A DNA stretch of 5,682 nucleotides from a virus. Its lineage: Duplodnaviria > Heunggongvirae > Uroviricota > Caudoviricetes. The DNA lies in the IMG/VR virus record IMGVR_UViG_2778261299_000006, positions 1 to 5,682 of that record. One strand, written 5' to 3'. The notes beneath the pieces are model-generated. The model was not told the origin of the DNA. It saw only the letters and a list, made by a program, of their open reading frames with translations, and searched no databases. The translations under genes were made by a program, and so were the position numbers. Positions 1 through 5,682 of the stretch are shown piece after piece. Position 1 is the first letter of the stretch, and each line of letters begins with the position of its first letter.

Positions 1-111
1 GAAGCCAGCCACGCCGACCTCGCCTGGGCGACCATGCACGCCCTGTTAAATGAGCCACTCACCGCCGGTATCAGCACTCCGCTGACATCCACCATTCTGG
101 AGTTTTACTGA
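1..111 (+). CDS. P: Terminase large (ATPase) subunit, gpP-like; 3' end only, 5' end lies outside the window
   Basis: Frame 1 is open from base 1 for 36 codons (...LAWATMHALLNEPLTAGISTPLTSTILEFY) to TGA at 109-111, which overlaps the ATG of the next gene by one base (TGATG). In P2 the late operon reads P then Q, so the gene directly upstream of the portal is expected to be the terminase. The assignment rests on synteny only; 36 residues are too few to recognise the family directly. Confidence 0.6.
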   Translation, partial: EASHADLAWATMHALLNEPLTAGISTPLTSTILEFY

Positions 112-1130
112 TGAGCAAGAAAAAAGGGAAAACACCGCAACCTGCGGCAAAAACAATGACCGCCAGCGCCCCGAAAATGGAGGCATTCACCTTTGGTGAG
201 CCGGTACCGGTACTCGACCGCCGTGACATTCTGGATTACGTCGAGTGCATCAGTAACGGCAGATGGTATGAGCCGCCGGTCAGCTTTACCGGTCTGGCAA
301 AAAGCCTGCGTGCTGCCGTGCATCACAGCTCACCGATTTACGTCAAACGCAATATTCTGGCCTCGACATTTATCCCGCATCCGTGGCTTTCCCAGCAGGA
401 TTTCAGCCGCTTTGTGCTGGATTTTCTGGTGTTCGGTAATGCGTTTCTGGAAAAGCGTTACAGCACCACCGGTAAAGTTATCAGGCTGGAAACCTCACCG
501 GCAAAATATACCCGCCGTGGTGTGGAAGAGGATGTTTACTGGTGGGTGCCGTCCTTCAACGAGCCGACAGCCTTCGCGCCCGGCTCCGTGTTTCACCTGC
601 TGGAGCCGGATATTAATCAGGAGCTGTACGGCCTGCCGGAATATCTCAGCGCCCTTAACTCTGCCTGGCTGAATGAGTCGGCCACGCTGTTCCGCCGCAA
701 GTATTACGAAAACGGCGCACATGCCGGATACATCATGTACGTCACCGATGCCGTGCAGGATCGCAACGATATCGAAATGCTTCGCGAAAACATGGTTAAG
801 TCGAAAGGCCGCAATAACTTTAAAAACCTGTTTCTCTACGCCCCGCAGGGAAAAGCCGACGGTATTAAAATTATCCCGCTCAGTGAAGTGGCGACGAAGG
901 ACGATTTTTTTAATATCAAAAAAGCCAGTGCGGAAGATCTAATGAGTGCACATCGAGTCCCCCCGCAAATGATTGGGATGATGCCTAATAATGCAGGAGG
1001 ATTTGGCGATGTAGTTAAAGCTGCTAAAGTTTTTGTCAGGAATGAGTTAGGGCACCTACAATCGCGAATGAAGGAATTGAACTCATGGATAGGTGAAACC
1101 GTTATAACATTTAACAATTACTCGTTATAA
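111..1130 (+). CDS. Q: Phage portal protein, P2 gpQ-like (339 aa)
   Basis: ATG at 111 is preceded by GGAG (99-102) at an 8-nt spacing. The 339-aa product (MSKKKGKTPQPAAKTMTASAPKMEAFTFGEPVPVLDRRDILDYVECISNGRWYEPPV...) matches my recollection of the P2 portal protein Q. GC is about 55% over the first part of the gene. Position is consistent with P2 synteny: P then Q, then cos. Confidence 0.9.
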   Translation: MSKKKGKTPQPAAKTMTASAPKMEAFTFGEPVPVLDRRDILDYVECISNGRWYEPPVSFTGLAKSLRAAVHHSSPIYVKRNILASTFIPHPWLSQQDFSRFVLDFLVFGNAFLEKRYSTTGKVIRLETSPAKYTRRGVEEDVYWWVPSFNEPTAFAPGSVFHLLEPDINQELYGLPEYLSALNSAWLNESATLFRRKYYENGAHAGYIMYVTDAVQDRNDIEMLRENMVKSKGRNNFKNLFLYAPQGKADGIKIIPLSEVATKDDFFNIKKASAEDLMSAHRVPPQMIGMMPNNAGGFGDVVKAAKVFVRNELGHLQSRMKELNSWIGETVITFNNYSL

Positions 1131-1136
1131 ACCCTG

Positions 1137-1160
1137 CAGGCTTTGGCTCGCCAAAGCCTG
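1137..1160. terminator. GC-rich inverted repeat between convergent genes; putative bidirectional terminator
   Basis: caggctttggc (1137-1147) and gccaaagcctg (1150-1160) are perfect reverse complements (about a 10-bp stem with a ctcg loop). It sits in the 35-bp gap between the stop of Q (1128-1130) and the stop of the minus-strand partner gene (1166-1168). There is no clean U-tract on the plus strand; on the minus strand it is followed by GGTTTATAA, which is only weakly T-rich. Confidence 0.45.
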
Positions 1161-1165
1161 TAAGA

Positions 1166-1783
1166 TCAAGCAGATAGGCAAAACGTTTCTGTTTGCCCCA
1201 AGTGTTCAAACACAGTAATCGATGTTACTTTTCCGGCGCTTATTTTATTAAGGAATTTCAATATTTGTTGAGGCTCCTCCATGACTGCTGTTTTCTTGAT
1301 TATAAATCCTTCAAGATTTTTCAAGCTGTATCGCTGACTTGAGTTCTCAAGAGCAGCAATCATTGCCGAACTGCGCATATCTCTATGTCCACTAGCCCTA
1401 CAAACGACAGCATAATTTAAATCAAGCTCTACAAAATTTTGCCTTGTCAACTCTGGAAGGTGTTTACATACAAAATGAAATAAAGTCGTAACACCTTCAT
1501 GTATTTTCAACCTTATATCATCCTTTTGTGAACGTCCTTCTTTAAATTCAATGAAGTACAATTTATCTTCATGTAAAAATAAAGCATCCGGTGATTTTTC
1601 TTTAAGCTCACGCCTATAAATAGGCGAGCAATTTAACACCGTATCATAGTTAAAGCCCTTCGAATCACAAATAATAAAATACCGTCCCCCGGCATCATTG
1701 TAACTTAATTCGGTTACATCAACCATTGAATCATGGTATACTTCACATAATTTTCTAAAGATAAGCTCCTCATTAGAAATCAT
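1166..1783 (-). CDS. 205-aa partner protein of the ATPase, unknown family; possible PD-(D/E)xK-type nuclease effector
   Basis: ATG at 1783-1781 is preceded by AGGAG at a 7-nt spacing (minus-strand context gaatcAGGAGtatttggATG). The start overlaps the upstream ATPase gene by 11 nt, implying translational coupling. GC is about 30%. Residues 66-82 read DALFLHEDKLYFIEFKE, i.e. a hydrophobic strand ending in D73 followed by E79-x-K81, a pattern compatible with a PD-(D/E)xK core. I see no CxxC pairs as in HNH and no ordered E...DxD TOPRIM motif. Confidence 0.75.
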   Translation of the reverse strand: MISNEELIFRKLCEVYHDSMVDVTELSYNDAGGRYFIICDSKGFNYDTVLNCSPIYRRELKEKSPDALFLHEDKLYFIEFKEGRSQKDDIRLKIHEGVTTLFHFVCKHLPELTRQNFVELDLNYAVVCRASGHRDMRSSAMIAALENSSQRYSLKNLEGFIIKKTAVMEEPQQILKFLNKISAGKVTSITVFEHLGQTETFCLSA

Positions 1784-3101
1784 CCAAATACTCCTGATTC
1801 AATTCTTTTAATGGTGTTGCCAAAAGATTAATTGCATATGCAACATTATCAGTAATATCAACAAAAGATGTAAATTCTTCCCCAGGGAATCGCTCGCTTA
1901 TATAGAACCGATTTTCAACCCCAATTTTGTCGCTAAAATGTTTAAGAGCATCAATAATATATGGGCTATGTGTTGTAATTATTATATCAACCCCCATAGA
2001 CACTAACTCACAAATAATCTCAGCATAGAAAACCTGCCACTTTGGATGTAAGTTCACCTCTGGTTCATCAATAATCAGCAACGAATTATCTACTGCTGCC
2101 CCACACTTAACAAGCATATCAAGAATACCTAAAGACTTTATTCCTGACGCAATATTACTCGATGTGACTTTATAGCCTTGCTTCTCTAGAAAAAAATCAT
2201 TCTTTTCAATATCATAAACCACCTCACCACTGAAAGCGGCATTGATTTTTTTAGATATACGAAGTGATTCATTTAAAAATGAGCCATCATCAAAAATATC
2301 CGAATGCACGAATAAATTATAAACTGAATCGCTTAGTTTTATTGATAGATCTTTCACATGCAATGGAACAGTTAGACGTCCTGATTCACCGTTACTATCA
2401 AATAAAGTTTTAGCAAAACGAACCAAATTATGAAATTGCATAATACTTGGAGAGTCAACATATGTTGCGTCGACATATCCTAAGCCATCAGTATAATCAA
2501 ATTGTGATATACCATCTTTAGTCCATTTAATATCAATTAACTGACTAACACCATCAACAACTTCCAGAGATGCTTTAACTGGATTTTGATTACCCTTCTG
2601 AATAATTTCCCCTCTAAATTCAGAGTAAAAGGCCTTACGCAGAGCGCGGTTGATAGCAGATAACTCATCATCTGGCTCAAGCATTATATCTCTGATTTTT
2701 CTTATATCAGAGAGTACAGAATCCGCCATCAACTCTGGAAGAAGACCTTCATCAATCAATTTATATAGATAACTCTCCCTCTCAGCCAAAGTTTTAGAGA
2801 TATCTATTTTTAGAGAGGCATAAAATTTTCTTGGATTGAATAACTCTCTAATTTCCGGCGTAGCAGCAATATTAATCCTCCTACGCAGATTAAAATATAT
2901 TTTCTCTACAATAGATGTAATTCTATCCTCTTTGTCTTCTTCTAAATCTTCTTGATAACGAGATATCGCCTTTACCATTGAAAACAGTATCTTCCCTACG
3001 GTACTCTTTCCCGTATCATTTTCACCAGTTATGACAGTTAATCCACCAACTGAAACATCAGCTTCCGCAATAGTTCCAAAATTATTAATTTTTATACGCA
3101 T
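1773..3101 (-). CDS. ABC-type / AAA_21-like (OLD or SMC-like) P-loop ATPase, 442 aa; first gene of a two-gene operon
   Basis: Walker A GENDTGKST (aa 26-34) is encoded at 3003-3026, verified by reverse-complement translation. A signature-like SSNIASGIKSLG lies at aa 314-325. Walker B LLIIDEPE (aa 341-348) is encoded at 2061-2081, also verified. An H-loop-like IIITTHSP lies at aa 373-380. About 300 residues separate Walker A and B, which is typical of ABC/SMC-like defence ATPases. ATG at 3101-3099. GC is about 30%, far below the flanking phage core. Confidence 0.85.
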   Translation of the reverse strand: MRIKINNFGTIAEADVSVGGLTVITGENDTGKSTVGKILFSMVKAISRYQEDLEEDKEDRITSIVEKIYFNLRRRINIAATPEIRELFNPRKFYASLKIDISKTLAERESYLYKLIDEGLLPELMADSVLSDIRKIRDIMLEPDDELSAINRALRKAFYSEFRGEIIQKGNQNPVKASLEVVDGVSQLIDIKWTKDGISQFDYTDGLGYVDATYVDSPSIMQFHNLVRFAKTLFDSNGESGRLTVPLHVKDLSIKLSDSVYNLFVHSDIFDDGSFLNESLRISKKINAAFSGEVVYDIEKNDFFLEKQGYKVTSSNIASGIKSLGILDMLVKCGAAVDNSLLIIDEPEVNLHPKWQVFYAEIICELVSMGVDIIITTHSPYIIDALKHFSDKIGVENRFYISERFPGEEFTSFVDITDNVAYAINLLATPLKELNQEYLDDF

Positions 3102-3132
3102 AAACTATCTCACTGTACGCCAGATATCCAAC

Positions 3133-3170
3133 CTTATGAATACTTTAGCATATTTCCACAAAGATGACAC
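3133..3170 (-). promoter_or_regulatory. Putative sigma70-type promoter region for the ATPase-partner operon
   Basis: On the minus strand, GTGTCA (plus coordinates 3165-3170), a 17-bp spacer, then TAAAGT (3142-3147). An alternative pairing is TTGTGG (3156-3161) with CATAAG (3133-3138). Both are only 4/6 or 3/6 matches to consensus. The region is AT-rich and lies 30-70 bp upstream of the ATG at 3101 and 25-60 bp from cos. This is a weak call. Confidence 0.25.
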
Positions 3171-3194
3171 TGGAGGCTGCAGGCCTCGCGCGCA

Positions 3195-3213
3195 GTGCTT
3201 TCCCCGCCTCGCC
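3195..3213. other. cos site: 19-nt cohesive-end sequence of P2-type phages (cosN), joined/intact form
   Basis: Plus strand 3195-3213 is gtgctttccccgcctcgcc, the exact reverse complement of GGCGAGGCGGGGAAAGCAC. I recall that sequence as the P2/P4 cohesive end, and it is at the expected place between the Q side and the A side of the genome. The orientation (GGCGAGG... reading on the minus strand toward Q) fits the P2 left end. Confidence 0.8.
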
Positions 3214-3335
3214 CGCCCGCTTCGCTGGTCACATTTAATGCAGTTGCATGAAGGCGTCAAAACCACACCGGTACTGGCAACAAGTGACCATAAAAACGGC
3301 TTTTGGCACATGCAAAACAATGCACCTAATGCACG

Positions 3336-3366
3336 CACACAAAAACGGGGAAAGTCGCTTTCCCCC
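3336..3366 (-). terminator. Rho-independent terminator downstream of the 174-aa gene
   Basis: Minus strand reads GGGGAAAG-cga-CTTTCCCC (plus coordinates 3347-3365, an 8-bp perfect GC-rich stem) followed immediately by GTTTTTGTGTG. It starts 11 nt after the TGA stop of the 174-aa gene (3379-3377). Confidence 0.7.
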
Positions 3367-3376
3367 ACAAACATTA

Positions 3377-3901
3377 TCAACGCACCGGAATGTAAGATTC
3401 AAGGTCTCTGATTACGGCTTGTTTCAGTGCTTCAGATACAGCCTCAAGTTCTGGCAATGCTGGCTTTTCACTTAAGTTCGTTTCAAATTCCCCGCTTCCT
3501 ATTACTAGCGTAAAGCCATTTCCATCACGTAGCAGTTTCAAAGGAATAATCACGTTTAACTTAGGATGAGCAACCGGTGACTTATCCACTGTAAGACCAA
3601 TAAAAAATGACAAAATCCCATCTGCATCAGGCAACAGATCGTGTAACTGAACTTTAGATTTTTCACCATCTTTAATTGCAGCGACAAAAACATAATTTTC
3701 AGTGGGGTTTTGCCCTGGATAGCCCCAGCAAGTTTGCTCAAGCTCAAGCGACCCCTCAAAGTTTTTCGCAATCAGCCCAACAATATTTTGTAAACGCTCT
3801 TTTTCCTCTCTCTGTAACCGAACGATTTCAATATACTTATCTCTTATAGTCTGAAAAGTAATCACTTTAGTCTCCTTAAACGGCTTACACAGAAACAGCA
3901 T
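3377..3901 (-). CDS. Hypothetical protein, 174 aa (162 aa if it starts at GTG 3865); orphan accessory gene at the tin/old-equivalent position
   Basis: ORF from ATG 3901-3899 to TGA 3379-3377. GGGGG lies 4 nt upstream of the ATG. An alternative start GTG at 3865-3863 is preceded by AAGGAG at a 5-nt spacing, a better-positioned SD. The gene has its own intrinsic terminator (3336-3366). GC is about 40-42%. I recognise no family motif by eye. Confidence 0.65.
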   Translation of the reverse strand: MLFLCKPFKETKVITFQTIRDKYIEIVRLQREEKERLQNIVGLIAKNFEGSLELEQTCWGYPGQNPTENYVFVAAIKDGEKSKVQLHDLLPDADGILSFFIGLTVDKSPVAHPKLNVIIPLKLLRDGNGFTLVIGSGEFETNLSEKPALPELEAVSEALKQAVIRDLESYIPVR

Positions 3902-3929
3902 TTAACCCCCTGATAATATTTCTTTCAAT
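3900..3929 (-). promoter_or_regulatory. Putative promoter for the 174-aa gene
   Basis: On the minus strand, TTGAAA (plus coordinates 3924-3929), an 18-bp spacer, then TTAAAT (3900-3905). The -10 overlaps the ATG at 3901, so this promoter would favour the GTG 3865 start with its AAGGAG SD. An alternative -10, TATTAT (3913-3918), has a poor -35. Low confidence. Confidence 0.25.
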
Positions 3930-4213
3930 AATTTTCCTAACGCCTCGCTACGCTCGTTGTTCAACCCCGTCAGCCCTGAAAACAAGTTTCACGACTGGCG
4001 GCGTTCTCTATCGTCTGCGTGGTGGTGACGTAACTCTTGATTGACCGATATGGTTAAACCGCCCGTCATTATCCCGGACTATTTCGGCACACCCGACCAG
4101 CTCATCGGGCGTCAGATTTTCGTTGACCATAATCCGCTGTAAACGCTGAACAATAGCCATCAGCTTGATATTTTTAGTTTTATGGTGCGGTATCTCGCCT
4201 GGTATTCTGTGCA

Positions 4214-4666
4214 TTATCCAAGCCACCCGTTTTGCTGTGCACGCTCCATCTGTTCATCTGAATAGTTCCATGCTCCATCCGTGGCAACCATTGCCCCGCC
4301 AGACATCCCTGTCTCTGGTTCATACATAACAGCAAGGCCGAGCTGATGCATAATTTCATGATTAATTCTGAATACCAGACCACGCTCACTAAGTTCTTTC
4401 CAGTTCACAATCTCATATGCGCATGTATTAAGCAGATCAATACTTAGCAAGACATAATCTTCCAGCCAGTCTGACAGGTCAGTAACATCTGTTATCCGGG
4501 CTTCAACCTTTCGCCCCGTGTACACACCCTGCACCCATTCATGCAAAATCAACGTGTCCCCGCGCTCATAATTACGGTCATTTTTCCGAAACTCTGCGCG
4601 TTTCTTTCCTTCCAGCACAAGGTCGAAATATTTTGCGTGCAGCTTTACCTCGTGAATTTTTGCCAT
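4214..4666 (-). CDS. ASCH / DUF3850-like domain protein (orf91-position gene) with a C-terminal extension carrying HEIMH; 150 aa
   Basis: True start is taken as ATG 4666-4664 (MAKIHEVKLHAKYFDLVLEGKKRAEFRKNDRNYERGDTLILHEW...), not the upstream GTG at 4702 reported in the ORF track. GGAG lies 8 nt upstream. The ATG overlaps the TAA stop of gene A by one base (TAATG). The N-terminal ~75 aa resemble the ASCH-like DUF3850 pattern as I recall it. The C-terminal half contains INHEIMHQLGL...YEPE. The position immediately downstream of A matches P2 orf91. Confidence 0.75.
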   Translation of the reverse strand: MAKIHEVKLHAKYFDLVLEGKKRAEFRKNDRNYERGDTLILHEWVQGVYTGRKVEARITDVTDLSDWLEDYVLLSIDLLNTCAYEIVNWKELSERGLVFRINHEIMHQLGLAVMYEPETGMSGGAMVATDGAWNYSDEQMERAQQNGWLG

Positions 4667-5682
4667 TATGTCCACTCCATTACTGTTGAGAATCCCGGCC
4701 ACTCATCAGCGACCGGATACGTGAATTTTTTCCCGTCATAATTTACGGTCGCGCCACGCGCCAGCGCCTCAAGCTCCCATCGCTGCGGCCTGATACCGTT
4801 CTGAGCAAGGTCAACGCGGATACGGGTAATTTGCATTCTTTCCGACCGGGTCAGTCTGACCGATGGTGCAATTTCATGTGGTTTTAACGGGCTTCCGTTT
4901 CTTTGCTGACGGTTTGGCGTTCTCAGGTCGTGTTTTAATGCGCCCCTGAGCGCCCTCACGACCTCCGGTTCATTCCATTCAATAACACCGCCATCAACCA
5001 GATTAAGCACTGCTGCGGCGTGCTCAGAAGGTGTGGGAACCAGTAACGAAGTATCACCACCGGAGAGCTTTCCACAGTTATTGACAGGACTCCGAGGCGC
5101 GGCGATGCCGCTTTTTAAAGTCAAAGGCTCAACGACCGGCACTTTCGGCACAATGCGCCAGTCCGTGGTTCTGGTGATATGAATATGACGCGCGCCGAGA
5201 TGCGGCGCGTAAATGCCGACCACTCTCTCGACTTCTTCCTCGTACTCGTTAACGTCATCCGACGGGCTACGGGCGACCCTGACAGTCTGACAATCGCGCG
5301 GGACATTTGCCCCGCCCTGCGCGCTGATATACAACGCAAAATCACCACTGTCTGCGGCGGCGCGTGCAGCCTCGACGCGTTCGTCAAACTCATCAGCAAT
5401 GCTGACGCCGCGAGGCAATTTGCGTAGTTCACGGTAAGCACCCATTGTCGGCAGGCCAACCGTTTTAAATTGCGGAATGCGCCACGTTGACGCCCATGCG
5501 GTAACAGCCGCGGCAGTATCTTTCAGCGGTCTGCCGGTATCGTTATCGAGCTGCCCATCCAGTGCATAGCCGTCGATATTTTTTGAGATGTATTTCGCGA
5601 TATACCCCGCAGCACCGCCCCGGTTAAGGTGTTTTGCCTGAAAACGGTTTCGCGCGGCTCCTCTTTCGTCACCATCCTCTTT
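4666..5682 (-). CDS. A: Rolling-circle replication initiator, P2 gpA-like; C-terminal 338 codons, 5' end outside the window
   Basis: I translated the minus-strand frame by hand from 5682 down to TAA at 4668-4666 and found no stop, so the gene enters from beyond the window edge. It contains GYIAKYISKNIDGY (Tyr codons at 5604-5602 and 5592-5590), the Y-x-x-K-Y two-tyrosine motif of phiX174/P2-type RCR initiators. The second Tyr is 308 residues from the C-terminus, which fits the P2 A active-site position as I remember it. GC is about 55%. Confidence 0.9.
   Translation of the reverse strand, partial: KEDGDERGAARNRFQAKHLNRGGAAGYIAKYISKNIDGYALDGQLDNDTGRPLKDTAAAVTAWASTWRIPQFKTVGLPTMGAYRELRKLPRGVSIADEFDERVEAARAAADSGDFALYISAQGGANVPRDCQTVRVARSPSDDVNEYEEEVERVVGIYAPHLGARHIHITRTTDWRIVPKVPVVEPLTLKSGIAAPRSPVNNCGKLSGGDTSLLVPTPSEHAAAVLNLVDGGVIEWNEPEVVRALRGALKHDLRTPNRQQRNGSPLKPHEIAPSVRLTRSERMQITRIRVDLAQNGIRPQRWELEALARGATVNYDGKKFTYPVADEWPGFSTVMEWT

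Follow-up and report, generated by a model that had tools for sequence, protein, structure and literature searches.

Gene content and layout of the cos region

The window, that is, the whole stretch of 5,682 nucleotides that was analysed, carries in the reverse direction to the P2 map the end of P, Q, a hairpin, genes for a predicted nuclease and an ATPase, cos, a terminator, a gene for a 162- or 174-aa protein, a 68-aa ORF, an Orf91-like gene and A with its ori (Table 1). An earlier, sequence-only reading had described the joined cos region of a P2-like phage with accessory loci on both sides of cos, and all of the elements that it named were found in their places. The gene order and orientation that it gave agree with the circularised P2 map in the NC_001895 annotation, A-orf91-(tin-old)-cos-Q-P, read in reverse. 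Its gene list was right as far as it went, but omitted the 68-aa ORF (72 aa when started at GTG 4226).

Table 1. Positions, strand and supporting evidence for the features of the window.
Feature	Position	Strand	Evidence
gpP (terminase large subunit) 3' end, last 36 codons and stop	1..111	+	36/36 aa identical to P2 gpP residues 555-590
gpQ portal protein, 339 aa	111..1130	+	91% identical to P2 gpQ; PF04860, phrog_68 1e-172, TIGR01540
Perfect 12-bp hairpin between convergent Q and cargo genes	1135..1162	.	folding energy -19.7 kcal/mol on plus strand, -21.4 on minus strand
205-aa predicted PD-(D/E)xK nuclease	1166..1783	-	invariant motif and predicted fold
442-aa ABC-type (AAA_15/AAA_21) ATPase	1773..3101	-	PF13304 5e-19, PF13175 3e-18
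cos core	3188..3242	.	55-bp block 89% identical to P2; exact 19-mer
Intrinsic terminator, GGGGAAAGCGACTTTCCCC then T-run	3347..3365	-	terminator scan and fold
A-side single-gene cargo, 174 aa, or 162 aa from GTG 3865	3377..3901	-	SD AAGGAG before GTG 3865
68-aa ORF (72 aa from GTG 4226)	4008..4214	-	phrog_11386 3e-37; annotated in RefSeq relatives
Orf91-like protein, 150 aa	4214..4666	-	PF12961 8e-18, PF24187 2e-14, PF04266 2e-10
gpA replication endonuclease, C-terminal 338 aa, runs off window	4666..5682	-	97% identical to P2 gpA residues 424-761; PF05840, phrog_91

DNA similarity between the window and P2 was confined to 1-931, 3188-3242 and 4446-5682, with 96-98% identity over the first and last of these segments, and therefore tin and old have no counterpart in the window. 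The replacement of tin and old and the additional cargo on the Q side had both been proposed earlier and were borne out: the window has 2.06 kb of cargo in the cos-Q interval, whereas P2 has only 167 bp there, containing the tQ terminator. The A-side cargo runs in the same direction as A, while old and tin of P2 run the opposite way. The contrast in GC content that had been noted was also seen, at 0.52-0.59 in the core versus 0.31-0.43 in the cargo (0.31-0.37 at 1200-3000 and 0.39-0.43 at 3450-3900).

Comparison with P2 upheld the identities proposed for the 339-aa and 338-aa proteins as gpQ and gpA, and the P2 ori nick region lies inside the gpA gene at 5073-5113, where 41 of 41 nt around the annotated P2 nick site are identical and position 5093 is the nick-equivalent base. 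The stop codon of gpP overlaps the start codon of Q. In gpQ, residues 1-274 are nearly identical to P2, but the last ~65 codons of the gene (~932-1130) belong to the swapped module; identity to P2 at the DNA level ends at 931, and the C-terminal ~65 aa are a diverged allele, ~55-60% identical there. This allele recurs (99% identical) in only one other locus, L018, which bears the same cargo. The Orf91-like gene was likewise present as predicted, but its product needs a correction. An N-terminal DUF3850/ASCH domain is common to it and P2 Orf91, with 72 of the first 74 aa identical (97%), and the proteins diverge afterwards, the window's C-terminal allele adding a DUF7415 domain that P2 Orf91 lacks. 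The start of the 68-aa ORF overlaps the stop of the Orf91-like gene by 1 nt, which suggests that the two may be translationally coupled, and the ORF accompanies the 150-aa Orf91-like gene in 6 IMG/VR loci.

The 19-mer that had been singled out at 3195-3213 reads GTGCTTTCCCCGCCTCGCC and is the exact reverse complement of the P2 cosL/cosR cohesive end, GGCGAGGCGGGGAAAGCAC; an exact 19-mer would be expected by chance ~4e-8 times in 5.7 kb. Across 120 IMG/VR loci conservation extends beyond the cohesive end for 7 bp (TGCGCGC) on the Q side and for ~30-35 bp on the A side, and the window bears a rare variant in its A-side flank. Two further structures border the cargo. The intrinsic terminator lies 12 nt downstream of the 162/174-aa gene, ahead of cos. 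The hairpin beyond Q has no U-run and is probably a bidirectional terminator or an RNA-stabilising element that stands in place of P2 tQ.

Cargo genes on either side of cos

On the Q side, the ATPase gene and the 205-aa gene overlap by 11 nt, and they are still both adjacent and overlapping where they occur in unrelated mobile contexts, one an integrase island and the other a cassette array of V. cholerae. Intact Walker A (G26-S33), Walker B (L341-E346) and H-loop (T376-S379) motifs are present in the ATPase. Among PADLOC models it matched HEC-02A best (1.1e-33), followed by PD-T4-4_A (6e-31), AriA (8.5e-21), PtuA and Old, and sequence matches in the PDB were to an OLD-family nuclease, AriA and PtuA. 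The best stretch of the HEC-02A match covers residues 273-396 only, a region that was matched by 134 ATPase models.

The 205-aa protein matched no Pfam family at the thresholds used, NERD being absent from every member of its family, and no PADLOC effector model even at E<=10, so that PADLOC would call no system here. Residues P65 D66 and E79 F80 K81 are invariant in 45 sequences of the family, and in the model they fall on strands E67-71 and E74-81, within a predicted alpha/beta fold of the restriction-endonuclease-like type. We therefore describe the protein as a predicted nuclease of the PD-(D/E)xK superfamily; the PD...ExK motif and the predicted fold are new in this analysis.

With this motif and fold, and with no Pfam or PADLOC family for the smaller protein, the pair resembles HEC-02 and PD-T4-4, each an ATPase sensor with a nuclease effector, and is a member of neither. 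HEC-02 consists of an ABC ATPase (HEC-02A) and a NERD nuclease (HEC-02B), and its defence needs both genes (Payne et al., 10.1101/2024.01.29.577857). The window's pair has the same two-gene composition of ABC ATPase and PD-(D/E)xK-superfamily nuclease, but neither the HEC-02B models nor NERD matched the 205-aa effector, and most of the similarity of the ATPase to HEC-02A falls in the conserved C-terminal third; without a NERD-type HEC-02B partner, the pair was not assigned to HEC-02. PD-T4-4 is a PD-(D/E)xK-plus-NTPase system (10.1101/2025.07.10.664194) and shares the nuclease-NTPase class. It was, however, discovered in an ICE-like element (Vassallo et al. 2022) rather than in the P2 hotspot, and although its A model matched the ATPase, PD-T4-4_B was unmatched, which excluded membership.

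PARIS (AriA/AriB), Septu (PtuA/PtuB) and P2 Old also have an ABC-type ATPase with the AAA_15/AAA_21 signature and the same sensor-plus-nuclease logic, and PARIS and Old reside in the cos hotspots of P4 and P2, respectively. Their effectors are Toprim/DUF4435 (AriB, Old) or HNH (PtuB), whereas the window's effector is a separate predicted PD-(D/E)xK protein; Pfam and PADLOC profiles found no Toprim, DUF4435 or HNH domain in the window. PARIS was rejected on these grounds, as the AriA matches were partial and the window has no DUF4435/Toprim protein. The OLD family was also rejected: the Old model covers only residues 337-385 of the ATPase, the 442 aa contain no Toprim, and the DNA shows no similarity to P2 old.

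A scan for consensus promoters between cos and the ATPase start found none. A weak candidate extended -10 element, TGcTAAAGT, lies at ~3150-3142 in the 94 bp between cos and the ATPase ATG.

On the A side, the ORF that had been listed as a 174-aa gene is present, but translation may start at GTG 3865 to give 162 aa, the form annotated in one RefSeq genome. The product is a predicted non-enzymatic alpha/beta sandwich for which homologue and fold searches gave no informative match. The gene forms a self-contained single-gene cassette with its own terminator, and its product is a small, probably protein-binding module that may act in defence, anti-defence or regulation.

Proposed function of the Q-side pair

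An anti-phage role is reasonably likely for the Q-side pair, as a system of the ABC-ATPase-plus-nuclease class. In this model the 442-aa ATPase would be both sensor and keeper, and the 205-aa PD-(D/E)xK nuclease, translationally coupled to it, would be the effector. A phage-derived trigger might then lead the nuclease to cut nucleic acid, with either direct interference or abortive infection as the outcome, in the manner of HEC-02, PD-T4-4, PARIS and Septu. Expression would come from the prophage, through a promoter within the 94 bp between cos and the ATG.

The cargo could instead serve purposes other than defence: the pair might be a selfish addiction or toxin-antitoxin-like module or act in phage DNA metabolism, and the 162/174-aa protein might be an anti-defence or regulatory factor in the phage's own infection. 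This appears rather unlikely, as the pairs of ABC ATPase and nuclease tested so far are defence systems, this pair travels among defence-rich contexts, and it is transcribed against Q and lies outside any phage replication or morphogenesis operon. A retron (IV), Avs5 and DRT2 also occupy the same cos-Q slot elsewhere. This occupancy, together with published work on the same locus (PMC9122126, PMC9519451 and PMC13586616), supports the earlier suggestion that the cargo genes are defence candidates, and an anti-phage role of the pair is the reading that we prefer.

Module exchange and the gpA-gpQ hotspot

The modules occur apart from each other in E. coli chromosomes. H26 has the same Q-side pair and a different A side, sharing window positions 1-3249 and 4688-5682; H34 has the same A side with different Q-side cargo, sharing 1-940 and 3188-5682. 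As judged from these alignments, the Q-side and A-side modules are shown to move independently. The Q-side module extends over ~941-3187, starting within the 3' part of Q and ending 7 bp short of the cohesive-end sequence. The A-side variable segment covers ~3250-4687 against one relative; in the comparison with P2 its boundary falls at ~4446, within the Orf91-like gene. In no complete E. coli genome was 80% or more of the window present. The packaging-essential cos core (~55 bp) and the flanking core genes stay fixed while the low-GC cassettes on each side are swapped among related phages. Alignment break-points point to homologous recombination anchored in Q, cos and A/orf91 as the likely route of exchange.

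We regard the window as very probably the cos region of a P2-like (Peduovirus) E. coli phage in its covalently joined state, which occurs in the prophage or the circular replicative form, and as one case of the gpA-gpQ cos-proximal hotspot that is already known. It is tied to P2 by the identical 19-nt cohesive end and by the way in which A (with ori), orf91, cos, Q and P are ordered and oriented. The joined cos might be an artefact, from a linear virion genome circularised by the assembler or from a chimeric contig, in which case the adjacency across cos would not be biological. Linear records beginning at cos are common among phages, which splits the matches in phage collections at that point, and the closest match, at 99.7%, is to a separate contig of 3.8 kb that bears a plasmid label. 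Yet P2 integrates at attP, far from cos, which leaves cos naturally joined in prophages, and the closed chromosomes H26 and H34 each have the joined arrangement across cos with one of the modules. The same five-gene arrangement is also given for NZ_QOET01000010 in Table S5A of PMC9122126. An artefact is therefore very improbable.

Least credible of all, to the point of being negligible, is that the window comes from a P4-like satellite, or from some other hijacker that shares cos, and not from a P2-like helper. This reading is refuted by the 91-100% identity to P2 of the gpP, gpQ, gpA and ori found here, since a P4-like satellite would have none of these three proteins. What favours it is that P4 shares the cos core with P2 and has a defence hotspot adjoining cos, that P4 hotspot inserts start at the same TGCGCG(C) junction in the cloned sequences of PMC9122126 Table S2A, and that 22 of the 120 IMG/VR loci with this cos 25-mer have neither Q nor A nearby; P4 is described in PMC9122126 as having no capsid and tail genes.

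The architecture of a joined P2-like cos region is read correctly and is already published. The gpA-gpQ cos-proximal defence hotspot was described by Rousset et al. 2022 (PMC9122126), and also by Vassallo et al. 2022 (PMC9519451) and in PMC13586616, making the cos region a known site where P2-like phages carry swappable anti-phage genes. The pair corresponds to system #73 'AAA_15/AAA_21', with 57 occurrences in Table S5B of PMC9122126, and is not among the cloned systems in Tables S2A and S2B of that paper. The window fits the same locus definition, with variable low-GC genes between gpA and gpQ. In the accessible text of the three papers, however, A-Q is treated as one hotspot, undivided at cos.

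The occupancy of the cos-Q gap and the nature of its inserts are new in this analysis. The gap held cargo in only 7 of 94 sampled P2-like cos loci, and in the 7 occupied loci the portal C-terminus often varied along with the cargo. Inserts other than the present pair were the retron IV with 2TM, Avs5, DRT2, PDC-S02 and an OLD/AriA-like ATPase. The pair thus sits on the less commonly occupied side of cos.

A P2-like joined cos region at a published hotspot

The sequence-only reading had described a P2-like joined cos region, with core genes at either end, low-GC cargo between them and the tin and old genes replaced. The observed layout is confirmed: the ORF listing and base composition place a low-GC interior between window ends with a GC content of 0.52-0.59, and the 339-aa and C-terminal 338-aa proteins, read as P2 Q and A, do closely match their P2 counterparts, as does gpP. 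The N-terminal part of the Orf91-like protein is identical to P2 Orf91 at 72 of 74 residues. P2 (NC_001895) has a 19-nt sequence that carries the annotations cosL and cosR, and the 19-mer at 3195-3213, expected in P2-family cos sites, matches its reverse complement base for base. Because a local BLASTN comparison with the joined ends of P2 aligned only window positions 1-931, 3188-3242 and 4446-5682, tin and old are absent and only 55 bp are common to the two around cos. The P2 ori nick region, which lies inside A, is matched at 41 of 41 nt (5073-5113, nick-equivalent base 5093), so the phage ori also falls within the window. A P4-satellite origin is ruled out by the presence of gpP, gpQ and gpA, and an assembly artefact by closed chromosomes that carry each module across the joined cos. 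The first interpretation, a P2-like cos region whose cargo genes are candidates for defence, is supported. A 68-aa ORF on the A side had been overlooked.

Features of the window, with positions, strands and principal matches
Feature	Position	Strand	Remarks
gpP C-terminus (ORF end)	1-111	+	36/36 aa identical to P2
gpQ portal, 339 aa	111-1130	+	310/339 aa identical to P2
Perfect 12-bp hairpin	1135-1162	either	between convergent Q and cargo genes; about -20 kcal/mol
205-aa ORF	1166-1783	-	low-GC interior
442-aa ORF (ATPase)	1773-3101	-	low-GC interior
ATPase motifs (residues)			Walker A G26-S33; Walker B L341-E346; H-loop T376-S379
Intrinsic terminator, canonical	3365-3347	-	closes 162/174-aa gene ahead of cos
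174-aa ORF	3377-3901	-	low-GC interior
68-aa ORF (72 aa from upstream GTG)	4008-4214 (4226)	-	phrog_11386; after Orf91-like gene
Orf91-like protein, 150 aa	4214-4666	-	DUF3850/ASCH + DUF7415
gpA, runs off window	4666-5682	-	328/338 aa identical to P2 gpA residues 424-761

This architecture is already known, both as a textbook P2 landmark and as a hotspot published in 2022, since the locus is described by Rousset et al. 2022, Vassallo et al. 2022 and a 2026 NAR study. In Rousset et al., the gpA-gpQ locus adjoining cos is a defence hotspot with 1,650 arrangements across 18,150 E. coli loci; Table S5A contains the window's five-gene arrangement, and in Table S5B the Q-side pair appears as system #73, labelled 'AAA_15/AAA_21', which occurs 57 times and whose protein sequences are nearly identical (PMC9122126). 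The pair is absent from that paper's tables of cloned systems (PMC9122126). The other two studies describe the same hotspot (PMC9519451; PMC13586616). The main use of the present finding is as context, as grounds for regarding the low-GC genes as candidates for defence. Its residual value lies in a proposed nuclease assignment for system #73, a minority sub-hotspot on the Q side and the near-orphan 162/174-aa protein of the A side.

The Q-side ATPase and its 205-aa partner

The 442-aa protein is an ABC-type ATPase, with matches to AAA_21 (5e-19) and AAA_15 (3e-18). Its best PADLOC matches were HEC-02A (1e-33) and PD-T4-4_A (6e-31), followed by AriA, PtuA and Old, and the PDB sequence search returned an OLD-family nuclease, AriA and PtuA. 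The gene overlaps that of the 205-aa protein by 11 nt. Searches with the 205-aa protein found nothing among PADLOC effector models at E<=10 and nothing above threshold in Pfam or NCBIfam, and neither a PDB sequence search nor a profile search of its family gave a credible hit. The protein has 64 homologues, all of about 200 aa, from Enterobacterales, Vibrio, Aeromonas, Pseudomonas and similar hosts, and none of these carries a Pfam domain. Across the family alignment P65 D66 and E79 F80 K81 are invariant and R91, K93, H95 and E96 are conserved; the AlphaFold2 model (pLDDT 86, pTM 0.83) places the motif residues on adjacent strands. In six family members the motif region gave sub-threshold matches to the bunyaviral cap-snatching endonuclease domain, and no member matched NERD. 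The 205-aa protein may represent a new family of PD-(D/E)xK nucleases, about 200 aa long and without a Pfam or PADLOC model, and this family may be restricted to gammaproteobacterial mobile elements.

Two validated systems offer a comparison. HEC-02 combines an ABC ATPase with a NERD nuclease, and both genes are needed (10.1101/2024.01.29.577857); PD-T4-4 combines a PD-(D/E)xK protein with a P-loop NTPase (10.1101/2025.07.10.664194). The pair resembles both in its proposed working, an ATPase with a nuclease, yet belongs to neither, because the effector models of both were unmatched. Given the motifs, the retained adjacency of the two genes and the precedent of HEC-02 and PD-T4-4, the ATPase probably senses a phage cue and would then license the 205-aa nuclease. 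This gives the catalogued system #73 a concrete assignment, an ABC ATPase with a predicted new PD-(D/E)xK family whose catalytic residues are named.

Homologues of the pair are also found elsewhere. At these sites (L008 1980-3861 and L006 4731-6594) the two genes are adjacent, with a 14-nt overlap. One setting is a superintegron-like array of small cassettes of Vibrio cholerae; the other is an island of a gammaproteobacterial MAG, where the pair comes immediately downstream of a tyrosine integrase.

Around the Q-side cargo, the perfect hairpin stands where P2 has tQ; it was missed by the terminator scan because it lacks a clear U-run. No promoter emerged from a consensus scan of the stretch from cos to the start of the ATPase gene, and an extended -10 candidate for the cargo operon comes from reading the sequence alone. 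An Rfam scan of the entire window at E<=1 returned no family. A short inverted repeat, GAGGC-TGCAG-GCCTC, occupies 3173-3187, next to the TGCGCGC junction of cos on the upstream side of the ATPase gene. L018 and L001 conserve it in part, and it may be an operator, a junction element or nothing.

Occupancy and exchange on the two sides of cos

IMG/VR was scanned with a cos 25-mer and Q and A were then located by tblastn, giving a sample of at least 120 loci in which duplicates were retained; owing to the 25-mer pattern, all of them necessarily agree in the first 6 bp that follow the 19-mer. Among the matches listed, Q adjoined cos in 94 loci, 87 with a P2-like short gap and 7 with inserts of 0.9-3.2 kb, and the A-side gap was variable in all loci (745 to 5666 bp). 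Low GC (0.34-0.37) was common to all the Q-side inserts listed, most of which are transcribed in the direction from cos to Q. Within the same matches, the cos-Q intervals of L104, L099, L031, L027, L036 and L058 carry a retron type IV with a 2TM effector, Avs5, DRT2 (with a TM protein), a candidate PDC-S02 and two cassettes without a PADLOC match, one encoding a 535-aa and one a 156-aa protein. The pair seen in the window recurred, among these matches, only in L018 and in the truncated locus L048.

No single place holding at least 80% of the window was found in phage records or in 5,426 complete E. coli genomes. Two classes of E. coli prophage each share parts of it. One (H26) has window positions 1-3249 and 4688-5682 in common and so keeps the Q-side pair beside another A side; the other (H34) has 1-940 and 3188-5682 in common, with the same A side and, as Q-side cargo, a 645-aa OLD/AriA-like ATPase. 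Because each class keeps one side, the two sides of cos are modules independent of each other. That on the Q side covers about 941-3187, including the last ~65 portal codons and stopping 7 bp from the cohesive-end sequence. These ~65 residues (932-1130, codons ~275-339) form a diverged allele that shares about 55-60% identity with P2. Among the matches listed, the window's allele has a 99% match in L018 only, which carries the same Q-side cargo, and most other insert-bearing cos-Q loci likewise have non-standard portal C-termini. Since the window's portal allele tracks its cargo and other insert loci have unusual C-termini, the pattern points to recombination junctions within the Q gene.

The P2 A-Q hotspot may consist of two sub-hotspots split by cos, in which the rarely occupied cos-Q slot may be exchanged together with the portal C-terminal ~65 residues. 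Portal-side cargo appears to be a minority state, with a portal C-terminus often differing from the standard allele, and, if the exchange is joint, the turnover of defence cassettes would be tied to variation in a structural protein. The combined proposal, that system #73 is a functional anti-phage system whose effector is a new PD-(D/E)xK family under an ABC ATPase, and that the A-Q hotspot is split by cos with the cos-Q slot exchanged along with the portal C-terminus, stands in our judgement at even chances.

Older P2 literature provides a lead to Xer recombination. A dif/cer-like Xer site at the module junctions was rejected, with no match at three or fewer mismatches; with 6-8-nt spacers the best candidate had 6 mismatches, which does not improve on shuffled sequence. 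A repeat search in the window gave short two-copy matches typical of chance and no att-like or IS-like repeats flanking the cargo. IS21-family (ISEc12) or IS5-family insertions break up the A-Q region in some E. coli genomes (H39, H41, H42).

A-side genes and the cos flank

The start of the 68-aa ORF overlaps the stop of the Orf91-like gene by 1 nt, and the overlap between A and the Orf91-like gene is of the same size. Because of these overlaps, all three look like a single translationally coupled string. P2 Orf91 has only DUF3850/ASCH, whereas the window's protein has DUF7415 in addition; the 68/72-aa ORF and the DUF7415-bearing gene occur together in 6 of 120 IMG/VR loci among the matches listed.

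For the last A-side gene, an internal GTG at 3865, with a canonical Shine-Dalgarno sequence AAGGAG (3872-3877) 6 nt upstream, would give a 162-aa instead of a 174-aa product. RefSeq annotates both forms, and the first 10 residues are of low confidence in the structure model. Neither the 174-aa nor the 72-aa protein matched PADLOC at E<=10 or any Pfam or NCBIfam family above threshold, and a PDB sequence search with the former gave nothing credible. The sole family match of the 162/174-aa protein is phrog_5091. A word-based search gave three homologues, and 11 credible relatives were found among 1.84 billion cluster representatives, where the top match was a spurious repeat protein. An 87% homologue lies between gpA and the portal in another P2-like prophage with different neighbours, and the gene was found in 0 of 120 IMG/VR cos loci among the matches listed. 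It is a hotspot-specific single-gene cassette, and its product a very rare near-orphan at the hotspot, without recognisable relatives. A protein-binding role is tentatively favoured, as a defence sensor or decoy, or in anti-defence.

Read on the P2-map strand, the A-side cos flank at 3224-3233 is TGTGACCAGC; in other cos sites of the P2/P4 type the segment is ACCGCCCCAT/G, a consensus that pairs with GGGCGG beside the cohesive end. The variant occurred in 0 of 120 IMG/VR cos loci among the matches listed, and in only two E. coli relatives, L002 and L003 (one difference).

Follow-up and report, generated by a model that had tools for sequence, protein, structure and literature searches.

Mosaic portal gene Q and cos-bounded cargo cassettes in the packaging-end region of a P2-type prophage

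Gene content of the packaging-end region

The window, i.e. the whole stretch of viral DNA that was analysed (5,682 nucleotides, IMGVR_UViG_2778261299_000006:1-5682), covers the packaging end of a P2-type prophage, with the portal gene Q on the plus strand. The following features were delimited.

1-113, plus strand: 3' end of the terminase gene P (P2 gpP type, from homology to P2), overlapping the start of Q
111-1130, plus strand: whole portal gene Q (339 aa, against 344 in P2)
111-928, plus strand: P2-type body of Q, codons 1-272 (GC 0.526; Pfam Phage_portal, E = 1.6e-16)
879-928, plus strand: interval holding the left crossover, a conserved block encoding ...VATKDDFFNIKKAS
929-1130, plus strand: foreign low-GC tail of Q, codons 273-339 and stop
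1137-1160, no strand: hairpin with a perfect 10-bp stem, located where Q and the cargo genes converge
1166-1783, minus strand: cargo gene 2, coding for a 205-aa protein
1773-3101, minus strand: cargo gene 1, coding for a 442-aa ABC-type ATPase (AAA_15/AAA_21)
3102-3187, minus strand: sequence upstream of the cargo operon, which closes the replaced block on the right
3188-3249, no strand: cos core, made of GCGCGCA (3188-3194), the 19-nt cohesive end GTGCTTTCCCCGCCTCGCC (3195-3213) and a conserved right-hand sequence
3250-4445, minus strand: second cassette on the old/tin side of cos, with a 174-aa ORF (3377-3901), a 72-aa ORF (4008-4226) and the non-P2 3' part of an orf91-like gene
4214-4702, minus strand: the orf91-like DUF3850/ASCH gene, of which residues 1-75 are 96% identical to P2 orf91
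4446-5682, minus strand: resumed P2-type backbone, with 1 kb from the 3' end of gene A and with the orf91 homologue in its 5' part (96.5% nucleotide identity to P2)

Positions 1-931 of the window are 97.6% identical to positions 401-1331 of the P2 record, where Q and P are annotated. Comparison with P2 by blast returned matches solely at 1-931, 3188-3242 (89% identity) and 4446-5682, and the foreign block on the Q side thus extends from 929 to 3187. The last part of this block (3102-3187) resembles neither P2 nor loci with other cargos, and similarity begins only at position 3188. At the far end of the window, residues 424-761 of gpA are encoded in frame and are 97% identical to P2. A disruption of the replication gene A, hinted at by the ORF list, was ruled out, as the frame is open to the window end.

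In the P2 layout, 167 bp separate the stop codon of Q from cos, and the old and tin genes lie beyond cos. Here, the distance between the Q stop and cos amounts to ~2.06 kb (2065 bp), and the ATPase operon is therefore located between Q and cos and not in the old/tin position. Three features of the gpA-gpQ hotspot were found at this locus, namely flanks made of Q and of gene A-orf91, a P2-type cos, and variable content among near-identical phages.

The 442-aa ATPase is matched by the Pfam families AAA_21 (5e-19) and AAA_15 (3e-18). In PADLOC it is matched by HEC-02A (1.1e-33) and PD-T4-4_A (6.1e-31), the best stretch covering only residues ~270-396, and it also matches the AriA, PtuA and Old profiles. 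The gene for the 205-aa protein always follows the ATPase gene directly, with an overlap of 11 nt in the window. No match for this protein was obtained in PADLOC (E <= 0.01), Pfam or NCBIfam. Its homologues form 56 clusters, all of ~200 aa and from Gammaproteobacteria, and an alignment of 39 sequences revealed an invariant S-P-D65 ... E78-x-K80 pattern resembling PD-(D/E)xK. On the strength of this motif, the 205-aa protein is a probable nuclease effector. A profile search against PDB sequences gave no match for it, and its single-sequence model reached a pLDDT of 42.

Homologues of the gene pair, with ATPases of 67-82% amino-acid identity, occupy the slot between Q and cos in two metagenome/SRA contigs and in P2-like prophages of four genera (Cronobacter, Enterobacter, Pectobacterium and Yersinia); for the cargo in this slot, amino-acid identities were 67-79%. 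The homologous pair is also present beside the integrases of unrelated prophages. The combination of an AAA_15/AAA_21 ATPase with a small partner gene is shared with PD-T4-4, HEC-02, Septu PtuAB, PARIS AriAB and OLD/Gabija, and the similarity of the ATPase domains to defence ATPases suggests that the cargo may be a defence system. In contrast to PD-T4-4, HEC-02 and the other systems, the 205-aa partner corresponds to no B-component profile and to no Pfam family. The cargo was not filed as a member of PD-T4-4 or HEC-02 because its B component has no PADLOC match.

The hairpin at 1137-1160 has a minimum free energy of -19.7 kcal/mol (z = -3.6), and none of 200 shuffled sequences folded equally well. 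It possibly serves as a two-way terminator. As a candidate intrinsic terminator it was rejected, with no clear T run and no call in a terminator scan.

The junction within Q

Up to position 928, the nucleotide identity shared with P2 and with dozens of P2-type Q genes stays uniform (~97-98%), and it collapses beyond. In bins of 30 nt against P2 Q, identity is 90-100% up to position 920 and 47-63% further on. A maximum chi-square analysis clearly placed the change point at position 928 (chi2 = 304, against 18.8 or less in 500 permutations), where the mismatch to P2 rises from 0.024 on the left to 0.452 on the right. The last mismatch before the break is located at 878 and the next ones at 929, 932 and 934, therefore the left crossover falls within 879-928. 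At the protein level, the first 272 residues contain a single difference from P2, the tail shares ~58% amino-acid identity with that of P2 (SAEDLMSAHRVPPQMIGMMPNNAGGFGD... here, SAADLLDAHRIPFQLMGGKPENVGSLGD... in P2), and the gene ends five codons sooner than P2 Q. Both the reading frame and the conserved residues are retained in the chimeric tail. No PDB relative of the portal was found by sequence, and an AlphaFold2 model built from a 66-sequence alignment (pLDDT 45.9) was too poor for a fold search.

A sequence-only reading of this DNA had suggested, from base composition, that a recombination junction lies in the 3' end of Q and that its C-terminal ~60 codons were replaced. The alignment to Q genes of P2 and P2-like phages that it called for revealed the sharp drop in identity at 928/929, and the replaced segment turned out to be somewhat larger, with 67 codons (273-339). 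Uniform identity along the whole of Q, with the same low-GC end in all reference genes, was looked for as well and does not hold. The interpretation of the end of Q as a recombination junction is thus supported. The GC contents given for 121-310 (~56%) and 941-1130 (~40%) agree with exact counts of 0.558 and 0.405. The cargo is indeed poor in GC, at a value slightly higher than the ~30% proposed (0.348 over the ORFs at 1166-3101).

Over the tail as a whole (929-1130) GC is 0.411. No 190-nt window within the P2-like part of Q (111-928) falls below 0.447, and the tail is therefore beyond the GC range of the gene itself. The decrease occurs chiefly at synonymous sites of the last 65 codons, with little shift at the first and second codon positions: GC1, GC2 and GC3 of the tail are 0.51, 0.35 and 0.37, against 0.61, 0.30 and 0.74 for the same codons of P2 Q. 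With its GC3 of 0.37 the tail approaches the cargo genes (0.25-0.31). In P2 and 57 near-identical Q genes, the tail has a GC of ~0.54-0.56 and a GC3 of 0.69-0.76.

The bin at 891-920 has a mean pairwise nucleotide identity of 0.79 across 37 diverse Q genes, which is among the highest of the gene. It is the last conservation peak before the 3' end of Q, and equal peaks exist upstream. This peak fits the idea of the Q end acting as a homology anchor, without amounting to proof; the junctions of other cargos are located more 3'.

The tail and the body of Q point to different relatives. The body is nearest to the P2 clade (98% nucleotide identity), while the nearest relatives of the tail belong to lineages with bodies that are 67-80% identical. 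The closest tails outside the module's own copies are 71% identical in nucleotides or 77-80% in amino acids. Among loci with bodies at least 95% identical to that of the window, and with the module's own copies excluded, the median tail identity is 56%; for loci with bodies below 90%, the median is 62% and the maximum 70%. Identity to the window in the tail is negatively correlated with that in the body (Spearman rho -0.42), and the incongruence between the 5' and 3' parts of Q, for which the earlier reading had proposed to look, was found. The tails of Dryocola, Buttiauxella and L330 are 77-80% identical in amino acids to the window tail, versus 58% for the P2 tail. The window tail is of a type ('HRVPPQMMG...PNN.GGFGDV') that is common in lineages other than P2, such as Buttiauxella, Dryocola, Cronobacter and Photorhabdus, and both the 339-aa length and the ...YSL end of the window Q are typical of these distant lineages.

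In search of a donor, the 70-aa tail was scanned against IMG/VR, GTDB (one genome per species) and JGI/ENA metagenomes, with the module's own copies (99% identical) excluded. No tail above 80% amino-acid identity was obtained in these collections. P2-like phages of Providencia were considered as donors and rejected: their Q is uniformly low in GC, but their tails are just 61-65% identical. The low GC of the tail may reflect a long association with AT-rich accessory DNA or descent from a P2-like phage whose host is low in GC.

The boundary at cos and the association of the tail with cargo

The cohesive end of the window (GTGCTTTCCCCGCCTCGCC) is identical to that of P2, with an exact match of the cosL/cosR sequence. 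In 18 loci with varied cargo, the sequence left of cos is unrelated until GCGCGCA, which is followed by the cohesive end and the conserved right-hand sequence. Since homology resumes at GCGCGCA in all 18, a constant 7 bp separates the end of the Q-side cassette from the terminase cut.

The linkage across cos was investigated in 178 non-redundant loci, using the 40 nt right of the overhang. The median identity of this segment is 0.97 between loci with matching right and different left cassettes, versus 0.82 between loci with matching left flanks and different right cassettes (background 0.72). Linkage thus breaks within the 26 nt formed by GCGCGCA and the cohesive end. The same is evident from individual loci. 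Positions 1-3249 of the window are common to L003 and L138 and the region beyond is not, while positions 3188-5682 are common to L004, the Q-side cargo of which is a different ATPase of 645 aa. The second cassette (3250-4445) is accordingly present in L004 and absent from L003 and L138, which have the Q-side cargo of the window. Its ORFs gave no family match in PADLOC, Pfam or NCBIfam. These comparisons clearly demonstrate that the two sides of cos assort independently.

A scan of IMG/VR with the body of Q gave 64 loci with bodies at least 97% identical to that of the window and a further 16 at ~80-83%. Among the bodies at 97% or more, 55 of the 56 loci with the canonical P2 tail and a located cos have an empty gap of ~170 bp between Q and cos, and all seven loci with a non-canonical tail (7/7) hold a cargo of 943-2309 bp at this place. 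A hypergeometric estimate for the association of tail type and site occupancy gave p ~1e-8, though just six tail types are independent. The one exception among the 56 is locus L114, where the Q-side insert starts inside the spacer, so that 134 nt of P2 spacer are kept and the P2 tail is untouched; insertions therefore do not always involve Q. The P2-type tail with an empty spacer is also carried by Q bodies that are just 80% identical to that of P2 (L156-L165), and the 'empty allele' therefore moves too.

An abrupt break at the 3' end was detected in 594 pairs of near-identical Q genes. In every pair at least one partner has a Q-side cargo, and a tail break between two phages with empty sites was found in none of the 594. 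The breaks are located at ~925-931, 1050, 1063, 1091, 1099, 1115 and 1127 (window coordinates), each being tied to one cargo type, which gives at least seven different junctions. No graded intermediates between the P2 tail and the window tail were observed among 66 loci.

The same pattern was recovered from composition. Across 208 loci drawn from three collections, the difference between tail and body GC3 has a median of -0.065 in occupied loci (57 unique tails) versus +0.085 in empty ones (110), with a Mann-Whitney p = 4e-14. A difference below -0.10 was found in 23 of 57 occupied and 2 of 110 empty loci, and the window reaches -0.26. The p-values overstate the support because of the relatedness among the loci, of which the independent tail types number at least six or seven. 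Foreign or low-GC tails are thus almost confined to loci with cargo between Q and cos.

The tail of the window follows its own cargo in the same manner. The copies examined comprise four IMG/VR contigs, one metagenome contig, E. coli MB06022 (L003) and a 3.8-kb E. coli record which starts exactly at position 929 of the window. All of them carry both cargo genes, with 2065 bp from the Q stop to cos in each. At 95% identity or more, the tail is present in 8 of 5426 complete E. coli genomes, a number which agrees with the eight records of the ATPase arrangement (a match by count). The sequence-only reading had proposed that the end of Q was replaced together with the downstream cargo. This is supported by the linkage of tail and cargo, and their association makes it likely that both arrived in a single event.

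A direct example of a tail-cargo block on different backbones was obtained from L064 and L083, which share ~93-100% identity over the cargo and the tail (the final 200 nt of Q) and ~80% over the Q bodies. Their junction is near nucleotides 810-840 of Q, the equivalent in the window being 818. Most other cases of the same cargo on different Q bodies were discarded as artefacts of truncated body alignments, and L064/L083 alone survived.

Over longer distances the association is looser. In the cargo family, ATPase identity tracks the identity of the Q body (rho 0.82) better than that of the tail (rho 0.40). Three P2-like relatives with the pair display a tail GC3 of 0.30-0.39 on a GC-rich body, and two others (L332 and L333) have GC-rich tails. 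The two correlations and the GC-rich tails therefore indicate that tail and cargo are separable over long times. The idea that both co-diverged as a unit across the cargo family was dropped in view of the weak tail-ATPase correlation.

Origin of the mosaic and its significance

The reading that we favour, at a probability of about 0.8, is that 929-3187 is a foreign block which was acquired from a diverged P2-like phage by recombination in Q and has its right boundary at cos. Two P2-like genomes would have met in one cell and exchanged a cassette, the donor being a diverged P2-like phage with a homologous Q and an ATPase-nuclease-like cargo. The left crossover would have taken place in the conserved block encoding VATKDDFFNIKKAS, giving an in-frame chimeric portal of 339 aa. 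Two options may account for the right boundary: a second crossover inside the ~60-bp conserved cos core, or the joining of terminase-cut cohesive ends from different phages. With cohesive-end joining, a single crossover in Q would suffice for an exchange of the terminal segment of the virion chromosome. The sequence appears compatible with both. Rousset et al. proposed that cohesive ends made by the terminase or present after injection serve as recombination substrate, together with a second homologous crossover (PMC9122126). A fixed end at the cut site, a variable end that depends on homology and unlinked sides of cos fit well with this proposal.

The most serious alternative, which we consider unlikely, is that two events occurred, the tail of Q being swapped with another P2-like prophage and the cargo being inserted by cos independently. 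The cargo of L114, placed by cos next to an intact P2 tail, and the poor co-divergence of tail and cargo in the wider family both speak for it. So does the comparison of tail types: the window-type and L010/L121-type tails are 95% identical over the first 20-odd nt past the junction and then diverge, with breaks at 955-1013. For L010-type tails the likeness spans the first 25-85 nt, and such a pattern implies extra crossovers and suggests that later ones took place within the tail itself. Against two events stands the finding that the tail was never seen without this cargo and that no P2-clade locus was observed with the cargo but lacking the tail. A tail exchanged on its own is also at odds with the lack of a break among pairs of empty-site phages and with the closeness of tail and cargo in GC3.

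It was also considered that the linkage of tail and cargo is held by selection, either because the portal avoids the phage's own system or because it suits the packaging of a longer left end. Portal tail and cargo are indeed adjacent and co-occurring, and selection could hold alongside recombination in Q. It is nevertheless improbable as the explanation, since foreign tails go with many unrelated cargos, through junctions ranging from codon 273 to the last six codons, and since L332 and L333 combine this cargo family with GC-rich tails of the native type. The broader notion that the C-terminal segment of the portal is a functional part of the cassette, with portal alleles and defence cargo being co-selected, is given a slightly better yet still low chance. 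The variety of junctions and the native-type tails found with the same cargo family argue for plain hitch-hiking. Under the broader notion, every Q-side defence cargo would be accompanied by a matched tail, which might spare the phage's own portal from triggering the ATPase-nuclease system, or might adapt the packaging end to the DNA inserted.

That fast or relaxed evolution made the tail diverge in place, with no recombination involved, is very improbable. In its favour, no donor was found for the tail, which is at most 71% identical in nucleotides to anything sampled outside its own module. The mismatch however increases from 2.4% to 45% within one codon, and the tail is nearer to distant lineages than to the P2 tail, from which it also departs by a length and a ...YSL end of the kind found in those lineages, with frame and conserved residues intact. 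Finally, a low-GC end intrinsic to P2-type portal genes, with no junction at all, is refuted by the GC-rich tails of P2 and its 57 near-identical Q genes and by the collapse of identity at 929, even if GC is already 0.47-0.48 over nucleotides 601-822 of Q in the window and in P2 alike, so that the gentle fall over ~700-920 is partly intrinsic.

The window lies in a well-described setting. The gpA-gpQ hotspot (old/tin, 'TO') is likewise flanked by Q and A/orf91, contains cos and holds variable cargo with defence domains. It is adjacent to cos and carries defence cargo (PMC9122126, PMC9519451, bioRxiv 10.1101/2024.10.15.618418), and its content is swapped very fast and is hardly linked to core genes (PMC13586616). 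These papers already raise, as a possibility, homologous recombination through the flanking genes. The published hotspot, as far as its descriptions could be consulted, is one interval between whole flanking proteins, in contrast to the two cassettes abutting cos found here, of which the one on the Q side carries a variable length of the portal 3' end. The searchable text of the hotspot papers contains no mention of a mosaic 3' end of Q, of two cassettes split by cos, or of the 7-bp boundary. Clustering of proteins at 90% groups the chimeric Q together with that of P2, and the portal scar is thus invisible to surveys based on protein clusters. This merging may explain why the scar went unremarked.

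Two further systems share part of this anatomy. Phage mosaicism through homologous or relaxed homologous recombination at short conserved segments (for instance PMC3945230, on temperate phages and defective prophages) displays the same abrupt change of identity within a gene, a locally conserved junction, an in-frame chimera and several alternative junctions among lineages; it differs from the present case, in which one boundary, instead of being a crossover zone set by homology, is fixed at 7 bp from the terminase cut site. In the psu-int defence hotspot of P4-like satellites (PMC9122126), the cargo abuts the same conserved cos core, but the P4 element has other flanking genes and no portal gene. 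P2 and P4 rarely have cargo in common (PMC13586616).

The hotspot and the recombination idea are published, and the scar in the portal tail is a new detail. The present case is therefore best regarded as a well-supported new example of a known event with some new anatomical detail, being confirmatory more than surprising. The gpA-gpQ hotspot of P2 is among the richest known sources of anti-phage systems, and the fast turnover of its cargo has only been speculated on. The window and ~200 related loci provide a physical footprint of this turnover, with cassettes ending at cos and inside the portal gene, which makes a model of one cos end plus one homologous crossover testable. The exact boundaries of the cassettes are now defined, which is useful for mining and engineering, and surveys of whole-protein clusters are warned that they miss such scars. 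For the phages themselves, the footprint suggests that chimeric C-termini are tolerated by an essential structural gene.

The orf91 flank and the right-hand side of cos

On its other flank, the hotspot is bounded by a homologue of orf91, which lies next to the A-side cassette (the second cassette, on the old/tin side of the packaging site cos). Two features of this side are as follows.

4214-4702: orf91 homologue, mosaic, with a junction at about 4445
3345-3368, minus strand: hairpin resembling a terminator, with a T run (GGGGAAAGCGACTTTCCCC and GTTTTTGTGT)

The orf91 homologue encodes 162 aa versus 109 aa in P2, and contains the domains DUF3850/ASCH and DUF7415. Comparison with P2 Orf91 gave 96% identity across residues 1-75, beyond which the 3' end has been replaced. 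The A-side cassette has thus left in its flanking gene a scar which is the mirror image of that on the Q side, in the portal gene.

The hairpin is located just past a 174-aa ORF and faces cos, a position in which it would keep transcription in the A-side cassette from running into cos. Immediately to the right of the cohesive end, positions 3214-3232 of the window and the equivalent stretch of the related locus L004 read CGCCCGCTTCGC(T/G)GGTCACAT, while P2 and most other loci display the small inverted repeat CGCCCGCTTCA(C/T)GGGGCGGTT at this place. The variant shared by the window and L004 goes along with the right-hand cassette.

For E. coli Z142-6 there is a linear record of 3847 bp (NZ_CP159691.1) whose annotation reads 'plasmid unnamed3'; it is 99.7% identical to window positions 929-4775, and its first base corresponds exactly to the Q junction. 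Rather than a plasmid, this record is probably a fragment produced in assembly from the variable region, which lies between repeated P2-like flanks.

Alternative occupants of the Q-cos slot

A different Q-side cargo was observed in L121 (7124-8871 of that locus) and L010, where the junction in Q is at nearly the same place as in the window (about 925). This cargo encodes a 433-aa ABC-type ATPase and a 145-aa partner on the minus strand, an architecture identical to that of the window cargo, and it was not detected by tblastn using the window proteins as queries. In L114, the canonical P2 Q tail is retained, as is the Q-cos spacer of P2 over its initial 134 nt; an insert of 1.27 kb follows this spacer remnant and reaches GCGCGCA-cos, making L114 the sole case of Q-side cargo with an unaltered Q.

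In L156-L165, a P2-type tail (IPFQLMGGKPENVGSLGD...) and an empty 170-bp spacer are found on Q bodies that are just 80-81% identical to that of P2. It therefore seems that the slot's 'empty' allele, too, passes from one lineage to another.

The cargo family and its other locations

The 205-aa cargo protein (1166-1783) belongs to an unannotated family of 56 clusters, in which S-P-D65, E78 and K80 are invariant and form a PD-(D/E)xK-like motif. No match was obtained in Pfam, PADLOC, NCBIfam or PDB sequences.

Homologous cargo (79% aa) is present in L326, a Logan contig (ERR11172909) of which positions ~1-2360 consist of an orphan piece in the order cos, ATPase, 205-aa gene and Q tail. Here cos precedes the ATPase by about 100 nt, and the Q fragment downstream of the cargo begins at ...DGIKIIPLSEVATKDDFFNIKKVSAEDLMSAH..., some 20 codons ahead of the window's junction. 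The Q body is absent, and YafT and PAAR come next. The piece could be a decayed prophage or a cassette unit inserted at another place.

The pair of ATPase and ~205-aa protein also occurs in non-P2 prophages of E. coli (L328, 74% aa to the window cargo, adjoining an EcoRII restriction-modification system) and of Cronobacter (L334, 57% aa), in both cases directly following the integrase. It follows that this cargo moves from one hotspot to another.

What the first reader, a model, noticed from the sequence alone, without database searches (positions are those of the whole stretch)
1166..3101. AT-rich two-gene operon (ABC/AAA_21-like ATPase plus 205-aa partner) inserted between portal gene Q and cos: candidate anti-phage defence module
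Seen in sequence: there are two co-oriented minus-strand genes with an 11-nt stop/start overlap, and the partner gene has a good SD (AGGAG). The ATPase has Walker A, Walker B and H-loop motifs. The segment is about 30% GC against about 55% in flanking Q and A. In canonical P2, as I recall, Q lies close to the left cos end, so about 2 kb here is extra cargo. From established knowledge, the P2 cos-proximal region between Q and the A/tin/old side is a documented hotspot where P2-like prophages carry diverse defence systems, and ATPase-plus-small-effector pairs are a recurring defence architecture (Septu, PARIS, Gabija-like, OLD-like). By inference, this operon is a defence or abortive-infection module expressed from the prophage. 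I cannot assign it to a named family by eye.
Basis: partly seen in the sequence, partly recalled or inferred. Interest (0 to 1): 0.85.

Follow-up and report, generated by a model that had tools for sequence, protein, structure and literature searches.

The report
Unnamed ATPase–nuclease defence candidate in P2 prophage
A P2-like prophage carries, in its known defence-gene hotspot next to the DNA-packaging site, a rare two-gene cassette (an ABC-type ATPase plus a small restriction-enzyme-like nuclease) that is built like known anti-phage systems but matches none of the named families I could test.

Summary
Two intact, overlapping minus-strand genes (ATPase 1773-3101, partner 1166-1783) sit between portal gene Q and the P2 cos site (3195-3213). 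Their GC is 34-36%, against 50-55% in the flanks. The ATPase is an SMC/Rad50/PtuA/OLD-like ABC head, not a transporter. The 205-aa partner has no Pfam, NCBIfam or PADLOC match, but its model and invariant residues (P65-D66, E79, K81) indicate a PD-(D/E)xK nuclease. The pair is inseparable: the ATPase lies immediately upstream in all 32 loci that hold a partner homologue. Both genes are under purifying selection. The pair is a rare accessory, found in 8 of 5426 complete E. coli genomes. A sister prophage carries a bona fide PD-T4-4, a validated defence system of the same architecture, in the same slot. The window pair fails sequence tests for PD-T4-4, WonAB and PARIS, its partner matches no Septu or OLD model, and the HEC-02 test is inconclusive. 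The best reading is an uncharacterised family of the known class "ABC-ATPase sensor plus PD-(D/E)xK nuclease effector". Defence itself is inferred, not shown. The swapped cassette spans 932-3187 and includes the 3' end of Q.

The parts
932..1130 (+). 3' end of portal gene Q (aa 274-339), which belongs to the swapped cassette
   Evidence: DNA homology to P2 (97.6%) and to sister prophage L008 (96.5%) stops at window 931. Q aa 1-273 are 99.6% identical to P2 Q, but aa 274-339 are only 57.6% identical (77% to L018 Q). GC falls to 0.42 over 901-1100.
1137..1160 (.). Perfect 10-bp hairpin (CAGGCTTTGG-CGAG-CCAAAGCCTG) between the convergent Q and partner genes; terminator-like but with no U-tract
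   Evidence: Read directly. The terminator scan did not call it. It sits where tQ sits in P2. Its function was not tested.
1166..1783 (-). Partner gene, 205 aa: predicted PD-(D/E)xK (restriction-endonuclease-fold) nuclease of an unnamed family; putative effector
1791..1795 (-). Shine-Dalgarno AGGAG for the partner gene, inside the ATPase gene; suggests translational coupling
   Evidence: AGGAG or close variants (e.g. AGGAA, CGGAG) are kept at this position in the loci where the pair has the 11-nt overlap, except L012.
1773..3101 (-). ABC-type ATPase gene, 442 aa (Pfam AAA_21/AAA_15); putative sensor/regulator
3142..3170 (-). Candidate promoter of the operon: GTGTCA (3170-3165), 17-nt spacer, TG-c-TAAAGT extended -10 (3150-3142); about 40 nt upstream of the ATPase ATG and 25 nt from cos
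   Evidence: Sequence. The block ATGCTAAAGT is kept upstream of the ATPase in loci with 76-98% ATPase identity, and as GTGCTACAGT in L021 (67%), while the flanking DNA is unalignable. It falls below the scan tool's 9-of-12 threshold. Promoter activity is inferred, not shown.
3195..3213 (-). cos: the 19-nt P2 cohesive-end sequence; the right edge of the cassette lies at 3187/3188, 7 nt from it
   Evidence: Identical to NC_001895 1-19, annotated cosL. A 26-nt exact match to P2 covers 3188-3213, and homology to L008 resumes at 3188.
3345..3368 (-). Intrinsic-terminator-like hairpin plus T-run after the 174-aa gene on the A side of cos; would separate the cassette from upstream transcription

Best explanation
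The cassette is a prophage-borne anti-phage defence module of the class 'OLD/SMC-like ABC ATPase plus small PD-(D/E)xK nuclease'. The proposed mechanism is as follows. The two proteins are made from one transcript, from the cassette's own promoter next to cos, with coupled translation, and they assemble into a complex. The ATPase dimer holds the nuclease in check and senses an infection cue through its variable helical insert (about residues 47-162). ATP binding or hydrolysis then licenses the nuclease, which cuts nucleic acid and stops phage development. By analogy with WonAB, PARIS, retron-Septu and OLD, the outcome is probably growth arrest or abortive infection, possibly by cutting tRNA or rRNA rather than bulk DNA. 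What is shown: intact genes under purifying selection; ABC-ATPase motifs and fold; a restriction-enzyme-like fold with an invariant PD...ExK; obligatory gene pairing; rare accessory status in the documented P2 hotspot; and allelic replacement by PD-T4-4 in a sister prophage. What is inferred: complex formation, ATPase gating, the trigger, the substrate, and protection itself.
For: Position: the cassette lies between gpQ and cos in a P2-like prophage, and the gpA-gpQ region is a published defence hotspot. Accessory status: only 8 of 5426 complete E. coli genomes carry it. Slot equivalence: L008 shares the same Q and A flanks at 96% identity, and its slot holds PD-T4-4 (A 1.6e-111 over the full length, B 5e-12). 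ATPase: the best profile and structure matches are defence ABC ATPases and SMC/Rad50 heads. Partner: PD-(D/E)xK evidence comes, plus weak hits to the bunyavirus L-protein endonuclease, CARF_PDDEXK, Cas4 and HEC-02B. Pairing: the ATPase is immediately upstream in 32 of 32 loci at 33-98% identity, with an overlap or a gap of 13 nt or less in all 21 loci measured, and the identities of the two genes correlate at r = 0.91. Even distant partner relatives keep the ATPase. Mobility: the pair occurs in P2-like phages with 63-99% Q identity, beside an integrase, beside a Tn5-type transposase, after an N6-MTase, and in a cassette-array-like context in V. cholerae. Selection: dN/dS is 0.08 and 0.20. Mechanistic precedent: WonAB needs both genes plus the ATPase and nuclease residues, and it arrests translation without degrading DNA. 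HEC-02 needs both genes. Nuclease-NTPase systems generally form complexes.
Confidence: 0.75

Rival explanations
1. The same two proteins act as a direct, non-abortive nucleic-acid-targeting system: the complex recognises and degrades incoming phage DNA, in a restriction-like or Gabija-like manner, and the cell survives.
For: The partner's nearest folds are DNA restriction and nicking enzymes (PspGI, N.BspD6I, FokI, McrC). The ATPase head is closest to the DNA-binding SMC/Rad50 heads. Many nuclease-NTPase defence systems cleave DNA with degenerate specificity in vitro (abstract).
Against: No methyltransferase or other self-protection gene accompanies the pair in any locus. The best-studied system of this class, WonAB, leaves DNA intact and blocks translation. 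Can2/Card1, the top fold hits, also cut RNA. This rival differs from the best explanation only in substrate and outcome.
Confidence: 0.25
2. The pair is an addiction or toxin-antitoxin-like module. [quoted passage not shown]
For: A nuclease kept in check by an ATPase resembles a toxin-antitoxin pair, and Pfam labels AAA_21 as TA-associated. AriA chains are deposited in the PDB as 'antitoxin'. P2 hotspot systems can act against P2 relatives.
Against: In the analogous WonAB and PARIS systems a simple TA relation was excluded experimentally: deleting either gene is non-toxic, and WonB toxicity needs an active WonA. The pair also sits in non-prophage contexts.
Confidence: 0.07
3. The pair serves the phage's own DNA metabolism. 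It would be a Rad50/SbcC-like ATPase plus nuclease for recombination, repair or packaging, or an anti-defence function.
Against: The cassette is absent from P2 itself and from more than 99% of E. coli genomes that carry P2-like cos flanks. It is replaced by PD-T4-4 in a sister phage. It has no long coiled coil or zinc hook, and no Mre11/SbcD-type phosphoesterase. It is AT-rich foreign DNA. It also occurs outside phages.
Confidence: 0.04
4. The ATPase is the nucleotide-binding subunit of a housekeeping ABC transporter, and the partner is unrelated.
For: NCBIfam lists weak matches to FtsE, CbiO, NodI and others. Some database entries call homologues 'ABC transporter ATP-binding protein'.
Against: Those matches score 15-25 bits against curated cut-offs of 130-800 bits and cover only the signature/Walker B segment. 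No permease gene is adjacent in any locus. A large helical insert and a C-terminal extension are present. Defence ATPases score far better.
Confidence: 0.01

Closest known systems
PD-T4-4 (Vassallo et al. 2022, PMC9519451)
   Same: It is a two-gene operon of an AAA_15/21 ABC ATPase followed by a protein of about 190 aa, classed as a PD-(D/E)xK nuclease-NTPase system, with overlapping stop and start codons. A bona fide copy occupies exactly the same Q-cos slot in a sister P2-like prophage (L008).
   Different: The window ATPase matches the PD-T4-4_A model only in two head fragments (106 bits), against 372 bits over the full length for the L008 control. BLASTP between the two ATPases gives 32% identity over 109 aa. 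The window partner has no PD-T4-4_B match and no BLASTP similarity to the L008 B protein.
[quoted passage not shown]
   Same: It is prophage-borne and consists of an OLD-type ABC ATPase plus a small PD-(D/E)xK protein. Both genes and both active sites are required, and the outcome is abortive with translation shut-off. This is the best mechanistic model for the window pair.
   Different: WonB is about 145 aa with its lysine at position 71, and hhalign of the partner family against WonB gives a probability of 1.2%. WonA has a GPQAQGKS P-loop and aligns to the window ATPase only over the head (27% over 100 aa). Conserved partner peptides are absent from the stored part of the paper's hit tables.
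HEC-02 (Payne et al. 2024, bioRxiv 10.1101/2024.01.29.577857)
   Same: It pairs an ABC ATPase with a NERD-type PD-(D/E)xK protein, and both genes are needed for defence. HEC-02A is the best PADLOC hit of the window ATPase (1.1e-33).
   Different: The HEC-02A match is fragmentary (two stretches, the best covering residues 273-396). HEC-02B is hit by only 1 of 47 partner homologues at E = 0.011 and by one distant relative at 4e-4.
PARIS (AriAB), Septu/retron PtuAB, OLD, Gabija
   Same: They share the same clade of ABC ATPase head and the same logic of an ATPase sensor controlling a nuclease.
   Different: Their effectors are TOPRIM/DUF4435 (AriB, OLD, GajA) or HNH (PtuB). The window partner matches no PADLOC or Pfam model at all and has a PD-(D/E)xK fold instead. 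OLD and GajA are single-chain fusions.
PDC-M29 (untested PADLOC 'phage defence candidate')
   Same: It is the only PADLOC system whose two models touch both proteins: PDC-M29A hits the ATPase at 5e-13, and PDC-M29B is hit by 12 of 47 partner homologues.
   Different: The PDC-M29B hits are marginal (best E = 0.0019), and the window protein itself gives none. PDC systems are predictions without tests, and no paper mentions PDC-M29.

Membership tests
PD-T4-4 | Full-length match to the PD-T4-4_A ATPase model | tested here: not met
   The window ATPase scores 106 bits in two fragments (best stretch 273-385). The positive control in L008 scores 372 bits over 16-466.
PD-T4-4 | Match to the PD-T4-4_B partner model | tested here: not met
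   The window partern gives no hit at E <= 1, and neither do its 46 homologues. The control L008 B protein hits at 5.3e-12. BLASTP between the window partner and L008 B is not significant.
WonAB / OLD-ABC ATPase + novel REase | WonB-type PD-(D/E)xK protein of about 145 aa | tested here: not met
   hhalign of A1 against a three-sequence WonB alignment gives probability 1.2% and E = 0.042. The WonB profile was thin, with only three sequences.
WonAB / OLD-ABC ATPase + novel REase | WonA-type ATPase | tested here: not met
   BLASTP to E. coli E24377A WonA (sequence truncated in the source) aligns only the head segments: 27% over 100 aa at E = 7e-8, and 24% over the N-terminal segment. Conserved peptides are absent from the stored part of Supplementary Tables 4 and 5.
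HEC-02 | HEC-02A ATPase together with a HEC-02B NERD nuclease | tested here: inconclusive
   HEC-02A hits at 1.1e-33 but in fragments. HEC-02B is hit by 1 of 47 homologues at 0.011 and by one remote relative at 4e-4. This suggests the same superfamily, but family membership is not shown.
PARIS | AriB DUF4435/TOPRIM partner | tested here: not met
   The partner has no DUF4435 or any Pfam hit and no AriB hit in PADLOC. Its fold is restriction-endonuclease-like.
Septu / retron PtuAB | PtuB HNH nuclease partner | tested here: not met
   The partner has no HNH or PtuB hit. PtuA models match only the C-terminal head of the ATPase. NCBIfam PtuA scores 39.6 bits against a cut-off of 500.
OLD / Gabija | TOPRIM nuclease domain fused to the ABC ATPase | tested here: not met
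   The ATPase is 442 aa with no TOPRIM hit. The Old model matches only residues 337-385.
Class: ABC-ATPase + PD-(D/E)xK nuclease two-gene defence modules | ABC ATPase with complete catalytic motifs and an SMC/OLD-like head fold | tested here: met
   [not shown]
Class: ABC-ATPase + PD-(D/E)xK nuclease two-gene defence modules | Partner with a PD-(D/E)xK fold and catalytic D...(D/E)xK | tested here: met
   [not shown]
Class: ABC-ATPase + PD-(D/E)xK nuclease two-gene defence modules | Obligate operonic pairing | tested here: met
   The ATPase is adjacent in 32 of 32 loci, with an overlap or a gap of 13 nt or less in the 21 loci measured, and the identities correlate at r = 0.91. Remote relatives are also paired.
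Class: ABC-ATPase + PD-(D/E)xK nuclease two-gene defence modules | Protection against phage that requires both genes and both active sites | not testable with these tools
   This needs plaque assays and point mutants.
P2 gpA-gpQ defence hotspot cargo | Variable accessory DNA between gpA and gpQ, next to cos, in a P2-like prophage | tested here: met
   The backbone genes P, Q, A, O and N are annotated in L001. The cos 19-mer is identified. The slot content differs between L001, L008, P2 and the window. The hotspot is described.

The most novel reading that the evidence does not exclude
The pair founds a distinct, still unnamed family of anti-phage systems. It would be a third lineage beside WonAB and PD-T4-4, in which an OLD/SMC-like ABC ATPase controls a PD-(D/E)xK nuclease. 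The effector family (26 clusters at 50% identity with E <= 1e-30, and 588 clusters at E <= 1e-3, in 1.84 billion representatives) is not recognised by Pfam, NCBIfam or PADLOC v2. The ATPase insert would imply its own trigger. The family spreads as a self-promoted cassette among P2-like phages by crossovers inside Q and at cos, and it also reaches integrase islands, a transposon-adjacent site and a Vibrio cassette array.
Probability: 0.55. Interest if true: 0.5.

Novelty: new variant of a known kind. Interest (0 to 1): 0.45.

Why it matters
If confirmed, this adds a compact family (about 2 kb, two genes) to the ABC-ATPase-plus-nuclease defence class, with an effector that current annotation tools do not recognise. 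Prophages that carry it are therefore currently scored as lacking a complete known system in that slot. Three sequence-distinct systems of the same architecture (PD-T4-4, WonAB and this one), two of them occupying the same slot of near-identical P2-like prophages, offer a natural experiment. It could show how the variable ATPase inserts set trigger specificity while the control logic stays the same. The mapped crossover points (inside Q, and 7 nt from cos) also show concretely how the hotspot cargo is exchanged. The kind of system and the hotspot are both already known, so this would be an incremental advance rather than a surprise.

Tried and rejected
- **Named-family assignment by HMM.** I scanned PADLOC, Pfam, NCBIfam and PHROGs. 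The ATPase gives only head-domain hits and the partner gives none. PHROGs has exact families (phrog_14430 and phrog_25533), both of unknown function.
- **WonB homology.** Rejected by hhalign, probability 1.2%.
- **P0034, the Vibrio cholerae homologue.** I considered that it might be WonB itself. It is not: its catalytic lysine is at position 80 rather than 71, and its sequence is unrelated to the published WonB.
- **Sequence search of the PDB with the partner.** Nothing meaningful by single sequence or by profile. Foldseek against the PDB gave no significant hit. The afdb50 library was not available.
- **Truncated gpA.** The ORF list suggested a 259-aa fragment, but translation shows that the A frame is open to the end of the window, so A is simply cut by the window edge.
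- **RNA genes.** There is no Rfam family or tRNA in the window, so no retron-type ncRNA or tRNA cargo.
- **Literature.** I found no paper mentioning the RefSeq accessions or PDC-M29. The new P4/P2 systems named in NAR 2026 (Crouga, Bandua, Aernus, Toga, Reve, Hailong) have different architectures. Krishnan et al. 2020 is not held. The WonAB supplement is truncated, so absence from its tables is only partial evidence.
- **Transporter and phage-DNA-metabolism readings.** Both rejected; see the rival explanations.
Full report
**1. What is in the window**

The window is a piece of a P2-like (Peduovirus) prophage, read in the reverse of the standard P2 orientation.
- Portal gene Q is at 111-1130 (+) (Pfam Phage_portal).
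- The replication gene A enters from the right edge and ends at 4666 (-). Its frame is open to base 5682 and it matches phrog_91 'nicking at origin of replication'.
- The P2 cohesive-end 19-mer GGCGAGGCGGGGAAAGCAC, annotated cosL at NC_001895 1-19, lies at 3213-3195 on the minus strand.
- A near-identical copy of the cargo sits in a complete prophage in E. coli BUCT2930 (L001). There it lies between the annotated portal gene and the replication endonuclease gene, with terminase, capsid and scaffold genes alongside.

**2. The observation**

- The 11-nt stop/start overlap and the AGGAG 7 nt upstream of the partner ATG are confirmed.
- In P2 the Q stop codon is 167 nt from cos. Here it is 2064 nt away.
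- These are real genes. Against the 96.6%-identical copy in L001, dN/dS is 0.08 for the ATPase and 0.20 for the partner. Profile E-values reach 1e-33.

**3. The ATPase**

- Pfam gives AAA_21 (5e-19) and AAA_15 (3e-18).
- In an alignment of 36 homologues at 35-82% identity, these residues are invariant: Walker A (G26, N28, G31-K32-S33-T34), the signature-region residues N316, A318, G320 and K322, Walker B D345-E346, and H-loop H378.
- The AF2 model (pLDDT 86.5) shows an ABC head with a long helical insert (about residues 47-162) and a C-terminal extension.
- Sequence searches of the PDB find AriA, PtuA and OLD.
- NCBIfam transporter models score 15-25 bits against cut-offs of 130-800, and no permease gene is adjacent in any locus. 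The 'housekeeping transporter' refutation condition is therefore not met.

**4. The partner**

- It has no match in Pfam, NCBIfam or PADLOC. PHROGs holds an exact family (phrog_25533) of unknown function.
- Forty-seven homologues share invariant D47, N51, P65-D66, F77, E79, K81, G83, R91 and K93.
- The AF2 model is confident (pLDDT 87, pTM 0.84). It places PD66 just before strand 67-71 and E79-x-K81 at the end of strand 74-81. That is the canonical PD-(D/E)xK hairpin.
- Foldseek finds nothing significant, although its top hits are the same kind of enzyme.
- Weak profile hits point the same way. They include the bunyavirus L-protein endonuclease domain (7 of 47 members), CARF_PDDEXK, and Cas4 and HEC-02B in remote relatives.
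- I therefore call the partner a predicted PD-(D/E)xK nuclease of an unnamed family. Catalysis has not been shown.
- An exhaustive profile search of 1.84 billion cluster representatives finds 26 clusters at E <= 1e-30, 61 at <= 1e-10 and 588 at <= 1e-3. Most are proteins of 170-210 aa.

**5. The pair is one unit**

- In all 32 fetched loci that encode a partner homologue, an ATPase homologue (33-98% identity) lies immediately upstream on the same strand.
- In the 21 loci measured, the genes overlap or are separated by 13 nt or less. The commonest arrangement is the same 11-nt overlap.
- Identities of the two genes to the window copies correlate at r = 0.91 over 20 loci.
- Two remote partner relatives (profile E of 1e-11 to 1e-14) are also preceded by overlapping AAA_15/21 ATPases of 425-443 aa. 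One of these follows an N6-methyltransferase gene.

**6. Context and mobility**

- Only 8 of 5426 complete E. coli genomes carry the cassette, whereas 2125 match some part of the query, mostly its cos-flanking stretch. No record in the phage collection carries it.
- In IMG/VR it recurs in the A-[pair]-Q slot of P2-like phages whose Q is only 63-80% identical to this one.
- It also occurs in several other settings:
  - next to a tyrosine integrase in a small element (L003 and L004);
  - directly after gpA in an Aeromonas element with P2-type genes (L005 and L006);
  - beside a Tn5-type transposase in Pseudomonas;
  - in a V. cholerae array of small acetyltransferase and glyoxalase cassettes.
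- The gpA-gpQ region is a published defence hotspot (Rousset 2022; Vassallo 2022; NAR 2026).
- The most telling comparison is the prophage of E. coli UTAK-5 (L008). It shares the window's flanks at 96% identity on both sides, but in the same slot it carries an ATPase of 478 aa and a 190-aa protein. These are bona fide PD-T4-4: A at 1.6e-111 over the full length, B at 5.3e-12.
- The window cassette is thus an allelic alternative to an experimentally validated defence system with the same gene architecture.

**7.

- Homology to both P2 and L008 stops at window 931, inside Q, and resumes at 3188, which is 7 nt from the cos 19-mer.
- Q residues 1-273 are 99.6% identical to P2 Q. Residues 274-339 are only 57.6% identical to P2 and 77% identical to the Q of L018, a more distant P2-like phage that also carries the pair.
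- The exchanged segment is therefore 932-3187, and it brought its own Q 3' end with it.
- Upstream of the ATPase, the motif ATGCTAAAGT (an extended -10, TG-n-TAAAGT, at 3150-3142) is kept in loci with 76-98% ATPase identity, and as GTGCTACAGT in L021 (67%). The surrounding DNA cannot be aligned. With GTGTCA 17 nt upstream, it is a plausible promoter belonging to the cassette.
- A terminator-like hairpin with a T-run at 3368-3345 closes the A-side transcription unit before cos.
- A perfect 10-bp hairpin at 1137-1160 lies between the convergent Q and partner genes.
- No Rfam family or tRNA is present.

**8. Comparison with known systems**

The class is known. It pairs an OLD/SMC-like ABC ATPase with a PD-(D/E)xK nuclease.
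- WonAB needs both genes, ATPase residues K34, R182, E300 and H333, and nuclease residue K71. It aborts infection and blocks translation without degrading DNA.
- HEC-02 has a NERD-type partner and needs both genes.
- PD-T4-4 is classed among the nuclease-NTPase systems, which form complexes.

Membership in each named family was tested.
- **PD-T4-4:** the A model matches only in fragments (106 bits, against 372 bits for the L008 control), and the B model does not match. Not met.
- **WonAB:** hhalign gives probability 1.2% for the partner, and only head-domain similarity is found for the ATPase. The family's conserved peptides are absent from the stored part of the WonAB hit tables. Not met.
- **HEC-02:** the evidence is marginal and inconclusive.
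- **PARIS, Septu, OLD and Gabija:** these use TOPRIM or HNH effectors. The window partner matches none of their models, and the ATPase has no TOPRIM domain.
- **PDC-M29:** this untested PADLOC candidate is the nearest sequence-level lead, but the link is marginal.

No paper I could search names this pair.

**9. Mechanism**

Most likely, the two proteins form a complex in the lysogen. The ATPase dimer restrains the nuclease and senses infection through its variable insert. ATP-dependent rearrangement then releases or activates the nuclease. The outcome is growth arrest or abortive infection.

By analogy with WonAB, and with what I recall of PARIS and retron-Septu, the target may be tRNA or rRNA. 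A 2026 preprint describes OLD itself as an abortive tRNase (abstract). Direct DNA targeting remains a serious alternative, because the fold neighbours are DNA enzymes. All of these steps are inferred; only the parts list and its conservation are shown.

**10. Verdict**

The cassette is best described as an uncharacterised family within a known kind of defence system, located in a known hotspot. Its interest is moderate: it is a good, cheap experimental target, but it would not surprise a specialist.

Limits of this assessment:
- there is no functional test;
- no complex model could be run;
- PADLOC models date from 2023;
- the afdb50 library was unavailable;
- Krishnan et al. 2020 is not held;
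- the WonAB supplement is truncated.

Noticed in passing
window 932-1130 (Q codons 274-339): The portal gene is a mosaic. Residues 1-273 are 99.6% identical to P2 Q, but the last 66 residues are only 57.6% identical, and DNA homology to P2 and to L008 breaks at base 931. The 3' end of Q was imported together with the defence cassette, so hotspot exchange uses a crossover inside an essential structural gene.
   Followed up: yes
window 3377-4702 (minus strand): 174-aa ORF 3377-3901, small ORF 4008-4226, ASCH/DUF3850+DUF7415 ORF 4214-4702: A second, independent cargo block lies on the gpA side of cos. It co-occurs with PD-T4-4 instead of this pair in L008 and five other genomes, and it is absent from L001. 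The two sides of cos are therefore exchanged separately. The 174-aa protein matches only phrog_5091 (unknown function), and none of the three ORFs has a PADLOC hit. Their function is unknown.
   Followed up: partly
L008 2734-4735 (E. coli UTAK-5, NZ_CP157152.1): A bona fide PD-T4-4 system sits in the Q-cos slot of a P2-like prophage. Vassallo et al. originally reported PD-T4-4 from an ICE-like element, so this system also circulates in the P2 hotspot.
   Followed up: partly
L005 and L006 (Aeromonas hydrophila contigs): The pair sits directly after gpA in a compact element that has Cox, Ogr/Delta, a GPO N-terminal fragment, a P2-type capsid gene and gpA. No portal or tail genes are visible within 8 kb, and chromosomal genes (H-NS, Tex, GreB) follow. 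This may be a P2-derived satellite or a remnant.
   Followed up: no
L041 (Vibrio cholerae contig JABYBO010000023.1): A homologous pair (partner 46% identical) lies among many short co-oriented genes (acetyltransferases, glyoxalase, DUF3709). This looks like a superintegron cassette array. attC sites were not checked.
   Followed up: no
[not shown]
   Followed up: no
window 4666-5445: The ORF lister reports a 259-aa ORF here, which looks like a truncated gpA. In fact the reading frame is open up to the window edge, so gpA is simply cut by the window.
   Followed up: yes

Follow-up and report, generated by a model that had tools for sequence, protein, structure and literature searches.

Positions 1166-3101 of the 5,682-bp stretch of viral DNA analysed here (the window) are best read, with a probability of roughly 0.75, as a self-contained anti-phage module in a P2-like prophage hotspot, in which an ABC ATPase serves as sensor or licenser and a small PD-(D/E)xK nuclease as effector. 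This reading draws on the location of the cassette in the hotspot, on a conserved motif and a predicted fold in the smaller protein, on its obligatory pairing with the ATPase, and on the mobility of the pair.

Table 1. Features of the window (coordinates in window positions).
Feature	Position	Strand	Evidence or remark
Portal gene Q, P2-type	111..1130	+	NCBIfam portal_PBSX 6e-78; phrog_68 1e-172; conserved hotspot flank
Stable hairpin	1134..1163		RNA fold -21.4 kcal/mol, z = -4.45, 0/200 shuffles as stable
Partner (effector) gene, 205 aa, putative PD-(D/E)xK protein	1166..1783	-	Conserved motif, predicted fold
Overlap of ATPase stop and partner start, 11 nt, ATGATTTCTAA	1773..1783	-	AGGAG 8 nt upstream of partner ATG
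OLD-type ABC ATPase gene, 442 aa	1773..3101	-	Pfam AAA_21 5e-19, AAA_15 3e-18
P2 cos cohesive-end 19-mer, GGCGAGGCGGGGAAAGCAC	3195..3213	-	Exact, 0 mismatches; 0 expected in shuffles
Strong intrinsic-terminator-like hairpin with T-run	3345..3368	-	Follows the 174-aa ORF
ORF, 174 aa, phrog_5091	3377..3901	-	Function unassigned; no Pfam, PADLOC or NCBIfam match
ORF, 72 aa, phrog_11386	4008..4226	-	Overlaps DUF3850/DUF7415 gene; common in P2-like phages
DUF3850 (ASCH-like, RNA-binding-type) + DUF7415 gene	4214..4702	-	Overlaps gpA end; common in P2-like phages
Replication endonuclease gene A, 3' part	4666..5682	-	phrog_91 'nicking at origin of replication' 1e-78; other conserved flank

The window represents the cos-proximal part of a P2-like prophage, with backbone DNA 96-97% identical to deposited genomes of Peduovirus and P2-like phages (Table 1). 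An interrupted gpA, hinted at by the ORF listing, was ruled out by frame translation, in which the gpA frame stays open up to the window end. On the side away from portal gene Q, the cassette is bounded by an exact match to the 19-mer of the P2 cohesive end. The cassette lies between gpA and gpQ and next to cos, and its GC content of 0.35, compared with 0.50-0.56 in the flanks, marks it as foreign in composition. This gpA-to-gpQ interval adjoining cos is the defence hotspot of P2, which holds old and tin in P2 itself (PMC9122126, PMC9519451).

Within the interval, the ATPase-nuclease pair has cos on its gpA side and the stop codon of portal gene Q on the other. On the P2 map, old and tin lie across cos from this position. 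The hotspot in the window is therefore loaded on both sides of cos, positions 3377-4702 being the gpA-side part, and the 174-aa ORF there is possibly a separate hotspot gene with another accessory or defence role. The 96.6% match shared with seven other E. coli chromosomes (window 1101-3249) ends at about 3249, just past cos, and the gpA side of an E. coli P2 prophage locus (L001) is without the 3377-4702 genes, showing roughly a 1-kb gap followed by gpA. The two halves of the hotspot seem to assort separately, breaking near cos, in keeping with the exchange mediated by cos that Rousset et al. proposed.

Proximity to cos could in principle point to a function in the phage life cycle, as a packaging, recombination or resolvase accessory of P2-like phages. 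This explanation is scarcely credible: the cassette is present in 0 of 50,697 deposited phage genomes and in 8 of 5,426 complete E. coli genomes; outside phages, the same pair is found beside a transposase or an integrase or in cassette arrays; and in GC content the cassette is foreign to the phage backbone.

In the partner protein, the 205-aa ORF, the sequence strings (DALFLHEDKLYFIEFKE at residues 66-82, EELIFRKLCEVYHD at 5-18 and RYFIICD at 34-40) and residues D73, E79 and K81 are all found exactly where the first-pass annotation had placed them. That annotation proposed a restriction-endonuclease-like site composed of D73 and E79-x-K81. A bare D...ExK pattern says little, because 74% of shuffles of the protein contain D-x(4-20)-[DE]xK; the form PD-x(8-20)-[DE]xK appears in 2.3%. 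Conservation across homologues is therefore considered here at two depths. A total of 64 homologues were found, all labelled "hypothetical" or unnamed except for one evidently erroneous automatic label, and 44 of these, extending down to 35% identity, make up the close-family alignment, in which the invariant residues include S27, D47, N51, P65, D66, F77, E79, K81, G83, R91 and K93. Furthermore, a HMMER scan of 1.84 billion cluster representatives yielded 569 related clusters at E <= 1e-3; in the 53 that form the distant set, about 20% identical to the partner, D66, E79, F80, K81 and K93 are invariant, D47 and S27 nearly so, and position 96 is acidic in 49.

Of the proposed site, E79 and K81 are thus borne out by invariance in both sets (44 + 53 sequences). 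D73 is not: the position is Asp in only 15 of the 44 close and 15 of the 53 distant relatives, and it sits in the turn of a beta-hairpin between strands 67-71 and 74-81. The aspartate conserved in 100% of sequences is D66, which follows the close-family-invariant P65 and aligns with D53 of WonB, the effector of the WonAB system compared below. Read from these alignments, the motif is P65-D66-x12-E79-x-K81 in textbook form with the canonical 12-residue spacing, and the concern that a 5-residue D-to-E spacing would be short for the fold therefore vanishes. The acidic N-terminal helix that had been counted among the fold elements does not hold up either, as its acidic residues vary (E5 in 29/44, E6 in 22/44, E14 in 22/44, D18 in 11/44). 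A catalytic set of D73, E79 and K81 with 5-residue spacing and a catalytic residue contributed by the N-terminal acidic helix is consequently very improbable, even with all its residues present and two of them invariant. The putative active site instead consists of D66, E79 and K81 together with the invariant K93 and the acidic E96 on the next helix, the latter two being, to judge from their conservation, probably additional active-site or substrate-binding residues. The helix that follows the ExK strand carries a conserved D-I-R-L-K-I-H-E-G stretch (residues 89-97; window ~1493-1519, minus strand).

At the structural level, an AlphaFold2 model built on the 44-sequence alignment (pLDDT 87.1, pTM 0.84; confidence is low for residues around 131-150 only) upholds the restriction-endonuclease-like fold suggested at first. 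D66 directly precedes strand 67-71, E79 and K81 lie in strand 74-81, and a long helix (87-108) bearing R91, K93, H95 and E96 is followed by strand 122-128, a predicted layout that corresponds to the canonical alpha-beta-beta-beta-alpha-beta core; from the model, we infer that the catalytic residues cluster in space. A Foldseek search of the model against PDB and BFVD returned nothing at E < 0.05, and the sub-threshold lists are enriched for the same fold, including Nt.BspD6I, HincII, Mus81/Hef and Hjc as well as the cap-snatching endonucleases of bunya- and arenaviruses and HamA. Searches of the partner against Pfam, NCBIfam and PADLOC profiles gave no significant match, PHROGs assigned it to an unnamed family, and PDB sequence searches with the single sequence and two profiles found no solved relative. 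The weak profile matches scattered across the partner family all belong to PD-(D/E)xK groups, namely L_protein_N, CARF_PDDEXK, Cas4_II, HEC-02B (NERD) and Tox-REase-9. One further candidate relative, a fragment in a Clostridia MAG matching residues 63-127, was set aside as unreliable, with no ORF of at least 80 aa over the match and no ATPase.

The larger gene encodes an ATPase with a complete series of recognizable motifs: Walker A at G26-S33 (K32), an ABC-signature-like ASGIKS at 318-323, Walker B LLIIDEPE at 341-348 (D345-E346) and an H-loop TTHSPY at 376-381 (H378). Its best PADLOC matches are HEC-02A (1.1e-33), PD-T4-4_A (6e-31) and PDC-M47A (5e-26), with AriA, PtuA, Old and PDC-M29A (5e-13) ranking lower; in PDB, it matches OLD (6p74, 8e-8) and also UvrA, AriA and PtuA, and it is 30% identical to V. 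cholerae WonA over 110 aa. The PADLOC matches, in this ATPase as in those of its relatives, are confined to the C-terminal ~110 residues, with scores of about 100 bits, and the ATPase therefore forms a subfamily of its own.

With both components in view, the possibility arises that the partner retains the restriction-endonuclease fold without being a nuclease, acting as a nucleic-acid-binding or adaptor subunit while the ATPase or a host factor serves as effector. We consider this unlikely. The catalytic set (D, ExK, and the K and acidic residue of the following helix) remains invariant down to ~20% identity, more conservation than would be expected if the domain were degenerate; Pfam and PADLOC profiles detect no nuclease domain in the ATPase itself; and WonAB, a homologous system, cannot do without the corresponding lysine, as the K71A mutant of WonB loses both defence and toxicity (PMC12137116).

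The 11-nt overlap and the AGGAG (Table 1) suggest, at the level of sequence, translational coupling of ATPase and partner. Downstream of the partner, the stable hairpin occupies the 35-nt gap between the convergent stops of portal gene Q (1130) and the partner (1166), and is probably a bidirectional terminator, though it lacks a T-run. The same pairing is found in nine other distinct loci, whose settings are of prophage, transposon, integrase-island or cassette-array type. In every full-length locus examined the ATPase comes first, and its gene either ends at the partner start or overlaps it. These loci include an E. coli P2 prophage (L001), a Pseudomonas locus next to a Tn5-like transposase (L002), a gammaproteobacterial MAG in which the pair adjoins an integrase (L004), an array of short cassettes in V. 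parahaemolyticus (L006; GCA_023823405.1, 1-12211), and loci in Enterovibrio, Cedecea, Xylophilus and Pseudoduganella (L008-L011). The V. parahaemolyticus array is a long run of small genes split by recurring 30-aa ORF calls; in appearance it resembles an integron cassette array, with presumed repeats of attC type. The two proteins diverge together across the loci: as the partner drops from 95% to 35-40% identity, the ATPase drops from 98% to 33%. Two partner relatives at ~20% identity have an overlapping 442-445-aa AAA_15/AAA_21 gene just ahead of them. The pairing is thus obligatory in the loci covered, and the pair is mobile.

The family is rare. Confirmed partner matches were obtained in 5 of 185,579 species-representative genomes, one of them the unreliable fragment. 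A 3,847-bp record within an E. coli 'complete genome' assembly (NZ_CP159691.1), 99.8% identical to this region, holds only a portal fragment, the partner, the ATPase and a hypothetical gene; it is more likely a piece of an assembly than a replicon. The RefSeq proteins WP_001220547 and WP_000624949 represent a 95-98% identical copy of the cassette, and this pair was entered in 2022 in the P2 hotspot catalogue of Rousset et al. as "AAA_15/AAA_15/AAA_21 + hypothetical" (PMC9122126, Table S5A); it is absent from the systems reported there as validated (PMC9122126).

In the mechanism that we propose, the 442-aa OLD-type ATPase would sense infection or license the response, activating or stabilizing the effector, and the 205-aa partner would carry the active site, with P65-D66 where one strand begins and E79-x-K81 on the strand after it, aided by K93 and E96. 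Nuclease activity, its dependence on the ATPase and the defence function are inferred by analogy with WonAB, HEC-02 and PD-T4-4. As in WonAB, the nuclease would be active only together with a functional ATPase, and on infection the pair would cleave nucleic acid, leading to arrest of the cell or the phage.

An overlapping gene pair on mobile elements is also what a plain toxin-antitoxin or addiction module would look like, with a nuclease toxin and an ATPase neutralizer that stabilize the prophage rather than defend against phages, and Pfam describes AAA_21 as a 'putative AbiEii toxin, Type IV TA system' domain. Such a role is nevertheless improbable. Toxicity of WonB requires WonA and its ATPase activity (PMC12137116), and simple sequestration is ruled out for WonAB by this dependence on active WonA; both HEC-02 genes are needed for defence (Payne et al., 2024); and the cassette resides in a hotspot dominated by defence systems (PMC9519451, PMC9122126). 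Toxin-antitoxin and abortive-infection roles are, in any case, not mutually exclusive.

The nucleic acid that an ATPase-licensed effector would cleave may be RNA. In WonAB, translation stops while genomic DNA stays intact, from which its authors suspect an RNA target (PMC12137116), and P2 OLD acts as a tRNase (bioRxiv 10.64898/2026.07.10.737580). Given the WonAB phenotype and the OLD finding, RNA (tRNA or rRNA, as against DNA) is a serious candidate for the substrate. A more ambitious and decidedly tentative version would make the cassette the E. coli founder of a large defence family that lacks annotation and stands apart from WonAB, PD-T4-4 and HEC-02, comprising ~570 clusters at 50% identity and always pairing a ~440-aa ABC ATPase with a 170-205-aa PD-(D/E)xK protein, in which the effector would be an ATPase-licensed RNase acting on tRNA or rRNA and not a DNase, the K93/E96 helix would specify RNA, and P2 and P4 would swap the cassette by cos recombination.

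The pairing of an ABC ATPase with a PD-(D/E)xK protein, which the first-pass annotation had taken as distinctive, is already known as a kind from three validated published examples, PD-T4-4 (2022), HEC-02 (2024) and WonAB (2025). The novelty is limited to a sizeable effector family that is without a solved relative, finds no significant counterpart among Pfam, NCBIfam and PADLOC v2 profiles and fails the PD-T4-4_B and HEC-02B profile tests. If confirmed, the cassette would add one more family to the growing "ABC ATPase sensor + small nuclease effector" class rather than a new category. The lack of significant effector matches in Pfam, NCBIfam and PADLOC v2 also means that the defence content of prophages is under-counted. 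The residue map for mutants comprises D66, E79, K81, K93 and E96 in the partner and Walker A K32, Walker B E346 and H378 in the ATPase.

Among known systems, WonAB of the V. cholerae WASA-1 prophage is an abortive-infection system composed of an OLD-type ABC ATPase, WonA, and the 141-aa WonB, described as a "variant of the PD-(D/E)xK fold" (PMC12137116); it is the "OLD-ABC ATPase + Novel REase" operon that the earlier in-silico ABC-ATPase survey of Krishnan et al. (2020) had detected, as cited in PMC12137116, and equals the PADLOC candidate PDC-M29. The window cassette shares with it a prophage-borne two-gene module in which an OLD-type ABC ATPase is followed by a small PD-(D/E)xK variant, a D...hhhhExKG motif that aligns residue for residue, and an acidic or amide residue on the next helix (E96/Q81). 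Supplementary Tables 4 and 5 of PMC12137116 provided 22 sequences of WonB and "Novel REase" proteins. Once aligned, these matched the window family in a profile-profile comparison (hhalign) at 91.1% probability (E 1e-6, 65 columns), which paired D66 with D53, E79 with E69, K81 with K71 and E96 with Q81, a residue invariant among the WonB proteins; with a more diverse alignment, the match was reduced to the motif (82% probability, 24 columns). The differences are also considerable, with 18% identity over the 65 columns, a longer partner (205 aa compared with 141 aa) that carries an additional helix and hairpin at the C-terminus (171-202), an S-P-D motif in place of the C-D of WonB, and an ATPase nearer to HEC-02A and PD-T4-4_A (1e-33, 6e-31) than to PDC-M29A (5e-13). 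PDC-M29B, an untested PADLOC candidate, corresponds to the WonB family, matching 22 of 22 WonB/Novel REase sequences (best 1.7e-70); it matches 11 of 44 window-family members at best E 0.0019 and not the window protein itself, and because this match is weak against 1.7e-70 for true members, the kinship with WonB is one of superfamily and not of family. No window-family member was found in the WonAB/Novel REase tables among the matches listed, and the published wonB qPCR primer had 0 matches in the viral contigs.

PD-T4-4 of E. coli ECOR58, a validated anti-phage system (Vassallo et al., 2022), resembles the cassette in its two-gene 'ATPase, nuclease' layout (1,973 bp compared with 1,936 bp here) and in the presence of PD-T4-4_A among the best PADLOC matches of the window ATPase, over the C-terminal ~110 residues only. 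Its effector is classed as PD-(D/E)xK in bioRxiv 10.1101/2025.07.10.664194 and treated likewise in PMC12137116, and is called HNH in bioRxiv 10.64898/2026.07.10.737580. Membership in PD-T4-4, as judged by PADLOC profiles, was rejected: the A match is partial, and PD-T4-4_B profiles matched neither the window protein (E <= 1) nor the 44 close members (E <= 0.1) or the 53 distant ones (E <= 0.001). Moreover, PD-T4-4 lies in an ICE-like element, unlike the window cassette with its P2 hotspot location (PMC9519451).

HEC-02 combines an ABC ATPase with a NERD-type PD-(D/E)xK protein whose motif is (D/E/Q)xK (Payne et al., 2024), and HEC-02A is the top-scoring PADLOC profile for the window ATPase. 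Membership was rejected here as well: HEC-02B profiles gave no match for the window protein and sporadic weak ones among its relatives (1/44 at 0.011, 3/53 at about 1e-4), and Pfam NERD gave no match. HEC-02 also differs from the window cassette in having been found embedded in Hma systems (Payne et al., 2024). The PADLOC profile PDLC04146, labelled HEC-02B, matches ATPases, and some A/B labels therefore seem to be swapped.

The initial view that the effector is not of the Septu, PARIS or Gabija type stands, since HNH and TOPRIM signatures are absent: the partner has no CxxC and no DxD, and no HNH, TOPRIM, PtuB, AriB or GajA profile matches it. Septu was thus rejected on the lack of an HNH or PtuB match and of CxxC pairs, PARIS on the lack of a DUF4435, TOPRIM or AriB match and of DxD, and Gabija/OLD on an ATPase that matches Old only in the ABC region, with no TOPRIM and with no helicase gene in the window by ORF list or profile search. 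The cassette nevertheless shares with all of these an ABC ATPase of the same clade as sensor or licensing component and the character of a defence module on mobile elements, and P2 old occupies the same hotspot (PMC9122126). Setting the window family beside WonAB, PD-T4-4 and HEC-02 could reveal how a single ATPase scaffold comes to license different REase-fold effectors, and whether these effectors target RNA, as do OLD, PARIS and probably WonAB.

What the first reader, a model, noticed from the sequence alone, without database searches (positions are those of the whole stretch)
3102..3376. Intact cos junction with the cargo operon promoter only about 25-60 bp from the cohesive-end site
Seen in sequence: the 19-nt reverse complement of GGCGAGGCGGGGAAAGCAC is at 3195-3213. 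The ATPase start is at 3101 and the best promoter candidates are at 3133-3170. From established knowledge, cos is cut by terminase during packaging and re-joined after injection, and terminase-binding determinants flank cosN. By inference, the cargo operon sits at the extreme left end of the virion DNA, with its promoter abutting the packaging site. Its transcription is therefore only possible from circular or prophage DNA and could be influenced by terminase binding. The window also shows that both sides of cos carry accessory genes.
Basis: partly seen in the sequence, partly recalled or inferred. Interest (0 to 1): 0.45.

Follow-up and report, generated by a model that had tools for sequence, protein, structure and literature searches.

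The report
P2 phage cos junction with cargo
This is the ordinary joined packaging (cos) site of a P2-like prophage, lying in the already described cos-adjacent hotspot for accessory genes, and the neighbouring ATPase-nuclease cassette brings its own promoter, so its closeness to cos is an effect of tight packing and not a regulatory device.

Summary
The P2 19-mer is exact at 3195-3213 (- strand), inside the 55-bp P2/P4 cos core (3188-3242, 49/55 identical to P2). The ATPase gene starts at 3101. The best promoter candidate is GTGTCA(3170-3165)-17-TGcTAAAGT(3150-3142).

- The extended -10 element travels with the two-gene cassette. It recurs upstream of homologous cassettes in other P2-like phages, where cos lies 93, 102, 118 or about 500 bp from the ATG. 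It also recurs next to integrases of non-P2 prophages that have no cos nearby. Proximity to cos is therefore not a conserved feature.
- The promoter and operon lie on the same side of the cut, so linear DNA keeps them intact. The claim "only from circular or prophage DNA" does not follow.
- All conserved cos determinants outside the 19-mer lie on the other side (3214-3336, including three TGCAT repeats shared with P2 and P4). Conservation stops 7 bp from cosN on the promoter side.

The locus is the known gpA-cos-gpQ hotspot. This exact gene pair is listed in Rousset 2022 Table S5. P2's own old-tin promoter sits about 150 bp from cosR.

The cassette is an ABC-type ATPase plus a probable PD-(D/E)xK nuclease, an untested defence candidate. 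Interest is low.

The parts
3195..3213 (-). cosN: the 19-nt P2/P4 cohesive-end sequence GGCGAGGCGGGGAAAGCAC
   Evidence: Exact single match, 0 of 200 shuffles. Identical to P2 cosL/cosR as annotated in NC_001895.
3188..3242 (-). 55-bp cos core: 29 bp of right-end arm, the 19-mer, and TGCGCGC
   Evidence: 49/55 identical to P2. Corresponds to the 55-bp core of Ziermann & Calendar 1990 as cited in PMC3931495 and PMC5694545. The six differences fall in the variable sub-block 3224-3233, and this variant is a singleton among the sampled junctions.
3243..3250 (-). Proximal CATGCAAC element next to the core (TGCAA at -35 from cosN)
   Evidence: Majority base at least 90% conserved over 118 unique junctions. 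Present in P4 at the same distance.
3310..3333 (-). Three distal TGCAT repeats (3333-3329, 3324-3320, 3314-3310); candidate terminase-recognition elements on the right-end side
   Evidence: They lie at -120, -111 and -101 from cosN in the window, -123, -111 and -101 in P2, and -124, -111 and -101 in P4, which shares only cos with P2. They form conserved islands in otherwise variable DNA. Their function is inferred.
3165..3170 (-). Candidate -35 hexamer GTGTCA of the cargo promoter
   Evidence: Part of the best-scoring promoter in the position-weight scan. Not conserved among cassette homologues and outside the DNA homology with the integrase-adjacent copy, which starts at 3153.
3142..3150 (-). 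Extended -10 element TGcTAAAGT of the cargo promoter; predicted transcript start near 3135 (inferred)
   Evidence: TGCTA.A.T is present 40-49 nt before the ATG in 6 of 10 cassette lineages, although the flanks are otherwise unalignable. Chance per sequence is 0.004-0.012.
3108..3111 (-). Weak Shine-Dalgarno GAGA, 6 nt before the ATG at 3101
   Evidence: Read directly from the sequence.
1773..3101 (-). Cargo gene 1: 442-aa ABC/OLD-type ATPase (AAA_15/AAA_21) with no Toprim domain
   Evidence: Pfam AAA_21 5e-19 and AAA_15 3e-18. PADLOC HEC-02A 1e-33, PD-T4-4_A 6e-31 and NsnB 2.5e-24. phrog_14430 1.6e-201.
1166..1783 (-). Cargo gene 2: 205-aa probable PD-(D/E)xK nuclease, overlapping gene 1 by 11 nt
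1135..1162 (.). 12-bp hairpin between the convergent portal gene and cargo gene 2; a likely two-way terminator that replaces P2 tQ
   Evidence: -19.7 and -21.4 kcal/mol, z -5.0 and -4.2, 0 of 200 shuffles fold as well.
111..1130 (+). Portal gene Q; a mosaic with its last 66 codons (932-1130) replaced
   Evidence: Pfam Phage_portal. 91% aa identity to P2 gpQ. DNA is 97.6% identical over 1-931 and has no similarity after that.
3347..3365 (-). Intrinsic terminator closing the right-slot gene, 14 bp before the first distal cos repeat
   Evidence: 8-bp stem followed by a T run. -12.4 kcal/mol, z -2.3.
3377..3901 (-). Right-slot cargo gene of unknown function; the true start is probably GTG 3865, giving 162 aa
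   Evidence: phrog_5091 1.7e-13, matching from residue 13. SD AAGGAG at 3878-3873. PGAP aa in the sister record NZ_CP159691.1. The region 3188-3944 is shared by only a few E. coli genomes.

Best explanation
The region is the joined cos site of a P2-like (Peduovirus) prophage, lying in the known gpA-cos-gpQ accessory-gene hotspot.

cos is asymmetric. It consists of the 19-nt cleavage site, only 7 conserved bp on the Q (left-end) side, and about 125 bp of conserved patches on the gpA (right-end) side: the core arm, CATGCAAC, and three TGCAT repeats.

A mobile two-gene cassette fills the cosL-Q slot from cos+7. It encodes an ABC-type ATPase and a probable PD-(D/E)xK nuclease, a candidate anti-phage system. 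It was probably swapped in by recombination between the cos core and the portal gene, since it arrived with a foreign 3' end of Q.

The cassette is transcribed away from cos from its own extended -10 sigma-70 promoter (TGcTAAAGT, 3150-3142). The promoter is close to cos because variable DNA can begin right at cos+7. There is no functional coupling.

Shown: the identity and limits of cos, the mosaic boundaries, cassette mobility, and conservation of the -10 motif. Inferred: promoter activity and transcript start, terminase binding to the TGCAT repeats, and a defence function.
For: cos identity and limits
- Exact 19-mer and the 55-bp core, 49/55 identical to P2.
- Phage records end at this site.
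- The flanking genes are terminase and portal on one side and DUF3850/Orf91-like and gpA on the other.
- Homology to P2 and to 70 or more other junctions stops at TGCGCGC. About 47 of 118 junctions diverge exactly there.
- On the other side there are conserved islands at 3243-3250 and 3310-3333, shared with P2 and P4 at the same distances.

Mosaic structure
- Seven E. coli genomes share 900-3249 and others share 3188-3944.
- BUCT2930 matches 1-3249 and then diverges.
- Homology with P2 in the portal gene ends at 931.

Cassette mobility
- The same ATPase plus 205-aa pair occurs in Cronobacter, Pectobacterium, Enterobacter and Yersinia P2-likes. It also occurs next to integrases of non-P2 prophages and in Pseudomonas and Vibrio chromosomes.
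- DNA homology with the integrase-adjacent copy spans 3153-1182, which includes the -10 but not the -35 or cos.

Promoter
- TGCTA.A.T lies 40-49 nt before the ATG in 6 of 10 lineages, with near-random flanks.
- It is the best position-weight score in the intergenic region.
- The same scan picks the mapped P2 old promoter as its top hit.
- The distance from cos to the ATG varies: 93, 102, 118 and about 500 bp.
- The terminator at 3365-3347 blocks upstream read-through.

Literature
- The hotspot is described in PMC9122126 and PMC9519451.
- This exact pair, WP_001220547 + WP_000624949, is listed in Table S5 of PMC9122126.
Against: - No transcript data exist. The promoter is a moderate match (8/12 plus TG) and the tool's stricter scan did not list it.
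- The -10 motif is absent or displaced in 4 of 10 lineages.
- Two weaker promoter-like sites lie on the far side of cos (3315-3287 and 3260-3233) and could in principle read across it.
- The window's cos right arm carries a sub-block variant (3224-3233) seen in no other sampled junction, so packaging competence is not proven.
- The IMG/VR sample was selected for the exact 19-mer plus TGCGCGC and is dominated by close E. coli relatives, so its conservation scores partly reflect relatedness.
Confidence: 0.8

Rival explanations
1. The promoter is functionally coupled to cos, so that terminase binding or cos cleavage and rejoining controls cargo expression, and transcription needs circular or prophage DNA.
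For: The -35 edge is only 25 bp from the nick and 18 bp from the conserved core. A large terminase complex at cos could sterically cover it. In P2 itself the -35 of the old promoter overlaps the first distal TGCAT repeat.
Against: The promoter and operon are on the same side of the cut. No conserved cos determinant lies on the promoter side beyond 7 bp. The cassette keeps the same -10 at 93 to about 500 bp from cos and at sites with no cos at all. The sequence between cos+7 and the -10 differs completely between the window and the Cronobacter phage.
Confidence: 0.05
2. The operon is transcribed mainly from promoter-like sites on the right-end side of cos (TTGCAT 3315-3310/TATGGT 3292-3287, or TTGACG 3260-3255/TTAAAT 3238-3233). 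The transcript then crosses cos and exists only when the ends are joined.
For: Position-weight scores of 9.0 and 8.7 on the correct strand, downstream of the terminator at 3347.
Against: Both score lower than the 3170-3142 candidate. Their hexamers overlap cos elements that are conserved for other reasons, or lie in variable DNA. BUCT2930 carries the same cassette but entirely different DNA beyond 3249. Integrase-adjacent copies have no such upstream region yet keep the -10.
Confidence: 0.08
3. The cos site is a relic in a defective prophage. It is intact in the 19-mer but no longer competent for packaging, so its adjacency to the promoter has no packaging context.
For: The right-arm sub-block 3224-3233 differs at 6 positions from P2 and is unique among the sampled junctions. 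The only near-identical public copy is a 3.8-kb assembly fragment.
Against: The sub-block is the most variable part of the core in other phages too. The 19-mer, both invariant flanks and all TGCAT/TGCAA elements are present at the canonical distances. The neighbouring portal, terminase and gpA reading frames are open.
Confidence: 0.1

Closest known systems
Phage P2 cos region with the old-tin operon (NC_001895)
   Same: The same 19-mer and 55-bp core, and the same TGCAT repeats. An accessory exclusion operon is transcribed away from cos from a promoter close to it: the transcript starts at 33424/33426, about 150 bp from cosR, and the -35 overlaps the first distal repeat.
   Different: In P2 the cargo is on the right-end (gpA) side and the cosL-Q slot is empty (cos to Q stop about 165 bp). 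Here the main cargo fills the cosL-Q slot, and the promoter is 25-53 bp from the nick on the side that lacks cos accessory elements.
P2/P4 cos-proximal defence hotspot (Rousset et al. 2022, PMC9122126; Vassallo et al. 2022, PMC9519451)
   Same: The locus lies between gpA and gpQ next to cos. Gene content is highly variable in otherwise near-identical phages. This exact pair, WP_001220547 + WP_000624949, is listed in Table S5.
   Different: Those papers treat gpA-gpQ as one hotspot and do not resolve the two slots on either side of cos or the promoter geometry. This pair occurs in only one of the paper's supplementary files held as text, the Table S5 listing; I did not check whether the paper tested it.
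cosL-Q insertion site of other P2-like phages (phiRSY1, 186, phiCTX; PMC5694545, citing Dodd & Egan 1996 and Nakayama 1999); retron-carrying pro147
   Same: Foreign genes sit between cosL and the portal gene and are usually transcribed away from cos. In the IMG/VR sample, 6 of the 7 left-slot cargoes (those other than the window's own) are oriented this way, with start codons 93-433 bp from cos.
   Different: The cargo content differs. The window and its sister L026 have the shortest cos-to-ATG distance seen (93 bp).
Lambda cos (cosQ-cosN-cosB, about 200 bp; PMC4669245 abstract)
   Same: A cleavage site plus asymmetric accessory recognition repeats on one side only.
   Different: No sequence relationship. 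From general knowledge, lambda's late transcript runs across cos, whereas here cos is bracketed by a terminator on one side and an outward-facing promoter on the other.
ATPase-plus-nuclease defence pairs (PADLOC HEC-02, PD-T4-4, PDC-M29; Septu PtuAB; PARIS AriAB)
   Same: An AAA_15/AAA_21 ABC-type ATPase followed by a small nuclease-like partner in an overlapping two-gene operon on mobile elements.
   Different: The partner matches no PADLOC or Pfam model. The only signals are weak PDC-M29B hits in 11 of 35 homologues (best E 0.0019) and one HEC-02B hit at E 0.011. It has no HNH, Toprim or DUF4435 domain.

Membership tests
P2/P4-type cos site | 19-nt cohesive-end sequence GGCGAGGCGGGGAAAGCAC | tested here: met
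   Exact match at 3195-3213 (-), 0 of 200 shuffles.
P2/P4-type cos site | 55-bp conserved core around the cohesive ends (Ziermann & Calendar 1990, as cited in PMC3931495 and PMC5694545) | tested here: met
   3188-3242 is 49/55 identical to P2. All six differences are in the variable sub-block.
P2/P4-type cos site | Position between the replication gene A side and the portal gene Q in the circular map | tested here: met
   The order is gpP end, gpQ, cargo, cos, cargo, DUF3850/Orf91-like, gpA C-terminus.
P2/P4-type cos site | Cleavage by gpM/gpP terminase to give 5' 19-nt overhangs; virion DNA ends at this site | not testable with these tools
   Needs sequencing of virion DNA ends or a packaging assay.
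P2 cos-proximal accessory/defence hotspot | Variable gene content between conserved gpA and gpQ backbones in related phages | tested here: met
   Backbone is 95-98% identical while 932-3187 and about 3340-3937 are replaced in other phages. The pair is listed in Rousset Table S5.
P2 cos-proximal accessory/defence hotspot | The cargo confers phage resistance | not testable with these tools
   The only indications are domain content and neighbourhood (R-M genes beside other copies).
Extended -10 sigma-70 promoter | TGnTAnnnT motif at a suitable distance upstream of the gene | tested here: met
   TGCTAAAGT at 3150-3142, 41 nt before the ATG. The motif is conserved in 6 of 10 cassette lineages.
Extended -10 sigma-70 promoter | A mapped transcript start and dependence on the -10 | not testable with these tools
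   No transcript data are available.
PADLOC HEC-02 / PD-T4-4 two-gene systems | Both subunits match the system's models | tested here: not met
   The ATPase matches the A models, mainly over its C-terminal third (best stretch 273-396, 1e-33 and 6e-31). The partner has no hit, and only 1 of 35 homologues hits HEC-02B at E 0.011.
OLD-family nuclease (P2 Old, GajA) | ABC ATPase fused to a C-terminal Toprim nuclease domain | tested here: not met
   Only the ATPase part matches (Old model residues 337-385, 1.5e-14). No Toprim hit in Pfam. The protein is 442 aa, against 586 aa for P2 Old.
PD-(D/E)xK nuclease superfamily (205-aa partner) | Catalytic D...(D/E)xK motif on a restriction-endonuclease-like alpha/beta core | tested here: inconclusive
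   [not shown]

The most novel reading that the evidence does not exclude
The most novel reading left open has two parts.

1. The ATPase plus PD-(D/E)xK cassette is a previously uncharacterised anti-phage system. It moves between the cosL-Q slot of P2-like phages and the integrase-adjacent slots of other prophages as a unit that begins exactly at its extended -10.

2. Placement of its promoter within about 25 bp of the cos nick lets a terminase complex assembled at cos, either the phage's own during induction or one belonging to a superinfecting P2/P4, shut the defence off or modulate it.

The first part is plausible. The second has no positive evidence.
Probability: 0.04. Interest if true: 0.55.

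Novelty: already known. Interest (0 to 1): 0.15.

Why it matters
It matters little as a discovery. The window is a textbook example of the P2 cos-adjacent hotspot and adds no new principle.

Three practical points do come out of it:
- Variable DNA can start 7 bp from cosN on the Q side, while about 125 bp are constrained on the gpA side. That is useful when designing P2/P4 cosmids or editing the hotspot.
- The cassette boundary falls at its own extended -10. Cloning from 3153 downwards, or from 3187 to be safe, should capture a self-expressing unit for defence assays.
- The ATPase plus PD-(D/E)xK pair is widespread in Enterobacterales, Pseudomonas and Vibrio, and I found no record that it has been tested.

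Tried and rejected
Searches that found nothing
- A scan of GTDB species representatives with the ATPase gave no confirmed relative. I used protein-cluster look-ups instead.
- Rfam on the whole window at E<=1 gave no hit.
- Folding the predicted 5' UTR (3140-3095) gave no structure beyond shuffles, z -0.4.
- PADLOC, Pfam and NCBIfam gave nothing for the 205-aa partner or the right-slot gene.
- A PDB sequence-profile search with the partner alignment gave nothing significant, best E 0.047.

Features considered and dismissed
- The small palindrome GAGGCCTGCAGCCTC (3187-3173) between cos and the -35 is not kept in the 97%-identical BUCT2930 copy.
- The 9-nt GGGGAAAGC shared by the terminator and cosN, and the direct repeat GCCTCGCGCGC/GCCTCGCCCGC, are treated as chance or as part of cos itself.
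- The tool's stricter promoter scan listed no site in 3102-3346 on the - strand. I therefore relied on a position-weight scan, checked against the mapped P2 old promoter as a positive control, and on comparative evidence.

Literature
- The text of Ziermann & Calendar 1990 is not held. The minimal functional cos is known to me only through secondary citations of the 55-bp core.

Full report
**1. Observation**

The P2 cohesive-end 19-mer GGCGAGGCGGGGAAAGCAC occurs once, exactly, at 3195-3213 on the - strand. None of 200 dinucleotide-preserving shuffles gave a match, even with two mismatches allowed.

The window is a P2-like (Peduovirus) genome read in reverse of the P2 map.
- 1-110 is the end of the large terminase gene P.
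- 111-1130 (+) is the portal gene Q.
- 3101-1773 and 1783-1166 (-) are two low-GC genes.
- cos follows, and then on the - strand a 174/162-aa ORF, a 72-aa ORF, a DUF3850/ASCH Orf91-like gene and the C-terminal part of replication gene A.

The ATPase ORF starts with ATG at 3101 and has a typical AAA_15/AAA_23 N-terminus.

A position-weight scan of the - strand puts the best sigma-70 candidate at GTGTCA (3170-3165), 17 bp, TG (3150-3149), TAAAGT (3147-3142). It scores 10.4, eighth of 56,540 scored positions in the window. The stated facts are therefore correct.

**2. What cos looks like here**

Aligned to the joined ends of P2 NC_001895, the window matches over exactly 55 bp (3188-3242, 49/55). 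That stretch is 29 bp of right-end arm, the 19-mer and TGCGCGC. Homology stops on both sides. This is the "55-bp core" attributed to Ziermann & Calendar 1990 in PMC3931495 and PMC5694545.

Records of isolated phages end precisely at this site, and fiAA91-ss annotates it as cosR.

I fetched 11 junctions from phage and genome records and 120 more from IMG/VR using the 19-mer plus TGCGCGC.

On the Q side the sequence diverges immediately after TGCGCGC. About 70 junctions carry the P2 backbone (TGGCGGTGGTGC...) and about 47 carry something else.

On the gpA side, conserved islands stand out from variable DNA:
- CATGCAAC at 3243-3250.
- Three TGCAT repeats at 3333-3329, 3324-3320 and 3314-3310.

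These repeats lie at -120, -111 and -101 from cosN in the window, -123, -111 and -101 in P2, and -124, -111 and -101 in P4. P4 shares nothing with P2 except cos.

cos is therefore asymmetric: about 125 constrained bp on the right-end side and 7 bp on the left-end side. I infer that the repeats are terminase recognition elements. That is not shown.

One caveat applies. The window's version of the variable sub-block 3224-3233 occurs in no other sampled junction except its near-identical sister record. Packaging competence is therefore likely but unproven.

**3. The mosaic**

Seven complete E. coli genomes share 900-3249 at 96.6%. Other genomes share 3188-3944. BUCT2930 matches 1-3249 at 97% and is then unrelated until gpA.

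DNA identity to P2 in the portal gene is 97.6% up to 931 and nil afterwards. Protein identity of the last 66 residues falls to roughly half.

Two cargo slots therefore flank a constant cos:
- The left slot, 932-3187, includes a foreign 3' end of Q.
- The right slot runs from about 3340 to 3937.

Of 94 IMG/VR junctions with a recognisable portal, about 85 have an empty left slot (cos to Q stop about 165 bp, as in P2). Eight, counting the window, have cargo there. Six of the seven other than the window are transcribed away from cos, with start codons 93-433 bp from it. The window's own module, at 93 bp, is the closest.

**4. The cargo and its promoter**

Gene 1 is an ABC/OLD-type ATPase without a Toprim domain.

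Gene 2 (205 aa) has no family assignment.
- Across 35 homologues, D66, E79 and K81 are invariant in a PD...ExK arrangement.
- The AlphaFold2 model has pLDDT 85.
- There are weak hits to PADLOC PDC-M29B in 11 of 35 members.

The pair always travels together:
- in the cosL-Q slot of Cronobacter, Pectobacterium, Enterobacter and Yersinia P2-likes;
- next to integrases of non-P2 prophages, beside EcoRII or type I R-M genes;
- in Pseudomonas and Vibrio chromosomes.

DNA homology between the window and an integrase-adjacent copy runs from 3153 to 1182. It starts just upstream of the TG of the extended -10 and ends just past the stop codon.

Upstream of the ATG, 6 of 10 lineages carry TGCTA.A.T at -40 to -49. 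The 30 nt on either side are about as similar as random sequence. The chance of the motif per 130-nt region is 0.004-0.012.

As a positive control, the same scan picks the mapped P2 old-tin promoter as the top hit in its region. That promoter is TTGAAT-17-TAAAAA, 6-8 nt upstream of the annotated starts 33424/33426.

I conclude that the cassette carries its own extended -10 promoter. The -35 is context-supplied and probably unimportant.

A strong hairpin (1135-1162) separates the operon from the convergent portal gene. An intrinsic terminator (3365-3347) stops the right-slot gene 14 bp before the first cos repeat.

**5. Testing the interpretation**

*a. "Only from circular or prophage DNA."* The cut leaves the -35, the -10 and the operon on one fragment, with 24 bp of duplex plus the overhang upstream of the -35. 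The inference does not follow from the geometry.

*b. [quoted passage not shown]* The conserved determinants are all on the other side of cosN.

*c. Coupling in general.* The distance from cos to the ATG for this same cassette is 93 bp (window), 102 bp (Cronobacter), 118 bp (Enterobacter) and about 500 bp (Yersinia). The intervening DNA is unrelated between phages. The cassette keeps its -10 where there is no cos at all. Proximity is not a conserved trait.

Steric effects of a terminase complex cannot be excluded without experiments. I give that reading about 5%.

**6. Comparison with what is known**

- The gpA-cos-gpQ region is the published P2 defence hotspot, studied because it adjoins cos (PMC9122126; also PMC9519451 and PMC13586616).
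- The cosL-Q position has been called an insertion hotspot since work on 186 and phiCTX (PMC5694545, citing Dodd & Egan 1996 and Nakayama 1999).
- P2's own old-tin operon starts about 150 bp from cosR. By my scan its -35 overlaps the first distal TGCAT repeat.
- The very pair found here, WP_001220547 + WP_000624949, is listed in Rousset et al. Table S5 as "AAA_15/AAA_21 + hypothetical".
- The cassette is not a member of HEC-02, PD-T4-4 or the OLD family. The partner or the Toprim test fails.

**7. Verdict**

The arrangement is an already known kind of locus.

The residual interest lies in the untested ATPase plus PD-(D/E)xK cassette and in the clean delimitation of the asymmetric cos.

Interest is 0.15.

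Noticed in passing
window 932-1130: The last 66 codons of the portal gene have no DNA similarity to P2, although 1-931 is 97.6% identical. GC drops to about 42% and protein identity to roughly half. The swapped unit therefore seems to run from inside Q to cos+7, which suggests cassette exchange by recombination between Q and the cos core of a more distant peduovirus.
   Followed up: partly
[not shown]
   Followed up: partly
window 3310-3333; P2 33452-33478; P4 right end: Three TGCAT repeats lie at the same distances from cosN (about -101, -111 and -120 to -124) in the window, P2 and P4. They are outside the classical 55-bp core. In P2 the -35 of the mapped old-tin promoter overlaps the first repeat.
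   Followed up: partly
window 3224-3233: This sub-block of the cos right arm (ATGTGACCAGC, against the usual AACCGCCCCATG) is unique among 118 sampled junctions apart from the sister record. It is unclear whether it affects packaging.
   Followed up: partly
window 3865-3901: The right-slot ORF listed from ATG 3901 more likely starts at GTG 3865, behind a strong AAGGAG (3878-3873). The PHROG match begins at residue 13, and PGAP aa in NZ_CP159691.1. Its function is unknown (phrog_5091).
   Followed up: partly
window 1135-1162: A perfect 12-bp hairpin (about -20 kcal/mol, z -4 to -5) lies between the stop codons of the convergent portal gene and the nuclease gene. It takes the place of P2's tQ terminator.
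   Followed up: yes
L143 (NZ_CP159691.1, 1-3847): A 3,847-bp linear record labelled 'plasmid unnamed3' in a complete E. coli assembly is 99.8% identical to window 929-3950. It runs from DUF3850 to a truncated portal gene, so it is an assembly fragment of this hotspot and not a plasmid.
   Followed up: yes
L004/L005 3501-5430; L009/L010 3501-5430: The same cassette sits immediately downstream of tyrosine integrases at the ends of non-P2 prophages, beside EcoRII-type or type I restriction-modification genes. This is a second kind of cargo slot for the same module.
   Followed up: partly
window 4666-5682 (-): The 259-aa ORF in the mechanical list is only the C-terminal part of replication gene A (phrog_91, nicking at origin). 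The gene runs off the end of the window.
   Followed up: yes
window 3346-3365 vs 3197-3206: The terminator stem shares 9 nt (GGGGAAAGC) with the cos 19-mer. A match of this length is roughly what chance would give in a region of this size.
   Followed up: no

Follow-up and report, generated by a model that had tools for sequence, protein, structure and literature searches.

The gene that follows gene A in the analyzed stretch of viral DNA (5,682 nucleotides, hereafter the window) is, in the reading that we favor, an intact accessory early gene of a P2-like prophage. Its product probably consists of two modules that fold independently, with a short linker between them, and the C-terminal module, DUF7415, would act as a portable docking or ligand module. 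We hold the underlying statements of identity with high confidence: the gene, here called orf150, is intact and coupled to gpA, its product carries two catalogued domain families, and the HExxH motif in its C-terminal part is not a feature of the family to which that part belongs. The original prediction had drawn attention to this motif as a possible sign of a metal-dependent hydrolase.

Gene order at the end of the early operon

The window covers the right end of an E. coli prophage of the P2-like (Peduovirus) type, in reverse reading (Table 1). The reading frame of gene A is open from 5682 and closes with a TAA at 4668..4666. Its product matches phrog_91, "nicking at origin of replication," with an E-value of 1e-78, and the gene has 96.5% identity with P2 A. 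The same strand continues with orf150, orf68, and orf174. The phrog_11386 match of orf68 begins at the MHRIPGEI start, and RefSeq annotates a hypothetical protein at the same position. The hairpin directly past orf174 is the probable end of the early operon. Based on the cos 19-mer, the region is the gpA-cos-gpQ hotspot of a P2-like prophage, and this interval has been described as a variable hotspot of P2-like phages (PMC9122126). Past cos, the window holds an AAA_21/AAA_15 ATPase, an ORF of 205 aa, and then, on the plus strand, the portal gene Q.

Table 1. Features around orf150, with positions given in the numbering of the window
Feature	Position	Strand	Remarks
Gene A (gpA, rolling-circle nickase), 3' part	4666..5682	-	Replication initiator; ORF open to the window edge
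Coupling junction of gene A and orf150	4664..4678	-	GGAG at 4678..4675, 8-nt spacer, TAATG at 4668..4664
orf150, stop codon included	4214..4666	-	Two-domain accessory early gene (DUF3850/ASCH + DUF7415)
DUF3850/ASCH-like PUA-type beta-barrel domain, residues 4-76	4439..4657	-	Carries G21-x-K23-x-x-E26-x-R28
DUF7415 core, residues 86-135	4262..4411	-	Helix 89-94, helix 97-109, hairpin 111-115/122-127, D-G-x-W-x-Y segment
HEIMH (H103 E104 I105 M106 H107)	4346..4360	-	On helix 97-109; family conservation limited to E104 and H107
orf68	4008..4214	-	Next operon gene; its ATG at 4214..4212 shares a second TAATG with the orf150 stop
orf174	3377..3901	-	Final gene of the same-strand block; phrog_5091, E 2e-13
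Terminator-like hairpin and T-run	3345..3368	-	Directly past orf174; from a consensus scan only
cos cohesive-end 19-mer GGCGAGGCGGGGAAAGCAC	3195..3213	-	BLAST against the P2 right-end/left-end junction

The start of orf150 and its junction with gene A

The gene was confirmed as it had been called, on the minus strand from ATG 4666..4664 to TAA 4216..4214, with a product of 150 aa. The TAATG in which the gene A stop overlaps the orf150 start is present, as are the GGAG 8 nt 5' of the ATG and, in the product, INHEIMHQLGLAVMYEPE with its HEIMH. The residue numbers assigned to the motif (H115, E116, and H119) were wrong: counted from the 4666 start, HEIMH occupies residues 103-107 (nt 4360..4346). 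The earlier numbers fit a count from GTG 4702, an in-frame codon further upstream within gene A.

ATG 4666 is the true start, since the alignments with PF12961 and PDB 3IUW begin at residue 3-4, the relatives begin with MAKIHE or MMAKIHE, and the sequence at this point in P2, Wphi, and P24A7b is ATGATG, with the stop/start overlap kept. In these three phages, the TGA stop of gene A overlaps the first ATG of ATGATG to give an ATGA overlap, and the junction of a Salmonella relative is likewise an ATGA overlap. A G-to-A change in the window produces ATAATG, so that the overlap is retained in another form. The proposed translational coupling of orf150 to gene A is supported, with the overlap conserved in these relatives. 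From the sequence of the junction, we predict that orf150 is co-translated with gpA through the overlapping stop and start codons.

Two catalogued domains in one product

Both halves of the orf150 product belong to Pfam families. The N-terminus had been taken for a DUF3850/ASCH-like domain, and both corresponding profiles score above their cut-offs, PF12961 (DUF3850) with 65.2 bits against 22.9 over residues 4-76 (profile positions 1-77 of 77) and PF04266 (ASCH) with 42.3 bits against 21.2. The C-terminal half matches PF24187 (DUF7415) with 54.0 bits against a cut-off of 27, at residues 86-128 and profile positions 1-52 of 53. The earlier description of orf150 as an ASCH-like DUF3850 module joined to a separate C-terminal one is borne out by PF12961 and PF24187. 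Nearly the full length of the protein (residues 1-149 of 150) also matches phrog_1812 with an E-value of 8e-82. Its PHROG matches are all labeled function unknown or "RNA-binding," and RefSeq calls the same gene "DUF3850 domain-containing protein."

We built an AF2 model of the protein on an alignment of 129 sequences, and only this alignment-based model was used (a single-sequence model had a pLDDT of 34). The mean pLDDT was 91 and the pTM 0.56, with a block of about 75 in the linker. Residues 4-78 are modeled as a strand-rich barrel followed by the weaker linker, and the C-terminal part as helix 89-94, helix 97-109, a hairpin formed by 111-115 and 122-127, and helix 137-145, at pLDDT 93-97. 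The pTM of only 0.56 and the weaker linker fit two independent domains whose mutual orientation is not fixed.

The N-terminal domain has the PUA-like beta-barrel fold in this model. It also carries GxKxxExR, reportedly the signature of ASCH domains, which we read from the translation as G21-K22-K23-R24-A25-E26-F27-R28; the K, R, E, and R of the motif are conserved in aligned orf150 orthologues. We compared this segment by eye with the YqfB-type ASCH N4-acetylcytidine amidohydrolases of E. coli (PDB 9KYF), using what we take to be the YqfB motif, G-R-K-T-I-T-I-R. In this alignment orf150 keeps the Lys (K23) but has Glu26 at the position of the Thr24 nucleophile, which places it in the canonical GxKxxExR type of ASCH and not in the amidohydrolase type. 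Catalysis by YqfB involves Lys21, Thr24, and Glu74 (PMC9599836). Another relative of the N-terminal domain is the Enterococcus faecalis "activating signal cointegrator" PDB 3IUW, a DUF3850 structural-genomics entry of 83 aa; unlike orf150, it is a single-domain protein without DUF7415.

The C-terminal domain and the truncated copy in P2

Orf150 is longer than its counterpart in P2, as had been noted. The P2 protein had been put at roughly 91 aa; its annotated length is 109 aa (NC_001895), compared with 150 aa here. P2 Orf91 (NP_046796, "DUF3850 domain-containing protein") occupies the same locus after gene A, has the overlapping stop and start, and is near-identical in its DUF3850 domain to residue ~74, but it lacks DUF7415. 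Homology with P2 ends at window position 4446, which is codon 74, and gives way to unrelated sequence before tin/old. A comparison table lists Orf91 as function unknown (PMC3091744).

Two further relatives cover the whole gene. Peduovirus P24A7b has a 151-aa ORF with 98% identity and the same intact two-domain form. Wphi covers the whole 150-codon region at 85.5% identity, but there it is split into two ORFs, gp91 (93 aa) and gp92. Relative to the window and P24A7b, the Wphi split is due to four 1-nt insertions, three of them within ~30 nt, which bring in two in-frame stops. It looks like an old sequencing error or decay.

One explanation to consider is that the C-terminal 74 aa are a non-functional read-through, created by a frameshift or by loss of a stop codon relative to P2 orf91. 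Such an origin had been raised earlier as something to check, and it would account for P2 Orf91 lacking the segment and for the annotation of Wphi as two ORFs. The distribution of the gene refutes it: the two-domain form is the common one, and the P2 copy is truncated. Complete E. coli genomes carry the gene in 380 cases, and 346 of these hold at least 80% of it, the full two-domain form. The other copies mostly end at query base 221 (codon 74), and PGAP labels such shortened copies as "missing C-terminus" pseudogenes. Prophages of Salmonella and Enterobacter have the same two-domain architecture directly after gpA at 51-57% identity, and the segment is retained in orthologues of ~53% identity. 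In addition, the segment belongs to a Pfam domain for which 194 representative homologues were found and is modeled at pLDDT 93-97, P2 diverges completely past codon 74, and the Wphi split comes from 1-nt insertions. We leave practically no probability for the read-through explanation, and regard it as already refuted. From these comparisons, P2 Orf91 can be read as a derivative that was truncated at the domain boundary when hotspot cargo was replaced.

Divergence among E. coli alleles differs between the two parts of the gene. The ratio dN/dS is ~0-0.07 in the N-terminal domain and 0.2-0.3 in the DUF7415 core, on small counts. The C-terminal half of orf150 also shows a roughly doubled dS, consistent with its position at the edge of a recombining hotspot.

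Conservation of the HEIMH motif

The original prediction had suggested that the C-terminal segment could be a small zincin-like or SprT-like hydrolase fused to a nucleic-acid-binding ASCH module. In such an enzyme, H103 and H107 would bind zinc, E104 would be the general base, and E116 or E118 would provide the third ligand. Several features point in this direction. HEIMH lies on a predicted helix with H103 and H107 (i, i+4) on the same face, and close E. coli alleles keep the motif. In the wider family, E104 and H107 are conserved, and acidic residues are also frequent at positions 116 (Asp 61 and Glu 17 of 145 sequences) and 118 (Glu 64 and Asp 31 of 145). The chance of a HExxH in a protein of this length had been put at a few percent. 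It is indeed small, and the figure itself is lower, at 1.3% in shuffles of the orf150 protein and ~0.45% for generic composition; at these rates the motif is unusual for a single protein and unremarkable over a genome scan.

We evaluated the motif across the family. An exhaustive phmmer search with residues 77-150 against 1.84 billion representatives returned 194 homologues at E ≤ 1e-3, of which 145 were selected for a conservation alignment as representatives at the 50% identity level. The strongest columns are N102 and G110 (all 145 sequences), G96 (143), H107 and S122 (140 each), and E104 (122); I101, G120, and D130 are also conserved. Position 108 is Pro in 136/145 and Gln in orf150. The family-invariant residues G96, I101, N102, H107, G110, L111, A112, G120, and S122 are all present in orf150. 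The DUF7415 signature can be written as W-N-x-L-S-x-x-G-L-x-x-R-I-N-x-E-[IV]-[LM]-H-P-L-G-L-A ... T-G-x-S-x-G-A-L-V-x-x-D-G-x-W-x-Y.

Conservation of HEIMH in close relatives had been among the checks named beforehand for the hydrolase proposal, and across the family the first His is not conserved. Position 103 is His in only 14 of the 145 sequences, compared with Arg in 56, Lys in 26 (82 for the two basic residues), Thr in 18, and Asn in 12. The two-domain orthologues of Salmonella read INYEVLH, with Tyr at 103, and one reads INHEVLN; a fusion with the domains in reverse order, DUF7415-DUF3850, reads INREVLH, with Arg. HEIMH is thus the DUF7415 signature with a His at a variable position, a lineage-specific coincidence and not a conserved active site. 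On the same alignment, His at 103 appears as a peculiarity of the enterobacterial P2-like branch.

Structure and profile searches agree with this result. A Pfam scan of orf150 at E ≤ 1 found no peptidase family, and among PDB sequences the DUF7415 profile had only chance matches at E ≥ 0.88, the best being a beta-glucosidase. In a BFVD fold search with the two-domain model as query, the C-terminal domain matched only DUF7415 proteins. Fold searches with this model returned no peptidase or enzyme analogue of the C-terminal domain, with the qualification that matches to the N-terminal domain may outrank a distant analogue. The model does not show the fold of zincin-type metallopeptidases, SprT-like enzymes and minigluzincins included, in which a mixed beta-sheet and a backing helix precede the active-site helix and a C-terminal subdomain provides the third ligand. 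The conserved core is only ~50 aa, with a hairpin after the motif helix and no sheet before it. The smallest known zincin catalytic domains have ~100 aa and a beta-sheet before the active-site helix.

The likeness to zincin or SprT-like HExxH metallopeptidases is therefore limited to a literal H-E-x-x-H on a helix, followed by acidic residues. In orf150, by contrast, the HExxH is unconserved in its family, there is no fold or profile similarity, and the domain is only half as large as the smallest zincins known. The segment is DUF7415, and its assignment as a metal hydrolase is not supported. Family conservation largely refutes that assignment, and we consider it very improbable.

A helical wheel of helix 97-109, drawn from the AF2 secondary structure, places L97, V98, I101, I105, and L109 on the buried side and R100, position 103, E104, and H107 on the exposed side. 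A conserved exposed patch on this predicted helix suggests binding rather than a zinc site.

DUF7415 across phages

Most DUF7415 homologues, from phages and prophages of Gammaproteobacteria, are single-module proteins that stand alone and measure 60-130 aa. The family member of RB16, p170, lies in an early small-gene cluster near nudE, and that of Klebsiella phage Phi_KR1 (gp256) is wedged between nrdD and nrdG. Standalone copies also occur in Aeromonas phage 65.2 and Proteus phage phiP4-3, and in the late operon of Pseudomonas P2-like prophages, a DUF7415 gene of 69 aa separates gpL from gpX. The RB16, Phi_KR1, 65.2, and phiP4-3 proteins share the ~50-aa core with orf150 at 41-52% identity. 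They differ from it in being single-domain proteins at unrelated genomic positions, with R, K, or T in place of His before the Glu. A further difference is the C-terminal helix ending in K-x-x-G-W-L, a feature of the P2-like branch that most standalone copies lack.

DUF7415 is also fused to other domains. A MazZ-like dATP/dGTP pyrophosphohydrolase (PF04447) is the partner in three representatives, and an Rv2179c-like 3'-5' exonuclease (PF16473) and a thymidylate kinase (PF02223) in one each; further partners are a ClpX-type zinc finger, PGDYG, and DUF551. Two fusions come from P2-like elements. The reverse-order DUF7415-DUF3850 protein (P0100) is encoded directly after the gpA gene in a different P2-like phage, and the early operon of another P2-like prophage encodes the fusion with the exonuclease, upstream of Dam, a gene of the PAPS-reductase type, and gpA.

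The DUF7415 core is acidic, with a median pI of 4.7 and a median net charge of -3, which argues against a simple DNA-binding winged helix. We rejected Xis-like winged-helix DNA binding (helix-helix-hairpin) as a primary model for this reason. We also rejected gpA as a general partner of DUF7415, based on the standalone copies in T4-like phages and in the Pseudomonas late operon, away from gpA. A literature search returned no paper mentioning DUF7415 and, for DUF3850, only a survey of ParB fusions.

Possible roles of DUF7415 and orf150

In the mechanism that we propose, residues 4-76, the DUF3850/ASCH barrel, would be the part that recognizes a nucleic acid or nucleotide. DUF7415 (~86-135) would be a self-sufficient, portable docking or ligand-binding module. 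The exposed face of its helix (R100, position 103, E104, and H107), together with the hairpin, would contact a partner that is conserved across Gammaproteobacteria or their phages. In this way, DUF7415 could recruit or regulate the attached domain, which is ASCH in orf150 and a dNTP pyrophosphohydrolase, a 3'-5' exonuclease, or a thymidylate kinase elsewhere. Since DUF7415 occurs on either side of DUF3850 and also on other nucleotide-processing enzymes, it probably localizes or regulates these domains and does not form a composite active site with them.

We offer this docking mechanism tentatively. It is an argument of guilt by association, drawn from a handful of fusions (three pyrophosphohydrolases, one exonuclease, one kinase, and several DUF3850 proteins). 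The contexts of the standalone copies, in T4-like early clusters, in the nrdD/nrdG gap, and in the gpL-gpX late operon, are heterogeneous, and no single partner is implied by them.

A small catalytic or metal/ligand site could also account for the dense polar conservation (N102, E104, H107, S122, and D130). Through these residues, DUF7415 could be a non-zincin mini catalytic domain, or one that binds a small ligand or metal such as a nucleotide or a divalent metal, with substrates shared with its partner domains (nucleotides and nucleic-acid ends). Polar conservation of this density is unusual for a 50-aa domain. The identifiable partners, PF04447, PF16473, PF02223, and DUF3850, all count as nucleotide- or nucleic-acid-processing, and the neighbors in T4-like phages include nrdD/nrdG and nudE. 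However, this domain of fifty residues had no structural analogue among enzymes in fold and PDB profile searches, and most copies occur on their own as proteins of 60-90 aa, a form more usual for binders or inhibitors. On the helical wheel, moreover, N102 borders the hydrophobic face of its helix and may be structural. We judge a catalytic or small-ligand role of this kind unlikely.

DUF7415 could instead be a counter-defence or host-takeover protein, an inhibitor or decoy of a conserved host factor that was fused opportunistically, as in polyvalent proteins. On this view, which overlaps with docking, orf150 would serve as an anti-defence gene bordering the P2 defence hotspot. The explanation is consistent with the small size of DUF7415, its acidity (median pI 4.7), its restriction to phages and prophages, and its accessory positions, which include T4-like early clusters, the moron-like gpL-gpX slot, and the gpA-gpQ hotspot. 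Among the ~2,200 E. coli genomes with a match to the window, only 380 carry the gene, which is thus accessory rather than core. On the other hand, PADLOC and NCBIfam scans of orf150, orf68, and orf174 gave no match, and the literature search on DUF7415 returned nothing. Strong synteny and gpA coupling in several P2-like lineages would fit a replication-accessory role equally well. Orf150 shares the location of the known defence cargo between gpA and gpQ (Rousset et al. 2022), but without a PADLOC match. Given the strand that it shares with gpA and its coupling to that gene, orf150 appears to belong to the early lytic operon and not to prophage-expressed defence cargo. A counter-defence role is somewhat unlikely in our view, if a little less so than a catalytic one.

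Significance

Our favored reading remains that of an intact, gpA-coupled early gene with two independent modules. With the claim of a new metallohydrolase gone, the finding is an ordinary one. Orf150 is already catalogued through two Pfam DUFs, PHROG 1812, and RefSeq, and is a hypothetical protein in hundreds of E. coli prophages. It does show that the reference copy in P2 is truncated, so that "orf91" in the literature under-represents the actual gene.

The fusion of DUF3850 and DUF7415 in both orders beside gpA is a Rosetta-stone type of argument for their joint action. DUF7415 is also repeatedly joined to enzymes of nucleotide metabolism, which offers a concrete, inexpensive hypothesis about a DUF that is widespread in phages. 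In its boldest form, which we consider a long shot, DUF7415 would be an autonomous phage mini-domain of ~50 aa with a near-invariant surface (R100, E104, H107, S122, and D130) for a single conserved target, which could be a host protein or a nucleotide-type ligand. It would be bolted onto enzymes that process nucleotides and nucleic acids so that they are localized or regulated, and in P2-like phages it would act at or near the rolling-circle replication driven by gpA. If this is true, DUF7415 would stand for a new module, with a targeting or regulatory task in the nucleotide metabolism of phages or in counter-defence.

Genes downstream of orf150

The ATG of orf68 overlaps the stop codon of orf150 in a second TAATG, and thus translational coupling links A, orf150, and orf68 in series. 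In phage Wphi, a 1-nt insertion joins the final part of the DUF7415 region to the orf68 reading frame. Within orf150 itself, the window allele carries D78 and C82 substitutions in the linker between the domains (window 4421-4435), two positions that are E and G in the other E. coli alleles that were compared. Farther downstream, orf174 had no match in Pfam, PADLOC, or NCBIfam, and the terminator-like hairpin that follows it probably marks where the early operon ends. The coordinates of these and other features are summarized in the table.

Features of the window and DUF7415 fusion loci of other phages and prophages
Feature	Sequence	Position	Strand	Remarks
orf68, phrog_11386 (function not assigned)	window	4008-4216 including overlap; ATG 4214..4212	minus	
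orf174, phrog_5091 (function not assigned)	window	within 3345-3901	minus	
Terminator-like hairpin	window	3368..3345	minus	3' of orf174, just ahead of cos
P2 cos 19-mer GGCGAGGCGGGGAAAGCAC	window	3213..3195	minus	
AAA_21/AAA_15 ATPase gene	window	3101..1773	minus	442 aa
205-aa ORF	window	1783..1166	minus	overlaps ATPase gene
Portal ORF (Q)	window	111..1130	plus	
DUF7415 fusion locus	L010	5001-5879		
DUF7415 fusion locus	L013	5001-5864		
DUF7415 fusion locus	L012	1230-2777		

DUF7415 in other phages

DUF7415 was found with several partners and in several genomic settings. A different P2-like phage, with genes for a CI-type repressor, CP76, and Ogr/Delta, encodes a 191-aa protein with the reversed domain order, DUF7415 followed by DUF3850, directly 3' of its gpA-family gene (locus L007, 6001-6576). 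Other fusion partners include a MazZ-like dATP/dGTP pyrophosphohydrolase, a thymidylate kinase, and an Rv2179c-like exonuclease. The gene for the exonuclease fusion belongs to a P2-like early operon, where it adjoins Dam and a PAPS-reductase-like gene. The domain also occurs as a standalone gene, which lies in the late operon between gpL and gpX in Pseudomonas P2-like prophages (locus L014, 5001-5210). In Klebsiella phage Phi_KR1 it lies between nrdD, whose end it overlaps, and a nrdG-like Fer4_12 gene (locus L005, 2977-3210).

Four proteins from E. coli contigs (P0001, P0004, P0009, and P0014) are products of chimeric ORFs that attach a Cox-like N-terminus (MSKQVTLMTDAIPYQEFAKLIGK...) to the end of DUF3850 or straight to DUF7415. 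They are probably remnants of P2-like prophages that lost the entire early operon, from cox through orf91, by deletion but kept the hotspot.

The Q side of cos

Based on the position of the cos 19-mer, the ATPase gene and the 205-aa ORF (together window 1166-3101) lie between cos and the portal gene, and therefore on the Q side of cos, whereas P2 carries tin and old on the A side. In PADLOC, the ATPase had only partial matches (HEC-02A, 1e-33; PD-T4-4_A, 6e-31; AriA; PtuA; Old), and phrog_25533 was the sole match to the 205-aa ORF across Pfam, PHROG, and PADLOC. The pair is a candidate two-gene defence cassette. Because homology to P2 gene Q restarts only at window 928..1, the final ~67 codons of the portal ORF (929-1130) and the spacer between Q and cos are unlike P2, which suggests that cargo exchange extended into the 3' end of Q.
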